Positions 1 to 64,000 of a DNA stretch of 64,000 nucleotides are shown piece after piece. Below the pieces are notes generated by a model, which saw only the letters and a list, made by a program, of their open reading frames with translations, had not been told where the DNA came from and did not search any database. Position numbers and translations under genes: made by a program. The stretch is from Candidatus Poribacteria bacterium (lineage in GTDB: Bacteria > Poribacteria > WGA-4E > PCPOR2b), in NCBI GenBank assembly GCA_965208675.1, contig OZ242351.1, positions 2,944,001-3,008,000 on the forward strand, written 5' to 3'. Each line of letters begins with the position of its first letter. The stretch's first letter is position 1.

Positions 1-630
1 TCGAATGAGCCCGTAACCATGGCACAACAGTGGCAACAGGAAGGCGCCGAATATCTACATCTCGTCGATCTCAATGGCGCTTTCCGAGGGACAACCGGGA
101 ACCTTCACATAGTCAAGGAAATCGTCGGCACTGTTAGTATTCCTACGCAATTAGGTGGCGGTATACGTACAATCGAGAGGTTGCATCAGATTATGGACCT
201 CGGTGTATCGCGAGCAATTCTTGGTACAGCCGCGCTCAATAATCCGCGGTTGGTTGAGGAGGCATTGAATATATATAGAGATCGAATTGCCGTCGGCATT
301 GATGCAAAAGATGGAATGGTTGCAACAGAGGGTTGGTTAAATTTGTCTCAAATTTCGGCGCTTACATTCGCCAAAGAAATAGAAGCCAAGGGGATTCAAA
401 CCATCATCTATACGGACATCGAAAGCGATGGAATGCTGAAGGGGCCTAACCTAGAGGCAACTCAATCTTTGATTGAGACTGTAAAATCCGACATCATAGC
501 TTCTGGCGGCATCACGTCAATTCAAGATGTCGTTGACCTTAAGAAATCCGGTGCGTCGGGGGCTATCATAGGTCGCGCGCTTTACACCAACGTGTTAAAT
601 TTGAATGCTGCCATTACTGCCGCCCGCTAA
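1..630 (+). CDS. hisA: ProFAR isomerase HisA (5' end outside window)
   Basis: LHLVDLNGA, QLGGGIR, ILGTAA, YTDIESDGML, IASGG and IIGRALY motifs; the frame is open back to position 1. Confidence 0.95.
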   Translation, partial: SNEPVTMAQQWQQEGAEYLHLVDLNGAFRGTTGNLHIVKEIVGTVSIPTQLGGGIRTIERLHQIMDLGVSRAILGTAALNNPRLVEEALNIYRDRIAVGIDAKDGMVATEGWLNLSQISALTFAKEIEAKGIQTIIYTDIESDGMLKGPNLEATQSLIETVKSDIIASGGITSIQDVVDLKKSGASGAIIGRALYTNVLNLNAAITAAR

Positions 631-645
631 ATAACCCAATCTATT

Positions 646-1116
646 CTACTCATCTGGACGAATCCAACTTACTACGTCTTCAGCTTCCCCCGCTCCGCCT
701 TCGCGCCCATCACTGCCAAATGAAATCAAATCGTAACCATAGCGATCGTGGACGCCGGGGCGAATATAGATGTACTCATTCTGCCACGGATCCTTTGTGA
801 AAGGTATCTTTAAGTACGGCCCACTCCAATTGACTGGAATAGGCGGTTTCTCAGGCTTTTCCCAGAGCGCAGCAAGTCCTTGCGCGGTTGATGGATAATC
901 CCCATTGTCTTTCGCATAGCTATCAAGCGCAATGCCTATCGCTTCAATTTCTTCAGCAGCCTGCGCTTGCAGGGCTTTTCCCGCTTGTCCAAGTATGCGG
1001 CCGCCGCCAAAAATGACTGCCGCCACAACACCTATGATTACAATCACTACCAGAAGCTGGGTAGACGTCAGACCAGACTGTTGATTGTTAATCCTTCTCA
1101 AACGAATTTCCTCCAT
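646..1116 (-). CDS. gspG: Type II secretion major pseudopilin GspG-like protein
   Basis: Prepilin-like N-terminal helix; ALDSYAKDNGDYPSTAQGLAAL, W.GPYL, KDPWQNEYIY..PG and YDLISFGSDG motifs; start taken at MEEIR. Confidence 0.85.
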   Translation of the reverse strand: MEEIRLRRINNQQSGLTSTQLLVVIVIIGVVAAVIFGGGRILGQAGKALQAQAAEEIEAIGIALDSYAKDNGDYPSTAQGLAALWEKPEKPPIPVNWSGPYLKIPFTKDPWQNEYIYIRPGVHDRYGYDLISFGSDGREGGAGEAEDVVSWIRPDE

Positions 1117-1255
1117 TCTCGTTAGACGATCCCATTTTAGCACAACCGCCTTTTTGCCTGCAACCACATTCCGATAGACTCAGGAAATTCCAAAACCGGT
1201 ACTTGTTGACAAACTGCTGTCTCGCTGCAAACGCAACAATTGACATAAAAAAATA

Positions 1256-2161
1256 TCAAAACGTCTCTTCGTTAAACTCCCGTTCCAATGTTCTCACTTT
1301 ATCCATCCCTGTGAGCTGTGCGACTTCTTGAAGGGGCATTAGCTCATCCACTAACGATATAGTTGTGCCATTATCCTGTAGTTCCTTCATCACTCGAGTA
1401 ACTGCTTTTGCCGCCGCCATGAGCGCGGTCATAGGGTATATGACAACCTTAAACCCCATACGGTACAGTTCGTCACTTGTGAGCAATGGTCTTCCGACGC
1501 TTTCAGTCATATTTGCCAGTACATGAGCATAAGGGCGAATGTTCTGGGCAACTATCTTTAACTCTTCGACGGTCTCCTCTGTGTAACCCGGATCAACAAA
1601 GATTATGTCTGCACCTGCCTGAGCGTAGGCAATGCCGCGCTTAACTCCCTCTTCCAGCCCTATCGCCCGGCTTGCGTGCGTTCGGGCAATCACCACAAAT
1701 TCTGGGTCCATCTCCGCTCGCACCTTGGCTACAGCTTTCAGTTTGCGCGCCATCGCTTCCACAGGAATAACATCGCCTCCGCCTAAAGATGGCGATCGCT
1801 TGGGCGACACCTGATCTTCAATATACATGCCCGCCAGCCCTGCCTGAATGACTTCTCGCGTCGTCCGCAGCACATTGAAAATATCCCCGAATCCGTCATC
1901 CATATCGCAAATCACAGGGAGGTTTACTGCAGCCGCCATGTTTCTGGCATAGTTTACCATTTCGGTTGCGGTGTGCAGCCCTATATCCGGCATTCCCAGA
2001 AAACTCGCTGCCGTGTTGTAACCACCGTGCAATGCCGCTTTGAACCCCGTGCGCTCTATGATACGAAGAGAAAGGCAGTCATAAGCACAAGGGGCTACAA
2101 CTACGCCGGGTTGTTCCAGTAACTCCCGAAGTTGCGTCGTTCTTTTTTTCCCGTTTATCAT
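1256..2161 (-). CDS. Isocitrate lyase/PEP mutase family enzyme
   Basis: AYDCLS, PDIGL, DMDDGFG, IEDQ, IARTH and AGADIIF motifs; catalytic loop reads KRSPS instead of KRCGH. Confidence 0.85.
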   Translation of the reverse strand: MINGKKRTTQLRELLEQPGVVVAPCAYDCLSLRIIERTGFKAALHGGYNTAASFLGMPDIGLHTATEMVNYARNMAAAVNLPVICDMDDGFGDIFNVLRTTREVIQAGLAGMYIEDQVSPKRSPSLGGGDVIPVEAMARKLKAVAKVRAEMDPEFVVIARTHASRAIGLEEGVKRGIAYAQAGADIIFVDPGYTEETVEELKIVAQNIRPYAHVLANMTESVGRPLLTSDELYRMGFKVVIYPMTALMAAAKAVTRVMKELQDNGTTISLVDELMPLQEVAQLTGMDKVRTLEREFNEETF

Positions 2162-2217
2162 AGGCGTGCATAAAAGCCAAGCTTACCGCAAGTCATGGGC
2201 AACAGATGATTTCATCT

Positions 2218-2616
2218 TTAGCGTATGCGTTCCCAATCCTTCATCAAGTCCCGATAGGCTCCAACTGGTCCAAATACGGGGGGTGTATTCACCCAATAGA
2301 GTTCCATCTCCTCATCGCCAGTGTTGATGGCGCGATGGCCTACACCGGGGGCGATGTATACTGCTGTTCCTTGCTCCACATCGACTACACGATCGTCCAA
2401 TACAAATTGACCCGTCCCCCGCAAAACGTAATAAATCTCTTCTCCTTCGTGAACACTCAGCTTCGTCTGTTCCTCGCCGGACGGTAAAATTACGATTCCG
2501 GCAGCGATATTGGCGGTGGGGGTGATGTCTCTTTCAAATATCAAGCCCATACAACGCCGGTGCGGGAGTGGTGATTTCCATAACATACACTCATTCGCCT
2601 TAACGACATCCTTCAT
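2218..2616 (-). CDS. Cupin domain protein
   Basis: HEGEEIYYVLRGTG...IAPGVGH cupin motifs. Confidence 0.85.
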   Translation of the reverse strand: MKDVVKANECMLWKSPLPHRRCMGLIFERDITPTANIAAGIVILPSGEEQTKLSVHEGEEIYYVLRGTGQFVLDDRVVDVEQGTAVYIAPGVGHRAINTGDEEMELYWVNTPPVFGPVGAYRDLMKDWERIR

Positions 2617-2695
2617 GGTTTTCCTCTCTTTTGTTTCAATAAGTGCCCAGTCCGTGACATAATGTCTCTCGCTAACGTTCTACTTTATGATTCGC

Positions 2696-3481
2696 TTATG
2701 TTTCGCCTGTTAACGCTTCTGTGCTTGTGGCGGGTGACAGGGCGCCCACGCCGCCATCTACACACAGGAGAGAACCGTTCACATAGTCGGATTCCGAAGA
2801 CGCCAAGAACAATGCGGCGCGAGCCTGTTCTTCGGGTTGTCCCAGCCGTTGAAGTGGTACCCGCTTAGACCTATCCGCGCGATAATCTTCAGTTGTCGAT
2901 TCCAGCAGCATCGGGGTCGCAGTTGCCCCGGGACAGATGCAATTAACGTGGATATTGTATTTTCCCCATTCTACAGCGAGAGCCCTAGTTAATCCCGCCA
3001 CGCCGTGCTTTGATGCTGTATAATGTGCCATCTGGGGCACGCCGCTCATTCCTGCTGTAGAGGCAAAATTCACAATCTTCCCGTACCGCTGATTAATCAT
3101 GACCTTTCCAACTTCCCTGCAACACAAGAAAACTCCCGTCAGATTTACATCAATTACTCTTCGCCATTGCTGCAAGGAAACCTCCGCAGTAGGCCCAAAC
3201 TCGGCTATGCCGACACAGTTGACGAGGATGTCAATCCTATGAAACTCCTGTAATACGGCATCGGCCAATCTTATCACCTGATTCTCATCTACGACATCTA
3301 GTGCTAGTGCTTGCGCATGACCTCCCGCCATTCCGACTTTCAATGCCACATCGTTCGCTTTCCCATCATCTATATCACCGATGATGACCCTCGCTCCCTC
3401 TTGGGCAAAAAGTTGAGCGATAGATGCACCCATGCCCGATGCGCCACCCGAGATAATAGCAATCTTGTTTTGTAGCTTCAT
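2696..3481 (-). CDS. SDR family oxidoreductase
   Basis: SGGASGMG, NCVG, YTASK and VNCICPG motifs. Confidence 0.92.
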   Translation of the reverse strand: MKLQNKIAIISGGASGMGASIAQLFAQEGARVIIGDIDDGKANDVALKVGMAGGHAQALALDVVDENQVIRLADAVLQEFHRIDILVNCVGIAEFGPTAEVSLQQWRRVIDVNLTGVFLCCREVGKVMINQRYGKIVNFASTAGMSGVPQMAHYTASKHGVAGLTRALAVEWGKYNIHVNCICPGATATPMLLESTTEDYRADRSKRVPLQRLGQPEEQARAALFLASSESDYVNGSLLCVDGGVGALSPATSTEALTGET

Positions 3482-3551
3482 GGAATTTTTTTTGACGTCG
3501 GGGTGAAATTGAGGGATTTAGGGGCCTTTGGTGGAAAAAGCATGCCGCGGT

Positions 3552-4343
3552 TCACTCAAAGTGGTGCGCGCGAATACATGCAGTTAACCCGCCATCAACC
3601 GGCAGCACAACACCGGTTATCCATGACGAATCTGGGGATGCAAGGAACAGTGCGGCTTTTGCGACATCCGATAACTTGCCTAATCTGCCCATTGGGATAG
3701 AACGTAGCATGCCTTCCTTAAATACTGGATTCGTTGCCTCCATCAACAAGGGCGTCTCAATCGTTGCCGGACAAATGCAGTTGACATTTATGTTAAATGC
3801 GCCCAAGTCTACAGCGAATGCTCTCGTCAGCCCAACAACCCCGTGTTTGGCAATGCTATAAGAAGCAGCTTGCGGAATTGCGCGAACCGCTGCCGCTGAC
3901 CCAATATTGATGATTTTGCCGCTTCGCTTTCTCATCATCTCGGGCATAACCGCGTGACAAGTGTTCCACATGCCGTCAAGATTGACAGAACGTATCTTCC
4001 GCCAAAGCTCCATTGAATAGGCATCAGGCGGTACAAAGTGGTTCCAACCCGCACAATTGACTAAGATATCAACTGTACCAAGCTGCCGCAAAGTCCTTTC
4101 TACTTCCGCTTTCACTCCTACATCATCTGTGATATCTGTTTCTGACGCAATAGCTTCGCCACCGAGATGTTCAATCGCTTTGGCTACCTTGGTACCGCCG
4201 GGACCATCAATGTCCATAACAACCAATGCGGCCCCTTGTCGAGTGAACTCCATGCAAATTCCTTCACCGATGCCTGAAGCGCCGCCTGTGACAATGGCGA
4301 CCTTACCCTGCAATTGACCGCCGCTTGATGATTGGTCCGCCAT
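3552..4343 (-). CDS. SDR family oxidoreductase
   Basis: TGGASGIG, NCAG and YSIAK motifs. Confidence 0.92.
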   Translation of the reverse strand: MADQSSSGGQLQGKVAIVTGGASGIGEGICMEFTRQGAALVVMDIDGPGGTKVAKAIEHLGGEAIASETDITDDVGVKAEVERTLRQLGTVDILVNCAGWNHFVPPDAYSMELWRKIRSVNLDGMWNTCHAVMPEMMRKRSGKIINIGSAAAVRAIPQAASYSIAKHGVVGLTRAFAVDLGAFNINVNCICPATIETPLLMEATNPVFKEGMLRSIPMGRLGKLSDVAKAALFLASPDSSWITGVVLPVDGGLTACIRAHHFE

Positions 4344-4398
4344 TAACGCGCTCCTATTTTTCTAGTGCCGGAATCAACGATAGCCCTACTTTTTGCAT

Positions 4399-4426
4399 AT
4401 TATACGTGAATGCATCCTAAAGTCAA
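4399..4426 (-). promoter_or_regulatory. sigma70-like promoter for the SDR-SDR-cupin-ICL operon
   Basis: TTGACT-N16-TATAAT on the minus strand, ~55 nt upstream of the 4343 start. Confidence 0.55.
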
Positions 4427-4549
4427 GTAGAAAGAAAACACAAGGACAATGCTCGTTGCCCGCCAAAAAAGAAGTCGTGTCACGATGACTACGTTCTTAG
4501 CCGGATCCGCAACAGGCTGAAATTACACGGCAAGATTCAGATTTTTCTC

Positions 4550-4578
4550 TTGATTTTTGATTTGAAGGTTCTTATAAT
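4550..4578 (+). promoter_or_regulatory. sigma70-like promoter for the metallophosphoesterase gene
   Basis: TTGATT-N17-TATAAT. Confidence 0.45.
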
Positions 4579-4843
4579 GCTGTGGACTCTGCAACTTGGT
4601 TAGAACACGGGTTACATCTCGTATAGCAACTGGTTGTCAGTTAGAAAGATGATTTCTCAATTGCCTATTTATGCGTTATAATATCTTGGCCCTCTGTTCT
4701 TATCACACCTACTTGAGATCTCATGAAAAACACCCCGCGGGTGATGACAAGAAGTTTCTTAATGCCTACCAGCCGATTCCTGGTAAGTTGCCGCACATTG
4801 AAGTATATTCACCCTTCGACACCCATTTAAACTGGAGCCCTTA

Positions 4844-6313
4844 ATGTCGTTTTCTTCCGAACCTAGTCAACTCAACGTGCAAAATCCCGCCGACGGTGAG
4901 CGGGGCATTCCGGCGCTCCTGCCCCGTGGCGGGCGTGGGCATCAGTTTGTCGTCTATGCCGATTGTTGCTCTGGCGTGCCCGGCGCAAAATTCGAACCAA
5001 ACTTCGCCGCTGTGAATGCCGCGGTAGCGAGGATTCATCCCCAACCCGATTTCATCATCTTTCCCGGTGACCACATTCTGGGAATTACGCAAGACTATGC
5101 CGCGTTACGTCAGCAGTGGCACTATTGGCTGCACACGGAAATGAGCTGGTTCAGGAAACGGGCCGTAGAAATCTATCACACAACTAGCAACCACAACACA
5201 TACGATGTCGAGAGCGAACAGGTGTGGCGTGACGTCTTTCCTGAAATCCCCTGCAATGGCCCCTCAGGTCAGGAGGGCTTGTCTTATTTCGTACGCCGCG
5301 GCGATTTTTTGCTAGTGTGTGTCAATACGGCTTACTCTGGACTAGGGGGCAACGGCCATGTTGAGCATGAATGGCTAGACCGAGTGCTATACGCCAACGG
5401 CGATGCCGCGTACAAGTTCGTCGCGGGCCATCATCCGGCTCTAACTGTAAATGGCTACGAGCGGTATCCGTTCTGGCGAATTGTCCCAGATGAAGGAGAA
5501 TCATTCTGGGATGTGTTGGCTAAACATCGCGTTCAAGCCTACCTCTGCAGTCACATTATTGCTTTTGATGTTCAGGCACGTGAGGGAGTACTCCAAGTGT
5601 GCACCGGCGGAGCGGGTACCAACTATGGTCCCGGCGGTTTCATGCCCGGTCGAACAGAATACCACCACGCCGTGCAGTTTGCTGTCGACCCCGCAGGTAC
5701 AAGCTACCAAGTGATTGACACTAATGGTACGGTACGTGAGCGGCTGGAATGGCCGATATCGCTTCCACCGGCGGTTGAATGGGAACAAGTTACACCAGAG
5801 GGGGCATCGGCAAAGTTCGGATGCGCTTGGGACGATTCTAGTCACAATCTCGGTGATGATTGGCTTTGTGCCTGGCGCATCTCAGGAGTGCTGCACCACA
5901 TTGCATCTGGCAAGAACACGCAATCCCTCCTCTGTGGATGGGACGACCTTGAGGGCGCCGCGACAATCTGGATTGGATTTGAGGGCTGTCCGCCGGTGCT
6001 CACGATTAAACTCGTGACCGAATCTGGAATGGGAACACAGACTTGGATTGGCACGGTGATGACACCGGGAGAACCTTTTGATTTCCACCTGGCGCTACAT
6101 AGCGGGATGGGTCCCGGCGGTGTTCTGTATCGGCTAGATGACGCATCTCGTTGGTCGTCATTGCAATCATCTGCGTCCACGGGGGCGGAAAATCTTATAT
6201 GGCCGCGCAAATGGGACATCGGCCACAGCCAAAGCGGCATATCCGATCGTCCGTTTCTTGGAAAAAATCTGCGAACATCCTGGTCGAAACGCCGTCTTCC
6301 AACACCATCGTAA
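4844..6313 (+). CDS. Calcineurin-like metallophosphoesterase with C-terminal extension
   Basis: ADCC, PGDHI, TSNHN, GHHP and CSHI variants of the five MPP motifs; GGAG RBS. Confidence 0.75.
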   Translation: MSFSSEPSQLNVQNPADGERGIPALLPRGGRGHQFVVYADCCSGVPGAKFEPNFAAVNAAVARIHPQPDFIIFPGDHILGITQDYAALRQQWHYWLHTEMSWFRKRAVEIYHTTSNHNTYDVESEQVWRDVFPEIPCNGPSGQEGLSYFVRRGDFLLVCVNTAYSGLGGNGHVEHEWLDRVLYANGDAAYKFVAGHHPALTVNGYERYPFWRIVPDEGESFWDVLAKHRVQAYLCSHIIAFDVQAREGVLQVCTGGAGTNYGPGGFMPGRTEYHHAVQFAVDPAGTSYQVIDTNGTVRERLEWPISLPPAVEWEQVTPEGASAKFGCAWDDSSHNLGDDWLCAWRISGVLHHIASGKNTQSLLCGWDDLEGAATIWIGFEGCPPVLTIKLVTESGMGTQTWIGTVMTPGEPFDFHLALHSGMGPGGVLYRLDDASRWSSLQSSASTGAENLIWPRKWDIGHSQSGISDRPFLGKNLRTSWSKRRLPTPS

Positions 6314-6378
6314 AGCGGTCATTAACTGAGACAATCTTCCTTTAGGTACTTGCATAGTTTCTTGGAGTATAGATTCCG

Positions 6379-7188
6379 ATGCGATTCGTATTTGCTATTT
6401 CCATTCTCTTCTCCGCTGTGCAAATTCTTGTGCCTTCAGCCGGCGCGCTAGACGATTTGTTGATTTACCTCCCATTTAATGAAGGAGAGGGAGTTCGCAC
6501 CGAAGACGCTTCGGGCAACGGTTTTGACGGAAAACTCAAAAATGGAGCTAAGTGGACGGAAAACGGCAAGGGTGGTAGCGCCGTAGAATTCGGGAACGGG
6601 AACAATTCCCATGTTGCAGCCGAAGGAAAAATTCTCGACCCAATCTCAGAATCAGGGCAATTTACCATCGGCGCTTACTTTAAACTCACACAGCATCGTG
6701 GTTTTGACGCAATTATTAGCGTTGAGATGCAGGGCGCCGGTTGTTGCAAATACCGCATTCTGGTAAGCCCGGGTTTTAATCCCTATTGGAACGCATCAAA
6801 CGGCCCGCCAAATGACAGGACCTTTGCCGGCTTCCAATTTAAACTAAACACATGGTACAATTATGTCTTAACATATGATGGTCAAAGGGGAAATGTCTAT
6901 GTCAATGGGAAACTAATAACAGGCGTTGATGAAGGGAAAACACCGCCCATTGTTAGCCCATCTACGCTATACGTCGGGAGGGGTGAAGCTGACGGAATGC
7001 ATACACTGGAAGGGGGTGTTATCGACGAAGTTTTCATTTTCAGCCGCGCTTTAACACAGAGGGAAATTCAAACCATCATGAAAGGCGGCGTAATTCCTGC
7101 CGCCAGTGCTTTTGACGTCAATCCTAAAGGTAAATTGTCAACCACTTGGTCCGCCCTAAAAACACATAGAATCGTGGACAGCTATTGA
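6379..7188 (+). CDS. Secreted LamG-like jellyroll protein with Poribacteria-type C-terminal tail
   Basis: Signal peptide; YLPFNEGEG..DASGNG, YVNG and IDEVFIFSRALT motifs; tail VNPKGKLSTTWSALK. Confidence 0.85.
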   Translation: MRFVFAISILFSAVQILVPSAGALDDLLIYLPFNEGEGVRTEDASGNGFDGKLKNGAKWTENGKGGSAVEFGNGNNSHVAAEGKILDPISESGQFTIGAYFKLTQHRGFDAIISVEMQGAGCCKYRILVSPGFNPYWNASNGPPNDRTFAGFQFKLNTWYNYVLTYDGQRGNVYVNGKLITGVDEGKTPPIVSPSTLYVGRGEADGMHTLEGGVIDEVFIFSRALTQREIQTIMKGGVIPAASAFDVNPKGKLSTTWSALKTHRIVDSY

Positions 7189-7354
7189 GGAGGAAGCCAT
7201 AGATTTTAATTTGGAGGTCAGCATAAATTTACGTTCGCCATTCAATTTAATAACAAAGCGCCGATATTGACTCCCCATTTTAATTTCGTTAAAGGTTTCC
7301 GACGAGTGTAATTCACGATCGCGCATTAAACTATCAATAAGGAGCTATTGCTTT

Positions 7355-8917
7355 ATGACAAAACTCAACGACGTGAACACAACTGACATCCACGACGCCA
7401 TTTCTCTAGGTTGTCGCACCATGTGCAGCGTTTTCAACGCGGACGACAATGACATCCCCTTTTTCGGGTCGCTTGTGCGCCCTGATGCGAAGTTGACCTT
7501 CGCTTCGTATGCTTCGGAGTCCCATGTTCCAGGACGTCACTTAAACGCATTGTTAAATGCCGAAGATGCTATCGGTATCGACCTGGACGAGGATGCAATC
7601 GAAAAGCATGCGAATGCCGCATTCTATTCTTATAGCGGCCCGATACCGCTGCCCTTGAATCGCGAGACAATCGACGGCGAACTAAAGAATTGTATCGCAC
7701 ACAATATTCGAGAAGGCTTTCATGCGCTCTACGCACTTGCCAAATACCGGCAGTCCGAGCAAGCCTGCCGCTTAGCCGAGGACTCAATCGCCGCCATTTT
7801 CGAATACTGGGCCCCATCGCACGCCTGGGATCGGGAACGCATAGAAGAAATGGGGTTGAGAGCCCCTGGCGATGCATTCGTTACCGGTTTGGCGCGTGCA
7901 ATCGGTCCGCTGGTAAAATACTACGAAGCTACGGGATACGGTCCCGCCTTGGATTTAGCAATCGTCCTCAAGGAGAAAACCATCAACGGAGTCTTCACTG
8001 AGGAGGGCGGATACGACCCGGCGATTTTTGCGACCCATACTCATTCGACCACCTGCATCATGTCATCGCTTGCTCAACTCGCGGACCTAACAAGTGATTC
8101 AACACTCATGAATCGAGTGAAAGCCTTTTACGACAACGGACTCTGGGACATTCGCGATGCGCTTGGTTGGGTAATTGAGTCTAGCCGCGAGGATGCATCC
8201 CCGGATAACGGCGAAGTGAATAACACCGGGGACATCGTTGAAACAGCGTTGATTCTAGGCAGTTGGGGTTACACGGATTATTACGGGGACGCTGAGCGTA
8301 TTTTGCGCGGACACCTGCTCCCTTCCCAACTACGCGACATCTCCTTTATCGAAGAGCCGCCCAACCCGGAGGGCGAAGACGGCAAGCGCGATGTTGCCAA
8401 CAGGCATCAAGGCGCATTCGGCTTCCCTGCACCTTACGGTCACCAAGCAGTTGAAACCTCCCACGTGAGTTTCAACATGGACATCGTCGGCGGCGCGGTA
8501 GGTTCATTGTGTGAGGTATATCGGGAGGCAACACGGTTCGATTCCGCCGGACATTGGGTCAACCTTCTTTTCGATCACGAAACAGATGCAATCAATGTTC
8601 AATCCCCTTATACCGAATCGGCGTTACGTATTAGGACAAAATACCCCGCCCCCTTATTCGTCCGCATTCCTTCTTGGGTTGAGCCGGCGAGTATAACGGT
8701 AGAGGGAACATCTGAATCGCCAACGCACACTAACGGCTATCTTTTTATTGCTGAACCCCCAGTGAATCGGGTGTTGTCCTTTAAATTCGCCATCCCAGAG
8801 CAGGAAATTCAATTAAAACACCGCACAAGGGAGATTCGTACTCGGCTTCGGGGTGATGCGGTGGTTGCCATGCAGAACTTCGGCGCGGATCTTACGTTCT
8901 TCGATCCAATCGATTAA
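7355..8917 (+). CDS. Hypothetical protein, possibly a GH127-like (alpha/alpha)6 glycoside hydrolase
   Basis: AAGGAG RBS; HTHS, GEVNN...YYGDAER..RGHLL, WVNLLF and VRIPSW segments resemble the GH127 architecture. Confidence 0.5.
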   Translation: MTKLNDVNTTDIHDAISLGCRTMCSVFNADDNDIPFFGSLVRPDAKLTFASYASESHVPGRHLNALLNAEDAIGIDLDEDAIEKHANAAFYSYSGPIPLPLNRETIDGELKNCIAHNIREGFHALYALAKYRQSEQACRLAEDSIAAIFEYWAPSHAWDRERIEEMGLRAPGDAFVTGLARAIGPLVKYYEATGYGPALDLAIVLKEKTINGVFTEEGGYDPAIFATHTHSTTCIMSSLAQLADLTSDSTLMNRVKAFYDNGLWDIRDALGWVIESSREDASPDNGEVNNTGDIVETALILGSWGYTDYYGDAERILRGHLLPSQLRDISFIEEPPNPEGEDGKRDVANRHQGAFGFPAPYGHQAVETSHVSFNMDIVGGAVGSLCEVYREATRFDSAGHWVNLLFDHETDAINVQSPYTESALRIRTKYPAPLFVRIPSWVEPASITVEGTSESPTHTNGYLFIAEPPVNRVLSFKFAIPEQEIQLKHRTREIRTRLRGDAVVAMQNFGADLTFFDPID

Positions 8918-9003
8918 ACTGCGCGCACTGCTACAATGAACATTAACTCTGCTTGGGTGTTACAACGCTGAATGGGGCTAATTCAGACTTGTGACGCGAA
9001 AGG

Positions 9004-10179
9004 CTAACTTGCGTATGCGTCCTCTACGTCTCGCCATTGCCCAGTTTCCCACGAACGTTGTATCGCAGCCTGCACCTGTGCTACTGCTAAAGCTTCTGCG
9101 AAGCCGGGTGCAGCTTGCCGGCCGTCTAGGATAGACTTTAAGAATTGGTGGGCTTCAATGACCTTGAGTTCTTCATACCCTAAACCAATGCCCGGACCGG
9201 GATTAAATCGGGAATGGAAAGCATGCTCCGGTCCGCCTACTATGCGAACAAAACCTTCATGGGTATTGTTGTCATCTGGAAGATAGAGTTGGAGTTCATT
9301 CATCCGTTCAAAGTCCCAACTCAATGCCCCGCGCGTACCGTTCACCTCGAACGCCATGGGAGATTTCAAGCCGCTTATAATCCGGCATGCCTCTAGCGTA
9401 CCATGTGCTCCATTGGCAAATTGCACCAGTGCGCCCGCATAGTCTTCGTTAGTTACATCTCCCATCGGTCCCGCCGTGCGAGCTGTCGTATGTGTAACTT
9501 CGCCGGGTTTGGGTAGTGGACGTTGCGGGATAAACGTCTCACGATTCCCAATCACGCACTTTATTGGTCCCGCAATCATATGCGCCATATCAATCACATG
9601 CGACAGCAAATCTCCCAAAGTTCCTAACCCGGAAAGTTCTCGCTGAAACCGCCACGACAGTACCGTTTGAGGATTACTAGCCCAGCCTGTAAAGAATGTG
9701 CCCCGGTAGTGGGTTAGCGTACCCAAACGTCCATTCTGAATCAACTGGTGTGCGTACTGCACAAGCGGTGCCCACCTGTAATTGAACCCCACGAAAGTCA
9801 GAATACCCGCCCGGCGCGCCGTACGTTCTATTTCTTCTGTTTCCATCGGGTTTCGGCCAACAGGTTTTTCACAGAAGATGTGCTTACCCGCTTCGGCTGC
9901 TAACCGGGCAATTTCAAGATGGACGTTGTTCGATGCGGCAATATTCACTACTTCAACAGCCGGATCCGCGATTACTTGTCTCCAATCTACGGTGTGCCGT
10001 TCAAAACCGAACCGCGTTTTCGCTTGGCGTGCACGGTCTTCCGCCTCGTCCGCGCAAATTACCAGACGGGGTTGGATGCCGCTGTCATGAAATCGATGCG
10101 GAATCTCCCGGTAGGAGCGGCTGTGTGTCATCCCCATCCAGCCTACACCAATCACGCCAATCCCAATGTTTCGCGTCAC
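9004..10179 (-). CDS. Gfo/Idh/MocA family oxidoreductase
   Basis: [22 protein letters not shown] and DLLSH motifs. Confidence 0.92.
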
Positions 10180-10295
10180 GGTTGCTCTCCTTCGCTTTCA
10201 AATTTTGGCGAATCCGGTTGAAGCGATAAATGCAGCTCGGCGATACGAACTTACGCTCATACTCGCCTCCAGCAAAACAGCGCCGGCACGCCCTA

Positions 10296-11567
10296 CTAAC
10301 CTGCAATCAACCGGCGGATGCGTTCGTCAAGTGCTTTTTGATCGGTAGCAAACGAGGCGAGTCCGGCGAGGTTCAAGAGCGTGTCGATCGCAAGTCCACC
10401 TGACTTGACGCGCTCTTCCCAGATTTCATGCTTCGGTATCTTGCCATCGGAAGCGATTTTGTCAAGATCTGCCATGGATAATCTAGGAAACAAATCGCCG
10501 GCACCCATGTCATGCGCCTGTATCACCAACTCTTCCGCCGTCTGAGGCGTATCGGTCGTAATACTTTCAACTAGCCTACGCTCTGATTCTGCAACTTCCC
10601 ACAACGTATGTAGACGCAAATCCGATGCACTGACCTCGTCGTTGAGACGTATCGGATAATCGCTGTCAACTTTGTAGTCCCACTCCCCTGAAAGTTCCTT
10701 TTTGGCAGCAGCAGCAACCTTTACGGGCATCGTGATAACATCAATTCCTGCCAAATCCGCAAGCTGCCCAGCTCCTCGCAAGCTCGCGGCGATTTGTTGC
10801 GTCGGTACTTGAGTACCCTGAGCCAGGTCATTAACGGCTCGTTGGCTCGCAAGTGCAGATTTTTCACCAACCAACCGTCCGTCCCCCAATTGATTGTCAA
10901 CCATGTAAGCATTTAGCCGACCAAGAAACACGTTTACGTACGAAGGCGCGCCAAATGCTGTTGCTATGAAGTTATGCCGCGCACTGAACCCCAAAGTGAA
11001 ATTAACCGGTACGCCTGTTTCTCGTAAACGGCGCGTAGCAATTAGGCCCGCTGGCGTCAGCGGTATTTTGATGATAAAGGCGTCGGGGCAAATATTATAA
11101 TACCGGTGACCATACGATACGCTTCTCTCGATGTCGTGAGCCAAATCCGTATGTAGCTCGACGCTCACTTTGCCGCCGAATCGTTGTGCTAGACGAAGTC
11201 CATGATGGGCATTTAAGACAAACGCAATCTCGATAATTTGTGTCCGCGTATCCAACCCAGAAAGCGTACCGGCAGCTTTCTGAATCAAATCATCGTATAT
11301 ACCCTTTTGCACCTCGGCGTTAAGCAACGTGTTGTTCGTCGTTAGCGCCGTGAATTCGTCGGTCCAAAGCGGTGTTGCTCCGTCAATATCACCTGTGTCA
11401 AGCCAAAGTTCAGTGCCAATGTCACACAACGCGCTCCAAAATGGATCTGATTCGGTGTCAAGACGTTCGCCATGTATATCAGCACCATCCTTTACAAAAT
11501 CGTGGATTGGGTCAACGATATTCACAGCAGGTTCCACCGGCTGCGTTAGTGTGTTTTCGCTAGACAT
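10296..11567 (-). CDS. Transaldolase family protein
   Basis: LWLDTG, LTTNN, VSVE, IKIP (Schiff-base Lys), VNFTLGFS and AASLR motifs. Confidence 0.8.
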   Translation of the reverse strand: MSSENTLTQPVEPAVNIVDPIHDFVKDGADIHGERLDTESDPFWSALCDIGTELWLDTGDIDGATPLWTDEFTALTTNNTLLNAEVQKGIYDDLIQKAAGTLSGLDTRTQIIEIAFVLNAHHGLRLAQRFGGKVSVELHTDLAHDIERSVSYGHRYYNICPDAFIIKIPLTPAGLIATRRLRETGVPVNFTLGFSARHNFIATAFGAPSYVNVFLGRLNAYMVDNQLGDGRLVGEKSALASQRAVNDLAQGTQVPTQQIAASLRGAGQLADLAGIDVITMPVKVAAAAKKELSGEWDYKVDSDYPIRLNDEVSASDLRLHTLWEVAESERRLVESITTDTPQTAEELVIQAHDMGAGDLFPRLSMADLDKIASDGKIPKHEIWEERVKSGGLAIDTLLNLAGLASFATDQKALDERIRRLIAG

Positions 11568-11914
11568 GATCACTCCTTCCAAAATAGAATGTACGAGATG
11601 TAGAAAAAGGGACGCGGAGGGATGTTGCCCGTCCTCATAAAACCCACGGCTGAATAGATTTCGGTCAAGATAGACCCTGTTCCGAAATGGTTGGGGCTAA
11701 AAGATGATAGGTTTGCGATGGTAAATTATACCATTTCTGATAGGAAACTTCCCATAAAATCGATATTATATCCGGTTGAACCTCTCAAAAGAATGGCTAG
11801 GGAAGATAAAGAACATGCGCGAGCAAAAAGATTTTTACGCTCCACTTGCCTCCTGAAACGCATGTGGTGTCTTAGGTGGGCTTACATGCTAATTGATTAT
11901 TCGCATTCCATCAA

Positions 11915-13054
11915 CTAACTGCTGTCAGTTACTTTATTCTGAAAAGCTTCCGCTGCACGAGTATCTTGGCTATCCATTTTCAGTGGTGATTTAAGCGTGC
12001 CGGAATCGCCGCTGCCGCGTATCACCACTGCAGGCTCAACCGCTCTTAGCTGAACTTGATCGTCGACCTTAAACGGACAGCGGTGGTCGGTCTGAACAAT
12101 GTAACCCTGTTCTCCGATTTTGACACGGTAGGTCAAATCATGCCCCTTAAACTCGCGCATCGCAATTTTACCTCGCAAACCATTCGGGTGGACCTCATTG
12201 CAACGCTCAATAGTAAGATGTTCTGGACGAATCGAAAGCAGCACCTTCCCTTCCGCATGGCAATCGAGTGGAAGTCTGCCGAGCGGAGTATCGGCGCAAT
12301 CCCCCTTGGCTTCGCCGGAAATCAGGTTCGTCTTACCAAGAAACTCTGCCACGAACGGCGTTTGGGGACAGTGATAGATTGATTCGGGCGTCCCGATTTG
12401 TTCAATCTGTCCGTTTTGCATTACAGCGATCCGATTGGCCAAACAGAGCGCTTCCTCTTGGTCGTGTGTGACCAACACTGCGCTCATCCCAGTCTTTTTC
12501 AACAACTCCCGCACCTCTTCGCGGGTAGTATGGCGCAACTCAGCATCAAGGTTAGAAAAAGGTTCGTCCAACAGAATTAACCGCGGACCTGGAGCAATTG
12601 ACCGAGCCAATGCGACACGTTGTTGCTCTCCCCCCGAAAGCTCATGAGGTTTCCTGTCTTTGATGGAAATCAGGTCGACCAACTCCATCACCTCTAAACA
12701 TCGCTCGCGAAGCAATTTAGAGGTCAGTTTCCTGAGCCCAAATCCGACATTATCCATGACGCTGAGATGCGGAAAAAGGGCGTAGTCCTGAAAGACAAAT
12801 CCGATCCCCCGTGTATTCGCTGACAGGTGTACTTCCGTGCTTACAAGAAGCCGATCTTCCAGATAAATCTCGCCTGCATCAGGGTGCTCAAAGCCTGCAA
12901 TCACTCGTAAGGTCGTTGTCTTCCCGCAACCGCTCGGTCCCAAAAGCGCGAAAATTTCGCCGGCGTAAACATCAAAACTCACCTGTACCACTACAGGCCC
13001 AAGGTGAGGAGCAAGTTGCTTGGTAAGATTTCGCACACTAAGCAGGGGTTTCAT
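11915..13054 (-). CDS. fbpC: Fe3+ ABC transporter ATP-binding subunit (FbpC-like)
   Basis: GPSGCGKT, FQDYALFPH, LSGGEQQR and LLDEPF motifs, TOBE domain; start taken at MKPLL. Confidence 0.9.
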   Translation of the reverse strand: MKPLLSVRNLTKQLAPHLGPVVVQVSFDVYAGEIFALLGPSGCGKTTTLRVIAGFEHPDAGEIYLEDRLLVSTEVHLSANTRGIGFVFQDYALFPHLSVMDNVGFGLRKLTSKLLRERCLEVMELVDLISIKDRKPHELSGGEQQRVALARSIAPGPRLILLDEPFSNLDAELRHTTREEVRELLKKTGMSAVLVTHDQEEALCLANRIAVMQNGQIEQIGTPESIYHCPQTPFVAEFLGKTNLISGEAKGDCADTPLGRLPLDCHAEGKVLLSIRPEHLTIERCNEVHPNGLRGKIAMREFKGHDLTYRVKIGEQGYIVQTDHRCPFKVDDQVQLRAVEPAVVIRGSGDSGTLKSPLKMDSQDTRAAEAFQNKVTDSS

Positions 13055-14615
13055 GGGAAATCCTTTCCTGGACAAGCAGAAGTCCCACAAACAGTGCCGA
13101 GAATAGCAGAATCGCCAGCGCATACGGCGCCGCTTTCGCAAATTCAACTTCGTTTGTGTAACTCCAGACGTTTACCGCCAACGTCTCGTACCCCGCGGGA
13201 GAGAGCAAGACCGTGAGATGAAGTTCTTTCATGGCAGAGAGAAAAACTAAAGCCGTACTCGCCGTAAGCCCGCCGCGTAAATGCGGAAACGTCGCCTTGA
13301 AAAACGCCCGCAGAGGCGTATAGCCAAGGGACTTAGCTGCCTCCTCCAATCGAGGCGGCGCCTGATAGAGCGCACCTCGGACGGGCCCAATAGATTCAGC
13401 GAGGAAGTGCAATGTGTAGGCAAAAACCAAGACCCAAAGCGTCTGATAAATACCGGATAGTGGTAGCGTGAAGAAGATGAGCGCAAGAGCAAGTGCCACG
13501 GGCGGCGTCGCGTAACCCAAATATGCCACACGTTCTAGGAGTCGGGAGAGGAACGTGGGGTAACGCACGCCCAAATATGCGAGCGGCACCGCGAAACAAG
13601 TGGAGAGAAGCGCAGCGGGAGCGGAAGCAAAGACTGATCCAGAGAGCGCCTCGTACAGGGATTGAATATTTGAAGGTACATTTTCCTTCAGCATCCAGAA
13701 ACAGATTGTGACAGTCGGTAGAATTACGCTTGCGGATGCTAAAACGCCAAGGAAAATGTATGCAGGCCCCTGCCAAGCACCAAGCGGAATTAACGGCACT
13801 TTTCGTGGCGGACCGCTTCCCGTGCGGTGAAGTTTAGCGCCGCGCAACAGTTTAGCCTCTATGGCGATGAAGACGCCGGCAAGTGCGAGAAGCATCAATG
13901 CCAGCCAAGCCGCGTAGGTGCGGTCGAAGGACTGCCTTTGCGAGTAAAGCGCGTAACTATAGGTTTCGTAGCCCATCAATGAAACCACGCCAAAATCTCC
14001 GAGAACGTGCAGCCCGACGATTAGCCCGCCAGCGTAAAGCGTCGGGCGAAGTTGCGGCATAACCACATATCGGGAAACTTCCCATGTCCTGTATCCCAAA
14101 CTTTGCGCAGATTCTTCAAGCGCGGCGTCAAGTCCCAACAACGCTGAACGTATATTCATGAAAAGATATGGAAACGTGCAGAAACTTAGTGCAATGAGCG
14201 CACCCCAAAAACCGCTAAGACGCGGTAACCTAAACCCGAATAGACTCGCTACAACTCCATCGGGTCCGCTCAGTCCCAACAGTGTGTACGCCATTACGTA
14301 ACCCGGAATCGCCAGCGGCAATACACCCAACAAGGTAAAAATCCGGTTGCCTCTGAGTTCCGCGCGGGTGGTGAGCCACGCAAGAGGCGTTGCCAATAAC
14401 CCGCCGACGGCAAGGACCCCAGCGGCAAGGAGAAATGTATTCACAAAGAGGTACAGATTTCTCGCGCGGAAGACTATCTGAGTGAGATCGGCTGCTTCTG
14501 CTTGGAAGGCTCGGACGAGCAGGTAAGCCAACGGCAAGAGAACCCCTGTTCCTACCGCAATCGCAGGAAGCGTTAAGTACCAGGGAGAAAGTTGGCGCGC
14601 GAGAAGAATTCTCAT
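13038..14615 (-). CDS. fbpB: Fe3+ ABC transporter permease (FbpB-like)
   Basis: Duplicated TM domains with LEESAQSLG and LEEAAKSLG EAA motifs. Confidence 0.9.
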   Translation of the reverse strand: MRILLARQLSPWYLTLPAIAVGTGVLLPLAYLLVRAFQAEAADLTQIVFRARNLYLFVNTFLLAAGVLAVGGLLATPLAWLTTRAELRGNRIFTLLGVLPLAIPGYVMAYTLLGLSGPDGVVASLFGFRLPRLSGFWGALIALSFCTFPYLFMNIRSALLGLDAALEESAQSLGYRTWEVSRYVVMPQLRPTLYAGGLIVGLHVLGDFGVVSLMGYETYSYALYSQRQSFDRTYAAWLALMLLALAGVFIAIEAKLLRGAKLHRTGSGPPRKVPLIPLGAWQGPAYIFLGVLASASVILPTVTICFWMLKENVPSNIQSLYEALSGSVFASAPAALLSTCFAVPLAYLGVRYPTFLSRLLERVAYLGYATPPVALALALIFFTLPLSGIYQTLWVLVFAYTLHFLAESIGPVRGALYQAPPRLEEAAKSLGYTPLRAFFKATFPHLRGGLTASTALVFLSAMKELHLTVLLSPAGYETLAVNVWSYTNEVEFAKAAPYALAILLFSALFVGLLLVQERISHETPA

Positions 14616-15610
14616 AGCAGACCGACCTTCCTCAATAGTTTCAGCGTACCATCCAGATCGTCTAAATCCTCTAGGTTTAGCGCTGGTATCTGATTGAGAA
14701 GGTCGTCCAGAGACAGCAGTTGGGCGTTGGGAATCACCTTATCCGTAACCGGGTACTCGAAGACTTCGCTCGTAAAGAACTGCTGTGCTTTGATGGATAT
14801 TAAAAACTCGATGAAAGCCAACGCTTCTTCAGACCGCTTACTGCTCTTCAGTAGCGCAATGCCAGCCACGTTGACTAGATTTCCCGCGTCGCCGGCTTTG
14901 AAGAAGGTCTGATCGACCGGGAACTTTGCATTGCCCTTTTTGAAGCGCAAGAGATAGTAGTGGTTTGGCAATCCTAAATCAATCTCTCCAGCGGCAAGCG
15001 CCTGGATAATCGGGGTGTTCTTCGCATAATTTTTGGTTTTGTTTTCCCTCATAGCTCGCAGCCAGCTCTCGGTTTTCTTCTCGCCTTCCAAAACTCGCAT
15101 TGCGGTTACGAAAGCTTGGAACGATGCGTTCTGTGGCGCCCAACCGATTCGGCCCTTCCACATGGGATGGGTGAGGTCAAATATACTATCGGGTAACGCT
15201 TTCGGGTTGACGCGTTCCGGCGAGTAGGCAAGAACGCGCGCTCGGCCGCTGGTTGCAACCCACGTGCCGTCAACGTTTCGAAAGCGTTCTGGAGATTCGG
15301 ATAAAATCCTGTCGGGCAATCGGCTGAAGATATTTTGCTTGCTCAACGCACCCAGTGCGCCGGCATCCTGAGCCCAAAACAGATCTGACGGGCTCTTTGC
15401 GCCCTCTTCCAGTATAGCAACCGCCAACTGGGCGGTGTCGCCGTATCGAACTTTGACTTCTGTACCGTTCTCCTTCTCAAACTGTTTAATGATTGGCTCG
15501 ACTAGACTTTTGCTTCTCCCGGAATACATCACCAATTCCTTGGCATCTGTTGTTCCGAATATTGTTGCACTTAAAAGTAAACCTAAAATTCCAGCGGAAT
15601 ATCTCAACAT
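14612..15610 (-). CDS. fbpA: Fe3+ ABC transporter substrate-binding protein (FbpA/FutA-like)
   Basis: Signal peptide; YSGR, SPSDLFWAQDAG, SGRARV and NHYY (iron-ligand tyrosines); GGAGA RBS. Confidence 0.9.
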   Translation of the reverse strand: MLRYSAGILGLLLSATIFGTTDAKELVMYSGRSKSLVEPIIKQFEKENGTEVKVRYGDTAQLAVAILEEGAKSPSDLFWAQDAGALGALSKQNIFSRLPDRILSESPERFRNVDGTWVATSGRARVLAYSPERVNPKALPDSIFDLTHPMWKGRIGWAPQNASFQAFVTAMRVLEGEKKTESWLRAMRENKTKNYAKNTPIIQALAAGEIDLGLPNHYYLLRFKKGNAKFPVDQTFFKAGDAGNLVNVAGIALLKSSKRSEEALAFIEFLISIKAQQFFTSEVFEYPVTDKVIPNAQLLSLDDLLNQIPALNLEDLDDLDGTLKLLRKVGLL

Positions 15611-15671
15611 TGTAATCTCCCGTTGCTGTAATATTGGATTCAAGGCGCAAAGGGATTTATAGCTTCCCCAC

Positions 15672-15701
15672 TTGACATCTAGAACCACGCTCAACTATAC
15701 T
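15672..15701 (+). promoter_or_regulatory. sigma70-like promoter of bfr
   Basis: TTGACA-N18-TATACT, 70 nt upstream of the bfr ATG. Confidence 0.6.
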
Positions 15702-15770
15702 ATTATGTGTGTACTCAAATTTGAACGGTTCTCATAAAGGCTAACACTTCCAAGCGTAAAGGAGAAAACA

Positions 15771-16250
15771 ATGGACGGCCATCCCGAAATCATCGAAGTA
15801 CTTAACGAAGTATTAACATCCGAACTAACTGCAATCAATCAATATTTTGCCCACTCCGAAATTTGTGAAAATTGGCAATACCATCATCTCCACCAAGCTA
15901 TTCGTGAGCATGCGATCGGAGAAATGAGGCACGCCGAAAAACTTATCGCGCGGATTCTGTATCTCAACGGAATGCCTAACATGATGCGGTATTTTGAGAT
16001 TAGGATTGGCACGACTGTCGAAGAAATGATGGATAACGACCTTGACCTTGAGAAAGAAGCTGTTGAGCGGCTGAATGAATTCATTGAACTCGCTATTACC
16101 CACAAAGACGCCGGTTCACGAGAACTTCTAGAGGAGATTCTCAAAGATGAGGAAGACCACGTCGACTGGATTGAAGCCCAGTTAGATCAGATTAACCAAA
16201 TGGGAATCCAAAACTACCTTGCACAACAGGTTGGCACCGACGAAGCTTAA
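15771..16250 (+). CDS. bfr: Bacterioferritin
   Basis: ELTAINQYFAH, EMRHA (heme Met), LEKEA, EEDHVDWIE and IQNYL motifs; AAGGAG RBS. Confidence 0.96.
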   Translation: MDGHPEIIEVLNEVLTSELTAINQYFAHSEICENWQYHHLHQAIREHAIGEMRHAEKLIARILYLNGMPNMMRYFEIRIGTTVEEMMDNDLDLEKEAVERLNEFIELAITHKDAGSRELLEEILKDEEDHVDWIEAQLDQINQMGIQNYLAQQVGTDEA

Positions 16251-16397
16251 CCAGCTCCGCTCCAAACAGTAGCAAGTCGCTTACCCCAAGGTAACAGCAG
16301 GATCACTCTTGAACGAGTTGCCGGGCGCACCCATTACCTTCCAACCCAAACCACCGAATTGACTTTCGCCCTCGCTTTGAAAAAGTTGCCAAAATAT

Positions 16398-16416
16398 GAT
16401 AATGAGACTCAGTTTC
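16398..16416. promoter_or_regulatory. Fur box-like operator
   Basis: GATAATGAGACTCAGTTTC matches the E. coli Fur consensus GATAATGATAATCATTATC at 15/19 positions. Confidence 0.65.
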
Positions 16417-16435
16417 ACTTGCTCGCCAAGTCGTA

Positions 16436-16465
16436 ATTATAGCACTTACATCAATTGCATGTCAA
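16436..16465 (-). promoter_or_regulatory. Consensus sigma70 promoter firing antisense to bfr
   Basis: Minus strand TTGACA-N18-TATAAT with extended TGn (TTGACAtgcaattgatgtaagTGcTATAAT). Confidence 0.65.
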
Positions 16466-16511
16466 AGATTTTTGAACCGCCTCATTCAAGAACGGAATAC
16501 TCCGCTTGAAT

Positions 16512-16544
16512 AGAAACGAGTTTTTCGCAAAAAACCTGGTTGCT
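16512..16544. repeat. GAAACC-type imperfect palindromic repeat
   Basis: agaaacgagtttttcgcaaaaaacctggttgct; related copy at 38477-38510. Confidence 0.4.
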
Positions 16545-16609
16545 GTTGCACAATCACAATTTTGTGTCGGTGCTCGCCGCATAAATCGCTTGCCGTATCC
16601 TGAATGCAC

Positions 16610-17197
16610 TCAGTTTTTTCCAACATTCCCACCGAATTTGATGTTAGACCGCTCTGCTGCAGCAGCAACCTCACGCACAATTCTCATGGTTAATTCGGCT
16701 AAGTTCTGTGCGAACATTTGACTCCCGTTATTCGATTCTGCAACCTCGCGGTAGCGGGTGCCGCTACGTAACGTTGTCAACCGATGATTCGCAATGCCGA
16801 GTGCGCTCGCAACTAGTTCGGTGGGCACATGAAGCGTATCCGTCGAAGGTGTTACACCTGTTGTCAGTTCAACTTGTGTGTTGGCTTCAGAAGATTGCGC
16901 CGCTATTTGCTCACCATCAAGGGGATTCCCCGCCAAAAAAGCTTCTTGGCGGGACTCAATAACCTCAATAACCTGTTCGGCCGCCGCTTGTTCCGCAAGT
17001 CGCTTTGAGCCGGAAATCGGCGCAGGAGTAATGTAACTAGATTGTCCGTACTTAACGGTTACAATCCAGCTAGGCGAGTCCGGTTTTCCCTGTTGTCTAG
17101 ATTCGTACAACGGTTCTCCAAGGTTCCTCGTATGACAGAGTTGTTGAAGCACCCCTTTGTAATTCTGAATTTCACTCTGAGTTGTCATCTCTGACAT
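16610..17197 (-). CDS. Stand-alone double-stranded RNA-binding domain protein
   Basis: N-terminal NYKGVLQQLC...PLYE...G...W.VTV...GSKRLAEQAAAE dsRBD signature; no RNase III catalytic motif. Confidence 0.75.
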   Translation of the reverse strand: MSEMTTQSEIQNYKGVLQQLCHTRNLGEPLYESRQQGKPDSPSWIVTVKYGQSSYITPAPISGSKRLAEQAAAEQVIEVIESRQEAFLAGNPLDGEQIAAQSSEANTQVELTTGVTPSTDTLHVPTELVASALGIANHRLTTLRSGTRYREVAESNNGSQMFAQNLAELTMRIVREVAAAAERSNIKFGGNVGKN

Positions 17198-17300
17198 ATG
17201 AATCTCCCAATTAAATCTGAAAAGGCGATGAAAAGGTGTTTTACTATAGATAGTGGCTCTTAATCGACATAGATTGCGATTAGCGTAAATATGTTAGTGC

Positions 17301-18938
17301 TTAAACCGGCTCATATCTCAACATCGGTTCATTGCGGCGAACCACGAGGTGTTTTCGCCAATTTGTGTCATCTCTTTCGGAGTAGTCCTCCCGATAATGC
17401 CCGCCGCGGCTTTCGGTACGCGCTATAGCTATGCGTGTTATCAACCTCGCTACTTCAAGCATATTCTGCAACTCAAGTGCTTCAATTTGATTTCCCGATA
17501 TCGACTGATCCAATGGTGCTAACGCATCGGCAACTTTCTTCAGGTCTCCGCCATTTCTGAGTATACCGGCGTGTCTCCACATTAGCTCTCGGATCATTTC
17601 TTGGGCAGTGTTGATATCAACGGACGGATTGGATGTGTCATTGAATTTATCGCTGCTGGATTCTGATTCGTCATTCGACTGAATCCGAACACTCGCGTGC
17701 ACTTGTGTGTCCAATTTTCCCGCGTATTTAGCCGCGGCTTTTCCCGCACGTGTGCCAAAAACTATACACTCAAGCAATGAATTACTTGCGAGCCGATTCG
17801 CGCCATGGACCCCTGTGCACGCAACCTCACCACAGGCGGTAAGGCCGCGAATGCCCGTCTCGGCATTCATATTGGTTCGAACACCGCCCATCATGAAATG
17901 TGCTCCAGGTCGAACCGGGATTAAATCCGTGGTAATGTCAATACCGTACTGATTGCACGTATGGTAGATTGTCGGGAAGCGGTTCTGTATGAAATTCGGC
18001 GATAGGTGTGTGATATCCAAGTAGACGCAGGGTGAATCTGTCAATTCCATTTCACTAAGGTTGGCGCGGCTCACCACATCTCGTGGCGCAAGTTCTTCCA
18101 ATTCGTGGTATTTGCCCATAAACCGTTCGCCGCGCCCGCTGATTAAGGTTCCGCCCTCGCCCCGCAAGGCTTCGGAGATTAAGAAATGGGGGGCTCCCAT
18201 CAGGAACAACGTAGTAGGATGAAATTGGACAAATTCCATGTCCATCATTTCACAACCCGCCCGCCAAGCCAGGGCGAAACCGTCGCCCGTTGCGACTTCT
18301 GGGTTCGACGTGCATTGATAGATTCGCCCAAGCCCACCTGCTGCGAGGATTGTGGCTTTGGCAAAGATGCAGTGCAGGGTGCTATCAATGAGGGCGGCCA
18401 CTCCGTAGCAGGTGTTGTCCTGTGTCATGAAATCAACCGCGAAGGCGTGCTCAATAACTTGTATCCGTTTTTGTTTCTTGAGATGCGTGACTAAAACCTG
18501 CGTGGTTTCTGCGCCAGTAGCATCGCCTCGGTGAACTATACGCCGGCGTTGATGCGCCGCTTCTTGCGTGAAACCGAGCGTTTCACCCTCCTTGTCGAAA
18601 TTTGCGCCCCATTGAATTAGTTCCGATACCCGTTCAATGCCCTCCTCAACCATGATTTGTACAGCAATCTCATTGCAGAGCCCAACTCCCGCTTTAAGCG
18701 TATCTTCGACATGGAACCCGATTTCGTCATCCTCACTCATCGCAACGGCGATGCCGCCTTGTGCATACCGCGTGCTGCTCTCTTGAAGCGCGCCTTTTGT
18801 AATCAACACAACATCCCCGTGGCGATTGGCTTCAATGGCTGCCCTTAATCCAGCGCTGCCGCTTCCGATTACCAAAAAATCGGTGTCGATCCGCGGCAAC
18901 TCCGCAGAATCAAAATTGATGAGATATCGGCGACTCAT
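17301..18938 (-). CDS. nadB: L-aspartate oxidase
   Basis: GSGSAGL, YAQGGIA, EFVQFHPT, ISEALRGEGG, ELAPRDVV, GVHGANRLASNSLLE and ESRGGH motifs. Confidence 0.95.
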   Translation of the reverse strand: MSRRYLINFDSAELPRIDTDFLVIGSGSAGLRAAIEANRHGDVVLITKGALQESSTRYAQGGIAVAMSEDDEIGFHVEDTLKAGVGLCNEIAVQIMVEEGIERVSELIQWGANFDKEGETLGFTQEAAHQRRRIVHRGDATGAETTQVLVTHLKKQKRIQVIEHAFAVDFMTQDNTCYGVAALIDSTLHCIFAKATILAAGGLGRIYQCTSNPEVATGDGFALAWRAGCEMMDMEFVQFHPTTLFLMGAPHFLISEALRGEGGTLISGRGERFMGKYHELEELAPRDVVSRANLSEMELTDSPCVYLDITHLSPNFIQNRFPTIYHTCNQYGIDITTDLIPVRPGAHFMMGGVRTNMNAETGIRGLTACGEVACTGVHGANRLASNSLLECIVFGTRAGKAAAKYAGKLDTQVHASVRIQSNDESESSSDKFNDTSNPSVDINTAQEMIRELMWRHAGILRNGGDLKKVADALAPLDQSISGNQIEALELQNMLEVARLITRIAIARTESRGGHYREDYSERDDTNWRKHLVVRRNEPMLRYEPV

Positions 18939-19026
18939 TTGGCTCTAATGCGATTCGGCAATCGCAAATGACATCCTTTCGAAACAGTTTGCCTAGATTG
19001 TCCAAACGGCGTAAAGTGAACAGTGC

Positions 19027-19440
19027 CTAGAAAACCCCAGCGACCTTCATAACTTTTCCGGTTCCTTCTGCAATCTGTGTTCCATCCTGCAGTTTAATCT
19101 CCGCAACAACCTCAATGAGCCGCTTTCCGGCTTTCAGGCGATTGGCTGTCACGAGAAGCTTCTGTCCGGCGCGTGCGGGATTTTTGAATCGAATATCGAG
19201 TTGCGCAGTCACCGCAGGCCCATCAAAATTAGCGATGCCCACGTACGTTATCGCCTCATCCAATAACGTGCTTAAGATACCGCCGTGCACGATATTTGTC
19301 CACCCGTGGAAGTGCTCCGGCGGGATACATTCAATCTTAACCTGCGTCCCGTCCGGCGAAATATCAGGATGGACTTGCAAACCAAATGGGTTCTCTTTAC
19401 CACAAGCGAAACAGCGGTTGTTGTTCTCAACACGCATCAT
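19027..19440 (-). CDS. PaaI family hotdog thioesterase
   Basis: CFACGKENPFGL and HGGILSTLLDE motifs. Confidence 0.88.
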   Translation of the reverse strand: MMRVENNNRCFACGKENPFGLQVHPDISPDGTQVKIECIPPEHFHGWTNIVHGGILSTLLDEAITYVGIANFDGPAVTAQLDIRFKNPARAGQKLLVTANRLKAGKRLIEVVAEIKLQDGTQIAEGTGKVMKVAGVF

Positions 19441-19512
19441 GAACCGTTCCTGATGATTCCGTCGAATCCGATTTCTTTCTGCCTAACGCGTGCCATGCGT
19501 GCGGGGAAATAT

Positions 19513-20388
19513 TCATGCAAGATTATGGGTGCCAAAGTCGAACCGTTCAAGATACTCGTTTATCTTTTTTGCCATGAACTTCGCCGACTCCTCGGCTTTA
19601 TCCGGCCACGCAAAAACTGAGTTGGTCATAACGCCGTCAAAACCGACCTCCTGAAGCGTACGGAAAAACATCTCCCAGTCAATGTCTCCCTCCCCAATGT
19701 TTAGATGTTGATGAATGCGGACTGTGGATTCAAGAGGATTGACGATATAACGAACCGGAATCCGGTGATCGAGCGTATCGGCGACATGGACGTGATCCAG
19801 TACCGGCGCCGCGTAGCGAATCATCTCGGTCATATTACCGCCCATGTGATAAGTGTGGGGCGCACAATACAGGTATCTGACATAGGGCGACCCAATTGCA
19901 CGGATAATGTCTACTGCACTATTTCCATCTTCAACAAAGTCGCCCGGATGCGGTTCAATCGCCATGGTGATGTTTTCCCGTTCAAGAATAGGAATAATAT
20001 CCTCCATGGAACGCCAGAACGCTGCGTCACACGCTTCCGGCGTGTCCGGGTTGCCGCTAAACTCCGAGTTGAGGTGGGAGCACTCAAGCTCAACTGCCAC
20101 CTGAATCGCTTTTTCCCAGTAGTTGACAGCCGCTGCGCGTGCTTCGGCGTTGTCGGGTTCAGACCACCGGTACACTGTCCACATCGAGGCTAGTCCGACG
20201 TTGTAGTTGCGCAATGCACGCTTCAACTCGGCAATATTATCTCGATTTGCTCTGGGGCTTATGAACAAGGGTAAGAAATCGTCGCGCGGTGACAGTTCAA
20301 TCCACTGGTGTTGGGTTTCAGCGGCGAACCGGCAAACTTCAGTCAGCGAACGGTCTCGTATCATCCAGGGGTCAAGCGCAATTTGCAT
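19513..20388 (-). CDS. Sugar phosphate isomerase/epimerase (IolH-like TIM barrel)
   Basis: IALDP, IELSPR, EPHPGDF, YCAPH, HVADT and HQHL motifs. Confidence 0.85.
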   Translation of the reverse strand: MQIALDPWMIRDRSLTEVCRFAAETQHQWIELSPRDDFLPLFISPRANRDNIAELKRALRNYNVGLASMWTVYRWSEPDNAEARAAAVNYWEKAIQVAVELECSHLNSEFSGNPDTPEACDAAFWRSMEDIIPILERENITMAIEPHPGDFVEDGNSAVDIIRAIGSPYVRYLYCAPHTYHMGGNMTEMIRYAAPVLDHVHVADTLDHRIPVRYIVNPLESTVRIHQHLNIGEGDIDWEMFFRTLQEVGFDGVMTNSVFAWPDKAEESAKFMAKKINEYLERFDFGTHNLA

Positions 20389-20416
20389 GTGTCTTCTCTG
20401 TCGGCAGGTGGGCGGC

Positions 20417-21481
20417 TTAGTCAGTTGATTCGTTTTCGTGTACGCCGTACTTCTTGCCGTGATCCAAGATTAACGTCCAAACTGTAGCCGGCAGTTCAAT
20501 CCCTTCACGTGATTGCCTTTCTTCAGCCTGCCGCTCCGGGTCGCCGGGAACAAGCACTTCGGAAAAACCGGGTGCTGGCGGGATGGATCGAATCCCCGCA
20601 AGAAAATCGTTGACAGCTTGCTGGTACGCGTCCAGCGGCTGAAAAACGCTTATGTCGATTGCTTGAAAGAAGGTGCCGCCCATCCGTTCCGAATCGAGGC
20701 TAACCGCTGCAAGACCGCCAATCAAACACGTCAGCAGAGAGAATGCATATCCCTTATATCCGCCGAAGACAAGCATGTTTCCGCCGTCAAAAAAGTCGCC
20801 GGGATTGACGCTCGGCTGTCCGTGCTTGTCAATAATGCAACCCGGCGGAAGCTCTGTCCCCTTAACACGCGCGAGGTGAATTTTTGCGCCGGAGAGCATA
20901 GTGGTTGCAAAATCGGAAATAAAGTGTTTGCCATCCGCGGACGGTACTCCGAGCGCGATTGGGTTAGTCGACAGCGTTCCCTCGGCACCGCCGAACGGCG
21001 CGGCGTCGCCCGGCTCTTCTCCTCCCCAGCCCGATGTTACCATGCCGATAAAACCCTCACCAGCAGCCTGTTCTACGAACTCCCCGAGTCGCCCGATATG
21101 ATGCGTGCGCGTGAGGCTTACGGCGCCCATCCCGGTGGCGCGGGCTTTTTCCATTGCCAAATCCATACACCATCGTCCCGCATAATGCCCCCAACCTACA
21201 TGACCGTCGACTAGAGCCGTGCTAGCCGTTTCCCTGACCAGCTCGGGCATCCCGTCAGGAATCAGCCTCTCCTTTTCTATCGCATCTATGTAGCCAGGTC
21301 GAGCCGGTTCTGTGTACGTGGGGATTTGCGACACACCGTGTGAAGTGTGCCCTTTCAGGTCAGAGTTAACTAGGATTTGGGCAACGACCTCCGCGACCTC
21401 GTTTGGCGTCCCAACCGCCTCAAAAAGGCGTGTGCAATAATCGAGAAGCGTCGCTGAATGAATCCGAAGCGTAGATTCCAC
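20417..21481 (-). CDS. Type 2 malate/L-lactate dehydrogenase (Ldh_2) family oxidoreductase
   Basis: GHTSHG, HIGRLG, STNPIA, DFATT, GGYKGY and VPGDPE motifs; GTG start after AAGGAG. Confidence 0.88.
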   Translation of the reverse strand: MESTLRIHSATLLDYCTRLFEAVGTPNEVAEVVAQILVNSDLKGHTSHGVSQIPTYTEPARPGYIDAIEKERLIPDGMPELVRETASTALVDGHVGWGHYAGRWCMDLAMEKARATGMGAVSLTRTHHIGRLGEFVEQAAGEGFIGMVTSGWGGEEPGDAAPFGGAEGTLSTNPIALGVPSADGKHFISDFATTMLSGAKIHLARVKGTELPPGCIIDKHGQPSVNPGDFFDGGNMLVFGGYKGYAFSLLTCLIGGLAAVSLDSERMGGTFFQAIDISVFQPLDAYQQAVNDFLAGIRSIPPAPGFSEVLVPGDPERQAEERQSREGIELPATVWTLILDHGKKYGVHENESTD

Positions 21482-21660
21482 GCTAATATCTCCTTTGAAG
21501 GATAGAAGAAACGGCAATACGGTGCTTGTCGTGCATTAGGATAGCGTCGGACAAATAATGCAAATTTCCGTAGAATAGGCTTCCTAGTCACGATGGCCGA
21601 GACAACGGCGCCCATTCTAGAGAGGAATACACAATCGACTTAAACCCATTTGCCAGTGTC

Positions 21661-22083
21661 CTAGTTGAGATCGTCTTCGTCCAACACGCAACTAATCACA
21701 GCAGCGACCATCGTCTCGTCGCCGACAGCGACAACGTCGTGTTCGACCCTCGCGGGTATATACGCAGAACCTCCCGGCCCTACAGTCTTTTTTTCGTCGC
21801 CTACAGTGATTTCCGCCTGCCCGGCAAAGATATAATAACACTGTTCCCAGCTTGGATGGTGGTGGCTCCCGTGTGCTTTCCCCACAGGCCATGTGTGGAT
21901 GCCAACAATTAAGCGTTTCGTGGCAAATGGATTTGAGTCCTGCTTTTCGTATAATTCGCCCTCGGGGCATGTAATAACGACTGAATATCCAGATTCCTCA
22001 CGAGGAATACCTGGTATTGTTTCATCGCCCCATCCCGTAAAACTGCTCTTTAAATCTTCAAGCGTATGAATAAAATTCAGCAC
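21661..22083 (-). CDS. Cupin domain protein
   Basis: HHHPSWEQCYYIFAG...YIPARVEH motifs. Confidence 0.8.
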   Translation of the reverse strand: MLNFIHTLEDLKSSFTGWGDETIPGIPREESGYSVVITCPEGELYEKQDSNPFATKRLIVGIHTWPVGKAHGSHHHPSWEQCYYIFAGQAEITVGDEKKTVGPGGSAYIPARVEHDVVAVGDETMVAAVISCVLDEDDLN

Positions 22084-22296
22084 AAACGCCCTCCCTAAAA
22101 ATGTCAACACAAAAAGAGTTTGAAACTCTTGGCGTCAGAGTCGCGGCAACGGTATGCCGATTACGGTCAAAGAATATCCCAATATTCTACAAAAATTTTG
22201 AATTTGTGTCAAGCACCCTCGATTGAAATTTAGGATTCAGCAATCCTCCTCATATGCGCGATTTGAAAGACGCGCCCAGGAGTGTACTCCGTTTTT

Positions 22297-22422
22297 CGAC
22301 AATATGTTACGCCGCTGCACATAACCTTTTAAAGCTTCCGTATCGCGATTTGGAGATTGCTCCTACACGGGTGCATGCTGTAGGAGGGAACTCCGATTCC
22401 CGACAATATGTTACGCCGCTGC
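22297..22422. repeat. Inverted pair of GTAG-type REP-like units flanked by a 22-bp direct repeat
   Basis: cgacaatatgttacgccgctgc at 22297 and 22401; tcgcgatttggagattgctcctaca (22343) is inverted relative to tgtaggagggaactccgattcccga (22379). Confidence 0.6.
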
Positions 22423-22494
22423 GCCTAGGCTAAGAGAACTACAGTTTCTGCAGGTTGGGTTAACGGGTTTGCCGCTTATTTTTCAAAAACGCTC

Positions 22495-23085
22495 TTACGG
22501 AAGGCTAGTGTAAATCCGTGTCTCTTCCAAAGTATGGGAGAACGGCCCCTGTTTATCCGTTTCTACGGTCACCGTAATTATTCCCATTTCTGTGTCACGC
22601 TGCGGATCCTCCAGGATTAGCGGGCGTGGAATTTCTGAACGTAGTAATCTTATATTTGACCTGCCAAGCGAACCCCACCGCAAGTCAAAAAGTTGGCCAT
22701 CATAAACCTTTTCGTTCTTGGTGCCCTGCCGCATTGAATAGATCGTAGCATCCGTTATGAATTTGGATTCGGAGATCGCATTAACACCAACCCCCGGCGT
22801 TAGAATGCTTTCACTCCAGATGAGGGCGTTGCGATTCCTATCTAGCAGAATAATTCGAATATCAAGATAGCCGAGGCGATAATCTGATTCGATTCGGATA
22901 TTCTCGAAGTTTTGAATCTCCCCGCTGCTGCACCCAAATATCGCAAATAGCTGAACTAGAGCTAATCCGCCAAAAAGCCGTTTTAGTTTTACATTCCTAA
23001 TGCAATACAACCTTTGTCTCCTGCCCTTAAGTCCAAACCCGATAGATTTAGCTGACTGTTCAAACACCCAAAGTATATCTGTCAA
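22495..23085 (-). CDS. Hypothetical lipoprotein (start uncertain)
   Basis: Hydrophobic stretch ending in lipobox IFGC. Confidence 0.55.
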   Translation of the reverse strand: MTDILWVFEQSAKSIGFGLKGRRQRLYCIRNVKLKRLFGGLALVQLFAIFGCSSGEIQNFENIRIESDYRLGYLDIRIILLDRNRNALIWSESILTPGVGVNAISESKFITDATIYSMRQGTKNEKVYDGQLFDLRWGSLGRSNIRLLRSEIPRPLILEDPQRDTEMGIITVTVETDKQGPFSHTLEETRIYTSLP

Positions 23086-23103
23086 TCTTTGATCTGAATA
23101 GTC

Positions 23104-23130
23104 AAAAAAAGGCAGCCATTAGGCTGCCTT
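23104..23130 (-). terminator. Intrinsic terminator after exbD
   Basis: Hairpin aaggcagcc-taat-ggctgcctt running into a T-tract on the minus strand. Confidence 0.75.
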
Positions 23131-23257
23131 ACATAAAAACTTACACTTCCGAAACGGCGGCATCGAATCTGCGTCAACTTGCCTTTCGCCCGTAATTCGA
23201 TTGTCCGATAAAACTAAATGCAATTAGCACATTTCATGGAAGCGTATAAATCAAGAT

Positions 23258-23674
23258 TTACTCATCTTCCGATACGGCTATGGCAATTTCCTGCCCCTCA
23301 GGTTTACTAAATCGTTGTTTCGCACGCTCCATCACATCAATAACCACGCCATGTTGGGTGCTCTTGTCAGCCTTGATGATTAGCGTACTAATCAGATGCT
23401 CGTGCGTGGCAAGAAATATATCCATTTCGTCCATCGTTTGCATTAACAAGTCATCAAAGGAAATTTGACCATCTGGACTGATAAATAAGTTAAATTTCTT
23501 ACGTGGAAACTCGTGCTTTGTCGCTGACTCCGGTAGCGTGACTGAAAATGGCGGAGGCGTACGCATGATTGCCGAGACCATAAAGAAAATCAACAACAGA
23601 AACACGCAATCAATCATCGGCGCCATTTGCAACTCGGTGTCTTGCCGACCACCCCGCCGCTGAAATAAAGCCAT
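23258..23674 (-). CDS. exbD: ExbD/TolR family protein
   Basis: MAPMIDCVFLLLIFFMV TM motif with conserved Asp; IIKADK and VIDVME motifs. Confidence 0.9.
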   Translation of the reverse strand: MALFQRRGGRQDTELQMAPMIDCVFLLLIFFMVSAIMRTPPPFSVTLPESATKHEFPRKKFNLFISPDGQISFDDLLMQTMDEMDIFLATHEHLISTLIIKADKSTQHGVVIDVMERAKQRFSKPEGQEIAIAVSEDE

Positions 23675-23706
23675 GGTTTTCCTCCTTTTATTAACATTTC
23701 GTAGTG

Positions 23707-23898
23707 TTAGTAATTTGGTTTATGAATTTCAGTTCCTTCAGGTCTACTAAAGCGTTGAATTGCACGCTCCATTACATCAATAGATATGTCATGATGCGGC
23801 CTCTTGATTGACCTTATTCGAAATTGCTTCTTTAAGGGGGCCGCGGGGAAATTCGTACCTTGTCCTTAACACCGGCCGCGCGGTTGAAACAAAGGCAT
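23707..23898 (-). pseudogene. Decayed, internally deleted duplicate of the downstream exbD
   Basis: Manual translation gives MPLFQPRG*...TRYEFPR...IDVMERAIQRFSRPEGTEI versus MALFQRRG...TKHEFPR...IDVMERAKQRFSKPEGQEI in 23258..23674. Confidence 0.8.
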
Positions 23899-23916
23899 TT
23901 CTACCCTTACTTTGTC

Positions 23917-24369
23917 TCATTCCCTCGCGACCATGGCAAAGCCAATTTTATCAATACCTGCCTGTTTTGCAAGATCCATAATCTTAACAATTTGCTCATG
24001 TAAAACTGCACGCTCTGATTGGATTATCAGCATATTCTTGATGTCTTCGGGGGCATTAATGAACTGGCTAAACATTTCGTTGAATCCGACGATTTCATCG
24101 TTCAATACCATTGTACCCACGCGCTCTGCTCCCGACGGATTGGCAATTCGCACGATTAGTCCCTTCGGTTTATTGGGATTCGGCTTGCCCGGCGGCGGTA
24201 ACTGCACGCGAATACCCGGCATCGGCGAGAATGTCGTTGCCACCATGAAAAAGATTAACAGTAGGAACACGCAGTCAATCATAGGGGCCATGTCCATTCG
24301 CGGCCCCTTTCTCTCTTTCAGTTTTGTAGAGAGCAATGTCATACGTTCAGGTTTTCCACCCTGAGCCAT
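23917..24369 (-). CDS. exbD: ExbD/TolR family protein
   Basis: DMAPMIDCVFLLLIFFMVATTF and IMDLAKQAGIDKIGF motifs. Confidence 0.9.
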   Translation of the reverse strand: MAQGGKPERMTLLSTKLKERKGPRMDMAPMIDCVFLLLIFFMVATTFSPMPGIRVQLPPPGKPNPNKPKGLIVRIANPSGAERVGTMVLNDEIVGFNEMFSQFINAPEDIKNMLIIQSERAVLHEQIVKIMDLAKQAGIDKIGFAMVARE

Positions 24370-24453
24370 TTCAATCCTCCTATTGATAGGTAGTAATAAT
24401 ACAATGCTGCCCTTGTAACTTTACGTTACAGGGACAGCATCGAAGCGTCAGGT

Positions 24454-25473
24454 TTAGGCATTATCCATTTGACCAAGCACCAACTGGTTCACGATTTCGT
24501 TTGAGACTTGCTCAATCTCAATTACGTACCTGTTGACCCCGCTATCAAATAGGTTGTAGAAAATGAGGCAAGGAATAGCTATCGTCAAACCACCTGCAGT
24601 CGTCAGCAATGCCTGTGAAATACCTCCTGCCAGTTGCTGCGGGTCCCCGGTACCTTCTAGCGCGATGGTCGTAAATGCGCTAATCATACCGATAACCGTA
24701 CCCAGCAGACCAAACAGCGGAGAAATAGCGGCGATTGTACCGAGTACGGGCAGATTCCGCTCAAGCTCAGGAATTTCGAGGAGACTTGCCTCCTGAATGG
24801 CTTCTTGGATTTCTTCTTTGGTAATCTCTCGTTCTTCAATTTGCGCTTGGCTGTACTTCAACAATCCCGCCTTCAATACGTTAGCTAATGGACCGCCAGC
24901 TTCCTCACAAGTTGAGACAGCTTCCATTATATTTTCGTTGCGCAAGAAGTTCGTGATACTTGCCATGAACTGTTCCGTGCCGATTTTTGACCGGCTTCTC
25001 GCAAAGGTAAATAGCCGTTCAATAATGAACGTCACTGCCACAACAGAGCACAGAGCAAGCGGCCAGAAGATGATACCGAACTTCGCAAAGAATGTGAAAA
25101 CGGTATCTTTTTTCGTCATTTTCATTTGTACATACTGATCGCCGCCGGCTGTAATTGTAACTGCTTTACCTTCCCTGTCTTTGTAGCCGTCTCTATAGAA
25201 ACTCATCAAATAACGGCCCGGGGGAATGCCGCTTGCCTCAAATTCCCCGCCCGTATCTGTTTGTGTATCATACTCGGTCCCACTGACATCTTTAATAATT
25301 ACGTTGACTTCGGGAACAGGGTTTGACTGAGCTGAGGTATCCAAAACCTGACCGCGAACAATGCCGGTTGTACTGGAGACATCTACAGATGTTTCTTCCT
25401 CTTGTGCAAACACTACCGCACCCTGGAATATCAACAAGCTAACTATAATTAGAGTTACACTCAAACGTTGCAT
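24454..25473 (-). CDS. exbB: ExbB/TolQ/MotA proton-channel protein with N-terminal carboxypeptidase-regulatory-like beta-sandwich
   Basis: Signal peptide; G.VRGQVLD...TDTGGEF...IPPGRY domain; SPLFGLLGTVIGMI and GGISQALLTTAGGL motifs. Confidence 0.88.
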   Translation of the reverse strand: MQRLSVTLIIVSLLIFQGAVVFAQEEETSVDVSSTTGIVRGQVLDTSAQSNPVPEVNVIIKDVSGTEYDTQTDTGGEFEASGIPPGRYLMSFYRDGYKDREGKAVTITAGGDQYVQMKMTKKDTVFTFFAKFGIIFWPLALCSVVAVTFIIERLFTFARSRSKIGTEQFMASITNFLRNENIMEAVSTCEEAGGPLANVLKAGLLKYSQAQIEEREITKEEIQEAIQEASLLEIPELERNLPVLGTIAAISPLFGLLGTVIGMISAFTTIALEGTGDPQQLAGGISQALLTTAGGLTIAIPCLIFYNLFDSGVNRYVIEIEQVSNEIVNQLVLGQMDNA

Positions 25474-25578
25474 CTTTTCCTCCCACAATCTGTACGTTTA
25501 GGTTATGACTTTGAAAAGGGATGGCACTTCCTACTATAAACAAACCCCTGATTTTTTCAAAAGTTTTGAATCAAATTG

Positions 25579-25614
25579 AAAAAAAGCGCCAAGCATTCGA
25601 TACGCTTGGCGCTT
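25579..25614 (-). terminator. Intrinsic terminator after the large envelope protein gene
   Basis: Stem aagcgccaagc...gcttggcgctt running into a T-tract on the minus strand. Confidence 0.7.
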
Positions 25615-25619
25615 CCATA

Positions 25620-28600
25620 CTAGAATCCCATCATTGCGCGGATGAACGTCGTGTTAGTCGTCGTCCGCTCAAATATGATTCGCGTCCGGCGGAAACCCGA
25701 CAATACCACGATGTTGAACCCTAACCACTCACCACGCTTAATCATCTGAATTTCAAAGATACGCGTACGAATGTCTGGTCGGAATAAAACCGGTACCGGT
25801 TCGTCAACAGGGAAATTCGTTAGAAAATTCTTGAAATTGTTGTCCCGGTTGGTAAACTTCCGGTATTGAAAACCTGCAAGAATATTCACTCGCTGGGAGA
25901 ACTGGTAATCTAGGCGTACACCCAGCACATCCTCACGACTCCGAATATTAAACCGCAAGTATTCTACCGGTGCCAAATCCGTTGGCACGAAAAGGCGCGG
26001 ATTCAACACGTCGCCAATCTCCTCGCCTTTTCGATCGAACTTCTTCGTCCAGATGTACTTCGCCATAGGCGTGAGCGTTAAATCCTCACCAATCTTGTCT
26101 ACTCCCGGCAAGTCGCCCAACGGTATCTCATATTTAAACTTGATAACAGTTGTCTGGTTACGAATATTGCGCTCCGCGTAGCGGCGCTGTTTCCACTGGT
26201 CGGGATCATAAACTAGCCCGCGCTGTTGCTCAGCATCCGGATGCAGCGGGTTTAGACCGTGATCGGGATAGAACGGGAATTCACGTCTATCTCCGGCAAC
26301 ACGAACCTGATCCACTGGCACCATCAAATCCACACGTTCATCCAGTTCTGTGTTCTCATCACTTTCTTCTAAAGACTCGTCGAACGGAATGTCTAACGCT
26401 ATCGCATCCTCAGCATCCGGCTCGAACTGCTTTTGAAGAACTAACAAGAATTTCGTCTCTAACGTCAAATTCGGGATGGCCGTATAAATGAACTGGAGTG
26501 TCGATGTATTCGCGCGTGCGTTGAAGAAGTCCAATTCATCTGATTCTTGCGTTGTCTCTAATTCACCAGGACGCAGTGTAATCGAGTATTCGGGAATGTC
26601 ATCTCGAACGCGAACAAACCGGTTCTGGAACAACATCGTCCCAAAATCAGGGATGTCGCGTTGATAAGTCAGATGCATATATCTCGAATCGTTCTGGCGG
26701 CGACTCGAAATTTCGCTCTCGTTTAGCCAACCTACCTTCAGTGTTAGGTTATCCAACAAGTCGTAGCTCGCAGCGATATGGTATCCTTCACGGTCAATAC
26801 CGTACTCATACTGCGGCTCATAATCATCCTCAAGGGAATCAATTACACCGTTGTTATTCAAGTCAACCAAATCCTGAAAAATGGGAGGATCTGCTTCGAA
26901 AATCAGAAAATCTTCTTCGTAGTCTAACACGCCGTTCTGATCACGGTCGTCGGCTTGTGGTAAAACACCGTCAAAGTCGATGTCATCTGGCCAATCATCA
27001 TCATCATCATCATCTTCAACCAAAATGTAATTGATTTCATCGTATGGTGAGATTTCCGCCGCCGATTCGGGTGTCCGATCTAGAGAATACGTCTGATCTC
27101 TGTCTGTGTTCGCACCCCAATTATGGTACGTCGTGGTGTAACCGGGGTCAATATGATAGAACGTCTCCTCCAAAAACAGCCTGCCGAATCGTTGCTTGAG
27201 GTTGATGAACCACGCAACTTCTCGACCCAGTTCCCCACTGCCGTTTTCGTCGGTGCCGTCTCCACCTAAACGGGCTTCAAACCTTTCCCCTTCAGTCTCG
27301 GAGTAGGTCGGAAGATTCGTATCGGTGTTTATCACCCGCCCCGTTGACGGATCTATCGCGATATTCGATGGCTCATCAATATCCGGATTGACTTGGCTGA
27401 AACTGACCTTGTCTTTTGGGATAGTCGGATACTGTTTATACTTGCTGTTGACGGAATAGTGGGCGCGAATTAACGTGTTAAACAGTGTGCCTTCCAAGTC
27501 CACACCGTACAACACCGCCGCCCTCGCAGCACCGTAGCGATAACTTACTTTACGTGCGCGCCCCTCACCCGTCCACGCATTTGGATTCCGAAATTGATTG
27601 GCTCGATTGCTCGTATAATCGGACGACTGCCCGTAATTGCCAGGCGCTTGGATGACATCTCGAAACGGCATTTCAATATGGCCGTCTGACGTCTTAATCC
27701 AATCCGAACTCACGTCGCCGACGTTGGCGCCGCTGAAACCGACCACTGAGATATTGTAGTCGCCAGCAGCTATAATCTCAAACAACACGGATTTCACCTG
27801 GCGCGGGTTGATTGGATCGTCCAACGCCTCAAGGTTCAATTCATACTGCATAGCATCGAAACCCTCGACGATTTTCCAATCCCCGGTCTCATGCACTGTG
27901 CTGCCTCCGACCGGCAAAATCTCATCGGAAAACACAGTAAATTTTTGCTGTTCTTCCGGTAACTGGCGGGCAACTTCACCTGCTTCCCTCTCGTCAACCG
28001 TCAGTTCCTCAAGTCCTTGCGTGACAATCGTCACTGTTATAGTCTTAACCGCCGCACCAACACCGCCTTGGATGTTTTCTTCCGGAAGATTCGCGAATGC
28101 TGACGGATGGTTATCCTCTGGAGAATCATCACGGAATACGACCGCAATCCGTTCCGGCGGAGTATTCGCAACTGAACCCAACATCGGATTCTCTACGCGT
28201 TCCGGATGTTGTTTTTGAAGGTTAACATACGTGAATCCCGCGCGAAACACATCGCCCAAAAGCCCCTGTGCACGAAATCCGAGTAATCGTGCATTTTCAA
28301 TGTGCCGAACCCCAGCATCATCCGAAAAACCGTTGCGCCGGCCAAAGGTGCCCGCCAGTGTGGGAACTGCATCAGAGAGCTGCGCCGGGTTAGAAATTCG
28401 GGAGTTGAGCAACGTAAATAGGTGGCGTTCATGCGCAAACGAAATATCCATGCGAAAACCATCGAATTCCGTTTTATACATGATATATCGGTTCGGAAAT
28501 AGTGTAGAGGGTTTAATTCGCATGTTGTCGCCGATGGCGCACTCTGCATGCCTGCCGCGGAACGTGTCTTCTGTTAATACAGTACGGTCCAATTGTGCAG

Positions 28601-28907
28601 AGAAACGCTCACTATCGAGTTGGCCCGTCCATCCAACGATTAGTTCTCCGGATGGATCAAACAACTTTTGTTCTCGGTAGTTATAGACCTCCGATCCTTC
28701 CAGCAATTCCTTTCCAAAGAGATCGTAGAAGAATTGAGGTTCTTCCTCGAGTTGAAATCGGTCAGAAAACTTGGATTGTCCCTCAATGGAAGGGAGCAGG
28801 GGCTCTTGTGGTCCCAGTGATTGTGCCCCGCAACCATAGAACATTAAACAACTGAACAATCCAGCCGCAACAAACAACCAATCAAGCGAGGGTTTTGGTG
28901 TCTTCAT
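25620..28907 (-). CDS. Large putative outer-membrane (lipo)protein with Asp-rich Ca-binding-like loops
   Basis: GGAGG RBS; lipobox-like FYGC; amphipathic beta-strand pattern; C-terminal Phe (RAMMGF); EDDDDDDDWPDD, DRDQNGVLD and DLNNNGVID motifs. Confidence 0.6.
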   Translation of the reverse strand: MKTPKPSLDWLFVAAGLFSCLMFYGCGAQSLGPQEPLLPSIEGQSKFSDRFQLEEEPQFFYDLFGKELLEGSEVYNYREQKLFDPSGELIVGWTGQLDSERFSAQLDRTVLTEDTFRGRHAECAIGDNMRIKPSTLFPNRYIMYKTEFDGFRMDISFAHERHLFTLLNSRISNPAQLSDAVPTLAGTFGRRNGFSDDAGVRHIENARLLGFRAQGLLGDVFRAGFTYVNLQKQHPERVENPMLGSVANTPPERIAVVFRDDSPEDNHPSAFANLPEENIQGGVGAAVKTITVTIVTQGLEELTVDEREAGEVARQLPEEQQKFTVFSDEILPVGGSTVHETGDWKIVEGFDAMQYELNLEALDDPINPRQVKSVLFEIIAAGDYNISVVGFSGANVGDVSSDWIKTSDGHIEMPFRDVIQAPGNYGQSSDYTSNRANQFRNPNAWTGEGRARKVSYRYGAARAAVLYGVDLEGTLFNTLIRAHYSVNSKYKQYPTIPKDKVSFSQVNPDIDEPSNIAIDPSTGRVINTDTNLPTYSETEGERFEARLGGDGTDENGSGELGREVAWFINLKQRFGRLFLEETFYHIDPGYTTTYHNWGANTDRDQTYSLDRTPESAAEISPYDEINYILVEDDDDDDDWPDDIDFDGVLPQADDRDQNGVLDYEEDFLIFEADPPIFQDLVDLNNNGVIDSLEDDYEPQYEYGIDREGYHIAASYDLLDNLTLKVGWLNESEISSRRQNDSRYMHLTYQRDIPDFGTMLFQNRFVRVRDDIPEYSITLRPGELETTQESDELDFFNARANTSTLQFIYTAIPNLTLETKFLLVLQKQFEPDAEDAIALDIPFDESLEESDENTELDERVDLMVPVDQVRVAGDRREFPFYPDHGLNPLHPDAEQQRGLVYDPDQWKQRRYAERNIRNQTTVIKFKYEIPLGDLPGVDKIGEDLTLTPMAKYIWTKKFDRKGEEIGDVLNPRLFVPTDLAPVEYLRFNIRSREDVLGVRLDYQFSQRVNILAGFQYRKFTNRDNNFKNFLTNFPVDEPVPVLFRPDIRTRIFEIQMIKRGEWLGFNIVVLSGFRRTRIIFERTTTNTTFIRAMMGF

Positions 28908-30071
28908 TAAACATGCCTCCTTGAGCAAATAAAATTGTGTACTGGTCAATCGGTCAAATTGACGTTCTTGCCCACTAAATCTGCGGCAACAATCTATTCC
29001 ATCACATTGACCATTGACATATTGTTACATCACAGTGCAAACAAAATATCATTGAGTTCAACTCAACCTAGACTCATTTTTCGCGTCATGCGCTTGTGCT
29101 TCCTCGAATGAACACAACATCAATGTGGAAAAACCAACACTAAAGGATACGTAATAACGACATATATAGCCTTTGTTTGGTCGTTTTTGAGCGAAAGCCA
29201 AAAGTAAGGATAAAACCATAGTCCTTGAAAACGTTAGGACTACTATGTTGCAATTTTACCGGAAAAAATCACTATTCGCGATTTAATCCTATGTCGCCAA
29301 CAGCCTACAATACTGTCGTGCGGGAAATCATGACCTCCTTTCATCTAATCGCCTGCTCACTTACATAACCCCAAGAGTTGTTTCCTATCGCTATGAGTTA
29401 CCCGTTAAGCCGTATGAACGATGTCAATCAACACTTCAATTAACAGAGACTTTTTTTGCATGGTGCCTACTGATGCCCGTAACAAAGGATATTGAGTATT
29501 TCTAAACACCTGGATAGCCGGCACTATGGAGACAGGGCGTACAAAAATTGTGTGACGGAAGACTTTGACACACCGTCAATGTGGAATTGAAGCCTAAACA
29601 AGATAAGAATGTAATTACAAATATCGTGCTGCTGCCCTTCCTTGCCGCAGAGGGAATTTAATCAAAAGTAATCTCGGTCGTTTCGGCCAGCGGTATCCAA
29701 CCAATTCTGACTCTGAAGGTCGCTCACTGCGCTCACTGATTGGATGAATTGATTGTAACTTGCTTAACTCAGTGGAGATGGTTTTATCAGGCTCCGAAAA
29801 TAAGGCAGCCTTTAAGATAACACTTCTACAATTTTCTGTCAAGACTTTTTTGCACACTTTTAACCTGACCCATCCCGCCGCATATCAATACGTAATTCTT
29901 TGCACGCTTTTACTTATGATTCTGTTAATGTCTATGGTCGGTATTTGGTATTTTACTCTACTACAGGACATTAACTCGTACATTCCTTGGGTAATAACTC
30001 GGATTCTCAATCCTGATTAAAAAAATCTTACAAAGTTGCTCTCCCTTCGCACTCACTTCTAATGACACAAT

Positions 30072-32138
30072 CTAAGTGGTAATAAATCCCAAAAGCTGAA
30101 CTTGGGTATGCACTATCCGGTTCTGAGATGTACGGAGCGTTTCCCGGTGGGTTTGGTCAAGGTCAACTATCAATATAATACCGTCCGAATGAACACCCAA
30201 GACAAGGCTATCAGATGTTGGTAAAATTGGCGGGGCATCAAGTAAGATGAGTTCGTAGCGTTCGCGAAGTTGTTCAGTGAGGACGTTTAAACGTGGCAGC
30301 CGCAAGAAATCAGTGGGATTTGATGACAACAATCTCGCGGGTAACAGGTCGAGGTTTGGAATATGCGTGCGTTGAATCACGCGGTTCCAATCCATTTCGT
30401 CGTTTTCAAGCGTGTTTATCGGGATGGCATTGAGTTGAATATCGAAAATCCTATGCTGTTTGGGCTGCGGCAAGTTGCAATCAACAACTAAAACCGAGTT
30501 TTTCGTTGATGCCATCGCCGCTCCCAAGTTCGCCGTTACAGCCGAAACATCTTCGCAGAAATCACAGCTCGTCAGCATGAGAATCTGTTTATCAATTTCA
30601 GGATTGGTGAGATTCAAATTTGCCGCAATGGTTCGGTAGCAATCAGAAATAGTTTCAGAAAATGGATTCTGTTCTTGGGGTTCAGCATCACCTAAGTGAA
30701 ATATGCCGAGATCGGACTGAATCTCTTCAGGGCGTCGGTAGTTGTCACTGAAATATTCTCTCAACAGGGTAATTGAAATACCAACAGCACAGCCAATTCC
30801 TCCAGCGATGATAACAATGAAACCTATGCGGGGACGAACCGGAATTTTTCGAGGAACTGCTGCATCAACGACTTCAATTCCTCCCTTAACCCGATCGTCC
30901 AAGTTAGCAGATTCGGCTTCCGCCACCAGAATTTCTGATTCCAGATGCTGTTTGGTTATCTCCTTTTTCAATTCATACAGCGCATTAATCTCGGTTTTCA
31001 TTGTTGAAAGATTAAATTCGTTTTCAGGAATTTCATCTACCAGTTGTGAAAACTCTAGGTTTACCTTGTCTAATTGCAAATTAATCTGATTCAGATTATG
31101 GTCGGCTTGCCGTAGACTCGTCTCAAGACCCATTATCTCGGTTCGCAAACTGATATACTGCGGTACTTTTCCATAGTTTTCAGATGTCTTTTTCAAGTCT
31201 GTTTCAAAGTTGTTTAATTTATCTTGAAGATCTCGAATTTCTGCATCCGTCGCCCGAAGTTCCGAAGATTTTTCGCCCACCAGTTCACGACGCCCAATTC
31301 GATATTGTTGTAAAGACATTAATCTTTCATGAAAATTTCGCCAGATTGGGTCGTTCCTAATAATTTCTGAAGTTCTGATTTCTTCAGGATAATCAGAAAT
31401 CTCTTTTTCAAGCCGATCAAATTCTAACTGTGTTACCCTCCTCGTGCGCTCAAGTTGAGCCTCTTGATCGAGCAATCTGACCTGCCGGTCAAGCACGCTA
31501 GTAAGTTGAGCGTTCCACGTTACTCGACTACCCATTTTGTTGATGAATTCAACCGTCTCATCTTCTTTTCCCTTAATTTTTTCAGAAAGATTCGCAATCT
31601 CATCTTTTAGAAGTTTCCGGCGGTTCCTGGCTTTGCTTGTTTCATCGCCCCTGCGCAAGCCCTGATACTCGCGAATCAATTGGTTTACTAACAACGCGGA
31701 ATTACGTTCGCCTCCTTCCGCTTCCGTTAAATCTAGCGAAAGTTCAATGTATTGCGTATCTGGACGTTTCCTCGCTTTTAAATTCCGCTGCAAATGTCCA
31801 ATTGCAGGAAGATAGATCGCCCCTTTGATGCCGGCAGTTTCTAAGCTTTGAATAGCCGAAGTTAACATGGATTCTGTAGCAAAACGTTGACCGATTGTTT
31901 CCATTTCACCGAGGTCAACGCCGCCGGGCAGAACACTTTGAAAAACACCAGAGGAGGGGATAGGGGAGCTGGACGTTGGTTGGATATGGATTAGCGCGGT
32001 AGTTGAATAAGTCTTTGGTAACCACAAGCTGACGACTAGTGCAGTTCCCAAAATGAGCAAAATACTCAAGCATATTATGAAATCATGCTTTCGTAAAATT
32101 GTGAGATAATCACGTAAATGTACCTCTTGCTGAGGCAT
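30072..32138 (-). CDS. Wzc/GumC-like polysaccharide co-polymerase with degenerate BY-kinase domain
   Basis: EVHLRDYL..L N-terminal TM, coiled coil, VVDAAVP..PVRP second TM, VLVVDCNL and ILLDAPP; Walker A replaced by SCDFCEDVS. Confidence 0.85.
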   Translation of the reverse strand: MPQQEVHLRDYLTILRKHDFIICLSILLILGTALVVSLWLPKTYSTTALIHIQPTSSSPIPSSGVFQSVLPGGVDLGEMETIGQRFATESMLTSAIQSLETAGIKGAIYLPAIGHLQRNLKARKRPDTQYIELSLDLTEAEGGERNSALLVNQLIREYQGLRRGDETSKARNRRKLLKDEIANLSEKIKGKEDETVEFINKMGSRVTWNAQLTSVLDRQVRLLDQEAQLERTRRVTQLEFDRLEKEISDYPEEIRTSEIIRNDPIWRNFHERLMSLQQYRIGRRELVGEKSSELRATDAEIRDLQDKLNNFETDLKKTSENYGKVPQYISLRTEIMGLETSLRQADHNLNQINLQLDKVNLEFSQLVDEIPENEFNLSTMKTEINALYELKKEITKQHLESEILVAEAESANLDDRVKGGIEVVDAAVPRKIPVRPRIGFIVIIAGGIGCAVGISITLLREYFSDNYRRPEEIQSDLGIFHLGDAEPQEQNPFSETISDCYRTIAANLNLTNPEIDKQILMLTSCDFCEDVSAVTANLGAAMASTKNSVLVVDCNLPQPKQHRIFDIQLNAIPINTLENDEMDWNRVIQRTHIPNLDLLPARLLSSNPTDFLRLPRLNVLTEQLRERYELILLDAPPILPTSDSLVLGVHSDGIILIVDLDQTHRETLRTSQNRIVHTQVQLLGFITT

Positions 32139-32440
32139 TGAAAGTGCACTTTCTTATTCTCAAATGCGACCAAAATTGGCGGTACGAATTGAGTTAGAAA
32201 CTTGGCACGCTGTTAAGTCAATAGGAACTGTAATGACACAAACGCACCATCGCTAACCAAACTAAAGACTCGCATCTATCAAATTAAGGCGTTTCTTTAA
32301 GTTAGTTAAGCCTTCCAATAGTGCGCTGCCCCATACGATTAACGGCGGATTTGAAACTTCCAATCACCGGGATTGGAAGACATTGCTTGATACGCCTGAA
32401 TTGTATGTTGATGAGAAAATCTTTACGGTTTTCAGCTAGC

Positions 32441-33007
32441 TTAATTAAGGTTGTTGGCTAGCTTAATTTCTTCTTCGCTAAACGCTTCATCATGCCACTC
32501 TTCAATCCGCCACACGCCGCCTCTTGACTCAAAGATGAACCGATTATTTCCTTCCGCAAACCAGCCTGTAAATCCTCCATCTAAAGATTCACCACTGGCA
32601 ACAAACCCTTGGATTCTATAGTGATTATTGACTTCCGCTCTTGTGTTTTCCTCATTCAAAAAGTCAATTTCAGGAGGTTCAGATAGCTCAATTTCGATAT
32701 CTTGGAACCGCGTAAAGACGCGAATTGCAGATTCTCTCTCATCATCCCAATTATCGAATATGACATCATCGGTGGTGTCGTCATCTGTTCCCATGTCCGA
32801 TACGTAAAGGAATCCGTCCTTCCAATACACGTTCATATACAGTTCGACATCTTCGTTCTCATAGCCTTCCCGCCACTGCTTCAAAACTTTATTTATCGCT
32901 GCATATTCCTCAGGTTGGACCTGACCGATTTCTTCAACATCTCCGCAACTAAAAATTAACGCAAAAACTATCAATGAACAACCTGCTCTGGCAAAGCCCT
33001 TTAACAT
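32441..33007 (-). CDS. NTF2/SnoaL-like lipoprotein
   Basis: Lipobox IFSC; W..GYENEDVELY..VY and C-terminal GGVWRIEEW. Confidence 0.6.
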   Translation of the reverse strand: MLKGFARAGCSLIVFALIFSCGDVEEIGQVQPEEYAAINKVLKQWREGYENEDVELYMNVYWKDGFLYVSDMGTDDDTTDDVIFDNWDDERESAIRVFTRFQDIEIELSEPPEIDFLNEENTRAEVNNHYRIQGFVASGESLDGGFTGWFAEGNNRFIFESRGGVWRIEEWHDEAFSEEEIKLANNLN

Positions 33008-33051
33008 GACTAAAAACACCTCCATAAAGTTAGGGCTACCTTACTTAACCT

Positions 33052-33606
33052 TTAGAAAATTTTGACAATTCCAATATGAAGTTGGGTTGGCATAACCCCG
33101 AATTGCACTCCTAAATCTTCAATATGTTTGACGTCATCAATAAGCGAATTAGCTTTTGTCTTTGCATTATAAAGGTTGGCGCCAACATAGGAATCTATAA
33201 TGCTGTATGCCCAAACACCAGCTGCTGCCATTAGGAAAAACTGCCGTAGCTTGAATCGCTGATTTGCAAGGTTATAGTATGACAAAGCCTCTGGAGAATC
33301 TCTCTTTTTCTCGGCAGCCGGCACATACTCGTTATCATAGATGTCTTGAAAGGATTTGTGAGCCAACAGACTGCCGACAAGAAGACCCCCAGTCCCGACT
33401 ATAGACACGCTGCCTTGCAGGTAACCTTGTGTGTAGAACTGTCCCCACCCCGGCATAACAACAGAGCGGGCGACCGCAGCAATTGGCGAGACTAGATGAA
33501 CATCTGCTTCCTCTGCGAAGCCTGCCTGTCCTCCCCAAAATATCGTACAAAGGCACACCAACAGTTGAATTAAAAGCAGATGTAATTTGGTAGATTGCCG
33601 ATTCAT
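33052..33606 (-). CDS. DUF5683-like membrane protein
   Basis: SP..A..RSVVMPGWGQFY and YSIIDSY motifs. Confidence 0.65.
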   Translation of the reverse strand: MNRQSTKLHLLLIQLLVCLCTIFWGGQAGFAEEADVHLVSPIAAVARSVVMPGWGQFYTQGYLQGSVSIVGTGGLLVGSLLAHKSFQDIYDNEYVPAAEKKRDSPEALSYYNLANQRFKLRQFFLMAAAGVWAYSIIDSYVGANLYNAKTKANSLIDDVKHIEDLGVQFGVMPTQLHIGIVKIF

Positions 33607-33776
33607 AGCTTTTACCGATCTAAGGCAATAGCGAAAATGTAAAGAACGCCTTAAATTTTGAAAGCACCGAAAATAATAGCAAAAGTCGAAACGCTTGTCA
33701 ACGAAAAACGTTGTCAAAAAGAAAAAAGCAGCCAAAGCATGAATCACCTTGGCTGCTTATTTGTGGCATGTTGTAC

Positions 33777-35282
33777 TTATCTTCTTCGACTATTACGTTT
33801 TGTTCTCGATGTATTTCGACTTCGCTCGCTTTGGCGGGTACTCTGCCCGTCATCATCGTCCTTGTTCCTAGTTGTCGTACGTGAAGGAGATTGTCGAGTG
33901 GATGACGCCCGAGAACGGGATGTCGCGGACGGGATTGGTTTTGAGCGCGATGTCGTCCGAGATGGCGCAGGTCTATACCGTGCCGCAGGAGTGCTCGACG
34001 AACTTCTCGAAATTCGAGAACGAGAATATAGACGACTCCGGCGTTCATTGTTAGATCGCCTGTTGTCCTGTTGACTCTGGTATTGTTGATTCGTTGGACG
34101 GTAACGCGATCTGGATGAAACCTGAGATGGTCTCGAGTATTGGCTCCGCCGCCTTGTCGTAGGATTAAACTCCGTGTTCCTTTTGAATGACTGGCGTTTG
34201 CCCGCAGACATGGAACGCTGCGCCGGCCCCGCAGCAACCGATTCCTGATGGTGTTTTGCTATAACGCCCCGCACACGTTTCTGCACATCCGAGTTTCGCT
34301 TGCCGCTCACCGTCCTTGATAGCCGACTCCTGTTATATTGGTGACGCACAGTCTCATGTTCTTCACTCCACCGGTTAAAGCCGCGTCGATGCGTTTTCAC
34401 ACGGTTTTTAGTGTGCACGTGCACATGTGTACGATTGGAATACGATCGATAATAATACCGTGGGTAGTGCGTGTAATATCGGTGGAGATAGTTGCCGAAG
34501 TCGTATCGAATGGAAAGATAACGCCGATCGTAAAACGGATAACTCCATCGAATATAGTAATCTAGGTCCGTACAATAGTAAAACGGACCGTCGTAAAAGT
34601 AGTGGTAGGTATATCTATGCCAAGGGCGCCAGTCGTAACTTCGAGCGTAGCGGTGAACAACGCGAAAATCAGGCCGGCGTTTATACGTCAAAACGTCGAT
34701 ATGTTCAACATCAAGTTGTTCGCCGTCTTCAACAACGATGTGCATTTCCAGTTCACCGTCAGCAACATGGCCGGCAGCAGCAATTTTAATCGTTTCTGAG
34801 CGCCGTTTCGCTCGTAAGAAAAATGTATCACCATATCTAGTCTCAGCCGCATGTTTATCGTCGTAATGGCGACTAGCGTATTCCCGTTTGGTGTTGCGAA
34901 CCCAAACGCGCCCCACAACTTTTTCTTGGCCTTCAAGTTCAGCGTCGCGCGGTTCCCCTCGGTACCGAACTAGAATTTCAACATACTGTGCCTGCCGCGG
35001 AATTTCAAAGAAATAAACTGCGCTTGCAATCGCAAATTCGTGGTCGCCTTGTTCGTTAAACTCGCCGCCCCAAGCCGTTAAACGGATGCCGTCTTCAAAA
35101 CGCGGACTCGCAGTCACAGTTGCATTACCGCGCTCAATCCAATCATCAGCATCACCAGCCTCTCGATGTTCTCGACCCAGCAAATCTGATAAATATTCGT
35201 ATTCATAATCTGCTTGAGCAAAAGCTGTAGACAATACCCCTAAAATTATGAGTAGTATAGAGATATTGATTCGGGATTTCAT
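33777..35282 (-). CDS. Secreted protein with Tyr-rich middle and Arg/Ser-rich disordered tail
   Basis: GGAGG RBS; signal peptide ending AFA-Q; low-complexity C-terminal ~170 aa. Confidence 0.65.
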   Translation of the reverse strand: MKSRINISILLIILGVLSTAFAQADYEYEYLSDLLGREHREAGDADDWIERGNATVTASPRFEDGIRLTAWGGEFNEQGDHEFAIASAVYFFEIPRQAQYVEILVRYRGEPRDAELEGQEKVVGRVWVRNTKREYASRHYDDKHAAETRYGDTFFLRAKRRSETIKIAAAGHVADGELEMHIVVEDGEQLDVEHIDVLTYKRRPDFRVVHRYARSYDWRPWHRYTYHYFYDGPFYYCTDLDYYIRWSYPFYDRRYLSIRYDFGNYLHRYYTHYPRYYYRSYSNRTHVHVHTKNRVKTHRRGFNRWSEEHETVRHQYNRSRLSRTVSGKRNSDVQKRVRGVIAKHHQESVAAGPAQRSMSAGKRQSFKRNTEFNPTTRRRSQYSRPSQVSSRSRYRPTNQQYQSQQDNRRSNNERRSRLYSRSRISRSSSSTPAARYRPAPSRTTSRSKPIPSATSRSRASSTRQSPSRTTTRNKDDDDGQSTRQSERSRNTSRTKRNSRRR

Positions 35283-35409
35283 GACAAATCCTCCGTAAAT
35301 TCGTTTCATTCTGAAGTAGTGTAACAGCATGCCGACCCTCCTTAATTCGGGTACCTTCTCATGCTGTATGAAAAATTATCCTCATTCGCTCGTAGTATGA
35401 ATAAGTCTA

Positions 35410-35425
35410 GCAAAATAGATGCCAA
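35410..35425 (-). promoter_or_regulatory. sigma54 -24/-12 promoter
   Basis: TTGGCATCTATTTTGC (GG-N10-GC) ~130 nt upstream of the 35282 start; tandem upstream repeats at 35487 and 35508. Confidence 0.6.
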
Positions 35426-35546
35426 GTAAATTTCGCCTCTAGAATCAAGACTGAGCCGAAGTTGAATTAGCCGCCGTTGTAGAAAGTGTGGCAACAGTGA
35501 TACAACCTGTGGCGAAAGTAATACCTACTTCCAGCCAATATCTTAA

Positions 35547-36434
35547 GAGCCTGTTTGAAAAGTCATTTGATTCGATTTTGCATTAAGTAAATGGAAGCGA
35601 TGTACACCATAGTCTCAGCAGTCCTAAGGATAGCGTTCATAATCCAAAGTCAATCGACGAAACCAACCAAGCCAAGAAAATGTGCGCTCAACAATCCATC
35701 GTAACGGGATAACTTCAAACTTCTCCCGTCCTAGCGTAGATGCAATCTCCAGTTGACATTGATGAGCAAAATATAACCAGTCTTCCAATTCTCCACGATA
35801 GGCGGCATCGGCACACACCAACTGAATGGTTATGTACCAGCTAAACACTTCTGTTAGTAACTCGATAGCAATCTGATTATCACTGACATTCGCGTCAGTG
35901 ACTTTGACCATCAATGGAATACCCGTCGTATCCGTTACTAGATGTCGTTTGCGTCCTTTGACCTTCTTGTGACCATCAAAACCGCGAGTCGTCGCCAGTT
36001 CAGTTGTCTTAATGGATTGGCTGTCAATGATAGCTGCTGTCGGTGATGGTTCTTTGCCACCATCACAGCGTGATTGTTCGTGAAGTGCCTGATGAATCAA
36101 GAGCCATGTATTGTCGGCTTCCCACTTCCTAAAATGGTAATAGACGGTTTGCCACGGTGGCATATCGTATGGTAGCATTCGCCACTGGCAACCGGACTTG
36201 ACGACATAAAAGATGGCATGGACAATTAAGTACATCTCCCATTTTAGAGGTCTACCTAATGGTTGAGGGGTTGGCAGAAACGCTGACAGTTTCTGCCATT
36301 GTACATCGGTCAAATCACTAGGATAACGTTTTCGGTTCATGTTTACTCCCTTCATTGGTTCGGAATCAACTGCTCCAGTGAGTAAACGTAAACATCAACC
36401 GTTCAGACATCTTTTTTCTTTTTCAAACAGGCTC
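35547..36434 (-). mobile_element. IS5-family (IS1031-like) insertion sequence, 888 bp
   Basis: Terminal inverted repeats GAGCCTGTTTGAAAA / TTTTCAAACAGGCTC; TAA target-site duplication at 35544-46 and 36435-37. Confidence 0.92.
35563..36355 (-). pseudogene. IS5-family transposase with a +1 frameshift near the C-terminus
   Basis: YPSDLTD.QW, IIDSQS, DGHKKVKGRKRH, ADAAY and RWIVERTFSW motifs; stops at YP*, while the conserved tail TAETMVYIASIYLMQNRIK continues in another frame to 35563. Confidence 0.85.
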
Positions 36435-37207
36435 TAAATCACTTTAGATTTATCTATCAATCGGATGCCTCTTTCAGCCGCCAAATCACGCGCTAGTGGT
36501 GTGATTACGACAGGATTGGTATAGACAAACTCTTGAACTGAAGGTGCGAGGTTCGCAATAATTGAACTGCTAATCACTGTTTTTGCCCCCTTTCCATCGA
36601 CAGGGCAAAGGCTCAAGGAACCGCCGCTTAGTAGTGTTTCAGCTAGCTGCTCAATTGGCGCGAACTGAATACCAAAATTTGACAGCGTTTTGACGTAATT
36701 CCGCTCCAATATTGAATTTTGGGATGTCGTTTCTGTTTCGTCAAATCCTTCGATGAAATCAGAGGCCGCGATAACGCTATCGCCGCGACGCAGCGCTTGA
36801 AAAATTAGATAAGTACATGGTGTATCCGCGATTCCCAACGCAAGCTTCGCTGCCATCGGATGAGATAAAATCGGAACGGCAATTTTATTCTGTCTCTCGG
36901 CAAAATCGGCCAAGTCCGTGATGTCCTCGCAAGTGAGAACTTTTTCCTCGCCGCATACCGACTGAATTGCTTCCTTGTCCAAAAGTCTAGCAGCCAGATC
37001 GGACAATATTGCCGTTGTATCGTAACCACCTTTCATGCACGCTTCAAGTTGGTTCAGTATCGGTGCGAGATTGACTTGCGCTGCGTCAAAAATTGCTAGC
37101 AGTCGTTTATCAGGGACAGCCGGCGAAGCGGAAATCGCCCGCTGCTCCAGCACCGCCTTGACCTCTTCTTCTATTATTCGTCTATCAGGCTCCTCCCTGG
37201 CCTCCAC
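36434..37207 (-). CDS. BMC-associated flavoprotein-like protein
   Basis: AAKLALGIADT flavoprotein motif; N-terminal encapsulation-peptide-like helix; C-terminal VITPLARDLAAERGI. Confidence 0.7.
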   Translation of the reverse strand: MEAREEPDRRIIEEEVKAVLEQRAISASPAVPDKRLLAIFDAAQVNLAPILNQLEACMKGGYDTTAILSDLAARLLDKEAIQSVCGEEKVLTCEDITDLADFAERQNKIAVPILSHPMAAKLALGIADTPCTYLIFQALRRGDSVIAASDFIEGFDETETTSQNSILERNYVKTLSNFGIQFAPIEQLAETLLSGGSLSLCPVDGKGAKTVISSSIIANLAPSVQEFVYTNPVVITPLARDLAAERGIRLIDKSKVI

Positions 37208-37218
37208 TGATACAACTC

Positions 37219-37926
37219 CTAATCGCGCGACAACTCTATGGCTTCACCGCCGCGTAAACCCGCAGAATTGGCATCGTCAGTATCCAAGTGCATCTGAAGC
37301 ACATAACTCGGCGAGATTTTGGGACGAATGTTTTCGAAAGTCAAAGCACGATTACCGTGGATATGAACTTTAAGCGAATCATCTTCACATACGCCAAGAC
37401 GTTTCGCGTCCTCCGGCGTCATATGAATATGACGTGTCGCGCAAATCGCCCCTTGCTCCAAAAAAATCGAACCGTTCGGACCGATTAAGGTTATCGGTTC
37501 GGAATTTTCAATATCTCCTGAATCACGTATCGGCGGGTCAAGCCCTAAACGAATTGCATCAGTGCGTGCCAGCTCAACTTGTGTATAGCCCCTCACCGGG
37601 CCCAGGATGCGAATCCCTTCAATAGCGCGGATCCGCCGACCAACAATGGTCACTGTTTCGGCGGCCGCAAATGCCCCCGGCTGAAATAAAGGAGCATGGG
37701 CTACCAGTTGGTGACCTGCACCGTAAAGGATTTCCAAGTGCTCCTGCGTAACATGCGCGTGTCTGGCCGAAACCCCAACAGGTATCTTGTTCCGTTTTAA
37801 GACAGCGTCGCACGCACGATCCCCGACCGCACAAGTTCGCAAAACACAACCGCTGCAAGGATGCTCGGTTTGTAGTTGTTCAAGCACTTTATGAGTAATC
37901 AACTCAATCAGCGCCTCGTCACGCAT
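37219..37926 (-). CDS. pduL: Phosphate propanoyltransferase PduL
   Basis: PVGVSARHAH, QPGAFAA, ILGPVR, QVELARTD, RHIHM and MHLDTDDANSA motifs. Confidence 0.93.
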   Translation of the reverse strand: MRDEALIELITHKVLEQLQTEHPCSGCVLRTCAVGDRACDAVLKRNKIPVGVSARHAHVTQEHLEILYGAGHQLVAHAPLFQPGAFAAAETVTIVGRRIRAIEGIRILGPVRGYTQVELARTDAIRLGLDPPIRDSGDIENSEPITLIGPNGSIFLEQGAICATRHIHMTPEDAKRLGVCEDDSLKVHIHGNRALTFENIRPKISPSYVLQMHLDTDDANSAGLRGGEAIELSRD

Positions 37927-37938
37927 CCGCCGTCTTCC

Positions 37939-38268
37939 TTAACTTGACGAATCTCCTTCAACTAAATCAATAGCCAGTGCATTGTCTGATGCTTCCTGTG
38001 ACGGTAAAATCAATTCCACTTCAGCATGCGGCCTCGGAATGACATGGACAGAAACTACTTCTCCCACCCTTGCCGCCGCCTCTGCTCCAACATCTGTCGC
38101 AGCTTTGACCGCCCCGACATCGCCGCGAACCATGACAGTAACGTAGCCCCCACCTATCGATTCGCGCCCAATGAGTTTAACATTTGCGGCTTTGACCATC
38201 GCATCCGCGGCCTCAACACTTCCGACAAAACCTCTTGTTTCAACTAACCCTAAAGCGTCGCCTGCCAT
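37939..38268 (-). CDS. Bacterial microcompartment hexameric shell protein (BMC-H)
   Basis: ALGLVETRG...[12 protein letters not shown]...GDVGAVKAA...HVIPRPH motif. Confidence 0.95.
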
Positions 38269-38586
38269 CTGGTAAAGCACCCTCCTAGTTTCGTTATTAT
38301 TGGAATATTAGCAGTATATCACAATGTCTAACCCGATTCAAGCCTTTCTAACTTAAGCTCACGGCTGCATATAATGAATTGTTGCTAACACCCAGTCGTC
38401 TCTTATGCCTAATTTCAAATCAAAGTTAATTATTCGACAACTTGCCAAAATCTCAAATGTCTCACTTTTTTAATCTGAAACCGAGTTTTTTTCTTGAAAA
38501 CGCGGTTTCTTTCACCGATCAAAATAGGGTTGCAAAAGCCGTCTGTTATTCACAACCCAAGAAACGATTACAAGCGGCGGCCGGAT

Positions 38587-39444
38587 TTAGTTGTATTTAA
38601 TCGCAGCCCACGTGGTAGCGAGCTTATCCTTCGGTTTGACAGCTAGCGCCTCCGAATCGAGCCTTGAGAGTTTCTCGATTTCCACTACAGAAAGTGCACG
38701 GCCGAAGATTACCACATCATCTATGATACCGTCGATGTACTCCCAGTTGTTAACATCATCGCCGCGCCCCCGCGACGCGCCGACAAGAATCGGAAAACCC
38801 GGAAAGGTCGCGTAGGGCGCCGTCAGCGCCATCGGGTCCCGTCCGGCCGCCCCATGAAATCCGTCAGTGACATGCGCGGGTTTGCCGTTAAGAAACCCCT
38901 GGATGGTTTCTCCGTTCCCAACTTGCGCCATATGAATCCAAGTATCAAGCTTGTATGCGCCGCGAACATTAAACCACCCTTCCGGATTAGCAGCGCCTCG
39001 TTCCGGCTTATTATCCACCGCACCCTTCACATTATTTGAACCGTACGTCAGGTCGGTGTCGTTGAGTGTACCCATCCGAATATGGAAGTTTGGTCCCCAA
39101 CCGATTTTCTCGCCCTTGAAAATTATCGCGCCGTGATCGCTCGACTTCCGAATGAACGCCCACGCAGCGTGTGTGAATTCATCAGCCATCGCATCCATCG
39201 ATTTGTCATCGGGTATCTCTACGTAGGCATCCACTCCGTTGACATCAAGACCGAGTCCGTGCTTACCCGGTGCAAATCTTGCGCCGCCTCTTAAGATACC
39301 GTCATTGCGGCCAGTTATATCGTCTGCGGTTTCATCGTTAAACGTCAAAACGGTAATAACACCATCTCTCAACGCCCCCAATGCGGCACTCGCAATGGCG
39401 CACAGCGCAACAACCACGACGAAGTAGCGGCAATACCGTAGCAT
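38587..39444 (-). CDS. Secreted LamG-like jellyroll protein with Poribacteria-type C-terminal tail
   Basis: Signal peptide; YVEIPD, WIHMAQV and DGIIDDVVIFGRALS motifs; tail AVKPKDKLATTWAAIK. Confidence 0.85.
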   Translation of the reverse strand: MLRYCRYFVVVVALCAIASAALGALRDGVITVLTFNDETADDITGRNDGILRGGARFAPGKHGLGLDVNGVDAYVEIPDDKSMDAMADEFTHAAWAFIRKSSDHGAIIFKGEKIGWGPNFHIRMGTLNDTDLTYGSNNVKGAVDNKPERGAANPEGWFNVRGAYKLDTWIHMAQVGNGETIQGFLNGKPAHVTDGFHGAAGRDPMALTAPYATFPGFPILVGASRGRGDDVNNWEYIDGIIDDVVIFGRALSVVEIEKLSRLDSEALAVKPKDKLATTWAAIKYN

Positions 39445-39699
39445 AGAAAACCTCCTTATCGGAATCATGCATTTCTAATTAAATTCTTCGCGAAAGATAA
39501 AAATTATAACGTAAGATTAACAGGGCGAATGTCCGATCTTCATACGCGCCAATTCCATAAATTTGGAAAACGTACGTTCAAGATCGAAATTATATCATTT
39601 CCCGCTCGCTTACATCCACCATAATCTTGCAGAGTATTACGCAATTAAACCGAGCCGGATTCGCAGTATTTACCAAGAGAGTCGCGCCAATTATTCCAC

Positions 39700-39975
39700 A
39701 CCAATCCGGTTAACTCAATAATACATCTCCTTCCTTAACAAGGAGGAGTTAGGGGAGGTTGTAGATTGCGTTGTACCATCAACTGAACAATTTCGGACTA
39801 AATGGTGTAATTTTAATTGCAGCTACTATAGTGTTCACAAGACTGCGACGCCGCATTATCGGAGGATTTTCTTTTTATATCCCCCTCCTTACCAAGCCGG
39901 TTCATTCAATTTACATCCCCCTCCTTACCAAGGAGGGGTAAGGGGAGGTTCTAGGTTACGTTGAAACATCAACTC
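39700..39975. repeat. Two imperfect ~85-bp direct repeats with a CCCTCCTT..AAGGAGGG palindromic core
   Basis: Copies at ~39700-39785 and ~39891-39975; partial third core at 39879-39896. Confidence 0.7.
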
Positions 39976-40387
39976 AGCGATTAACGGCGGGATAGTTTTG
40001 GGGCTGACACCCCATATTGATTGAATGAAAGGCGATGCTCAATTTTTATTGGCAGCGACTTTAACTTTTTTCATCGCCGTAAGCCCTTGGTTGTTTTAAT
40101 CCGCAGCTTCATTCCACTAACTCCAATGTCGAGACCATGCCGCCCGTCCTTAACCCGATGGATTGGCTGAGGCAAGCTATGCTGGCGGAAATATCACTCT
40201 CATTGGAATATAGTCAATAGAAATCTTTCCAAAATAATTCCGCCGCCCGATAGCCCCAGACGGGATCTTCGATCGTCAAATCGAAGATAGTTTTTTCAGA
40301 CAAATAGAAATCACTGTTACACATCAACATCTAGCCCCAGAGGGGCGGCAGGTGTAAAACGACTACCCTCACATTGGGCTAATACGC

Positions 40388-40415
40388 TGTAGGGGCAACC
40401 CTTGTGGTTGCCCGT
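40388..40415 (+). repeat. GTAG-type REP-like palindrome
   Basis: tgtaggggcaacccttgtggttgcccgt. Confidence 0.55.
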
Positions 40416-40477
40416 AACACTTCGGTTTTGTCAACCACATTGAGTTAATTAGGAACGATGTCTAATGATGCGCCCGT

Positions 40478-40506
40478 TTGACACAAACTGTGGATTCAGG
40501 TAAAAT
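40478..40506 (+). promoter_or_regulatory. sigma70-like promoter of hsdR
   Basis: TTGACA-N17-TAAAAT, 50 nt upstream of ATG 40556. Confidence 0.6.
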
Positions 40507-40555
40507 AACGATAACCATTGCAAGCAAATTTCAAGTCACGGCAGGTAAAGAGGAT

Positions 40556-43297
40556 ATGAACCCCGAGCAAAAAGCGAGACAGAACATTGACCGAATGCTC
40601 ACGGCCGCGGGATGGGCAATTCAAGATCGGGAGGAGATGAATCTTGGTGAATCGCGGGGTGTTGCAATACGCGAATTCCCCATGGTTTCCGGGACCGCAG
40701 ACTACCTGCTAATTATCGACAGAAAAGCTGCCGGAGCCATTGAAGCCAAACCGGAGGGCACCACTCTCAGCGGTGTCTCTGAACAAACCGAGAAATATCT
40801 CACTGGAATTCCAACGGAACTTCCATATCATCAAAACCCTTTGCCGTTCGGTTATGAGAGCACCGGCGTTGAAACGTTCTTCCGCAACCTACGTGATCCG
40901 GATTCCCGTTCCCGCCGCGTTTTTGCCTTTCACAAACCGGAAACTTTGGCGCAGTGGGTCACCCATCGGGATACGCTGCGAGATCTTCTGAAAGATCTGC
41001 CGCCGCTAGACCAGCATGGCTTACGAAACTGCCAGATTGATGCAATTGTGAATCTGGAGAAATCGTTTGCGGAAAACCGTCCCCGCGCACTCATCCAGAT
41101 GGCGACCGGAAGCGGGAAAACCTACACCGCCGTTAGTTTCGCCTATCGGCTCATCAAATTCGCAGAAGCTAATAGAATACTGTTTCTAGTTGATCGCAGC
41201 AATCTCGGAAGGCAGACGCTCAAGGAATTTCAGCAATATACCACGCCGGACGACGGCAGAAAATTCGCCGAACTTTACAACGTGCAAAATCTCACTGCCA
41301 ACCATATTGATGAGGTGAGCAAAGTCTGCATCACTACAATCCAACGGTTATATTCAATGCTGAACGGGGCATCGGACTTAGATGAGCAAATCGAACGCCG
41401 CTCGATGTTCGACATGATATTGGCGAATCAACCCGCTGCGGACGTGGAATACAATCCCGATATTCCCATCTCGACCTTTGATTTCATCATCACAGACGAG
41501 TGCCATCGCTCAATCTACAACCGATGGAGGCCCGTGCTGGAATACTTCGACGCCTTTATCGTTGGTCTCACCGCCACTCCATCAAAGCAGACACTCGGAT
41601 TCTTCAATCAAAATTTGGTTACGGAATACAGCCACGAGCGAGCGGTCGCGGATGGCGTCAACGTCGGGTATGATGTGTATCGTATCAAGACAGAGATTAC
41701 GGACCAAGGCGGCGGCGTCGAAGCAGGCTTTTACGTTGACAAACGCGACCGGCTCACCCGCGAAACCCGATGGGAACAGCTTGATGAGGATATGGAATAC
41801 AGCGCAACTCAGCTTGACCGCGCTGTCGTAGCGCTCGACCAAATCCGTACCGTGATTCAGACTTTTCGAGATAATCTTTTCACGGAGATTTTCCCCGGCA
41901 GAACCGATGTGCCCAAAACGCTTATCTTCGCTAAGGACGACTCGCATGCAGAGGATATAGTGCACACCGTCCGCGAACAGTTCGGGTTGGGCAATGATTT
42001 CTGCAAAAAGATTACATACCACACAACGGGTGAGAAACCGGAAGACCTGCTCGCCAGTTTCCGAAATTCATACAATCCGCGCATCGCGGTTACGGTGGAC
42101 ATGGTCGCCACCGGCACGGACATCAAACCGCTAGAGTGCATCACCTTCATGCGAAATATCAGATCGGCAGTTTACTTTGAGCAGATGAAAGGCAGAGGGA
42201 CGCGTACGATTTCACCGACGGACTTGCAGGCGGTCACGCCCGACACCAATCACAAAACTCATTTCGTAATTGTTGACGCGATTGGCGTTTGCGAGAATGA
42301 CAAAACCGAGTCCCGACCGCTTGAGCGAAAACGCAGTGTGCCGTTCGACAAGCTGCTCGAATCGGTGGCGCTCGGAATCAGAGATTCCGATACCTTGACG
42401 ACATTGGCGGGTAGGCTCGCACGCCTTGACCGTCAAATTGGTGATAATGCGCAAAGACAGATTACCGAAGCGTCAGGAGGTACCACCTTGGATGGGATGA
42501 TAAACAGGCTGCTTAAGGCTGTAGACCCGGACCAAGATGAAAATCCCTTGATGTCGACAGAATCCGAAACCCCAACACCTGAGTTACTGCGCGAATGGAG
42601 GGAAAAACGCATCACCGATGCGTGCAAACCCTTTGACAATCCTGAATTACGTAACACGCTTATTGACATCAAAAGGCGGCGCGAGCAGACTATCGACAAC
42701 GTGAGTGAAGATAGCCTCATCGAATCAGGATATGACCGTGAGGCAAAGGAGAATGCCGAGCGGATAGTGACGGACTTCAAACAGTTTATCGAAGACAATA
42801 AGGACGAGTTGACAGCGCTCCAAATCATCTACAGTAAGCCCTACGGACAGCGGTACCTGACATATCGGCAGGTTAAGCAACTTGCAGATGCCGTCAAAAA
42901 CCCGCCCCATAATCTCACAACCGTGAGGTTATGGCAGGCGTATGAGCAGTTGGACCGTTCGACAGTCAAAGGAGCGAGACCGGACAAGCTATTGACCGAC
43001 ATTATATCCTTGGTGCGTTTTGCGATTGGGGAGGCGGAAACGCTCGAACCTTACAAAGATAGTGTCGATCGGAGATTTCAGGAATGGCTTAACAAGCAGG
43101 AAAGACTGTATTCAGAGGAACAGATGGCGTGGTTGAAGATGATAAAAGACCATATCGCTACGTCGCTAGACATTCAACTGGAAGACTTCGAGGAAATACC
43201 GTTTAAAGTAAAGGGCGGGGCAATTAAGGCGCATCAATTGTTTGGCGATACGTTGGGAACAATCCTTGCGGTGATGAATGAGCAGTTGGCGGCGTAA
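40556..43297 (+). CDS. hsdR: Type I restriction endonuclease subunit R (EcoAI/EcoEI-like)
   Basis: ADY...IEAK nuclease motif, MATGSGKT, DECHR, GLTATP, TGTD, EQMKGRGTR and EcoEI-type C-terminus. Confidence 0.92.
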   Translation: MNPEQKARQNIDRMLTAAGWAIQDREEMNLGESRGVAIREFPMVSGTADYLLIIDRKAAGAIEAKPEGTTLSGVSEQTEKYLTGIPTELPYHQNPLPFGYESTGVETFFRNLRDPDSRSRRVFAFHKPETLAQWVTHRDTLRDLLKDLPPLDQHGLRNCQIDAIVNLEKSFAENRPRALIQMATGSGKTYTAVSFAYRLIKFAEANRILFLVDRSNLGRQTLKEFQQYTTPDDGRKFAELYNVQNLTANHIDEVSKVCITTIQRLYSMLNGASDLDEQIERRSMFDMILANQPAADVEYNPDIPISTFDFIITDECHRSIYNRWRPVLEYFDAFIVGLTATPSKQTLGFFNQNLVTEYSHERAVADGVNVGYDVYRIKTEITDQGGGVEAGFYVDKRDRLTRETRWEQLDEDMEYSATQLDRAVVALDQIRTVIQTFRDNLFTEIFPGRTDVPKTLIFAKDDSHAEDIVHTVREQFGLGNDFCKKITYHTTGEKPEDLLASFRNSYNPRIAVTVDMVATGTDIKPLECITFMRNIRSAVYFEQMKGRGTRTISPTDLQAVTPDTNHKTHFVIVDAIGVCENDKTESRPLERKRSVPFDKLLESVALGIRDSDTLTTLAGRLARLDRQIGDNAQRQITEASGGTTLDGMINRLLKAVDPDQDENPLMSTESETPTPELLREWREKRITDACKPFDNPELRNTLIDIKRRREQTIDNVSEDSLIESGYDREAKENAERIVTDFKQFIEDNKDELTALQIIYSKPYGQRYLTYRQVKQLADAVKNPPHNLTTVRLWQAYEQLDRSTVKGARPDKLLTDIISLVRFAIGEAETLEPYKDSVDRRFQEWLNKQERLYSEEQMAWLKMIKDHIATSLDIQLEDFEEIPFKVKGGAIKAHQLFGDTLGTILAVMNEQLAA

Positions 43298-43425
43298 GTG
43301 TAAGTTAGGTTGTTCAATCCAATAACATCTTTGTAACTCTCAAATGCATTAACATATACTCTCAAAAACGTTAATAACTCAATGTCTTATTAACGTAAAC
43401 CCGCAAAAACGTTAATAACGCGCAG

Positions 43426-43460
43426 AAAAGCCCTGCCGGCTAAATCCAATAGGGCTTTTT
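43426..43460. terminator. Possible bidirectional terminator between convergent hsdR and the sigma-clamp operon
   Basis: aaaagccct...agggcttttt stem. Confidence 0.5.
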
Positions 43461-43509
43461 CTATTATGAAATTTCATCATCAATCCGATGGCGCCGTTAT
43501 TGCCTGCGA

Positions 43510-43800
43510 TCAGATTTGTGAGCCGTGAAGCAACGGAGACACAGTTGATTCGATTGGAGGCACCGGTGCTCCAGAGTCTGGGAACAGCCATGGTTGCTCT
43601 GCCTCATCCGTGATGTCTTCAACGGATGGTTCGTCGAACGGCGTCGCTGGGCTCGTCCAGAACTCCATCCTTTGTACGCACCGATTAACGCTGATGCGAT
43701 CGTAAATTCGGACGCGGCGTTCATGGGCGAGTGTTTCTTGAGCGAACACTTCGCGCATCAATCGTATGAGTCTGTCAGTAGAAATGTCGGCTTGCATCAT
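43510..43800 (-). CDS. Small protein: helical N-terminus, acidic/Pro-rich tail with QPWLF motif
   Basis: ATGA overlap with the stop codon of the clamp-like gene, indicating translational coupling. Confidence 0.7.
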   Translation of the reverse strand: MMQADISTDRLIRLMREVFAQETLAHERRVRIYDRISVNRCVQRMEFWTSPATPFDEPSVEDITDEAEQPWLFPDSGAPVPPIESTVSPLLHGSQI

Positions 43801-44918
43801 TTCATGGGCATTACAACGTATTGAAAGTTTTGCGCCAATTCAAGGCGCATTGAATCAGTCGGTTCCGGACGCATCCAGAATATAACTTCGGCGGCATCGG
43901 TGTGCATTAACCCGTCTTCAATGAAACTGGCATCGAATCCTGCCGCAGTACCTTGCCCCTCATACTGAATCGGCACACAAGCTTTCGAATTTCCCCAGCG
44001 CGTACTATTTTCAACAGTCAACTGTCCATCACGAATGCAAAACTCCGTACGGTTGTGGGGGTGGTCGTCACCTATGCGGATGGCTCTGAGTGCCCACAGC
44101 AACTCTTGACGACTCAACCTGATTTCCAAGCGGGCGCTGTTCGCTTTTTCAAGAACCCACTTATAATCCGCGAAATCCTCTTTCGGCAAGAGACACTTTA
44201 ATGAAACCCCCTTAGCCTCAAAACCCACGGCGCTCTCAGTGAAGCGGAGGCGGCAGACGTTCGGATTTAAGGATTCTATCAAATCAATCATCTTCATGCA
44301 AGCGGCATAAGGCATTGCCCGCATCGGAATAGAGGTTCCCGCTTGGGCTGGTTTATTCATTGATGGAAAGCTAATCACTGCCATCCGTCTGCCATCGGTC
44401 GTCACAATTCGATCTTCGCCGTCATGTCGATGAAAGAGCGCTCCCGTAACAGAGGGACGCCGTTTTGCCTCGTCCGAGTCCGATGGCTGTACCGACGCGA
44501 ACAGAACGGATTTCAGAGCCGCGCCAAACTGCGGTGCTTGCACTTCATGGTCGGGCGCGTCGGTAAGCGCTTCAAGTTCGGGATTCTGCCACTTCTCCGC
44601 ATGCGTACGCACGGCATGCCGATGTTGATTGCCATCAACTTCCAAACACCCATGCCATTTGTGGTGACTGAAACGCAGTGTTTCACCAACCGCGTGGTTG
44701 CAGATTCGCGACAGCGCGTCCGGGGGAACGGTTGCCTTTCCGGTGGCTTCGACCTCCGCTGGAATCGCATAATCTACACGGAAATTCCCGTCGTCGGTGT
44801 AGCATCTAAACTGTAGTTGCGCAGTTTGAATCGTAATCGACAAGTGTGTCCCCGGTTCGTCGAGTTTCAATAGGGTTAAGGCGCGCGTCAGCGCAGCCAC
44901 ATCACAAGTGAATTTCAT
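43797..44918 (-). CDS. Divergent DNA polymerase III beta sliding clamp paralog (DnaN-like)
   Basis: 373 aa; MKFTC start after GAGGA; VTTDGRRMA (cf. VATDGHRLA), FADYKWVL (cf. FPDYRRVL), GFDASFI and C-terminal YVVMPMK (cf. YVVMPMR). Confidence 0.85.
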   Translation of the reverse strand: MKFTCDVAALTRALTLLKLDEPGTHLSITIQTAQLQFRCYTDDGNFRVDYAIPAEVEATGKATVPPDALSRICNHAVGETLRFSHHKWHGCLEVDGNQHRHAVRTHAEKWQNPELEALTDAPDHEVQAPQFGAALKSVLFASVQPSDSDEAKRRPSVTGALFHRHDGEDRIVTTDGRRMAVISFPSMNKPAQAGTSIPMRAMPYAACMKMIDLIESLNPNVCRLRFTESAVGFEAKGVSLKCLLPKEDFADYKWVLEKANSARLEIRLSRQELLWALRAIRIGDDHPHNRTEFCIRDGQLTVENSTRWGNSKACVPIQYEGQGTAAGFDASFIEDGLMHTDAAEVIFWMRPEPTDSMRLELAQNFQYVVMPMK

Positions 44919-45003
44919 CGGTTCCTCCCCACCCGCAAGGAGTGCATTGAGAAATGTCCTTCCCAATTGATGCCTACTTGGGTGTGTTTTTCTGAGTCTG
45001 GAA

Positions 45004-45561
45004 TTAGAACAGGTCTTCGATTGATATTTCTCTCTGTTTGAGCAGCCGCAACACCTCATCGCGCAAGGCGTTGCGTGCGCGTTGCCGAAGTGATTTAACA
45101 GCGATTTCGCTCCGTTGAACAATCTTTGCAATCTCTCGGTTCGGCATATTTTCCAATTCGCCCAACACCAGCACCGTGCGGTCGATAGGTCGTAGTTGAA
45201 GTAAGGCGGCTTGCAAATACTCCCTGCTTTCAGCGTTAATCAACCGTTTGAGCGACGATTCCGTCGAATCCAGCGAGAAAGACAACGACTGAGTCAATTC
45301 ATGCGTAATTGGATAATCGAATGAAATCGCCGGGCGTTGTTGGCGCTGGCGTAAAAGGTCGATACACCCATTGTACGCGATGCGGAACAGCCACGAACGC
45401 ACCGCCGCCGGGTCAAGTAACTCAGTCCAGCCCTGATACGCTCGGAGAAATGTCTCGGCGGTCATGTCCTCGGCATCTGTTGGGTTCCCCAGTAGCCGAA
45501 GAACAAACCGGTAGATAGCGTCAACATTCGATTCATATACCTCGATGAATGTCTCATCCAC
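45004..45561 (-). CDS. ECF sigma factor
   Basis: IYRFVLRLLGNPTDAEDMTAETF and SWLFRIAYN (region 2); MPNREIAKIV..SEIAVKSLRQRAR (region 4). Confidence 0.92.
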   Translation of the reverse strand: MDETFIEVYESNVDAIYRFVLRLLGNPTDAEDMTAETFLRAYQGWTELLDPAAVRSWLFRIAYNGCIDLLRQRQQRPAISFDYPITHELTQSLSFSLDSTESSLKRLINAESREYLQAALLQLRPIDRTVLVLGELENMPNREIAKIVQRSEIAVKSLRQRARNALRDEVLRLLKQREISIEDLF

Positions 45562-45664
45562 AAATGGTAAACCTCGTTGGCTTCGCGTTTTTCAAACCTA
45601 TATGACGGAATATCCCTGTCAAGGCATCGAAAAATCTGCGCCACCCAATTCCTCGGAAATACGG

Positions 45665-45693
45665 TTGATTGACCGATATAGATGCGATATACT
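45665..45693 (+). promoter_or_regulatory. sigma70-like promoter
   Basis: TTGATT-N17-TATACT upstream of ATG 45738. Confidence 0.5.
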
Positions 45694-45737
45694 GTTCGAA
45701 CGTAGTTTCTGATGAAGATTCGCGGAGATCTGCTACT

Positions 45738-46544
45738 ATGATAAAATTAGGAACGATGTCTTTGAATCTCAGGGATACAACCGCTAATGACTTTGCGCGG
45801 ATTATTTACGACCTCGGTTTCGACGTCGTTGAATTGCATACAAGCGCATTTGAGTCAACTGATTTCAGATATCTTCGTGACCTCAAGATGACGTTGATGA
45901 AACTAGGGCTGCCGCTGGGATATATCGGGATTAGCAACGATTTCGGGCGTCCCGTTGATGAACACCCAGAGCAAATTGCGGCAATTAAAAAGTGGATTGA
46001 TGTCGCAAATTTCATGAGTTGCCCGCTCGTCCGAGTCTTCGGTGCGTATGTCCCTGACGAGTACGGCGATGAAGAAGCGCTTTGGGCGCCGATGATCGCC
46101 GGATTCCAGGAAGTCGCCGAATACGGATATGAAAAGGGTGTCCTAGTCGGTTTACAGAACCACAATCACAACAACCTCACCCGCACCGGCGACGATGTGC
46201 TTCGCGCCCTTCGAGAGACAAATCGGCCCTATTTTACACATATCTTAGACACCGGACAATATGCTGGATCGCCCGGCGCCAGCGGTCACCGGGGGTCGTC
46301 TCATCCCGGTTATGATTGCTATGATAGCATCGCGAAAACCGCGCCGCACGCCGTGTATGTCCGCGCGAAGTTTTATCGTATTGACAGCGGCATTGAGGAG
46401 TGGCTGGATTACCCGCGGATTCTTGAAATTCTATGCCAAGTGGGTTATAATGGACCCGTCTCCGTCGTCTACGAAGGCGAATCCGATCCGATTGAATCCA
46501 TGCGAAAAGCCGGCGAATATTTACGGTCGCTTATCAATTCATGA
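45738..46544 (+). CDS. Sugar phosphate isomerase/epimerase (xylose isomerase-like TIM barrel)
   Basis: GFDVVEL, VRVFG, LQNH, LDTG, LDY.RI and YEG motifs. Confidence 0.85.
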   Translation: MIKLGTMSLNLRDTTANDFARIIYDLGFDVVELHTSAFESTDFRYLRDLKMTLMKLGLPLGYIGISNDFGRPVDEHPEQIAAIKKWIDVANFMSCPLVRVFGAYVPDEYGDEEALWAPMIAGFQEVAEYGYEKGVLVGLQNHNHNNLTRTGDDVLRALRETNRPYFTHILDTGQYAGSPGASGHRGSSHPGYDCYDSIAKTAPHAVYVRAKFYRIDSGIEEWLDYPRILEILCQVGYNGPVSVVYEGESDPIESMRKAGEYLRSLINS

Positions 46545-46661
46545 TAACCGCTACATAACTCGATTTGCGCAATACCCATAACATAATAACGGACGGGAAA
46601 TACTAGAGAAGGCCAGTTCGGCAATGACGATCCAATCGTGTAACATAAAACATAGTTCACC

Positions 46662-47007
46662 ATGGACAGAACACAAGAGCCGCTTGCCTTCACCGCATCC
46701 AGCTTCTTCCGCTTCCCACTGGAACAAGCAGAGTTTGTCGTGGATCGGGTCTCCAATCCCGGCGACTGGATTCTTGACCCATTCTGTGGATTTGGAACTA
46801 CGTTGGTGGCTGCTCAGCACCTTGGACGTCAAGCGATTGGATTCGAGAAAGACTTGCAACGTTTCGCTTTTGCCGCCAAGCGGTTGCTCCATCCAAGTCG
46901 TGTTTTTCCTGATGACAGCCGGCATATCCTAAGAGTTTGAACTGCTGTCGTTTGATTTACTGTTCACAGACCCGACGAATTGGCGGAAGAGATTGCCGCA
47001 AATCTAA
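46662..47007 (+). pseudogene. DNA N6/N4 methyltransferase remnant
   Basis: ILDPFCGFGTT..AA..LGR.AIGFE (motif I); stop at 46940; FDLLFTDPT (decayed DPPY motif IV) in a shifted frame. Confidence 0.7.
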
Positions 47008-47199
47008 CAGCGGCGTTGGAACAGTTTCAGGACATCTGTGAAGCGTGAACGAGCGTTCGCCCATATCTGACAGCGAGATTGCATCTTTCCCATTAGAAAA
47101 TTCCCCCCTAGCACCTTTTTCCCTTCATGAATCCGCTCTTCATATTCGCCAAATCCGATGTAAAGCGTCTGATAATCGCTCCGCGCCGTGGAAAATTTA

Positions 47200-47228
47200 T
47201 TGACATAGGCGAGAAATGCGGGTAAATT
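47200..47228 (+). promoter_or_regulatory. sigma70-like promoter of the sulfurtransferase-pterin cluster
   Basis: TTGACA-N17-TAAATT. Confidence 0.5.
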
Positions 47229-47313
47229 ATAGAGTAACAATAGGGCTCATTTCTCCCTCACATCGTCTTGAACAGAAAACCGAAATTTAATACTGAAACC
47301 GGAGGGTTTTATC

Positions 47314-48162
47314 ATGGCAGATTACGCCCAACCTGAAGTCTTGGTCAGCACCGATTGGGTTGCGCAGCACCATAGTGACCCAGGCATCAGGCTGCTCGAA
47401 GTCGATGTCGACACCGACGCCTACGGCGAAGGACATATCAAAGGTGCAGTCGGACTCAACTGGCAGACCCAACTCTGCGATCAAGTACGGCGGGATATCC
47501 TAACCAAAGACCAATTTGAACAACTCTGCAGCGATTGCGGTATCAGCAACGGTACCACCATTATCTTTTATGGCGATAATAACAATTGGTTCGCCACCTA
47601 CGCGCTCTGGCAGTTCCGATATTACGGACACGATGAGAGCAGGCTAAAGGTGATGAACGGTGGACGCACAAAATGGATTGATGAAGGGCGCGAGTTGATA
47701 ACGGACGTGCCTGCACCGTCCGCCACAGATTACAAGGCTAAGTTCCCCGACGACAATGTGCGTGCGACGAAGGACAACATTCTCCCAACGCTGAATCAGG
47801 GAGTTATCAATCTTGTTGATGTCCGCTCTCCCGCAGAGTTCACCGGCGAAATCCTCGCACCGCCCGGTTTATCTGAAACCGCCCAGCGCGGCGGGCATAT
47901 TCCCGGTGCAGCCAATATCCCGTGGGCAACTGCAGTGGCTGAAGATGGAACATTCAAATCCTACGATGAGCTAGAGGCAATCTACGGAGGCGAAGGCGTT
48001 GACCCTAGCAAGGAAACCATTGCCTACTGCCGCATCGGAGAACGCTCCTCGCACACTTGGTTCGCACTCAAGTATCTGCTAGGTTACGAAAAAGTGCGCA
48101 ACTACGATGGCAGTTGGACAGAATGGGGCAACCTGATTGGCGCACCGATCGCCAAGGAGTAG
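47314..48162 (+). CDS. Tandem-domain sulfurtransferase (rhodanese, SseA/CysA-like)
   Basis: LVSTDWV, GHIKGA, DVRSPAEFTG, GHIPGA, YCRIGERS and YDGSWTEW motifs. Confidence 0.93.
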   Translation: MADYAQPEVLVSTDWVAQHHSDPGIRLLEVDVDTDAYGEGHIKGAVGLNWQTQLCDQVRRDILTKDQFEQLCSDCGISNGTTIIFYGDNNNWFATYALWQFRYYGHDESRLKVMNGGRTKWIDEGRELITDVPAPSATDYKAKFPDDNVRATKDNILPTLNQGVINLVDVRSPAEFTGEILAPPGLSETAQRGGHIPGAANIPWATAVAEDGTFKSYDELEAIYGGEGVDPSKETIAYCRIGERSSHTWFALKYLLGYEKVRNYDGSWTEWGNLIGAPIAKE

Positions 48163-48234
48163 TGGTTACGCGGCGCCGCAATCGGCGTTCGGGGCGTCGC
48201 CAAACCTTTCGTAGGATTGATGCGGGAGTTTTAG

Positions 48235-48522
48235 ATGGCTAAGTTTGTTTCGGTCCACATTATCGCCTGCATGACCCGCCAAGATGTGGAGCGTTTACTT
48301 GCGCGGTTTGCAACCGAGGAAAGCGACGGCGTAAAGAATCTGCGAGTGCAGTGTGATACCTTGTCCGGCCGGATGGTCTGCGAATGGGAGGCGCCGGACC
48401 GAGACACGCTCGTAAAGTGGCTTAAAAAGTGCGATGTGCGATTCCGCGGCAAAAGCGAGTGGCTAATGCGCGTACAGCTTGAGTCCGTGGCGGGCAAGGT
48501 TGTAACGCTCACGGGCGCGTAG
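48235..48522 (+). CDS. Small DUF4242/SCO4226-like protein
   Basis: GRMVCEWEAPDRD motif; GGAG RBS. Confidence 0.55.
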   Translation: MAKFVSVHIIACMTRQDVERLLARFATEESDGVKNLRVQCDTLSGRMVCEWEAPDRDTLVKWLKKCDVRFRGKSEWLMRVQLESVAGKVVTLTGA

Positions 48523-48551
48523 TAGCCACTATCTTATGTAGTATTCTTATC

Positions 48552-49403
48552 ATGCATCATCTGACACGCCAAGTTGCCTTTGAGGCATCACACTATTATC
48601 GCGTCCCCGAACTTAGCCAAGCCGAAAACGTCGCGCTCTTCGGCGCCGCCGCAAACGCCAACAGCCACGGACACAACTATGTGCTTGAAGTAACCGTAAA
48701 AGGAGAGGTTGAGCCCGAACATGGAATGGTTGTCAATATCGCGAATCTAGATGCGCTCCTCAAACAGCGTGTCGTTGTGGACTATGATCACAAGCTGATT
48801 AACCAACAACATCCCGTCTTCGCAAACAATCCCGAACTGCAACCGACATGCGAAAATCTGGCGATACAGATGTGGCATTCGATCGAACAGCATCTGAAAG
48901 ACGCAGCTTTGCACCGCGTCCGCTTACATGAGGATTCGACCGCGTTCGCTGACTATCATGGAGAAGGATACATGGTTTTTCAAACCAAAGTCTATGAATT
49001 TAGCGCATCACATCGCTTACACAGCCAAGAACTTGGCGATGCGGAAAACCGGCGAATCTTCGGAAAATGCAATAATCCTCACGGGCACGGGCACAACTAC
49101 GTGTTAGAGGTCATGATTAAAGGCGAGGTGAATCCAAGAACAGGGCTGGTCACAGATTTGGGATTTCTTGATAGGATTATTGAGGAGCAGATTTTCGCCC
49201 GGTTTGATTTCAAACATCTCAACTTAGACACGCCTGAATTTGAGAAAATAAACCCAACTTCTGAAAATTTTGTGAAAGTGCTTTGGGGTATTCTTGATCC
49301 CCATCTAAAGCCGGTCAAACTCTATCGGCTTCGATTAAGAGAGACGCCTAGGAGCTATTTTGACTATTACGGAGAGCAAAGTTTAACCGATGAAAATTCC
49401 TGA
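48552..49403 (+). CDS. Two-domain 6-pyruvoyl-tetrahydropterin synthase (PTPS/QueD family)
   Basis: Two repeats of F.ASH...HGHNY.LEV.VKG.V....G; the second has [12 protein letters not shown]. Confidence 0.9.
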
Positions 49404-49992
49404 AGCAGAGTCCTCTGAGGTCACTACAATCACTCCAAACCCAAATCTTGAGCAAATCTACGCGCAATTGCTAAGTCACATTGGCGAAGACCCTGCGCGG
49501 CAAGGGCTGCAAAAAACCCCCCAGCGTGCATCGGAGGCGTTTCAATTCTTGACACAAGGGTATAACCAAACCATTGACGAAGTGCTGAACGATGCAATCT
49601 TTGACGAAGAATATGACGAGATGGTCATCGTCAAGAATATCGAATTTTATAGCGCCTGCGAACATCACTTACTTCCGTTTCTTGGTAAGTGTCATGTTGG
49701 CTACATTCCCCAAAAAAAGATTATTGGTCTCAGCAAAATCCCTCGCATCGTAGATATGTTCTCCCGCAGGCTTCAGGTTCAAGAAAGGCTGACTCGACAG
49801 GTTGCGTTAGCGATAGAAGAAGCGCTCAATCCCCTCGGGGTAGGTGTCGTCATAGAGGCTCAACATATGTGCGTGATGTGCCGTGGTGTACAAAAGCAAC
49901 ACCCGATAATGATGACCAACGTGATGCTAGGCGCCTTCCGAGACGAAGATTCAACGCGCGCTGAGTTCATGCGATGTATTCAGACCGCATAA
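49390..49992 (+). CDS. folE: GTP cyclohydrolase I
   Basis: [38 protein letters not shown] and HMCVMCRG motifs. Confidence 0.96.
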
Positions 49993-50039
49993 ACTCTAGT
50001 CTTTAACGTTCAGATTAAGAGGCGAATACAGTCAATTAA

Positions 50040-50753
50040 ATGTTAAAAAATAAAGTTGCGGTAATTACCGGCGCCTCGCGCGGTGTCGGCGAAGCCATAG
50101 CTCTCGCTTTTGCGCGTGCTGGCGCAAAGGTCGTTCTTGCCGCACGCACAAAACAAGATTTGGATGCTGTCGCAAACCGAATCCATACAGAAGGTGGAAT
50201 TGCGCACGTTATACCAACTGATGTAATGCATTCCGATGACGTGGCGAACCTGATTCAGCGTACGTTGGAGACCCATCATCAGATTGACATTCTCGTAAAC
50301 AATGCAGGAATCGGCAGCTTTGGCTTCGTGGCTGATTTTGAAGAGGCGGAATGGAGCACGGTGATGGATTCAAATCTCAAGAGCGTGTTTCTCTGCTCAA
50401 AATTTGCGCTCCCAACCATGCTTGAGCGCCAGTCTGGGCAGATTATCAACGTGCTTTCGATTGCCGCGAAAGTGCCGTTCAAAGCATCAAGCGCCTATTG
50501 TGCGGCAAAGGCAGGGGCGCTTGCGTTCACAAAAGTCTTATCGGAAGAAGTTAGGGATAAGAATATCCGAGTCACTGCGGTCGCCCCGGGGGCAATCCAT
50601 ACGGCATTCTGGGACACAATCGAAGAACACCCTGATTTTAATCTGATGTTAAATCCGGAGCATGTCGCCGAGACAATCCTCTTTGTGGCTGCTCAACCGC
50701 TTGACATGGTACTCGATGAAATCGTCGTCACGCCGCCGCGCGGAATCTTATGA
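50040..50753 (+). CDS. SDR family oxidoreductase
   Basis: TGASRGVG, NNAG and YCAAK motifs. Confidence 0.9.
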   Translation: MLKNKVAVITGASRGVGEAIALAFARAGAKVVLAARTKQDLDAVANRIHTEGGIAHVIPTDVMHSDDVANLIQRTLETHHQIDILVNNAGIGSFGFVADFEEAEWSTVMDSNLKSVFLCSKFALPTMLERQSGQIINVLSIAAKVPFKASSAYCAAKAGALAFTKVLSEEVRDKNIRVTAVAPGAIHTAFWDTIEEHPDFNLMLNPEHVAETILFVAAQPLDMVLDEIVVTPPRGIL

Positions 50754-50830
50754 CGAGACGAACTCAAGAAAAGGAGTTGGGAAAATGCGTAAAGTTGGGC
50801 GGCCAGATGCGTTAGCAAACCTTACACGTT

Positions 50831-52210
50831 TCACACCTCACGTGTTTTAAAACTGCCAACCTTATTTCGGATGCGCACTCGCCGGATACTGCGTGCATCA
50901 GCATCAGAAATCACAATTATCAAGTTATCAGTTACAATCTCGTCACCCGGTCTGGAAATTGTACCGGTCTGCTCTAGGATATAGCCCGCAACTGTTTCAT
51001 AATCCCCAAATGGAATCGGAACACCGAACTGATCCTGTAAGACACTCACTTCCGCCCTTCCGTCACATTCAAGGATGCGTGGACTGACCAGACGGATATA
51101 CGAGCCCTCATCTTCCTCATGCGAGAATTCCCCGACAATTTCCTCAACCAAATCCTCGACTGTTATCAATCCGACAACGCCGCCGTACTCATTTACCACA
51201 AACACCATCGTGTGCCGGCTGTGTTGAATCTCTTTTAGCAGTACACTGGTTTTTTTCGATTCGGGCACTACATGTAAATCTGTGCGGACAAAACGCTCTA
51301 TAGTTGGTGTATCATGGTTAGCATAGATGACGTCAAGCAGGTGAATTATTCCGACAATGTTATATATTTGCCCTTCGTAAACCGGGAGGCGGGAAAAACC
51401 GGATTCCGATGCAGTCCGCAGGAAAGTCTCAACATCAGTGTTTTTTTCGACCGCAACAATATCAACGAGCGGAACCATTACCTGATCCACCGTCTGGGTC
51501 TGCAAGTCGAGAACGCTGTGAATCATCCGGCGCTGATCTCTGAGAAGCTCCCCGGATTGTTCCCCCATCGTCGCCAATAGACGTAATTCATCACGCCGCG
51601 CATCTGGCGAACTAGATTCAGTGTTTTTGCCAATAATCTTCACGAGATAATCTGTGAAGTATGTTACAATATTTACGATAAAGCCAAGTATGAACTTAGA
51701 GATTCTCAACGGATAGGCATAGCGCAAAGTAAGCGCATCCGCCTTAGCACGGAAGATTGTCTTGGGTAGAAGTTCACCAAAGATTAGCAAGAGCACTGTT
51801 ATGACGACTGTTGCAACCCGTTCTTGCGTTTTTTCAGTCGCAGCCAGCAGCAAAATCACAAGCAATAACATAAGTTGCGCCGCAACAACATTCGCCAGAT
51901 TGGTTCCAACTAACGTCAACCCAAGCATCTTTTCAGGGTTTTTGAGGAGATTACTGACAATTTTCGCACGTTTATTTTCTTCTTCCGCGAGCCGGTTAAT
52001 CTTTATCTTGTCAACGGAGACTAAAGCCGTTTCAGATCCAGAGTAGAAGGCGGACAATATTATGAAAACTACTAGACCGAACGTAAGTATGACAATCGGA
52101 AATAGATCTACCGATGTGAGCGGCTTGAAGAAACCCTGTGGAGGCGTCGCAGCCGTTAGTAAACAGCAAATTATCAAGAGTATGATGAATTTAAGATACG
52201 GTACTTTCAT
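50831..52210 (-). CDS. CNNM/CorB (hemolysin TlyC-like) DUF21-CBS-CorC protein
   Basis: SAFYSGSETAL, IFGELLPK, FSRLPVY, EYGG..GLITVEDLVEEIVG and YETVAG motifs. Confidence 0.9.
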   Translation of the reverse strand: MKVPYLKFIILLIICCLLTAATPPQGFFKPLTSVDLFPIVILTFGLVVFIILSAFYSGSETALVSVDKIKINRLAEEENKRAKIVSNLLKNPEKMLGLTLVGTNLANVVAAQLMLLLVILLLAATEKTQERVATVVITVLLLIFGELLPKTIFRAKADALTLRYAYPLRISKFILGFIVNIVTYFTDYLVKIIGKNTESSSPDARRDELRLLATMGEQSGELLRDQRRMIHSVLDLQTQTVDQVMVPLVDIVAVEKNTDVETFLRTASESGFSRLPVYEGQIYNIVGIIHLLDVIYANHDTPTIERFVRTDLHVVPESKKTSVLLKEIQHSRHTMVFVVNEYGGVVGLITVEDLVEEIVGEFSHEEDEGSYIRLVSPRILECDGRAEVSVLQDQFGVPIPFGDYETVAGYILEQTGTISRPGDEIVTDNLIIVISDADARSIRRVRIRNKVGSFKTREV

Positions 52211-53589
52211 TTTGATTGCCCCGACGCGGCGCCATCTGTGCTTTCAGGCAGATTCATTATCACGGCGCCAATGAGATTTCCTTCCATTGCGGCAACCTCA
52301 AATCGGTTCCCGTGCTCGTCAACCTGAGATTCGCCGACAAACGGGATTCGCCCAAAAAGTCCCAAGACATAACCGCCAATCGTATCTGCAATTCCCTCGT
52401 CGATTTTCAAGTTGAACTGTTGATTAATCTGTCTAACACTGACACGTCCGAAGACCTCTATCATATCGGAATTATCGGGGTGCATGATGATTTCAGGATG
52501 AGCCAACGATGTATCATGTTCGTCAATGATATCGCCGACGACCTCTTCGATTATATCTTCAATAGTGGTGAGACCGGAAATACCGCCATGTTCATCTATT
52601 AGAATAGCCATTTTGTTTTTTTCACGGGTGAATTCAGATAGCAGATCTGCAATTTTTTTAGTTTCCAGTACAAAGAATGCGGGATGTACTAGATTCGGTT
52701 CAGACTGTGTGCGTCTGAACGTGTGTCGATTGATCAGAAAATTTTCAATTGTTACGTTTCCAATATCTGCGGTCCGCCATGAAGGAAGATCTTTGACATG
52801 GAAAACGCCGCAAATATTGTCTATCTGGTTTCGGTAGAGGGGTATACGCGAGAATCCAACTTCCCTTGCTTTATCTAATACTTCCTGGATAGTAGCCGAG
52901 GAATCCATCGCGACCATTTCGGTGCGTGGAACCATGATTTCTTTCGCTTCAATCTCCCGGAGTTCAAGGATGTTGCTTAGAATCTCACGCTCATCGGCTT
53001 GCAGCGTGTCCTCCTCATGAGTATTGACAATCACCTTGAAATCCTCAGCCGTGATACGTTCTTCTCTGGGGATATGGCTTCCGCCAAACAGCGGAATCAA
53101 AAGATTCGTGATGCCTCTTAGCACGATGCGAAAAGGGTAAATTAGCACGGAAAAGATCCAAAGTGGACGTGCCGTGATTCTAGAAAACCCCTCCGCGTAT
53201 TTAATCGCACACGTTTTCGGCGTAATCTCTCCAAAAATCAGAAGCAGCAATGTAATGAGGATGGTTGCAGTAACAATGGCAGGACCCGAAGCGCTTTGGG
53301 CGGGCACAGTAACATCTTGACTGAACACCTTGGAAATCAGGGAGAAAGAGATTACCGCAAAAGCGGCGTTAATAAAGGTATTGCCAAGCAGGATGGTGAT
53401 AAACAATCGGCGGGGATTATCTACAAAATTGACAATCGCTGTGGCGCTTTTTCTCTTGTCCTTGCGGAGACGTTCAATCTGCAACTTGGTCAGAGCGCAC
53501 AGTGCAGTCTCTGAACCGGAGAAAAAACCAGATAAAAATAGGAGCAGCCCCAATCCAATCAATCGGGGCAAAAACTGGTCAACTTCCAT
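52207..53589 (-). CDS. CNNM/CorB (hemolysin TlyC-like) DUF21-CBS-CorC protein
   Basis: SGFFSGSETAL, IFGEITPK, MVPRTEM, FSRIPLY and DTIGG motifs. Confidence 0.9.
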   Translation of the reverse strand: MEVDQFLPRLIGLGLLLFLSGFFSGSETALCALTKLQIERLRKDKRKSATAIVNFVDNPRRLFITILLGNTFINAAFAVISFSLISKVFSQDVTVPAQSASGPAIVTATILITLLLLIFGEITPKTCAIKYAEGFSRITARPLWIFSVLIYPFRIVLRGITNLLIPLFGGSHIPREERITAEDFKVIVNTHEEDTLQADEREILSNILELREIEAKEIMVPRTEMVAMDSSATIQEVLDKAREVGFSRIPLYRNQIDNICGVFHVKDLPSWRTADIGNVTIENFLINRHTFRRTQSEPNLVHPAFFVLETKKIADLLSEFTREKNKMAILIDEHGGISGLTTIEDIIEEVVGDIIDEHDTSLAHPEIIMHPDNSDMIEVFGRVSVRQINQQFNLKIDEGIADTIGGYVLGLFGRIPFVGESQVDEHGNRFEVAAMEGNLIGAVIMNLPESTDGAASGQSK

Positions 53590-53777
53590 TGTGTTTGGTA
53601 ATTGCCTCGGCGAGGCTGATATTCAATCGGAGCCTCAATCGGTCGTTGGTACGGAACAGCAGTCAACAGATTAAAATCGCTTCTATTCCCCAAGAACCTG
53701 AACTGCCAACATTGTAGCATAAAAATCGCATAAAATCAAGAAATCTCATTAACTCAATTTGACGAATGGAACATTAG

Positions 53778-54446
53778 ATGAAAAAACGAGAACATATGCA
53801 ACGCATAGAAGCGTGTGGGGTAATAGCCATAATCCGCACAAATAACGCAGCTGAGCTAATCAAGGTTACAGACGCAATTAAAACCGGTGGAGTGGATATC
53901 ATTGAGATTACCATGACTACACCGAACGCCATAAGCATAATCAGCGGCGTGGCGGCGAATTACGGCGGCGAAATACTGGTGGGAGTTGGTTCGGTGCTTG
54001 ATGCGGAGACCGCCCGCGCGGCGATGCTTGCGGGCGCAGAATTTGTTGTCAGCCCCGTAACCAAACCGGATATCATCGAAATGTGTAACCGGTACGGTAC
54101 GGTTGTTATGTCCGGCGCATTCACACCAACTGAAATTCTAAAGGCATGGGAAACCGGTGCAGACTATGTCAAAGTTTTTCCCTCAAGCGGTGTCGGACCC
54201 GGCTACATCAAAGACATCAAAGCGCCAATGCCCCAAATTCCCCTTGTTCCAACAGGTGGCGTCAACCTCGATAATGCGGGAGAATTCATCAGGGCTGGCG
54301 CCGCAGCATTAGGAGTTGGAAGTGCGCTAGTGAATAATAAAATTGTCGCCGAAGGCCAATACAATCTCTTGACATCAAAAGCTCGGCGCTTAGTTGAAGC
54401 CGTGCAAATCGCGAAAACCGAATCAACCAATATGTCGGGTTCATGA
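53778..54446 (+). CDS. eda: KDPG/KHG aldolase
   Basis: IAIIR, IEITMTTP, GAEFVVSP, TPTEI, VKVFP and VPTGGV motifs. Confidence 0.92.
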   Translation: MKKREHMQRIEACGVIAIIRTNNAAELIKVTDAIKTGGVDIIEITMTTPNAISIISGVAANYGGEILVGVGSVLDAETARAAMLAGAEFVVSPVTKPDIIEMCNRYGTVVMSGAFTPTEILKAWETGADYVKVFPSSGVGPGYIKDIKAPMPQIPLVPTGGVNLDNAGEFIRAGAAALGVGSALVNNKIVAEGQYNLLTSKARRLVEAVQIAKTESTNMSGS

Positions 54447-54670
54447 TGAAAACTAATCGCTGTTACGTTCCGCACTTAGCGCCAACATTCTAACCTGCCT
54501 TAAGTGGTTATCTTTAAAGTCAAAATCACATCTCACCCCTTCACCGAACTCAAACTCCACGATGGCAATCGAAGCCTTGTGCATAAAGGCTTGACAGCTC
54601 ATTCGGATTTGTGCTACTCTCTCCGCTAGCATATCATCTCCGGAAACGCATAGTAGCAAGGATTGCGCAT

Positions 54671-56617
54671 ATGCAATTGGACGGATTGGTCTTAGGAAAA
54701 TATTGGATTGAAACACTGATCAACAGCGGCAGCTTTGCTTCTGTTTTTCGCGCTAAAGAACAACTAACCAACCGCATTGTCGCTATAAAAACATTGTCCA
54801 AGTCCTCATATCCGCCGGGCCGCATGCGTTATCTGCTTACCGAATTGAGCGCCATGGGATTGAATTGGGGCCATCCGAATATCGTTTCAATTCATACGGT
54901 TGAACCCGGTGACGACAATTATATTGCCTATATTATCATGGAGCATGTGGATGGACCAAGTTTGCGGGAACTGATGAATGAAAAGCCAATCACACCCAAT
55001 CGAGCAATTAGCATTGCATTAGACGTTTGCCGCGGATTGGCCGCAGCGCATGAATGTAACATCATTCACAGAGACATTAAACCGCAAAATATCCTCTTGA
55101 CCGCCAATCTCACAGCCAAAATTTCAGACTTTGGCGTCGCACGCATTCTTGAAACAGCAAACGAATACGCAGGAACCATCACAGGAACACGCAAATACAT
55201 GTCGCCTGAACAGTACGAGGGCAATTATGACCACAGGGCAGATCTCTATTCGACAGGGTTGACACTTTACGAAATGTTGACCGGCAGATCTCCTTTCAGA
55301 GGTGCAAATCATAATGAGATTCAAGCGAAAAAACGATCTGCAGCGTTTGACCTCGCTGGCGTGCCTAACGATTTTCACGACATCCTGCTAAAAGCATTGC
55401 ATCCCGATGTGAACGGACGTTATCGTTCAGCCGCGGAAATGCATGATGACTTGGATCAAATTCGCCGAAAATGGTATGCCGCCGCGGCAAGAAGTGCCAT
55501 CAGCAGCTACTCAAATGCAGACATTCTATCTGCCGCTTTATCCAAAAGCAGAGAGGAATTAAGACTCTCTACCGAAGCGGCTGAGAATATCGAATCGGAA
55601 ATTCTACGCGAAGGGCAAGTTGAATTTGAGGAGAAGAAACGAAACGAGTGTGAAAATGAGGTGGATAAACACTACGATTTAGCTATTGAAAATCTCCGTT
55701 CTGATTCGCCGCAGATCGCTTTGCAGGAGATGCAGCAAGCGCACCGCCTCTACCTGGCAAACGCCCGCGCCGCCAAGAAAGCAGATGGGATATTTCACGA
55801 GTTGTCGGAACATATTTCCAACATCCTTCCCACAAAAGCACGAGCGTTAATTCAATCCATCAATGAATTGCCTGCGAATGAGAAATTGGAATTGAAGGAA
55901 TGGTTCTACAGCCAATTCTCGCCCAGCGAATCGGATGACCCTTCCTCCCTCAATTCTCAAAGCACAGATAATAGGCCCCTACCTCATGAATCGGGTGACG
56001 CTCACCCAGGGAATGATCCATCGCCAGAATATATGTTGAAAGAGTGTCATGAGGAGATTCAAAACGCTCACGAACTCGAGGCAACTCAAATTTGTCAGTC
56101 GGCTGAAGAGTTTGCTCGACAGCGAAAACCAAGGCGAGCTCGGTCAGAATATAAAAAACTCGGGGAATTTTATCGGAAACAAGCCGATTCATTTATCACA
56201 TCGGGGGATTGGGAATCAGCTTCGGAATGTTATGCACGTTCTCGGCTCGCCTATATGGCAGCGCGGCGCATTACTAATGCGAGACAGAGCGCAGGAGAAG
56301 CCGGTTTTCACTTCGCCGAAGCCGCCGCGTTGCATGAAAGAAAACAAAATTGGGCTGAAGCCGGTAATTTGTATTTACAATCGGCGGAACAATTTGAATT
56401 CTCCGACCAATCAGAATCGGCTGATGAAAGCCGGCTGCGGGCAACAATCTGCTATTTCAACGTTGCTGAGGACGCACGCACAGCCGGAAAGCTGAAACAG
56501 GCTTACGACTTTTGCGAAAAGACCTTGGCAATAGCAAAAGACATGCGCAGGCCTACCAATGCAGCAAACGGCGCGCGAAAACTAATCAGGGAAATTGAGG
56601 ATTTTTTTCTGGGTTGA
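54671..56617 (+). CDS. Hanks-type Ser/Thr kinase with C-terminal TPR/alpha-SNAP-like repeats
   Basis: SGSFASV, VAIK, HRDIKPQN, DFG, YMSPE and DLYSTG motifs; C-terminal WESASECY and WAEAGNLY helical repeats. Confidence 0.9.
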   Translation: MQLDGLVLGKYWIETLINSGSFASVFRAKEQLTNRIVAIKTLSKSSYPPGRMRYLLTELSAMGLNWGHPNIVSIHTVEPGDDNYIAYIIMEHVDGPSLRELMNEKPITPNRAISIALDVCRGLAAAHECNIIHRDIKPQNILLTANLTAKISDFGVARILETANEYAGTITGTRKYMSPEQYEGNYDHRADLYSTGLTLYEMLTGRSPFRGANHNEIQAKKRSAAFDLAGVPNDFHDILLKALHPDVNGRYRSAAEMHDDLDQIRRKWYAAAARSAISSYSNADILSAALSKSREELRLSTEAAENIESEILREGQVEFEEKKRNECENEVDKHYDLAIENLRSDSPQIALQEMQQAHRLYLANARAAKKADGIFHELSEHISNILPTKARALIQSINELPANEKLELKEWFYSQFSPSESDDPSSLNSQSTDNRPLPHESGDAHPGNDPSPEYMLKECHEEIQNAHELEATQICQSAEEFARQRKPRRARSEYKKLGEFYRKQADSFITSGDWESASECYARSRLAYMAARRITNARQSAGEAGFHFAEAAALHERKQNWAEAGNLYLQSAEQFEFSDQSESADESRLRATICYFNVAEDARTAGKLKQAYDFCEKTLAIAKDMRRPTNAANGARKLIREIEDFFLG

Positions 56618-56755
56618 TCTCACTTAATGATTTGCGCACTGCACCTCATCGGGAAATAATCCATCCGCTATGCGCATCCCGGCAGTAAATTCATCCCAAC
56701 GCTTTTCGTTGAGGGAAATTCAGCGTAAACGTCAATCCATCCGTTACATCATGGC

Positions 56756-57589
56756 ATGAGAAATTCGGAAATGAGAGCAAATCAAATAAAATCGACTTTA
56801 CACAAAGGAGAAATTTTAATTGGAACCTTTGTAATGGAATTTTCGGTATCATCGATTGCAACGCTCTTGGCAAGCGCCGGCGCCGATTTTATCGTTGTAT
56901 GTATGGAACATACCACTTTCACAATAGAATCCGTCGGACGCATCATCAGAGCTGCTAGAGGGTCTGATTTGCCCAGCATTGTACGGCCGCCAGCGTTGGA
57001 ACGGCATTTTATCTCTAGAGCTCTTGATGCAGGCGCTTCAGGGCTGATGGTGCCGCGCATTGAATCGCGCAAAGATGTTGAAAAAATCACCGCATGGGCA
57101 AAATATGCGCCGGAAGGCGACCGAGGCGTCGCATTTGGCATCGCGCACACCGATTATGGGGATTTTCGCAAGTTAGACGGTGTCAAATACACGAAGCAGG
57201 CAAATGAAGAGATTTTTATTATCGGGCAGATTGAAACCGCGAAAGCCGTCGAAAATATCAATGAAATCCTCGATAGCGGCGGATTAGACGCTATCTTTAT
57301 AGGACCCTACGATCTATCAACTTCATTAGGCGTATCGGGGCAGCTCGATCACCCGCTAGTCGTCGCCAGCATTGAGAGTGTCATTGCCAAAGCAAAAGCC
57401 TACGACGTTATTCTTGGAAGCTACGTAAACGATTTTGAGAGTGGCAAACGGTGGGCAGATGAGGGCGTTCAATTGATTGCTTGTGGCAACGACGCTTTTT
57501 TGCTGACCTGCAAATTTGCCGAAGAGCATCAGAAATTTCAAGACTATTCGCGTAGGAATCGGGGCATCAACCCACCGGTCAACGGCTAA
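56756..57589 (+). CDS. HpcH/HpaI family aldolase
   Basis: MEH, LDAGA.G.MVP, YAPEGDRG, QIET and FIGPYDLS motifs. Confidence 0.9.
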   Translation: MRNSEMRANQIKSTLHKGEILIGTFVMEFSVSSIATLLASAGADFIVVCMEHTTFTIESVGRIIRAARGSDLPSIVRPPALERHFISRALDAGASGLMVPRIESRKDVEKITAWAKYAPEGDRGVAFGIAHTDYGDFRKLDGVKYTKQANEEIFIIGQIETAKAVENINEILDSGGLDAIFIGPYDLSTSLGVSGQLDHPLVVASIESVIAKAKAYDVILGSYVNDFESGKRWADEGVQLIACGNDAFLLTCKFAEEHQKFQDYSRRNRGINPPVNG

Positions 57590-57616
57590 ATCGGCGCACA
57601 CCGAAGGAGCACCAAC

Positions 57617-57856
57617 ATCACGGCATCTGAACTCTTAGCGACAGTCAAGGCGGGGGAGCACGTTCCTTGCGGTACATGCAGCAAAGGTATTCCGGCGGAT
57701 GACATTGCAAGAATAGCCTTTAAGCTAGGTAAGCTCGCGCCCCGGATGGAGCGCGCACGGGTTGGATCAATTCGCTGCGCACAGTGTCAGCACGATGACC
57801 CCAAATTCCAGGCTGAGCCTCGTGGACCAGATATCAAATTTGTCAGAGGGGATTAA
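57617..57856 (+). CDS. Unannotated small protein with two CxxC motifs (putative zinc ribbon), non-ATG start
   Basis: AAGGAG-N7-ATC; 79 open codons containing CGTC and CAQC; fills the intergenic gap. Confidence 0.6.
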   Translation: MTASELLATVKAGEHVPCGTCSKGIPADDIARIAFKLGKLAPRMERARVGSIRCAQCQHDDPKFQAEPRGPDIKFVRGD

Positions 57857-57868
57857 TGCAGCGCTGAA

Positions 57869-58762
57869 TTAGGGCGTTTCCGCCGCAACGAGTTCTTTCT
57901 CTTTCAGCTCAAAAGCAAAAAATCTGAGCAGATACATCCGCTCTTGATTTACGGTTACCGGAATCATCTGGTTGTATTGGTATTTGACAACGCCCACATT
58001 GGGAACGACCCAGTATTTTGCCGGCTCATATCTGGCAACTTCCAATTCCGGCGGATCAGCATTAGATAGTTTTACAGTCGTTTCCTCCGACAAACCTACA
58101 ATCTCCTCCTCAACTAGGTACGCATCGTAGTTGCCGTCGGGAACTGCCACCGGCACGCCTTCATCAAGAACACGGCGAATAACCTCGACGGTCGGTTCAG
58201 TCGTTTTCTCAACCACAGTCCACGAATTGCCTTTCTTCAACGGAAAATCCCAGAACCGATAGGGGGAAAAGTGTTTCAGGTGGAAAACCCTTGAAGGATT
58301 GGCAACATCAAATGCCGATTCAATCTGAGTTCGTGATGTTTTCAAAAAGTAGGTTGCAATCACAAAATTCGGTTCTACAATCCGAAAATCGGACTGAAAA
58401 AAGTAGACGGCGTTAGCAGAAAGATGATCGACCGCTTCTCGGCTGGCGCTGTCAGGGTCACCGGGAATTTCTATCTCGCTGATTGTCATCTGCCGATGGG
58501 TCAACCCTTCAACCTCTCGGGTATTCTCAATTCTCAACGTGAATTCCTGGCCGGTTTCCACATTCACATAGCTCCAAGCAGAACCGTTGTTTGTGGGAAA
58601 ATCTACCGCATGCAGCCCTTCGTCGAAAGGCGGCGCCTCCTCGACATCGCCGTGCGGGTCTATCAACCCGTCCTCGCCGCACCCCAGAACCAATAGCAGC
58701 AGGCAGCCAATGAGCGCTGCCCTGCGCACCGGAACCAGAGAAATAACCGTGAATCTTGCCAT
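57869..58762 (-). CDS. Hypothetical lipoprotein
   Basis: Lipobox VLGC; FP...GSAWSY, FPLKKGNSW, V.VPDG.Y and W.VPNVGVVK beta-rich motifs. Confidence 0.7.
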   Translation of the reverse strand: MARFTVISLVPVRRAALIGCLLLLVLGCGEDGLIDPHGDVEEAPPFDEGLHAVDFPTNNGSAWSYVNVETGQEFTLRIENTREVEGLTHRQMTISEIEIPGDPDSASREAVDHLSANAVYFFQSDFRIVEPNFVIATYFLKTSRTQIESAFDVANPSRVFHLKHFSPYRFWDFPLKKGNSWTVVEKTTEPTVEVIRRVLDEGVPVAVPDGNYDAYLVEEEIVGLSEETTVKLSNADPPELEVARYEPAKYWVVPNVGVVKYQYNQMIPVTVNQERMYLLRFFAFELKEKELVAAETP

Positions 58763-58814
58763 CTTCTAAAAGTATCCCTTGGTTTTAACGATACCAATCC
58801 CCAATTTACAACCA

Positions 58815-58892
58815 TGTAGGAGGGAATTCCGATTCCAGACTTCCTGTCCGGATACCGTGCCCAGAGCAGGCGGAAATTCCAATTCCCGCCTA
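58815..58892 (+). repeat. GTAG-type REP-like palindromes
   Basis: tgtaggagggaattccgattccagac is a near copy of the unit at 22379; variant hairpin at 58868-58892. Confidence 0.55.
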
Positions 58893-58916
58893 TCCGTTCA
58901 GGTTAAAATTCCGCGC

Positions 58917-61322
58917 CTACTTCGTGATGACCATTTTCTGCGTATCAACAGAACTACCCGTCCTTAAACTATAGAAATATACGCTGCTCGCAGCGCGAAC
59001 GCCCGTATTCGTGCGCCCATCCCAATGTGCAGCCTCTCCCTGCTTGATATACCGCCCTCGCACTTTCACGCCGAGATTTAGCGTGCGAACCAATGCGCCG
59101 GAGATATCGTAGATTTCAATCGAAACAGGTGAGTCCTCTGCCAATTCGTAAGGAATCCAAACGTCTGGATTGAAGGGGTTAGGATAACTTTGCAGCAAGC
59201 GCGTGTGCAGCGGCGGCGCAGCAGTGGTATTCAGCGGAGTGAAGGCAGGCGTGATACCCTGTGCATCAATGCCCGGCCTTCCCATGAGGCCAACGGCGTT
59301 GACCGGAACTACGGCGTAAAAATAACGTATATTCTGTGGATCAAAACGAGAATCTTCGACATCAATGTCTTGAAAAATGGTTACGTCTTCAAAGCTGGTG
59401 TCAGTCGCATTGACGCGCCCAATAATATTGATATCCCCTTCAGGGATGCCGTTGCCGTCTCGATCCGCGGCAACAAGGACTTCCGCCGCATTCTGGAACG
59501 GTTGTGGGCTGTCAGTGTCATATATGGATGTATACCGTTTGCGGATTATGGCGACCTCTCGAATACCGCTCAAATCTTCAAGCGTCCATTGAACTAATAC
59601 CCCGCCCTCGCTGCCCTGCGACACCGTGGGAGTAGACAATACTCCCGCGGGCGGGCGGCCCGCCATGTAGCTCACCGACCCGCCAAATGCCGCTGAAATA
59701 AAACGTCCGGATACAGACCGGCCGCCTTCAACTACGACGCGTTCAACATCCGGACGAACATTGATTAGGATTAACGTTACCTTTTGAATCTCACCCCCAA
59801 AATCATTGAACGTGATTTGGGCTTCCTGGGATCGATGATACGTCAATGCCTCGCGAACTTCTGTTGTTCCATCCCGCTTTTCTACGGCGAATTTCGCCCC
59901 CCAGCCGCGCAGACCTGTGGCTTCATGCCGATCCAACTCCCCTTGAATGGCGTCGCGGTCTCCCGCAGAGAGTTCGTTCATGTCCATTGGAGCGAGATCC
60001 GCGCCATCAACCTTGACGGCAAATTCGTTCATCACGCCATCCGGCTCGAAAACTATATAGCGCGCTGAAAACGGTTCGGGCATAGATTCCGAATCGAAAT
60101 CAATGCGAACCGGGTAGCGCTGATGCACATCGCTTGGATGGATAGCCACTGGCGGGAACCGATGGCCGTTGAAGTAATGCTCCCCGTCGTCACGATTGTA
60201 CGTGAAGTAATTCCATTCGGTGAACGTCTTAAATGCTTCAACAAGCGTCGTTCCATAATTCCTGAAGACACCTTCAAAGTTGCCGTACTCGCGGTACGAG
60301 CCTTCGGTGGCGCCGCCGTAAAATTGCCTGACTATATCGACGCCGAACCGCTCCGCCATATAAAATACGAATATCACCGAACCGTACTCATGGTCGCCGA
60401 CACGATTTCTGAGCGCAATGTCCGGCTGAAGAAACCAACGGCGCAACTGCCCAGAATAGTAGTTGTAAGCGTTGGTCTCGCCAATCTCGTCAGGGTCTGC
60501 AATGTCATCAAGATCGTCAATCAAACCGCCGTCGTACACCTTTGACTCTGACCACGTCGCAGACGCCTCCATAAACCATGTCGGCATCAGCGCGTTATAG
60601 GCATACTGCACGCCGTGGAAAAATTCATGTGCACACGTCGTTTCAATAAACCGAACGGCTTCCGACTTCCCGAAATACAGGTGCATGCGAGAGTTGATTC
60701 CGAACCATGGAGCCGTAGTTACGACCGTCGACAATACACGTCCATAGCTGCTGCTGCTGACAGTTATACCCAGTGCAGGGAACATAAACAGGTATACGTC
60801 GTATTTTTGGTTGCCTCCATTTACCTTAACCCAAAAATCGTCAAGCGGCGCTTTATAACCCATCAATTCTATCTGAACATGGTAAGATCGTTCCAGCGCA
60901 TCGGCGCAGATATCGACGTAATCGGGAACTCCGTTCATCGGATTGAAGTCGTCGGACGGAGGCGCATGGCGGCCAACCGTGGTGTAGTGGAGTCGGAAGT
61001 GCGGTGTGTCATACTTTTTGGGTAGATACACAGATCCAAAGAGGCTTCCCGGCGCACCAGGACGAAGGAATATACCCTGAAATTCCCTCTGGTAGATTGC
61101 TGGAAGGTGATGCCAATTTGCAGCGAGAATATTTAAGCTGTCCGTGAAGCACTCTTGAAGTTCGGACGAATCATAACTCGTTTTGAGGTTAATATACTTT
61201 CGAGCCTCCCAAACTGCGCTGAACAACTCTGGATCGGGAGGTTGCGCGTCAACACACGATGCCGTAAATCCAAAAATACTAATAATCGCCAATACACATA
61301 AGCGAAAAGTCATCTCGTTCAC
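58917..61322 (-). CDS. Secreted zincin-like metalloprotease with C-terminal FlgD-Ig/secretion-tail-like domain
   Basis: Signal peptide; [22 protein letters not shown]...W.MEASA motifs; C-terminal YPNPFNP...WDGR...YFYSL. Confidence 0.8.
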
Positions 61323-62104
61323 CTAATCATGCCCTCCCAAGAACTTGATGCCGTCGCATACAGTTTTTTTGGGATGCGCCCAGCTAAAAACGCTTGGCGT
61401 CCAGCCTCAATCGCTTTGCGCATAGCTTCCGCCATCATCACAGGCTGGCGTGCCTTAGCTACCGCAGTATTGAGCAAAACACCGTCACAACCAAGCTCCA
61501 TCGCAACGGTTGCATCAGAGGCGGTTCCCACGCCGGCATCGACGATGAGAGGCAGGCTGACACTATCGCGAATGATTTCGATGTTGTAAGGGTTCCGAAT
61601 CCCCATGCCTGAACCGATAGGCGCCCCCAACGGCATGACAGCCGCGCACCCCAAATCCTCCAGCTTCTTGCAGGTGATTGGATCGTCGTTACAATACGGC
61701 AGCACAGTGAAACCGTCTTTGACTAACGTTGCTGCTGCGCATAGCAACTGTTCAACATCGGGAAACAGCGTCTCATCATCGCCGATGACTTCCAGCTTGA
61801 TGAGGTCGGTGCCGAGCGCTTCACGTGCCAATTGAGCAGTCAGTATCGCCTCCTTCGCCGTATAACAGCCCGCAGTGTTCGGCAGGATAATGTATCCGCG
61901 CGTTTGCAGCATATTGAACAGGTTTTCTTCGGCGCCCGATAGCTTTACCCGGCGGAGGGCAACTGTGACCATCTCTACACCCGCTATTTCAAGTGCACGA
62001 AGCATCACATCGAAATTCGGGTAACCCGATGTCCCCATAATTAATCGGGATTGATAGTCGCTGCCGCCAATTCTCAGTCCATCCATCTTTTCCATCTTGC
62101 ACAA
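61319..62104 (-). CDS. thiG: Thiazole synthase
   Basis: [30 protein letters not shown] and [10 protein letters not shown] motifs. Confidence 0.96.
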
Positions 62105-62233
62105 AAATCCCTAAGCGCCCTCACTCAACGGAAATAACACCCTTTCGGATAGCAGCAGACCCATACATGTCCTACAAAGCAACCCACATCCGGATTTAAT
62201 TGAACACATCGCAAAAATGGGTGTGTCCCGGCA

Positions 62234-62866
62234 TCAAATGGTACCAATATTCCTTCCAAAGAAGAACATGCCAATTGCGAAGGCAACCAATATGCCTCCC
62301 ATGACCAAACAAAAAATACAGGTAATCATCTTCGTTGGTACGGACGAGATGCGGAAATACTCGTTCATCGCATTGACAACCTCTTTAAGCACCGAATGGT
62401 ATCCACGCTGTTTGACCTTGATAATGCCCGTTCCCATCCACGAATGAATAGCTACCTGCAAGTCCGCATCAATTGTTGTAAGCCGTATTACGGAAAGACT
62501 CTCGTCATAGGGCAACTGTAGTTTCTCGAGCGCCGCTAGCAGCGCCTCGCGAAAAGATGTATCTGTAACGGCGTACGCCGTGAATCCCTTTAATTGATAC
62601 CACATCATTATGAGAACAACTACGAGAAAAACCGGGGTTACCCAATTTATGACATCGAAATTTCCGGGTAACGATAATGAGATGTTCAATACGGCTACCG
62701 GAATGAAGACAACGAACATCTCTGACAGATGCCATCTGTTCGAGACCAAAAAAGGCCGCTTGGTCAAGATGCCCCGAAGCCCAACCGTCAAGGAGAAGAT
62801 TGCCATAAGTCCAAACATAATTGGAAATGCAATTGAAAATATCATCTCATAGAAATCAAGATTCAT
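62234..62866 (-). CDS. Membrane protein, tandem paralog 1
   Basis: About 4 TM helices; highly similar to 62950..63564. Confidence 0.75.
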   Translation of the reverse strand: MNLDFYEMIFSIAFPIMFGLMAIFSLTVGLRGILTKRPFLVSNRWHLSEMFVVFIPVAVLNISLSLPGNFDVINWVTPVFLVVVLIMMWYQLKGFTAYAVTDTSFREALLAALEKLQLPYDESLSVIRLTTIDADLQVAIHSWMGTGIIKVKQRGYHSVLKEVVNAMNEYFRISSVPTKMITCIFCLVMGGILVAFAIGMFFFGRNIGTI

Positions 62867-62949
62867 TTTGTTTCTCCACCCTTCCCCAAAACGCTAAACA
62901 CATTAGTTCAAACGGAACTCTCTCGACATCATACGGTTACGAAGATATT

Positions 62950-63564
62950 TCAAAAGAAGAACATGCCAATTGCGAAGACTACCATAATCCCACCCATAAC
63001 CAAACAATAAAAACAGGAAATCATCTTTGTAGGTACGGACGAGGTGCGGAAGTATTCGTTCATCTCATTGACAATCCCTCTGAGCACCGAATGGTATTCA
63101 CGCTGTTTGACCTTGATAATGCCCGTTCCCGTCCACGACTGAATGGCTACCTGCAAGTCCGCATCAATTGTTGTAAGCCGTATTACGGAAAGACTCTCTT
63201 CGTAGGGCAACTGTAGTTTCTCAAGCGCCGCTAGAAGCGCCTCACGAAACGACGTATCTGTAACTGCCCACGCCGTGTAACCCTTGAGTTGATAGCACAC
63301 CATTAGAAGAATAACCCCAATCATAATCGCGTGTACCCAATTCATGATTTTGAATGCGCTAGGTAGGAATGACAACGACAGAAGCAATAACACCATCGGA
63401 ATGAAAACAACGAACAAACTCGACAGCCACCATCTGTTTGAAGTCAAGAACGGCTGCTTGGTCAAGATTCCCCGAAACCCAATGGTCAAGACGTACAGTG
63501 CCATAAGTCCAAACAGAATTGGAAATGCAATTGAAAATATCCCCTCATAGAAATCAAGATTCAT
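62950..63564 (-). CDS. Membrane protein, tandem paralog 2
   Basis: AGGAG RBS; shares long near-identical stretches (e.g. AVTDTSFREALLAALEKLQLPY) with paralog 1. Confidence 0.75.
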   Translation of the reverse strand: MNLDFYEGIFSIAFPILFGLMALYVLTIGFRGILTKQPFLTSNRWWLSSLFVVFIPMVLLLLSLSFLPSAFKIMNWVHAIMIGVILLMVCYQLKGYTAWAVTDTSFREALLAALEKLQLPYEESLSVIRLTTIDADLQVAIQSWTGTGIIKVKQREYHSVLRGIVNEMNEYFRTSSVPTKMISCFYCLVMGGIMVVFAIGMFFF

Positions 63565-63637
63565 GTCGTCTTTCTCCTGCCGACCCGGCTCGTTATTCGC
63601 GGTCAGTCATAACCTGAGAGGTACAGCCTCGAATCGC

Positions 63638-64000
63638 CTATAATTTATTTAATATTGTCAAGCCATCACTCCCATCAGGGTTCAGTACAAGTGTATCCTC
63701 CGTCCGCTCCCATGTGCCTGTTTCCGCCTCTCCAGAGATTTCGGTCGTGTAAGCGGAACCAACCAGAGAATAGCTGCCCGGTAACAGATCCGTGCCGACA
63801 AGCACTCCCTGAATATCCCCCACTTGCAACTGCAGCCGAATGACGATTTCTAATTCCATGGCGCCACCCTCATGAAACGAGTAAGAAATCGAGCCGTCAA
63901 AACCAGTAACACCCTCACCAGACCAAAACGCCGCTATAGCCTGTTCTCGAAGATTACCCTCTACAACCGAGCCGTCGGCGTCGAGAAAAGTCCAGTCCTC
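63638..64000 (-). CDS. Partial hypothetical protein (5' end outside window), beta-rich C-terminus
   Basis: Frame is open from 64000 to the stop at 63638; ends ETGTWERTEDTLVL. Confidence 0.55.
   Translation of the reverse strand, partial: EDWTFLDADGSVVEGNLREQAIAAFWSGEGVTGFDGSISYSFHEGGAMELEIVIRLQLQVGDIQGVLVGTDLLPGSYSLVGSAYTTEISGEAETGTWERTEDTLVLNPDGSDGLTILNKL

Follow-up and report, generated by a model that had tools for sequence, protein, structure and literature searches.

The question raised by this locus is why a promoter followed by a Fur-type box would lie in the gap beyond the 3' end of a bacterioferritin gene (bfr) and point into that gene. An excludon is a long antisense RNA that doubles as the mRNA of a neighbouring divergent operon, as known from Listeria monocytogenes and other bacteria; the reference account is reportedly that of Sesto et al. 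from 2013. A first-pass annotation of the window (a 64,000-nucleotide stretch of DNA from a Candidatus Poribacteria bacterium) had proposed an arrangement of this kind, in which one iron-starvation transcript silences bfr and encodes the iron-uptake genes fbpABC, or alternatively a short Fur-regulated small RNA. The features on which the discussion rests are as follows.

11915 to 13147, minus strand: fbpC-like ABC ATPase with a TOBE_2 domain; as listed, with a TTG start, it overlaps the permease gene.
13038 to 14615, minus strand: fbpB-like permease with two BPD_transp_1 stretches.
14612 to 15610, minus strand: fbpA, periplasmic ferric-iron-binding protein, with a GGAG ribosome site and an ATG at 15610.
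15611 to 15770: bfr-fbpA intergenic region; no operator, and towards fbpA no promoter above 8/12.
15672 to 15701, plus strand: bfr promoter, TTGACA-N18-TATACT, 11/12, without an operator, kept across the genus.
15771 to 16250, plus strand: bfr, bacterioferritin of 159 aa (Pfam Ferritin, 4.7e-36), the gene opposite the putative transcript.
16251 to 16396, minus strand: non-coding first stretch of the putative transcript, from the operator to the bfr stop codon.
16397 to 16417, no strand: 21-bp palindromic Fur-type operator, read on the minus strand as TGAAACTGAGTCTCATTATCA and placed at about +13 to +33 relative to the predicted start.
16436 to 16444, minus strand: extended -10 element TGcTATAAT (sequence read and promoter scan), its TATAAT invariant in 4/4 genus members.
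16460 to 16465, minus strand: -35 hexamer TTGACA (sequence read and promoter scan), invariant in 4/4 genus members.
16508 to 16554, minus strand: dispersed palindrome (GAAACCGAGTTTTT..AAAAACTCGGTTTC), here a degenerate copy; it separates the promoter from the gene for a double-strand-RNA-binding domain (dsRBD) protein.

The minus-strand promoter is present as first described. Its two hexamers are separated by 18 nt (16465-16436), and with the TG of the extended -10 it scores 12/12, the only one of the six promoter-like sites in 11500-17500 to do so. The 4.89-Mb genome contains 70 perfect TTGACA-N16-18-TATAAT sites against about 1.75 expected by our own arithmetic under equal base use, and the match at 16465-16436 is thus very likely a real promoter. 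The usual spacing would place its start near 16429 on the minus strand.

The 19-nt Fur box reported at 16398-16416 gave the same count of 15/19 when matched by hand to the E. coli consensus, and it forms the core of the larger inverted repeat at 16397-16417. In an operator scan of the genome this repeat scores 32.6 bits and is the second-best site; only five sites reach 25 bits or more (34.3, 32.6, 28.2, 26.5, and 25.0), and the next scores 15.4. The other four strong boxes all precede iron-acquisition genes, two at an operon encoding an imelysin, a di-haem oxidoreductase and a Rieske protein, and two at TonB-dependent receptors, one of which is accompanied by HmuY. The double box ahead of the imelysin operon was found in 7/7 genomes examined with long flanks. 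A metagenome scan for a perfect promoter with TGAGTCTCA returned 103 stretches, and among the 80 loci examined the promoter-plus-box layout was found 35 nt ahead of FUR-family ORFs at four loci (two checked with Pfam, two by translated ORF only) and ahead of FeoA genes at two. No neighbouring bfr, fbpA or Rieske gene was detected at any of the 80 loci (tblastn, E<=1e-5), so the metagenome adds no further bfr loci and its value lies in identifying the operator only. Together, this context supports the box as a genuine operator of the iron regulon, and it gives Poribacteria a first operator motif together with a compact predicted iron regulon. A reading of the box with UAUUUUGG as an attenuator was rejected, as the U-run is absent from two genus members (G001 and G003).

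Control by iron calls for a Fur homolog, and the genome encodes two Fur-family proteins (PF01475, both above cut-off), one Fur-like and one Zur-like; the 185-aa protein best matches Fur models and the 165-aa protein Zur, with all of these matches below the equivalog cut-offs.

The bfr product scores 182.8 bits against the bacterioferritin model TIGR00754, above the cut-off of 125.55, and the best solved relative of the fbpA product is a ferric-iron-binding protein (PDB 7w3w, E 2.6e-110). The fbpABC genes do lie beyond the oppositely oriented bfr as claimed, with the correction that fbpA starts at 15610 and not at 15611; the true start of the fbpC-like ATPase is probably near 13040. The genes bfr (plus) and fbpABC (minus) diverge from a gap of 160 nt in which the top operator score is -5.9 bits. 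The best minus-strand promoter there, TTCAAA-N17-TAGTAT, scores 8/12, a value reached or exceeded by 712 of 2000 random 160-nt pieces, and the earlier statement that no comparably good promoter directly precedes fbpA holds. The scan of the minus strand from 16429 to 15611 likewise found no terminator-like site, in agreement with the first description. This absence means little, since canonical terminators are almost absent from the genome: terminator-like sites follow 142 of 2629 genes and occur inside 99 of 2629 ORFs, which is barely an enrichment.

These observations suggest the following mechanism. With ample iron, a Fur-type repressor bound at 16397-16417 would silence the sigma-70 promoter at 16465-16436. 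Under iron shortage the promoter would fire, and RNA polymerase would enter the 3' end of bfr on the minus strand, producing a transcript that is antisense to the entire gene and then passes over the bfr promoter. Synthesis of bacterioferritin would be lowered through polymerase collision or promoter occlusion and/or through pairing of the transcript with bfr mRNA. The operon fbpABC has neither an operator nor a good promoter of its own, and the transcript would most probably carry on as its mRNA, so that a single iron-controlled transcript turns storage down and uptake up. The untranslated span ahead of fbpA would be about 820 nt. We give the full excludon layout, a Fur-repressed transcript that is antisense over bfr and continues as fbpABC mRNA, about an even chance. 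The interpretation of the first-pass annotation is supported in part, for the real promoter, the iron-regulon box and the Fur-type regulator, and comparative genomics favours its excludon-like reading over the short small RNA.

The comparison covered the 39 bfr-bearing genomes among 121 sampled Poribacteria genomes. The promoter and box converge on the 3' end of bfr in 4/4 members of the genus, in 10/10 genomes of g11 (a second family), and in 2/2 genomes of g12 (a third family), and the conservation looked for downstream of bfr therefore extends to three families. Within the genus the hexamers and box are invariant while the flanks diverge; a close strain differs by six substitutions and one insertion in 16251-16516, none of them in the hexamers or the box. 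A search for sequencing runs covering 15400-16800 found no RNA run with the locus; the four runs aligned consisted of DNA contigs, in which strain variants but no transcript ends were visible. Among the convergent promoters the interval between the -35 hexamer and the bfr stop ranges about fourfold (126-472 nt). In the sister genus g5, fbpA has its own TCTTTGACA-N17-TATAATTA-N14-box 49-65 nt ahead of its start in 17/17 genomes, and fbpA also has a box of its own in 2/2 g12 and 2/3 g8 genomes. In the studied genus (4/4) and at the g11 loci examined (5/5), the sole box upstream of fbpA lies beyond bfr. An apparent box ahead of fbpA in g11 (L050:694) was discarded, as it sits inside the fbpA coding sequence.

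Antisense placement of bfr takes other forms elsewhere in the clade. In the g5, g4, and g3 genomes it sits, in opposite orientation, between the genes for the di-haem oxidoreductase and the Rieske protein, two genes that in the studied genome are contiguous in one box-controlled operon. At 21 of 22 loci in these three groups a minus-strand gene of at least 270 aa ends close past the bfr stop, and where the di-haem oxidoreductase gene faces bfr it ends 11-17 nt past that stop. No convergent promoter was found in the one g9 genome, where bfr is faced, over a 545-nt gap, by a TonB receptor gene with a box ahead of it. One g11 genome (G053) carries dispersed palindromes in the interval from promoter to bfr; if they are terminators, they would block read-through there.

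The first alternative is that the Fur-repressed RNA serves as an antisense only. It would silence bfr and end, for example through Rho, in or just past bfr, while a weak promoter within 15611-15770, outside the control of this operator, would drive fbpABC. Rho is encoded in the genome, and the bfr-antisense part of the transcript contains a C-rich, G-poor stretch at about 16091-15990 (C/G up to 2.29), so the transcript may end inside bfr. The g12 genomes keep the convergent promoter although their fbpA is elsewhere with its own box, from which it follows that the convergent promoter needs no fbpA. Weak promoters also work in this clade, as the bfr promoters of most g5 genomes score only 5-7/12, and the 8/12 site before fbpA, kept in 4/4 genus members, is compatible with a separate fbpA promoter. 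Against this, that score is at the level of chance, and fbpABC would be the sole fbpA locus without iron control in the sample of family f1, apart from one g4 genome. In addition, a co-directional Rieske gene without a good promoter always comes after bfr in g11, g12, and g5. On balance we regard transcription confined to the antisense of bfr as doubtful.

A second alternative is the short RNA raised by the first-pass annotation: a Fur-repressed, trans-acting RNA of the RyhB/PrrF type, about 170-190 nt long, that would end before or at the bfr stop and pair with iron-protein mRNAs elsewhere. RyhB-type genes likewise have an orphan, Fur-boxed promoter between genes, and near the bfr stop the genus keeps, with changes on both sides, a small hairpin (16262-16277) followed by UGUUUGG. 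This hairpin is distinct from the helix across the bfr stop codon (alignment columns 251-255 and 275-279). The sequence between operator and bfr is G-rich and C-poor (C/G ratio 0.36-0.75), and its folding is no better than that of shuffled sequences (MFE z-score +0.89; 163/200 shuffles fold at least as well). It can be aligned only within the genus, where it carries a 58-67-nt indel, and no similarity to the g11 and g12 counterparts was found beyond the box. The sole hit of an Rfam search over 11000-19000 at E<=1 was to P36 at 18859-18917, at the level of chance. The minus strand of 16250-16429 shows nothing that resembles a terminator, although such an absence means little in this genome. Finally, the fourfold variation in promoter-to-bfr distance indicates that the place beside bfr is kept and the sequence is not. 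With a body that is unconserved between genera, unstructured and without a terminator, a RyhB-like small RNA is improbable.

The last alternative, that the module is a relic of an fbpA promoter-operator cut off by insertion of bfr, with a functionless RNA, or that the RNA encodes a small protein, is very unlikely: the layout is the same as that of the proximal fbpA promoters of g5, a likeness that rests on layout and shared words only (ungapped identity between the modules is uninformative because their spacings differ), but the hexamers and box stay invariant in 4/4 genus members despite diverging flanks and the unit is kept in three families, and the 17-codon ORF at 16281-16334, which exists as first noted, has ATA as its first codon in G003, and in G001 and G003 this codon is followed by the 58-67-nt insertion, the indel that disrupts the ORF.

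The proposed excludon can be compared with several known systems. Published excludons share with it divergent neighbours of opposed roles, here storage (bfr) and uptake (fbpABC), and a distal promoter directed antisense through one gene towards the other. The Poribacteria layout differs in being under a putative metal-sensing repressor and in being conserved across families of a candidate phylum. RNase III processing belongs to the published excludon mechanism (ExcludonFinder paper, PMC12288877, in excerpt). No RNase III catalytic domain was detected in the Poribacteria genome, and the sole double-strand-RNA-binding domain is a stand-alone protein, so the usual processing of double-stranded RNA may be missing.

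Most accounts of how Fur activates storage genes invoke small RNAs that act in trans, RyhB and PrrF among them. Fur-repressed RNAs of the RyhB/PrrF/NrrF type lower bfr and ftn expression under iron starvation, act in trans via short seeds, and have terminators. In both cases Fur repression of an RNA would give iron-dependent "positive" control of storage genes; the Poribacteria RNA would, in contrast, act in cis by full overlap, and it has no conserved body or terminator. If this is correct, a Fur-controlled bfr antisense that doubles as an uptake mRNA would be a simpler cis solution than the trans-acting RNAs.

Two other antisense transcripts are related in part. A study of Cupriavidus metallidurans under metal starvation reported that the bfrB sense signal changed from 315 to 110 and the antisense signal from 157 to 681 (PMC11647595, in excerpt). 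The antisense over a bacterioferritin gene thus rises as the sense falls in metal shortage, as would be expected here; the organism is unrelated, and the excerpt mentions neither a promoter or Fur box for it nor a connection with an uptake operon. In enterohaemorrhagic E. coli there is a Fur-dependent antisense transcript of ler (PMC4090186, in excerpt). According to that excerpt, an iron-responsive antisense RNA likewise controls the gene on the opposite strand, and the target is a virulence regulator and not an iron-storage gene. We know of no downstream mRNA function for the ler antisense. Our literature search found no published account of a Fur-controlled bfr antisense joined to fbpABC.

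In the genomes compared, bfr lies between an orphan promoter and fbpABC or Rieske-fbpABC, is enclosed by the imelysin-operon genes for the di-haem oxidoreductase and the Rieske protein, or faces a TonB receptor gene. It may be that bfr is kept as the lone opposite-strand gene inside Fur-repressed iron-acquisition units, and that the antisense placement itself is selected as a switch between storage and uptake that works by transcriptional interference and dispenses with a small RNA; we hold this broader idea tentatively, at somewhat below even chances. Poribacteria are a candidate phylum without genetics, and the promoter, operator and gene pair are defined well enough for the system to be rebuilt in a laboratory host.

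The dsRBD gene that adjoins the promoter was considered as a partner of the transcript and set aside. All genomes of the order (61/61) have it in one copy, and it lies next to bfr in this genus alone, which makes chance the probable cause of the adjacency. The degenerate palindrome at 16508-16554 is possibly an insulator or a terminator of the upstream gene, and the stretch is matched at many places in sister-genus genomes; full copies of the palindrome also occur.

The genome that carries the window is a single contig of 4.89 Mb, and its closest relatives are MAGs titled Candidatus Poribacteria. In the window, bfr, a ferritin-like gene that passes the bacterioferritin model, is the single plus-strand gene amid a run of minus-strand genes, and the following features are found at this locus (window positions).

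11915-13147, minus strand: ABC ATPase (fbpC-like)
13038-14615, minus strand: double permease (fbpB-like)
14612-15610, minus strand: periplasmic ferric-iron-binding protein (fbpA); best solved relative 7w3w, E 2.6e-110
15771-16250, plus strand: bfr
16610-17197, minus strand: protein with a double-strand-RNA-binding motif
minus strand: aspartate-oxidase-like flavoprotein

Pointing into the 3' end of bfr, the minus strand carries TTGACA (16465-16460), an 18-nt spacer and TGcTATAAT (16444-16436), a promoter score of 12/12. Perfect TTGACA-N16-18-TATAAT matches number 70 in the genome against ~1.75 expected by our own arithmetic (~40-fold excess), and the promoter is therefore very probably functional. 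The 21-bp palindrome TGAAACTGAGTCTCATTATCA lies at 16397-16417; the Fur box of the first-pass annotation is its core, and both promoter and box are confirmed. The genome was scanned for the palindrome and then with a weight matrix from 51 distinct sites in Poribacterial loci, this genome's own included, which returned just five strong sites (34.3, 32.6, 28.2, 26.5, and 25.0 bits; next 15.4). The remaining four are clustered in one 14-kb island, where two boxes head an operon encoding an imelysin-like protein, imelysin, NUDIX, a di-haem oxidoreductase, a Rieske ferredoxin, and a heme-degrading-type ABM protein, and the other two boxes each precede a TonB-dependent receptor, with HmuY following one of the receptors. 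The genome encodes one Fur-like and one Zur-like regulator. The same arrangement of promoter plus box recurs in metagenome contigs, 35 nt upstream of FUR-family ORFs (4 loci; two Pfam-checked, two judged from the translated ORF alone) and upstream of FeoA genes (2 loci). Because strong sites precede iron genes, a Fur-like gene is present, and the FUR and FeoA loci share the layout, the sequence evidence identifies the box as a genuine operator of an iron regulon, with the Fur-like protein as its most likely ligand. Confidence is high that both the promoter and the operator are genuine and tied to iron.

Gene order is identical in the three other genomes of this genus (g1), with both hexamers and the box core invariant across the genus while the flanks diverge; in a close strain (two DNA runs), 16251-16516 carries six substitutions and one insertion that leave hexamers and box untouched. 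Beyond the genus, every bfr-bearing genome found was included (39 of the order's 121 sampled genomes). A promoter close to consensus (10-12/12), with the box after it, reads into the bfr 3' end in 4/4 g1 genomes, in 10/10 genomes of g11, from another family, where there are two boxes, and in 2/2 genomes of g12, from a third family, where the box comes immediately after the -10; the arrangement is found in 0/1 genome of g9. Between 126 and 472 nt separate the -35 hexamer from the bfr stop, and the intervening stretch is unalignable between genera, with large indels even inside g11.

Orthologues of fbpA were found in 57 of the 61 sampled genomes and 30 loci were inspected. Where fbpA lies away from bfr, a box of its own precedes the start by 49-65 nt in 17/17 genomes of the sister genus g5; fbpA also has a box in two of three g8 genomes (at -77 and -320) and a perfect one in both g12 genomes, while the single g4 genome has none. 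In 4/4 g1 loci (-807 to -887) and 5/5 g11 loci (-1334 to -1460), fbpA has no upstream box other than that on the far side of bfr. The g5 fbpA promoters, TCTTTGACA-N17-TATAATTA-N14-TGAAACTGAATCTCAATATCA, and the convergent promoter here, TCTTTGACA-N18-TATAATTA-N18-TGAAACTGAGTCTCATTATCA, have an equal layout and share several words, which suggests, but does not prove, a common origin. No operator lies in the 160 nt that separate bfr from fbpA (best score -5.9 bits), and the best promoter there towards fbpA scores 8/12 in all four genus members, a value that 712 of 2000 random pieces of 160 nt also attain, in agreement with the earlier remark that no comparably good promoter directly precedes fbpA. 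The promoter of bfr itself (11/12) is boxless, so that close to bfr and fbpA nothing but the convergent promoter is linked to iron.

A transcript from this promoter would run antisense into bfr and then continue as fbpABC mRNA, the excludon-like arrangement proposed in the first-pass annotation. Antisense transcription into bfr is considered probable, while for the full reading, with continuation as fbpABC mRNA, the case is evenly balanced. The transcript may instead stop short of fbpABC, as its leader would be ~820 nt and untranslated, Rho is encoded, and the bfr-antisense part is C-rich and G-poor around 16091-15990. Also against full read-through, weak promoters are evidently active in this clade, the convergent promoter is kept in g12 though fbpA sits elsewhere, dispersed palindromes occur in the leader of one relative (G053), and the RNase III catalytic domain was not found with PF14622, PF00636, and TIGR02191, searches that also missed some control genomes and so mean not found rather than absent. 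A short Fur-regulated small RNA is disfavored, since there is no Rfam match, the 199-nt RNA from 16429 is no more stably folded than shuffles (-55.5 against -59.2 +/- 4.2 kcal/mol, z +0.89), only 2/38 consensus pairs show compensatory change (four sequences), and a 58-67-nt indel occurs inside the genus; no terminator-like site was found either, a weak point because hairpin-plus-T sites (after 142/2629 long ORFs versus inside 99/2629 ORFs) indicate that canonical terminators are seldom used by this organism.

A different arrangement is found in g5, g4, and g3 (22 loci), where no box is present on the side facing the bfr 3' end. A minus-strand gene of at least 270 aa ends close past the bfr stop in 21/22 loci, with a gap of 11-17 nt where it is the di-haem oxidoreductase gene, and past bfr, likewise on the minus strand, 22/22 loci have a Rieske-sized gene of 136-143 aa (Pfam-checked in two genomes, G066 and G017). 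In all seven genomes fetched with long flanks, the converging gene is part of an imelysin/di-haem oxidoreductase operon with two boxes at its head; in three of the seven (G006, G005, and G024) an extra 271-287-aa gene separates the oxidoreductase gene from bfr, and in the relative G007 a plus-strand ORF intervenes. In the corresponding operon of this genome the oxidoreductase gene is next to the Rieske gene, so in the sister clade bfr occupies an antisense position within a box-controlled operon. In g9, bfr is faced over a 545-nt gap by a TonB receptor gene with a box before it, and ABM-fbpA-permease genes lie beyond bfr on the receptor strand.

In the portions of the literature retrieved, the nearest published case is Cupriavidus metallidurans, in which an antisense RNA opposite bfrB rises under metal starvation (PMC11647595), beside general excludon work (PMC12288877). 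The retrieved text, including that of PMC3516471, describes no bacterioferritin gene under a Fur-controlled antisense or excludon and does not mention Poribacterial Fur boxes.

Several other elements were observed. In g5, g11, and g12 the divergent neighbor of bfr is always a small Rieske ferredoxin (139-143 aa), and in this genome one is encoded in a box-controlled operon, followed by an HmuQ/IsdG-type ABM protein (8115-8899 of L023, a stretch elsewhere in this genome); this protein could fill the role of bacterioferritin-associated ferredoxin. A conserved ~117-nt leader, a candidate riboswitch or leader element, separates the Fur-type box from TonB-dependent receptor genes (one with HmuY) at these sites.

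L023:9083-9242 (genome 2573083-2573242): TonB-receptor leader, this genome
L023:16989-17106 (genome 2580989-2581106): TonB-receptor leader, this genome
L034:251-368, minus strand: TonB-receptor leader, further example

Its nested helices (ACAGAAA.GGC/GCC.TTTCTGT, CGATAG/CTATCG, and GGGA.AGCT/AGCT..TCCC) are accompanied by a UGGGGC-U6-GCGCCCA hairpin; the consensus folds at -32.6 kcal/mol, with compensatory change in 3/33 pairs (11 sequences) and no Rfam match at E<=0.1. A dispersed REP-like palindrome, GAAACCGAGTTTTT..AAAAACTCGGTTTC, is found at 16508-16554 of the window and in the fetched loci L057 and L028; it is present many times in sister-genus genomes, and its copies in intergenic regions around bfr include two within the G053 antisense leader. 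Genome-wide, perfect sigma-70 promoters are far over expectation while hairpin-plus-T terminators show hardly any enrichment behind genes. The metagenome FUR-family ORFs (L189, L211, L225, and L241; two Pfam-checked) are 128 aa long, and a perfect promoter with the same 21-bp box 35 nt upstream suggests an autoregulated fur using the same operator in another uncultured lineage. The only recognizable part of the 195-aa protein at 16610-17197 (minus strand) is the double-strand-RNA-binding motif, the sole dsrm match in the genome; its gene occurs exactly once per genome in the order (61/61), and the protein may be an RNase III remnant that stands alone, or a replacement for that enzyme, in Poribacteria.

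What the first reader, a model, noticed from the sequence alone, without database searches (positions are those of the whole stretch)
43510..45561. ECF sigma + beta-clamp paralog + QxxLF peptide protein: candidate clamp-controlled sigma switch
Seen: three co-oriented genes. They encode an ECF sigma, a full-length but strongly diverged DnaN-like clamp (no dnaA/recF/gyrB context) and a 96-aa protein coupled by an ATGA overlap. The small protein has an amphipathic N-terminal segment (DRLIRLMREVF...RVRIYDRI) and an acidic/Pro-rich tail containing QPWLF. It has no TM helix. Known: beta-clamp partners dock via QL[S/D]LF (QxxLF) peptides, and ECF sigmas are usually co-encoded with their anti-sigma. 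Inference: the small protein is a soluble anti-sigma or adaptor that binds the dedicated clamp, tying sigma release to clamp state (replication or DNA-damage sensing). Alternatively, the clamp acts as a sliding transcription co-activator, as T4 gp45 does with gp55/gp33. The sigma itself ends in SIEDLF and contains QSLSF, both weaker clamp-motif-like strings. I know of no described bacterial ECF system built around a clamp paralog.
Basis: partly seen in the sequence, partly recalled or inferred. Interest (0 to 1): 0.88.

Follow-up and report, generated by a model that had tools for sequence, protein, structure and literature searches.

The report
Sigma factor operon with private sliding clamp
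Sponge-associated Poribacteria carry a small self-regulating operon that joins a stress-type sigma factor to its own diverged DNA sliding clamp and a tiny protein bearing a classic clamp-docking peptide, an arrangement so far known only from phage T4 and Mu late transcription.

Summary
Window 43510-45561 (minus strand) holds three genes. They encode an ECF sigma, a full-length but strongly diverged beta-clamp paralog, and a 96-aa protein joined to the clamp gene by an ATGA overlap. A canonical dnaN lies about 260 kb away.

The trio is syntenic at all 22 full-length copies examined. It is confined to Candidatus Poribacteria, is patchy there, and shows signs of horizontal transfer and of decay.

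The small protein has three helices and a disordered acidic tail. In that tail W-L-F is invariant and Q-L-W-L-F is near-invariant, which matches the bacterial clamp-binding motif. The sigma always ends in [IL]-x-D/E-L-F/L-COOH. The QSLSF string is not conserved. The paralog keeps the peptide-binding cleft residues but has fewer basic DNA-facing residues and a conserved His/Cys cluster.

A conserved ECF-type promoter precedes the sigma gene. I found no second convincing copy of it in the genome.

Best reading (0.45): a clamp-scaffolded sigma switch in which both the sigma and the small modulator dock on a dedicated clamp. Binding is inferred, not shown. The closest analogues are T4 gp45/gp55/gp33 and Mu MuC. 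I found no description of a cellular equivalent.

The parts
45596..45634 (-). Conserved ECF-type promoter: -35-like CGATGCC (45623-45629), a 15-nt spacer, and -10-like CGTCATA (45601-45607). It lies about 40 nt upstream of the sigma GTG.
   Evidence: The block TTTYCGATGCCT-N15-TCGTCATA is found upstream of the sigma in 18 of 19 loci, and as a CGGTTCC variant in the 19th. The exact pattern occurs once in the own genome, at this site. The site scores 34.9 bits with the PWM; the next best site in 4.89 Mb scores 23.8. Promoter function is inferred.
45004..45561 (-). ECF (group 4) sigma factor, 185 aa, GTG start.
   Evidence: Pfam Sigma70_r2 and r4_2; TIGR02937 scores 79 bits, above its cut-off. 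It is 70-99% identical across 20 loci. The nearest paralog in the own genome is 32% identical.
45007..45024 (-). C-terminal sigma tail S-I-E-D-L-F-COOH, a hydrophobic and acidic clamp-binding-motif-like end.
   Evidence: S-[IL]-x-D-L-[FL] is the very C-terminus in 20 of 20 loci. Among 79 database hits, 62 end in x-x-x-[DE]-L-[FL]. It is retained as TIDDLF in the 57%-identical G004 sigma. None of the other ~36 ECF-like paralogs of the genome ends this way. Clamp binding is inferred.
44919..45003 (-). Conserved 85-nt spacer between sigma and clamp, ending in the GGAGG ribosome-binding site.
   Evidence: Alignment of 16 loci. RNAalifold gave no convincing structure (-3.3 kcal/mol). Insertions or deletions occur here in 4 of 20 loci.
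43797..44918 (-). Beta sliding clamp (DnaN) paralog, 373 aa.
   Evidence: Searches show the fold and the homology. The cleft residues are conserved. It has fewer basic residues at DNA-facing positions and a net charge of -15 against -4. It is rich in Cys, His and Trp.
43510..43800 (-). 96-aa orphan protein with a basic three-helix head (residues 3-49) and an acidic, Pro-rich disordered tail (residues 50-96).
   Evidence: The AlphaFold model gives helices at 3-20, 26-38 and 40-49 with pLDDT 70-81; the tail is below 50. The pI is 9.5 for the head and 4.05 for the tail. Only 12 related representatives exist among 1.84 billion proteins.
43582..43596 (-). Clamp-binding motif Q-P-W-L-F (family consensus Q-L-W-L-F-P-D).
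   Evidence: W71, L72 and F73 are invariant, and Q69 and L70 are at least 90% conserved, in alignment A2. It matches the consensus Q1-L2-(S/D)3-L4-F5 given in PMC6204406 (passages).
43423..43463 (-). Terminator-like hairpin followed by UUUUCU, which ends the operon.
   Evidence: Folding gives -17.9 kcal/mol with a z-score of -2.2. The consensus scanner missed it, probably because its loop is too long for that scanner.

Best explanation
The three genes form one autoregulated operon that works as a clamp-scaffolded sigma switch.

The DnaN paralog is a dedicated platform with two canonical peptide-binding clefts per presumed dimer. One ligand is the small protein, which docks through the QLWLF motif in its flexible acidic tail. 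The other is the ECF sigma, which docks through its invariant acidic and hydrophobic C-terminal tail (...S-I/L-x-D-L-F-COOH). The small protein's basic three-helix head most likely binds the sigma (anti-sigma-like) or its site on RNA polymerase. The clamp would then decide whether the sigma is held inactive or released and delivered to polymerase.

The input could be the clamp's loading state on DNA, or its conserved His/Cys cluster (metal or redox sensing).

Shown here: the operon anatomy, the conserved promoter, the clamp fold, retention of the cleft, the motif conservation, and that the clamp is a paralog.

Inferred: every protein-protein contact, the sign of the regulation, and the signal.
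For: - Synteny and coupling. Sigma, clamp and small ORF are adjacent in 20 of 20 loci, and the small ORF starts at the clamp stop in all of them. The distant G004 copy also has the trio.
- Small-protein motif. W-L-F is invariant and Q-L-W-L-F is near-invariant inside an otherwise poorly conserved disordered tail. One locus has duplicated the motif segment. Distant members carry a second Q-x-x-L-W-P motif.
- Cleft retained. At the positions of E. coli R152, T172, G174, R176, M362 and P363 the residue is identical in 21 of 21 paralogs. P242 is kept in 19 of 21. Positions L177, V247, M364 and R365 are conservatively kept.
- Sigma tail. It is invariant at the extreme C-terminus and unique among the genome's ECF paralogs. 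Its D-L-F matches the subsite-1 half of the motif (PMC6204406).
- Promoter. A conserved ECF-type promoter precedes the operon. An autoregulated ECF operon normally encodes its own negative regulator; this last point is established knowledge of the family, recalled.
- Precedent. T4 gp55 and gp33 each carry a clamp-binding motif on a linker (PMC7892883 and PMC2988020, passages). MuC carries two such motifs (PMC12867686, abstract).
Against: - No binding result of any kind was obtained.
- The small protein matches no anti-sigma family, and the clamp gene sits between the sigma and the small gene rather than the usual sigma/anti-sigma adjacency.
- The sigma tail matches only the D-L-F half of the consensus.
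- No target promoter other than the operon's own was found, so the output of the switch is unknown.
- The paralog has lost basic residues at positions that are K/R in canonical clamps (D at the R73 position in 19 of 21) and is more acidic. It may therefore not encircle DNA.
- The module is dispensable. It is patchy (found in 21 of 61 genomes searched) and has decayed to a remnant in G033.
Confidence: 0.45

Rival explanations
1. A true T4-like mobile activator. The paralog is loaded on DNA by the host clamp loader, tracks along it, and activates sigma-RNAP at promoters through the sigma tail. The small protein acts as a gp33-like co-activator, repressing basal transcription and activating when held by the clamp.
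For: The three parts match the T4 set. There is a sigma-family protein with a C-terminal hydrophobic and acidic motif, a roughly 100-aa helical protein with a motif on a linker, and a clamp (PMC2988020 and PMC7892883). The cleft, which is also the site used by the clamp loader (recalled), is conserved. The clamp fold is full length.
Against: The sigma has an intact region 4 and the promoter has a conserved -35 element, unlike T4 late promoters. There are fewer basic residues in the inner helices (9.1 against 12.1) and at the R24 and R73 positions. No homology to gp33 was found. No relatives were found in IMG/VR or INPHARED. No other promoters were found.
Confidence: 0.2
2. The clamp and the small protein are the output of the sigma rather than its regulators. 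In this reading they form a stress-induced pair that modulates replication or repair. The small QLWLF protein would plug the canonical DnaN, as clamp-binding toxins do or as MuC does when over-expressed. The paralog would be a decoy or immunity clamp, or an alternative clamp.
For: The only detectable target of the sigma is this operon. The motif is canonical enough to fit a canonical cleft. Some small-protein relatives have two or three motifs, which would suit plugging both clefts of a dimer. MuC over-expression disturbs replication through the clamp (PMC12867686, abstract). The patchy, transferable and decaying distribution is typical of accessory modules.
Against: This reading does not explain the invariant sigma C-terminal tail. 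It would also leave an autoregulated ECF operon without any negative regulator. No polymerase or repair gene travels with the module.
Confidence: 0.2
3. A pseudo-clamp scaffold with no link to peptide docking. The paralog would be a His/Cys-rich sensor or structural protein. The WLF and DLF strings would be conserved for other reasons, such as binding to each other, to RNAP or to a protease.
For: The paralog is very diverged: 63 bits against a cut-off of 137.65, and 20-25% identity to canonical clamps. It has 8.3 Cys, 13.1 His and 4.9 Trp per protein, against 2.1, 2.5 and 0.1 in canonical clamps.
Against: The cleft residues are the best conserved part shared with canonical clamps, and the motif is a textbook match.
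Confidence: 0.1

Closest known systems
Phage T4 late transcription: gp45 sliding clamp + gp55 (sigma-like) + gp33 (co-activator)
   Same: It has a sigma-family protein and a separate small helical protein of about 100 aa. Each carries a short hydrophobic and acidic clamp-binding motif on a flexible linker, and there is a ring clamp (PMC7892883 and PMC2988020, passages read).
   Different: - T4 uses its replicative, trimeric PCNA-type clamp. Here the clamp is a dedicated paralog of the dimeric bacterial beta type, alongside a canonical dnaN.
- gp55 lacks region 4 and T4 late promoters lack a -35 element. Here there is a complete ECF sigma and a conserved -35.
- The present module is chromosomal and cellular, and has no phage relatives.
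- No sequence homology of the small protein to gp33 was found.
Phage Mu MuC (Mor/MuC family) using host DnaN for late transcription
   Same: A transcription factor carries near-consensus bacterial clamp-binding motifs, two in MuC, that are needed for transcription (PMC12867686, abstract read).
   Different: MuC is a DNA-binding activator that works with sigma70 and the host's replicative clamp. There is no dedicated clamp and no motif on the sigma itself.
ECF sigma / anti-sigma pairs (class I ASD, class II CnrY/NepR-like short helical anti-sigmas)
   Same: It is an autoregulated operon with an ECF sigma and a co-transcribed small helical protein. The head of about 50 aa is in the size range of the short class II anti-sigmas (recalled, not tested).
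   Different: No ASD or zf-HC2 match was found. There is no TM segment. The clamp gene is interposed. The putative regulator carries a clamp-binding motif. The main text of the ECF re-classification paper (PMC7826278) does not contain 'clamp', 'DnaN', 'polymerase III' or 'Poribacteria'. Its supplements could not be seen.
Canonical DnaN beta clamp and its motif-bearing partners (Pol II/III/IV, Hda, MutL and others)
   Same: The three-domain fold is retained, as are the cleft residues and the Q-L-x-L-F ligand motif.
   Different: It falls below the family cut-offs. It is not in a replication-gene context, has altered DNA-facing residues and is rich in His and Cys. Its co-encoded ligands are a sigma and an orphan protein, not DNA enzymes.

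Membership tests
Beta sliding clamp (DnaN; TIGR00663, Pfam DNA_pol3_beta_1/2/3) | Score above the curated family cut-off | tested here: not met
   TIGR00663 scores 63 bits against a cut-off of 137.65. Pfam beta_2 scores 18.5 and beta_3 scores 13.2, both against 27. The genome's other copy scores 290 bits.
Beta sliding clamp (DnaN; TIGR00663, Pfam DNA_pol3_beta_1/2/3) | Three-domain clamp fold over the full length | tested here: met
   The model has pLDDT 78. The top Foldseek hits are E. coli and Caulobacter beta clamps at E 2e-24, probability 1.00 and TM about 0.57-0.60. The profile search against PDB gives E 1e-28 to 1e-18.
Beta sliding clamp (DnaN; TIGR00663, Pfam DNA_pol3_beta_1/2/3) | Peptide-binding cleft residues between domains II and III | tested here: met
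   Alignment used E. coli DnaN (fetched) and 37 canonical clamps. R152, T172, G174, R176, M362 and P363 are identical in 21 of 21 paralogs. P242 is kept in 19 of 21. L177, V247, M364 and R365 are conservatively kept. The residue list is recalled from the literature; M362, S346 and R365 are named in PMC6204406.
Beta sliding clamp (DnaN; TIGR00663, Pfam DNA_pol3_beta_1/2/3) | Head-to-tail dimer ring with a basic inner surface that encircles DNA | tested here: inconclusive
   The dimer was not modelled. Inner-helix K/R count is 9.1 against 12.1. The R24 position is G, K or E. The R73 position is D in 19 of 21. Net charge is -15 against -4.
ECF (group 4) sigma-70 family | Regions 2 and 4 only, with a score above the family cut-off | tested here: met
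   Sigma70_r2 scores 59 bits and r4_2 scores 47 bits. TIGR02937 scores 79.2 against a cut-off of 42.9. No equivalog-level model is reached.
ECF (group 4) sigma-70 family | Autoregulatory promoter with -35 and CGTC-type -10 elements upstream of its own gene | tested here: met
   A conserved CGATGCC-N15-CGTCATA block is present in 18 of 19 loci, with a variant in the 19th. Recognition by this sigma was not tested.
Class I anti-sigma factor (ASD / zf-HC2) | Anti-sigma domain detectable by profile | tested here: not met
   No Pfam hit at E <= 5 is shared by more than 2 of 20 members. There are no Cys/His motifs in the head.
T4-type clamp-activated transcription (gp45/gp55/gp33) | Sigma-family protein and small co-factor, each with a C-terminal or linker-borne hydrophobic and acidic clamp-binding motif | tested here: met
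   The sequence architecture matches (compared). Binding was not tested.
T4-type clamp-activated transcription (gp45/gp55/gp33) | Homology to gp55, gp33 or gp45; phage-encoded; promoters without a -35 element; uses the replicative clamp | tested here: not met
   There is no PHROG hit of the small protein to a gp33 family. No viral loci were found. The -35 element is conserved. A separate canonical dnaN exists.
Bacterial clamp-binding-motif (CBM) proteins | Q-L-[S/D]-L-F-like pentapeptide in a disordered segment | tested here: met
   Q-L-W-L-F occurs in 18 of 20 loci, and W-L-F in 20 of 20. It lies in a tail with pLDDT below 50. The consensus is taken from PMC6204406.
Bacterial clamp-binding-motif (CBM) proteins | Demonstrated docking in the clamp cleft | not testable with these tools
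   The one complex job gave no verdict.

The most novel reading that the evidence does not exclude
Poribacteria encode a cellular counterpart of phage T4 late transcription. In this reading a dedicated sliding clamp is loaded on DNA and acts as a tracking activator, or DNA-state sensor, for an ECF sigma. The sigma and a gp33-like co-factor are both tethered to it by clamp-binding motifs. This would be a new class of ECF sigma regulation, and it would tie transcription initiation to DNA ends, nicks or replication (possibly of invading DNA) without any membrane anti-sigma.
Probability: 0.2. Interest if true: 0.92.

Novelty: new variant of a known kind. Interest (0 to 1): 0.8.

Why it matters
Clamp-coupled transcription has so far been a phage speciality (T4, and recently Mu). 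ECF sigmas are known to be controlled by anti-sigmas, by fused extensions, by phosphorylation or by partner switching.

A chromosomal operon that pairs an ECF sigma with a private beta-clamp paralog, and puts clamp-docking peptides on both the sigma and a co-encoded orphan protein, would add a new control principle for the largest family of alternative sigmas. It would also show a bacterial clamp paralog recruited for regulation rather than for DNA synthesis.

The parts are small and soluble, so the idea can be tested directly by heterologous reconstitution even though Poribacteria are uncultured.

Tried and rejected
- **Complex prediction.** I submitted three chains (clamp, sigma and small protein as the partner). 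The verdict was 'no answer (no support, and no evidence against)'. The scores were 0.58, 0.50 and 0.53. The control with the clamp replaced scored 0.59, and the partner-replaced controls scored 0.00. I do not use this for or against binding. Sending three chains instead of two pairs was a poor use of the single job.
- **Sequencing runs.** No RNA holder was listed, so there is no expression data and I did not use read laying.
- **Regulon search.** The exact promoter pattern occurs only at the trio in the own genome. Across 61 genomes it occurs almost only at the trios. Two extra similar sites, in G005 and G004, were fetched. Only the G005 site was inspected: it lies 425 nt upstream of a secreted-protein gene, next to another ECF-fusion gene, and is not conserved elsewhere. 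The G004 site was not inspected. The next-best PWM sites in the own genome lie inside genes or lack a co-oriented downstream gene. No regulon was found. Degenerate promoters would have been missed.
- **RNA structure in the sigma-clamp spacer.** RNAalifold gave -3.3 kcal/mol and one compensatory pair in 10. Rejected.
- **Phage or prophage origin.** No relative was found in IMG/VR by pattern scan. The only INPHARED clamp hits are 21-23% identical, and the small protein has none. The neighbouring genes vary between genera.
- **Family of the small protein.** Pfam, NCBIfam and PHROGs gave nothing consistent. The single weak GP68 hit (E 0.12) is seen in 1 of 20 members. The ESM Atlas gave no usable hit. 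There is no paralog in the own genome. A profile search of 1.84 billion representatives found only 12 proteins. Ten of them align from their own N-terminus with the start of the profile; the other two (P0093, P0095) matched only internal stretches of long proteins and were not inspected.
- **Hits outside Poribacteria.** The Omnitrophota and Planctomycetes hits are canonical DnaN with no sigma nearby.
- **Closed or unavailable sources.** Supplements of PMC7826278, which hold the genomic context of each ECF group, could not be seen and might list such a group.
- **Literature searches.** Searches found no paper on a cellular sigma with a dedicated clamp. This holds only for the held library.
Full report
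**What is there**

On the minus strand of the window lie three tightly packed genes.

- *The sigma.* It spans 45004-45561 (GTG start, 185 aa). It has Sigma70 regions 2 and 4 and passes the general ECF model TIGR02937 (79 bits against a cut-off of 42.9). It reaches none of the specific ECF equivalog models.
- *The clamp gene.* After an 85-nt spacer that ends in GGAGG, a 373-aa gene starts at the ATG at 44918. It matches the dnaN model TIGR00663 over almost its whole length, but with 63 bits against a cut-off of 137.65.
- *The small gene.* Its stop codon overlaps, as ATGA, the start of a 96-aa ORF (43510-43800).
- *The terminator.* A hairpin (-17.9 kcal/mol, z -2.2) followed by UUUUCU comes next.

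The next genes are not part of the unit. On one side is a convergent HsdR-like type I restriction subunit. On the other is a divergent xylose-isomerase-like TIM-barrel gene with its own sigma70-like promoter match.

**The clamp is a real clamp homologue and a paralog**

- A profile of 52 family members hits solved beta clamps at E 1e-28 to 1e-18.
- The AlphaFold model (pLDDT 78) has the three repeated domains. Its best Foldseek matches are E. coli and Caulobacter beta clamps (E 2e-24, probability 1.00).
- The genome is one contig of 4.89 Mb and 96.4% complete. It has a canonical dnaN scoring 290 bits about 260 kb away.

I aligned the paralogs with E. coli DnaN (fetched) and 37 canonical clamps.

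- The positions that line the peptide-binding cleft are kept. R152, T172, G174, R176, M362 and P363 are identical in 21 of 21 paralogs. P242 is kept in 19 of 21. L177, V247, M364 and R365 are conservatively kept. The C-terminus reads VVMPM(K/R), as in E. coli.
- In contrast, the positions of E. coli R24 and R73, which are K in the canonical relatives, are G/K/E and D (19 of 21).
- The inner helices carry fewer K/R (9.1 against 12.1), and the net charge is -15 against -4.
- The paralogs are also unusually rich in Cys, His and Trp: 8.3, 13.1 and 4.9 per protein, against 2.1, 2.5 and 0.1. A conserved cluster (H85, H86, H89, C91, H99, H101) lies in domain I.

**The trio is a conserved module**

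- Among 61 related genomes, 21 carry a full-length paralog (22 copies).
- By genus, these are 3 of 4 in the own genus, 8 of 20 in g5, 8 of 10 in g11, and the single genomes of g2 and g3. None was found in the 14 genomes of family f2 or the 7 of f4.
- In all 20 loci fetched with that search, the sigma lies upstream and the small ORF starts at the clamp stop.
- The same holds for the second copy in G053 and for the most distant copy in G004, where the clamp is 41% and the sigma 57% identical.
- Record titles show these genomes are Candidatus Poribacteria MAGs.
- In the species-representative collection the paralog family was found only there. The 39 further hits, in Omnitrophota, Planctomycetes and others, are canonical DnaN (25-38% identical to the own canonical DnaN) with no sigma nearby.
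- Nothing related was found in IMG/VR or in INPHARED.

The module behaves as an accessory, transferable unit.

- The neighbouring genes differ between genera, and within g5 the trio sits at different places in a cluster of small-molecule-modifying genes.
- The own paralog is 70-77% identical to those of g11, a different family, but only 57-60% identical to those of g5, the same family. The canonical DnaN shows the reverse: 64-67% against 69-72%.
- In G033 the module has decayed to a remnant in which sigma residues 1-91 are fused to clamp residues 321-373, in otherwise syntenic surroundings.

**The small protein**

- It is a real gene. It stays in frame in all loci, with indels in multiples of three, and its third codon positions vary most (0.25/0.20/0.37).
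- The model gives three helices (3-20, 26-38 and 40-49; pLDDT 70-81) and a disordered tail.
- The head is basic (pI 9.5). The tail is acidic and Pro-rich (pI 4.05).
- In the tail W71, L72 and F73 are invariant, and Q69 and L70 are at least 90% conserved.
- Q-L-W-L-F occurs in 18 of 20 loci. The own copy has QPWLF, and one copy has PLWLF.
- Of 27 database clusters, 26 have x-x-W-L-F and one has QLWMF.
- The distant forms have (Q/P)-G-W-L-F.
- This matches the bacterial clamp-binding motif Q1-L2-(S/D)3-L4-F5, in which L4 and F5 enter subsite 1 and Q1 and L2 enter subsite 2 (PMC6204406, passages).
- One locus has a 20-aa tandem duplication of the motif segment.
- Distant relatives carry a second Q-x-x-L-W-P motif upstream. 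In the main family this place reads M-E-L-W or M-D-F-W, with W48 invariant.
- The family is tiny. It has 12 representatives among 1.84 billion proteins, no Pfam, NCBIfam or PHROG family, no Atlas hit and no paralog in the genome.

**The sigma**

- It is the best conserved of the three proteins, at 70-99% identity.
- After region 4 comes a conserved helix, and then the protein ends, in 20 of 20 loci, in S-[IL]-x-D-L-[FL].
- Among 79 database hits, 62 end in x-x-x-[DE]-L-[FL]. Five more distant members (40-56% identity) keep a similar hydrophobic and acidic end with one to three extra residues. Four are fragments that lack the family's C-terminal end. Eight are unrelated ECFs (38% identical or less) without the tail.
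- None of the other roughly 36 ECF-like paralogs of the genome ends this way, and the nearest is 32% identical.
- The D-L-F-COOH end corresponds to the subsite-1 half of the clamp-binding motif. [quoted passage not shown]

**Regulation**

- About 40 nt upstream of the sigma start, all loci share TTTYCGATGCCT-N15-TCGTCATA. It is exact in 18 of 19 loci, with a CGGTTCC variant in the 19th.
- It has the layout of an ECF promoter with a CGTC-type -10 element.
- The exact pattern occurs once in the own genome.
- In 61 related genomes it occurs almost only in front of the trios, and also in front of the G033 remnant.
- With a weight matrix the own site scores 34.9 bits. The next best site scores 23.8 and is not a plausible promoter.
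- The operon is therefore most likely autoregulated, and I could not find any further targets.

**How it most likely works**

The data fit a module in which a dedicated clamp offers two canonical clefts, and its two co-encoded ligands are the sigma (through its tail) and the small protein (through QLWLF).

An autoregulated ECF operon needs a brake. The small protein's short basic helical head is the best candidate for a sigma- or RNAP-binding part. I therefore favour a clamp-scaffolded sigma switch (0.45).

The rivals are these.

- A genuine T4-like DNA-tracking activator (0.2). The intact region 4, the conserved -35 element and the loss of basic DNA-facing residues speak against it.
- A reading in which the clamp and the small protein are the sigma's output, acting as a replication-modulating plug and decoy pair (0.2). 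The lack of other targets supports it. The sigma tail speaks against it.
- A pseudo-clamp unrelated to peptide docking (0.1).

All protein contacts are inferred. The only complex job gave no verdict.

**Comparison with what is known**

- The closest systems are T4 gp45/gp55/gp33 and Mu MuC with host DnaN (PMC12867686, abstract).
- The present module shares the principle that transcription factors carry clamp-binding motifs.
- It differs in being cellular, in using a private beta-type paralog, and in involving a complete ECF sigma.
- It is not a member of the T4 family, because homology, phage origin and -35-less promoters are all not met.
- Searches of the held library and the main text of the ECF re-classification paper gave no description of such a system. 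That paper's supplements could not be read.

**Verdict**

I rate it a new variant of clamp-coupled transcription control, restricted to Poribacteria, with interest 0.8.

Noticed in passing
window 43797-44918 (clamp paralog), residues 85-101: There is a conserved His/Cys cluster (H85, H86, H89, C91, H99, H101) in domain I. The paralogs are also generally enriched in Cys, His and Trp: 8.3, 13.1 and 4.9 per protein, against 2.1, 2.5 and 0.1 in canonical DnaN. This may be a metal or redox site.
   Followed up: partly
genomes G029-G060 of family f2, e.g. G047:C21:28530-32452: Other Poribacteria carry two or three tandem canonical dnaN copies. They also carry 582-615-aa open frames with a DnaN-like part (41-47% identity).
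   Followed up: no
G000, whole genome: No Y-family polymerase (PF00817) was found in the own genome, which is 96.4% complete in one contig. The same search found the family in 10 of 14 control genomes.
   Followed up: no
G000, e.g. C1:835232-835723 and about 20 other places: Many of the ~37 ECF-like sigma genes continue past region 4 into a Pro-rich linker and a hydrophobic, TM-like stretch. They look like one-piece fusions of a sigma with an anti-sigma-like part.
   Followed up: no
L019:2631-2981 (G005) and L039:10122-10607 (G004); proteins P0092, P0094, P0096: The small protein varies in its number of motifs. G005 has a 20-aa tandem duplication of the QLWLF segment, with RLALF as the second copy. 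Distant relatives have an extra Q-x-x-L-W-P motif.
   Followed up: partly
L040 (G033:C2, about 5257800-5258300) and L063: These are decayed copies of the module. In G033, sigma residues 1-91 run into clamp residues 321-373 while the promoter is retained. L063 holds partial sigma and clamp matches that overlap.
   Followed up: partly
L006/L007 (spacer 213 and 258 nt) and L015/L018 (61-62 nt) against 88-93 nt elsewhere: The sigma-clamp spacer carries insertions of 120-170 nt in two g11 loci and a 30-nt deletion in two g5 loci. No conserved RNA structure was found.
   Followed up: partly
window 46662-46940 (+) and 40478-43297 (+): A 92-aa remnant resembles the N6/N4 DNA methylase found next to the TIM-barrel gene in related loci (c4). 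An HsdR-like type I restriction subunit is convergent with the trio. It also sits next to the trio in G003 (L024) but not in G002 (L023).
   Followed up: no
L036 (G005), upstream of the sigma: There are three tandem copies of a roughly 50-nt repeat containing ...CCGGTACGTCATAATAACG..., directly upstream of the conserved promoter.
   Followed up: no
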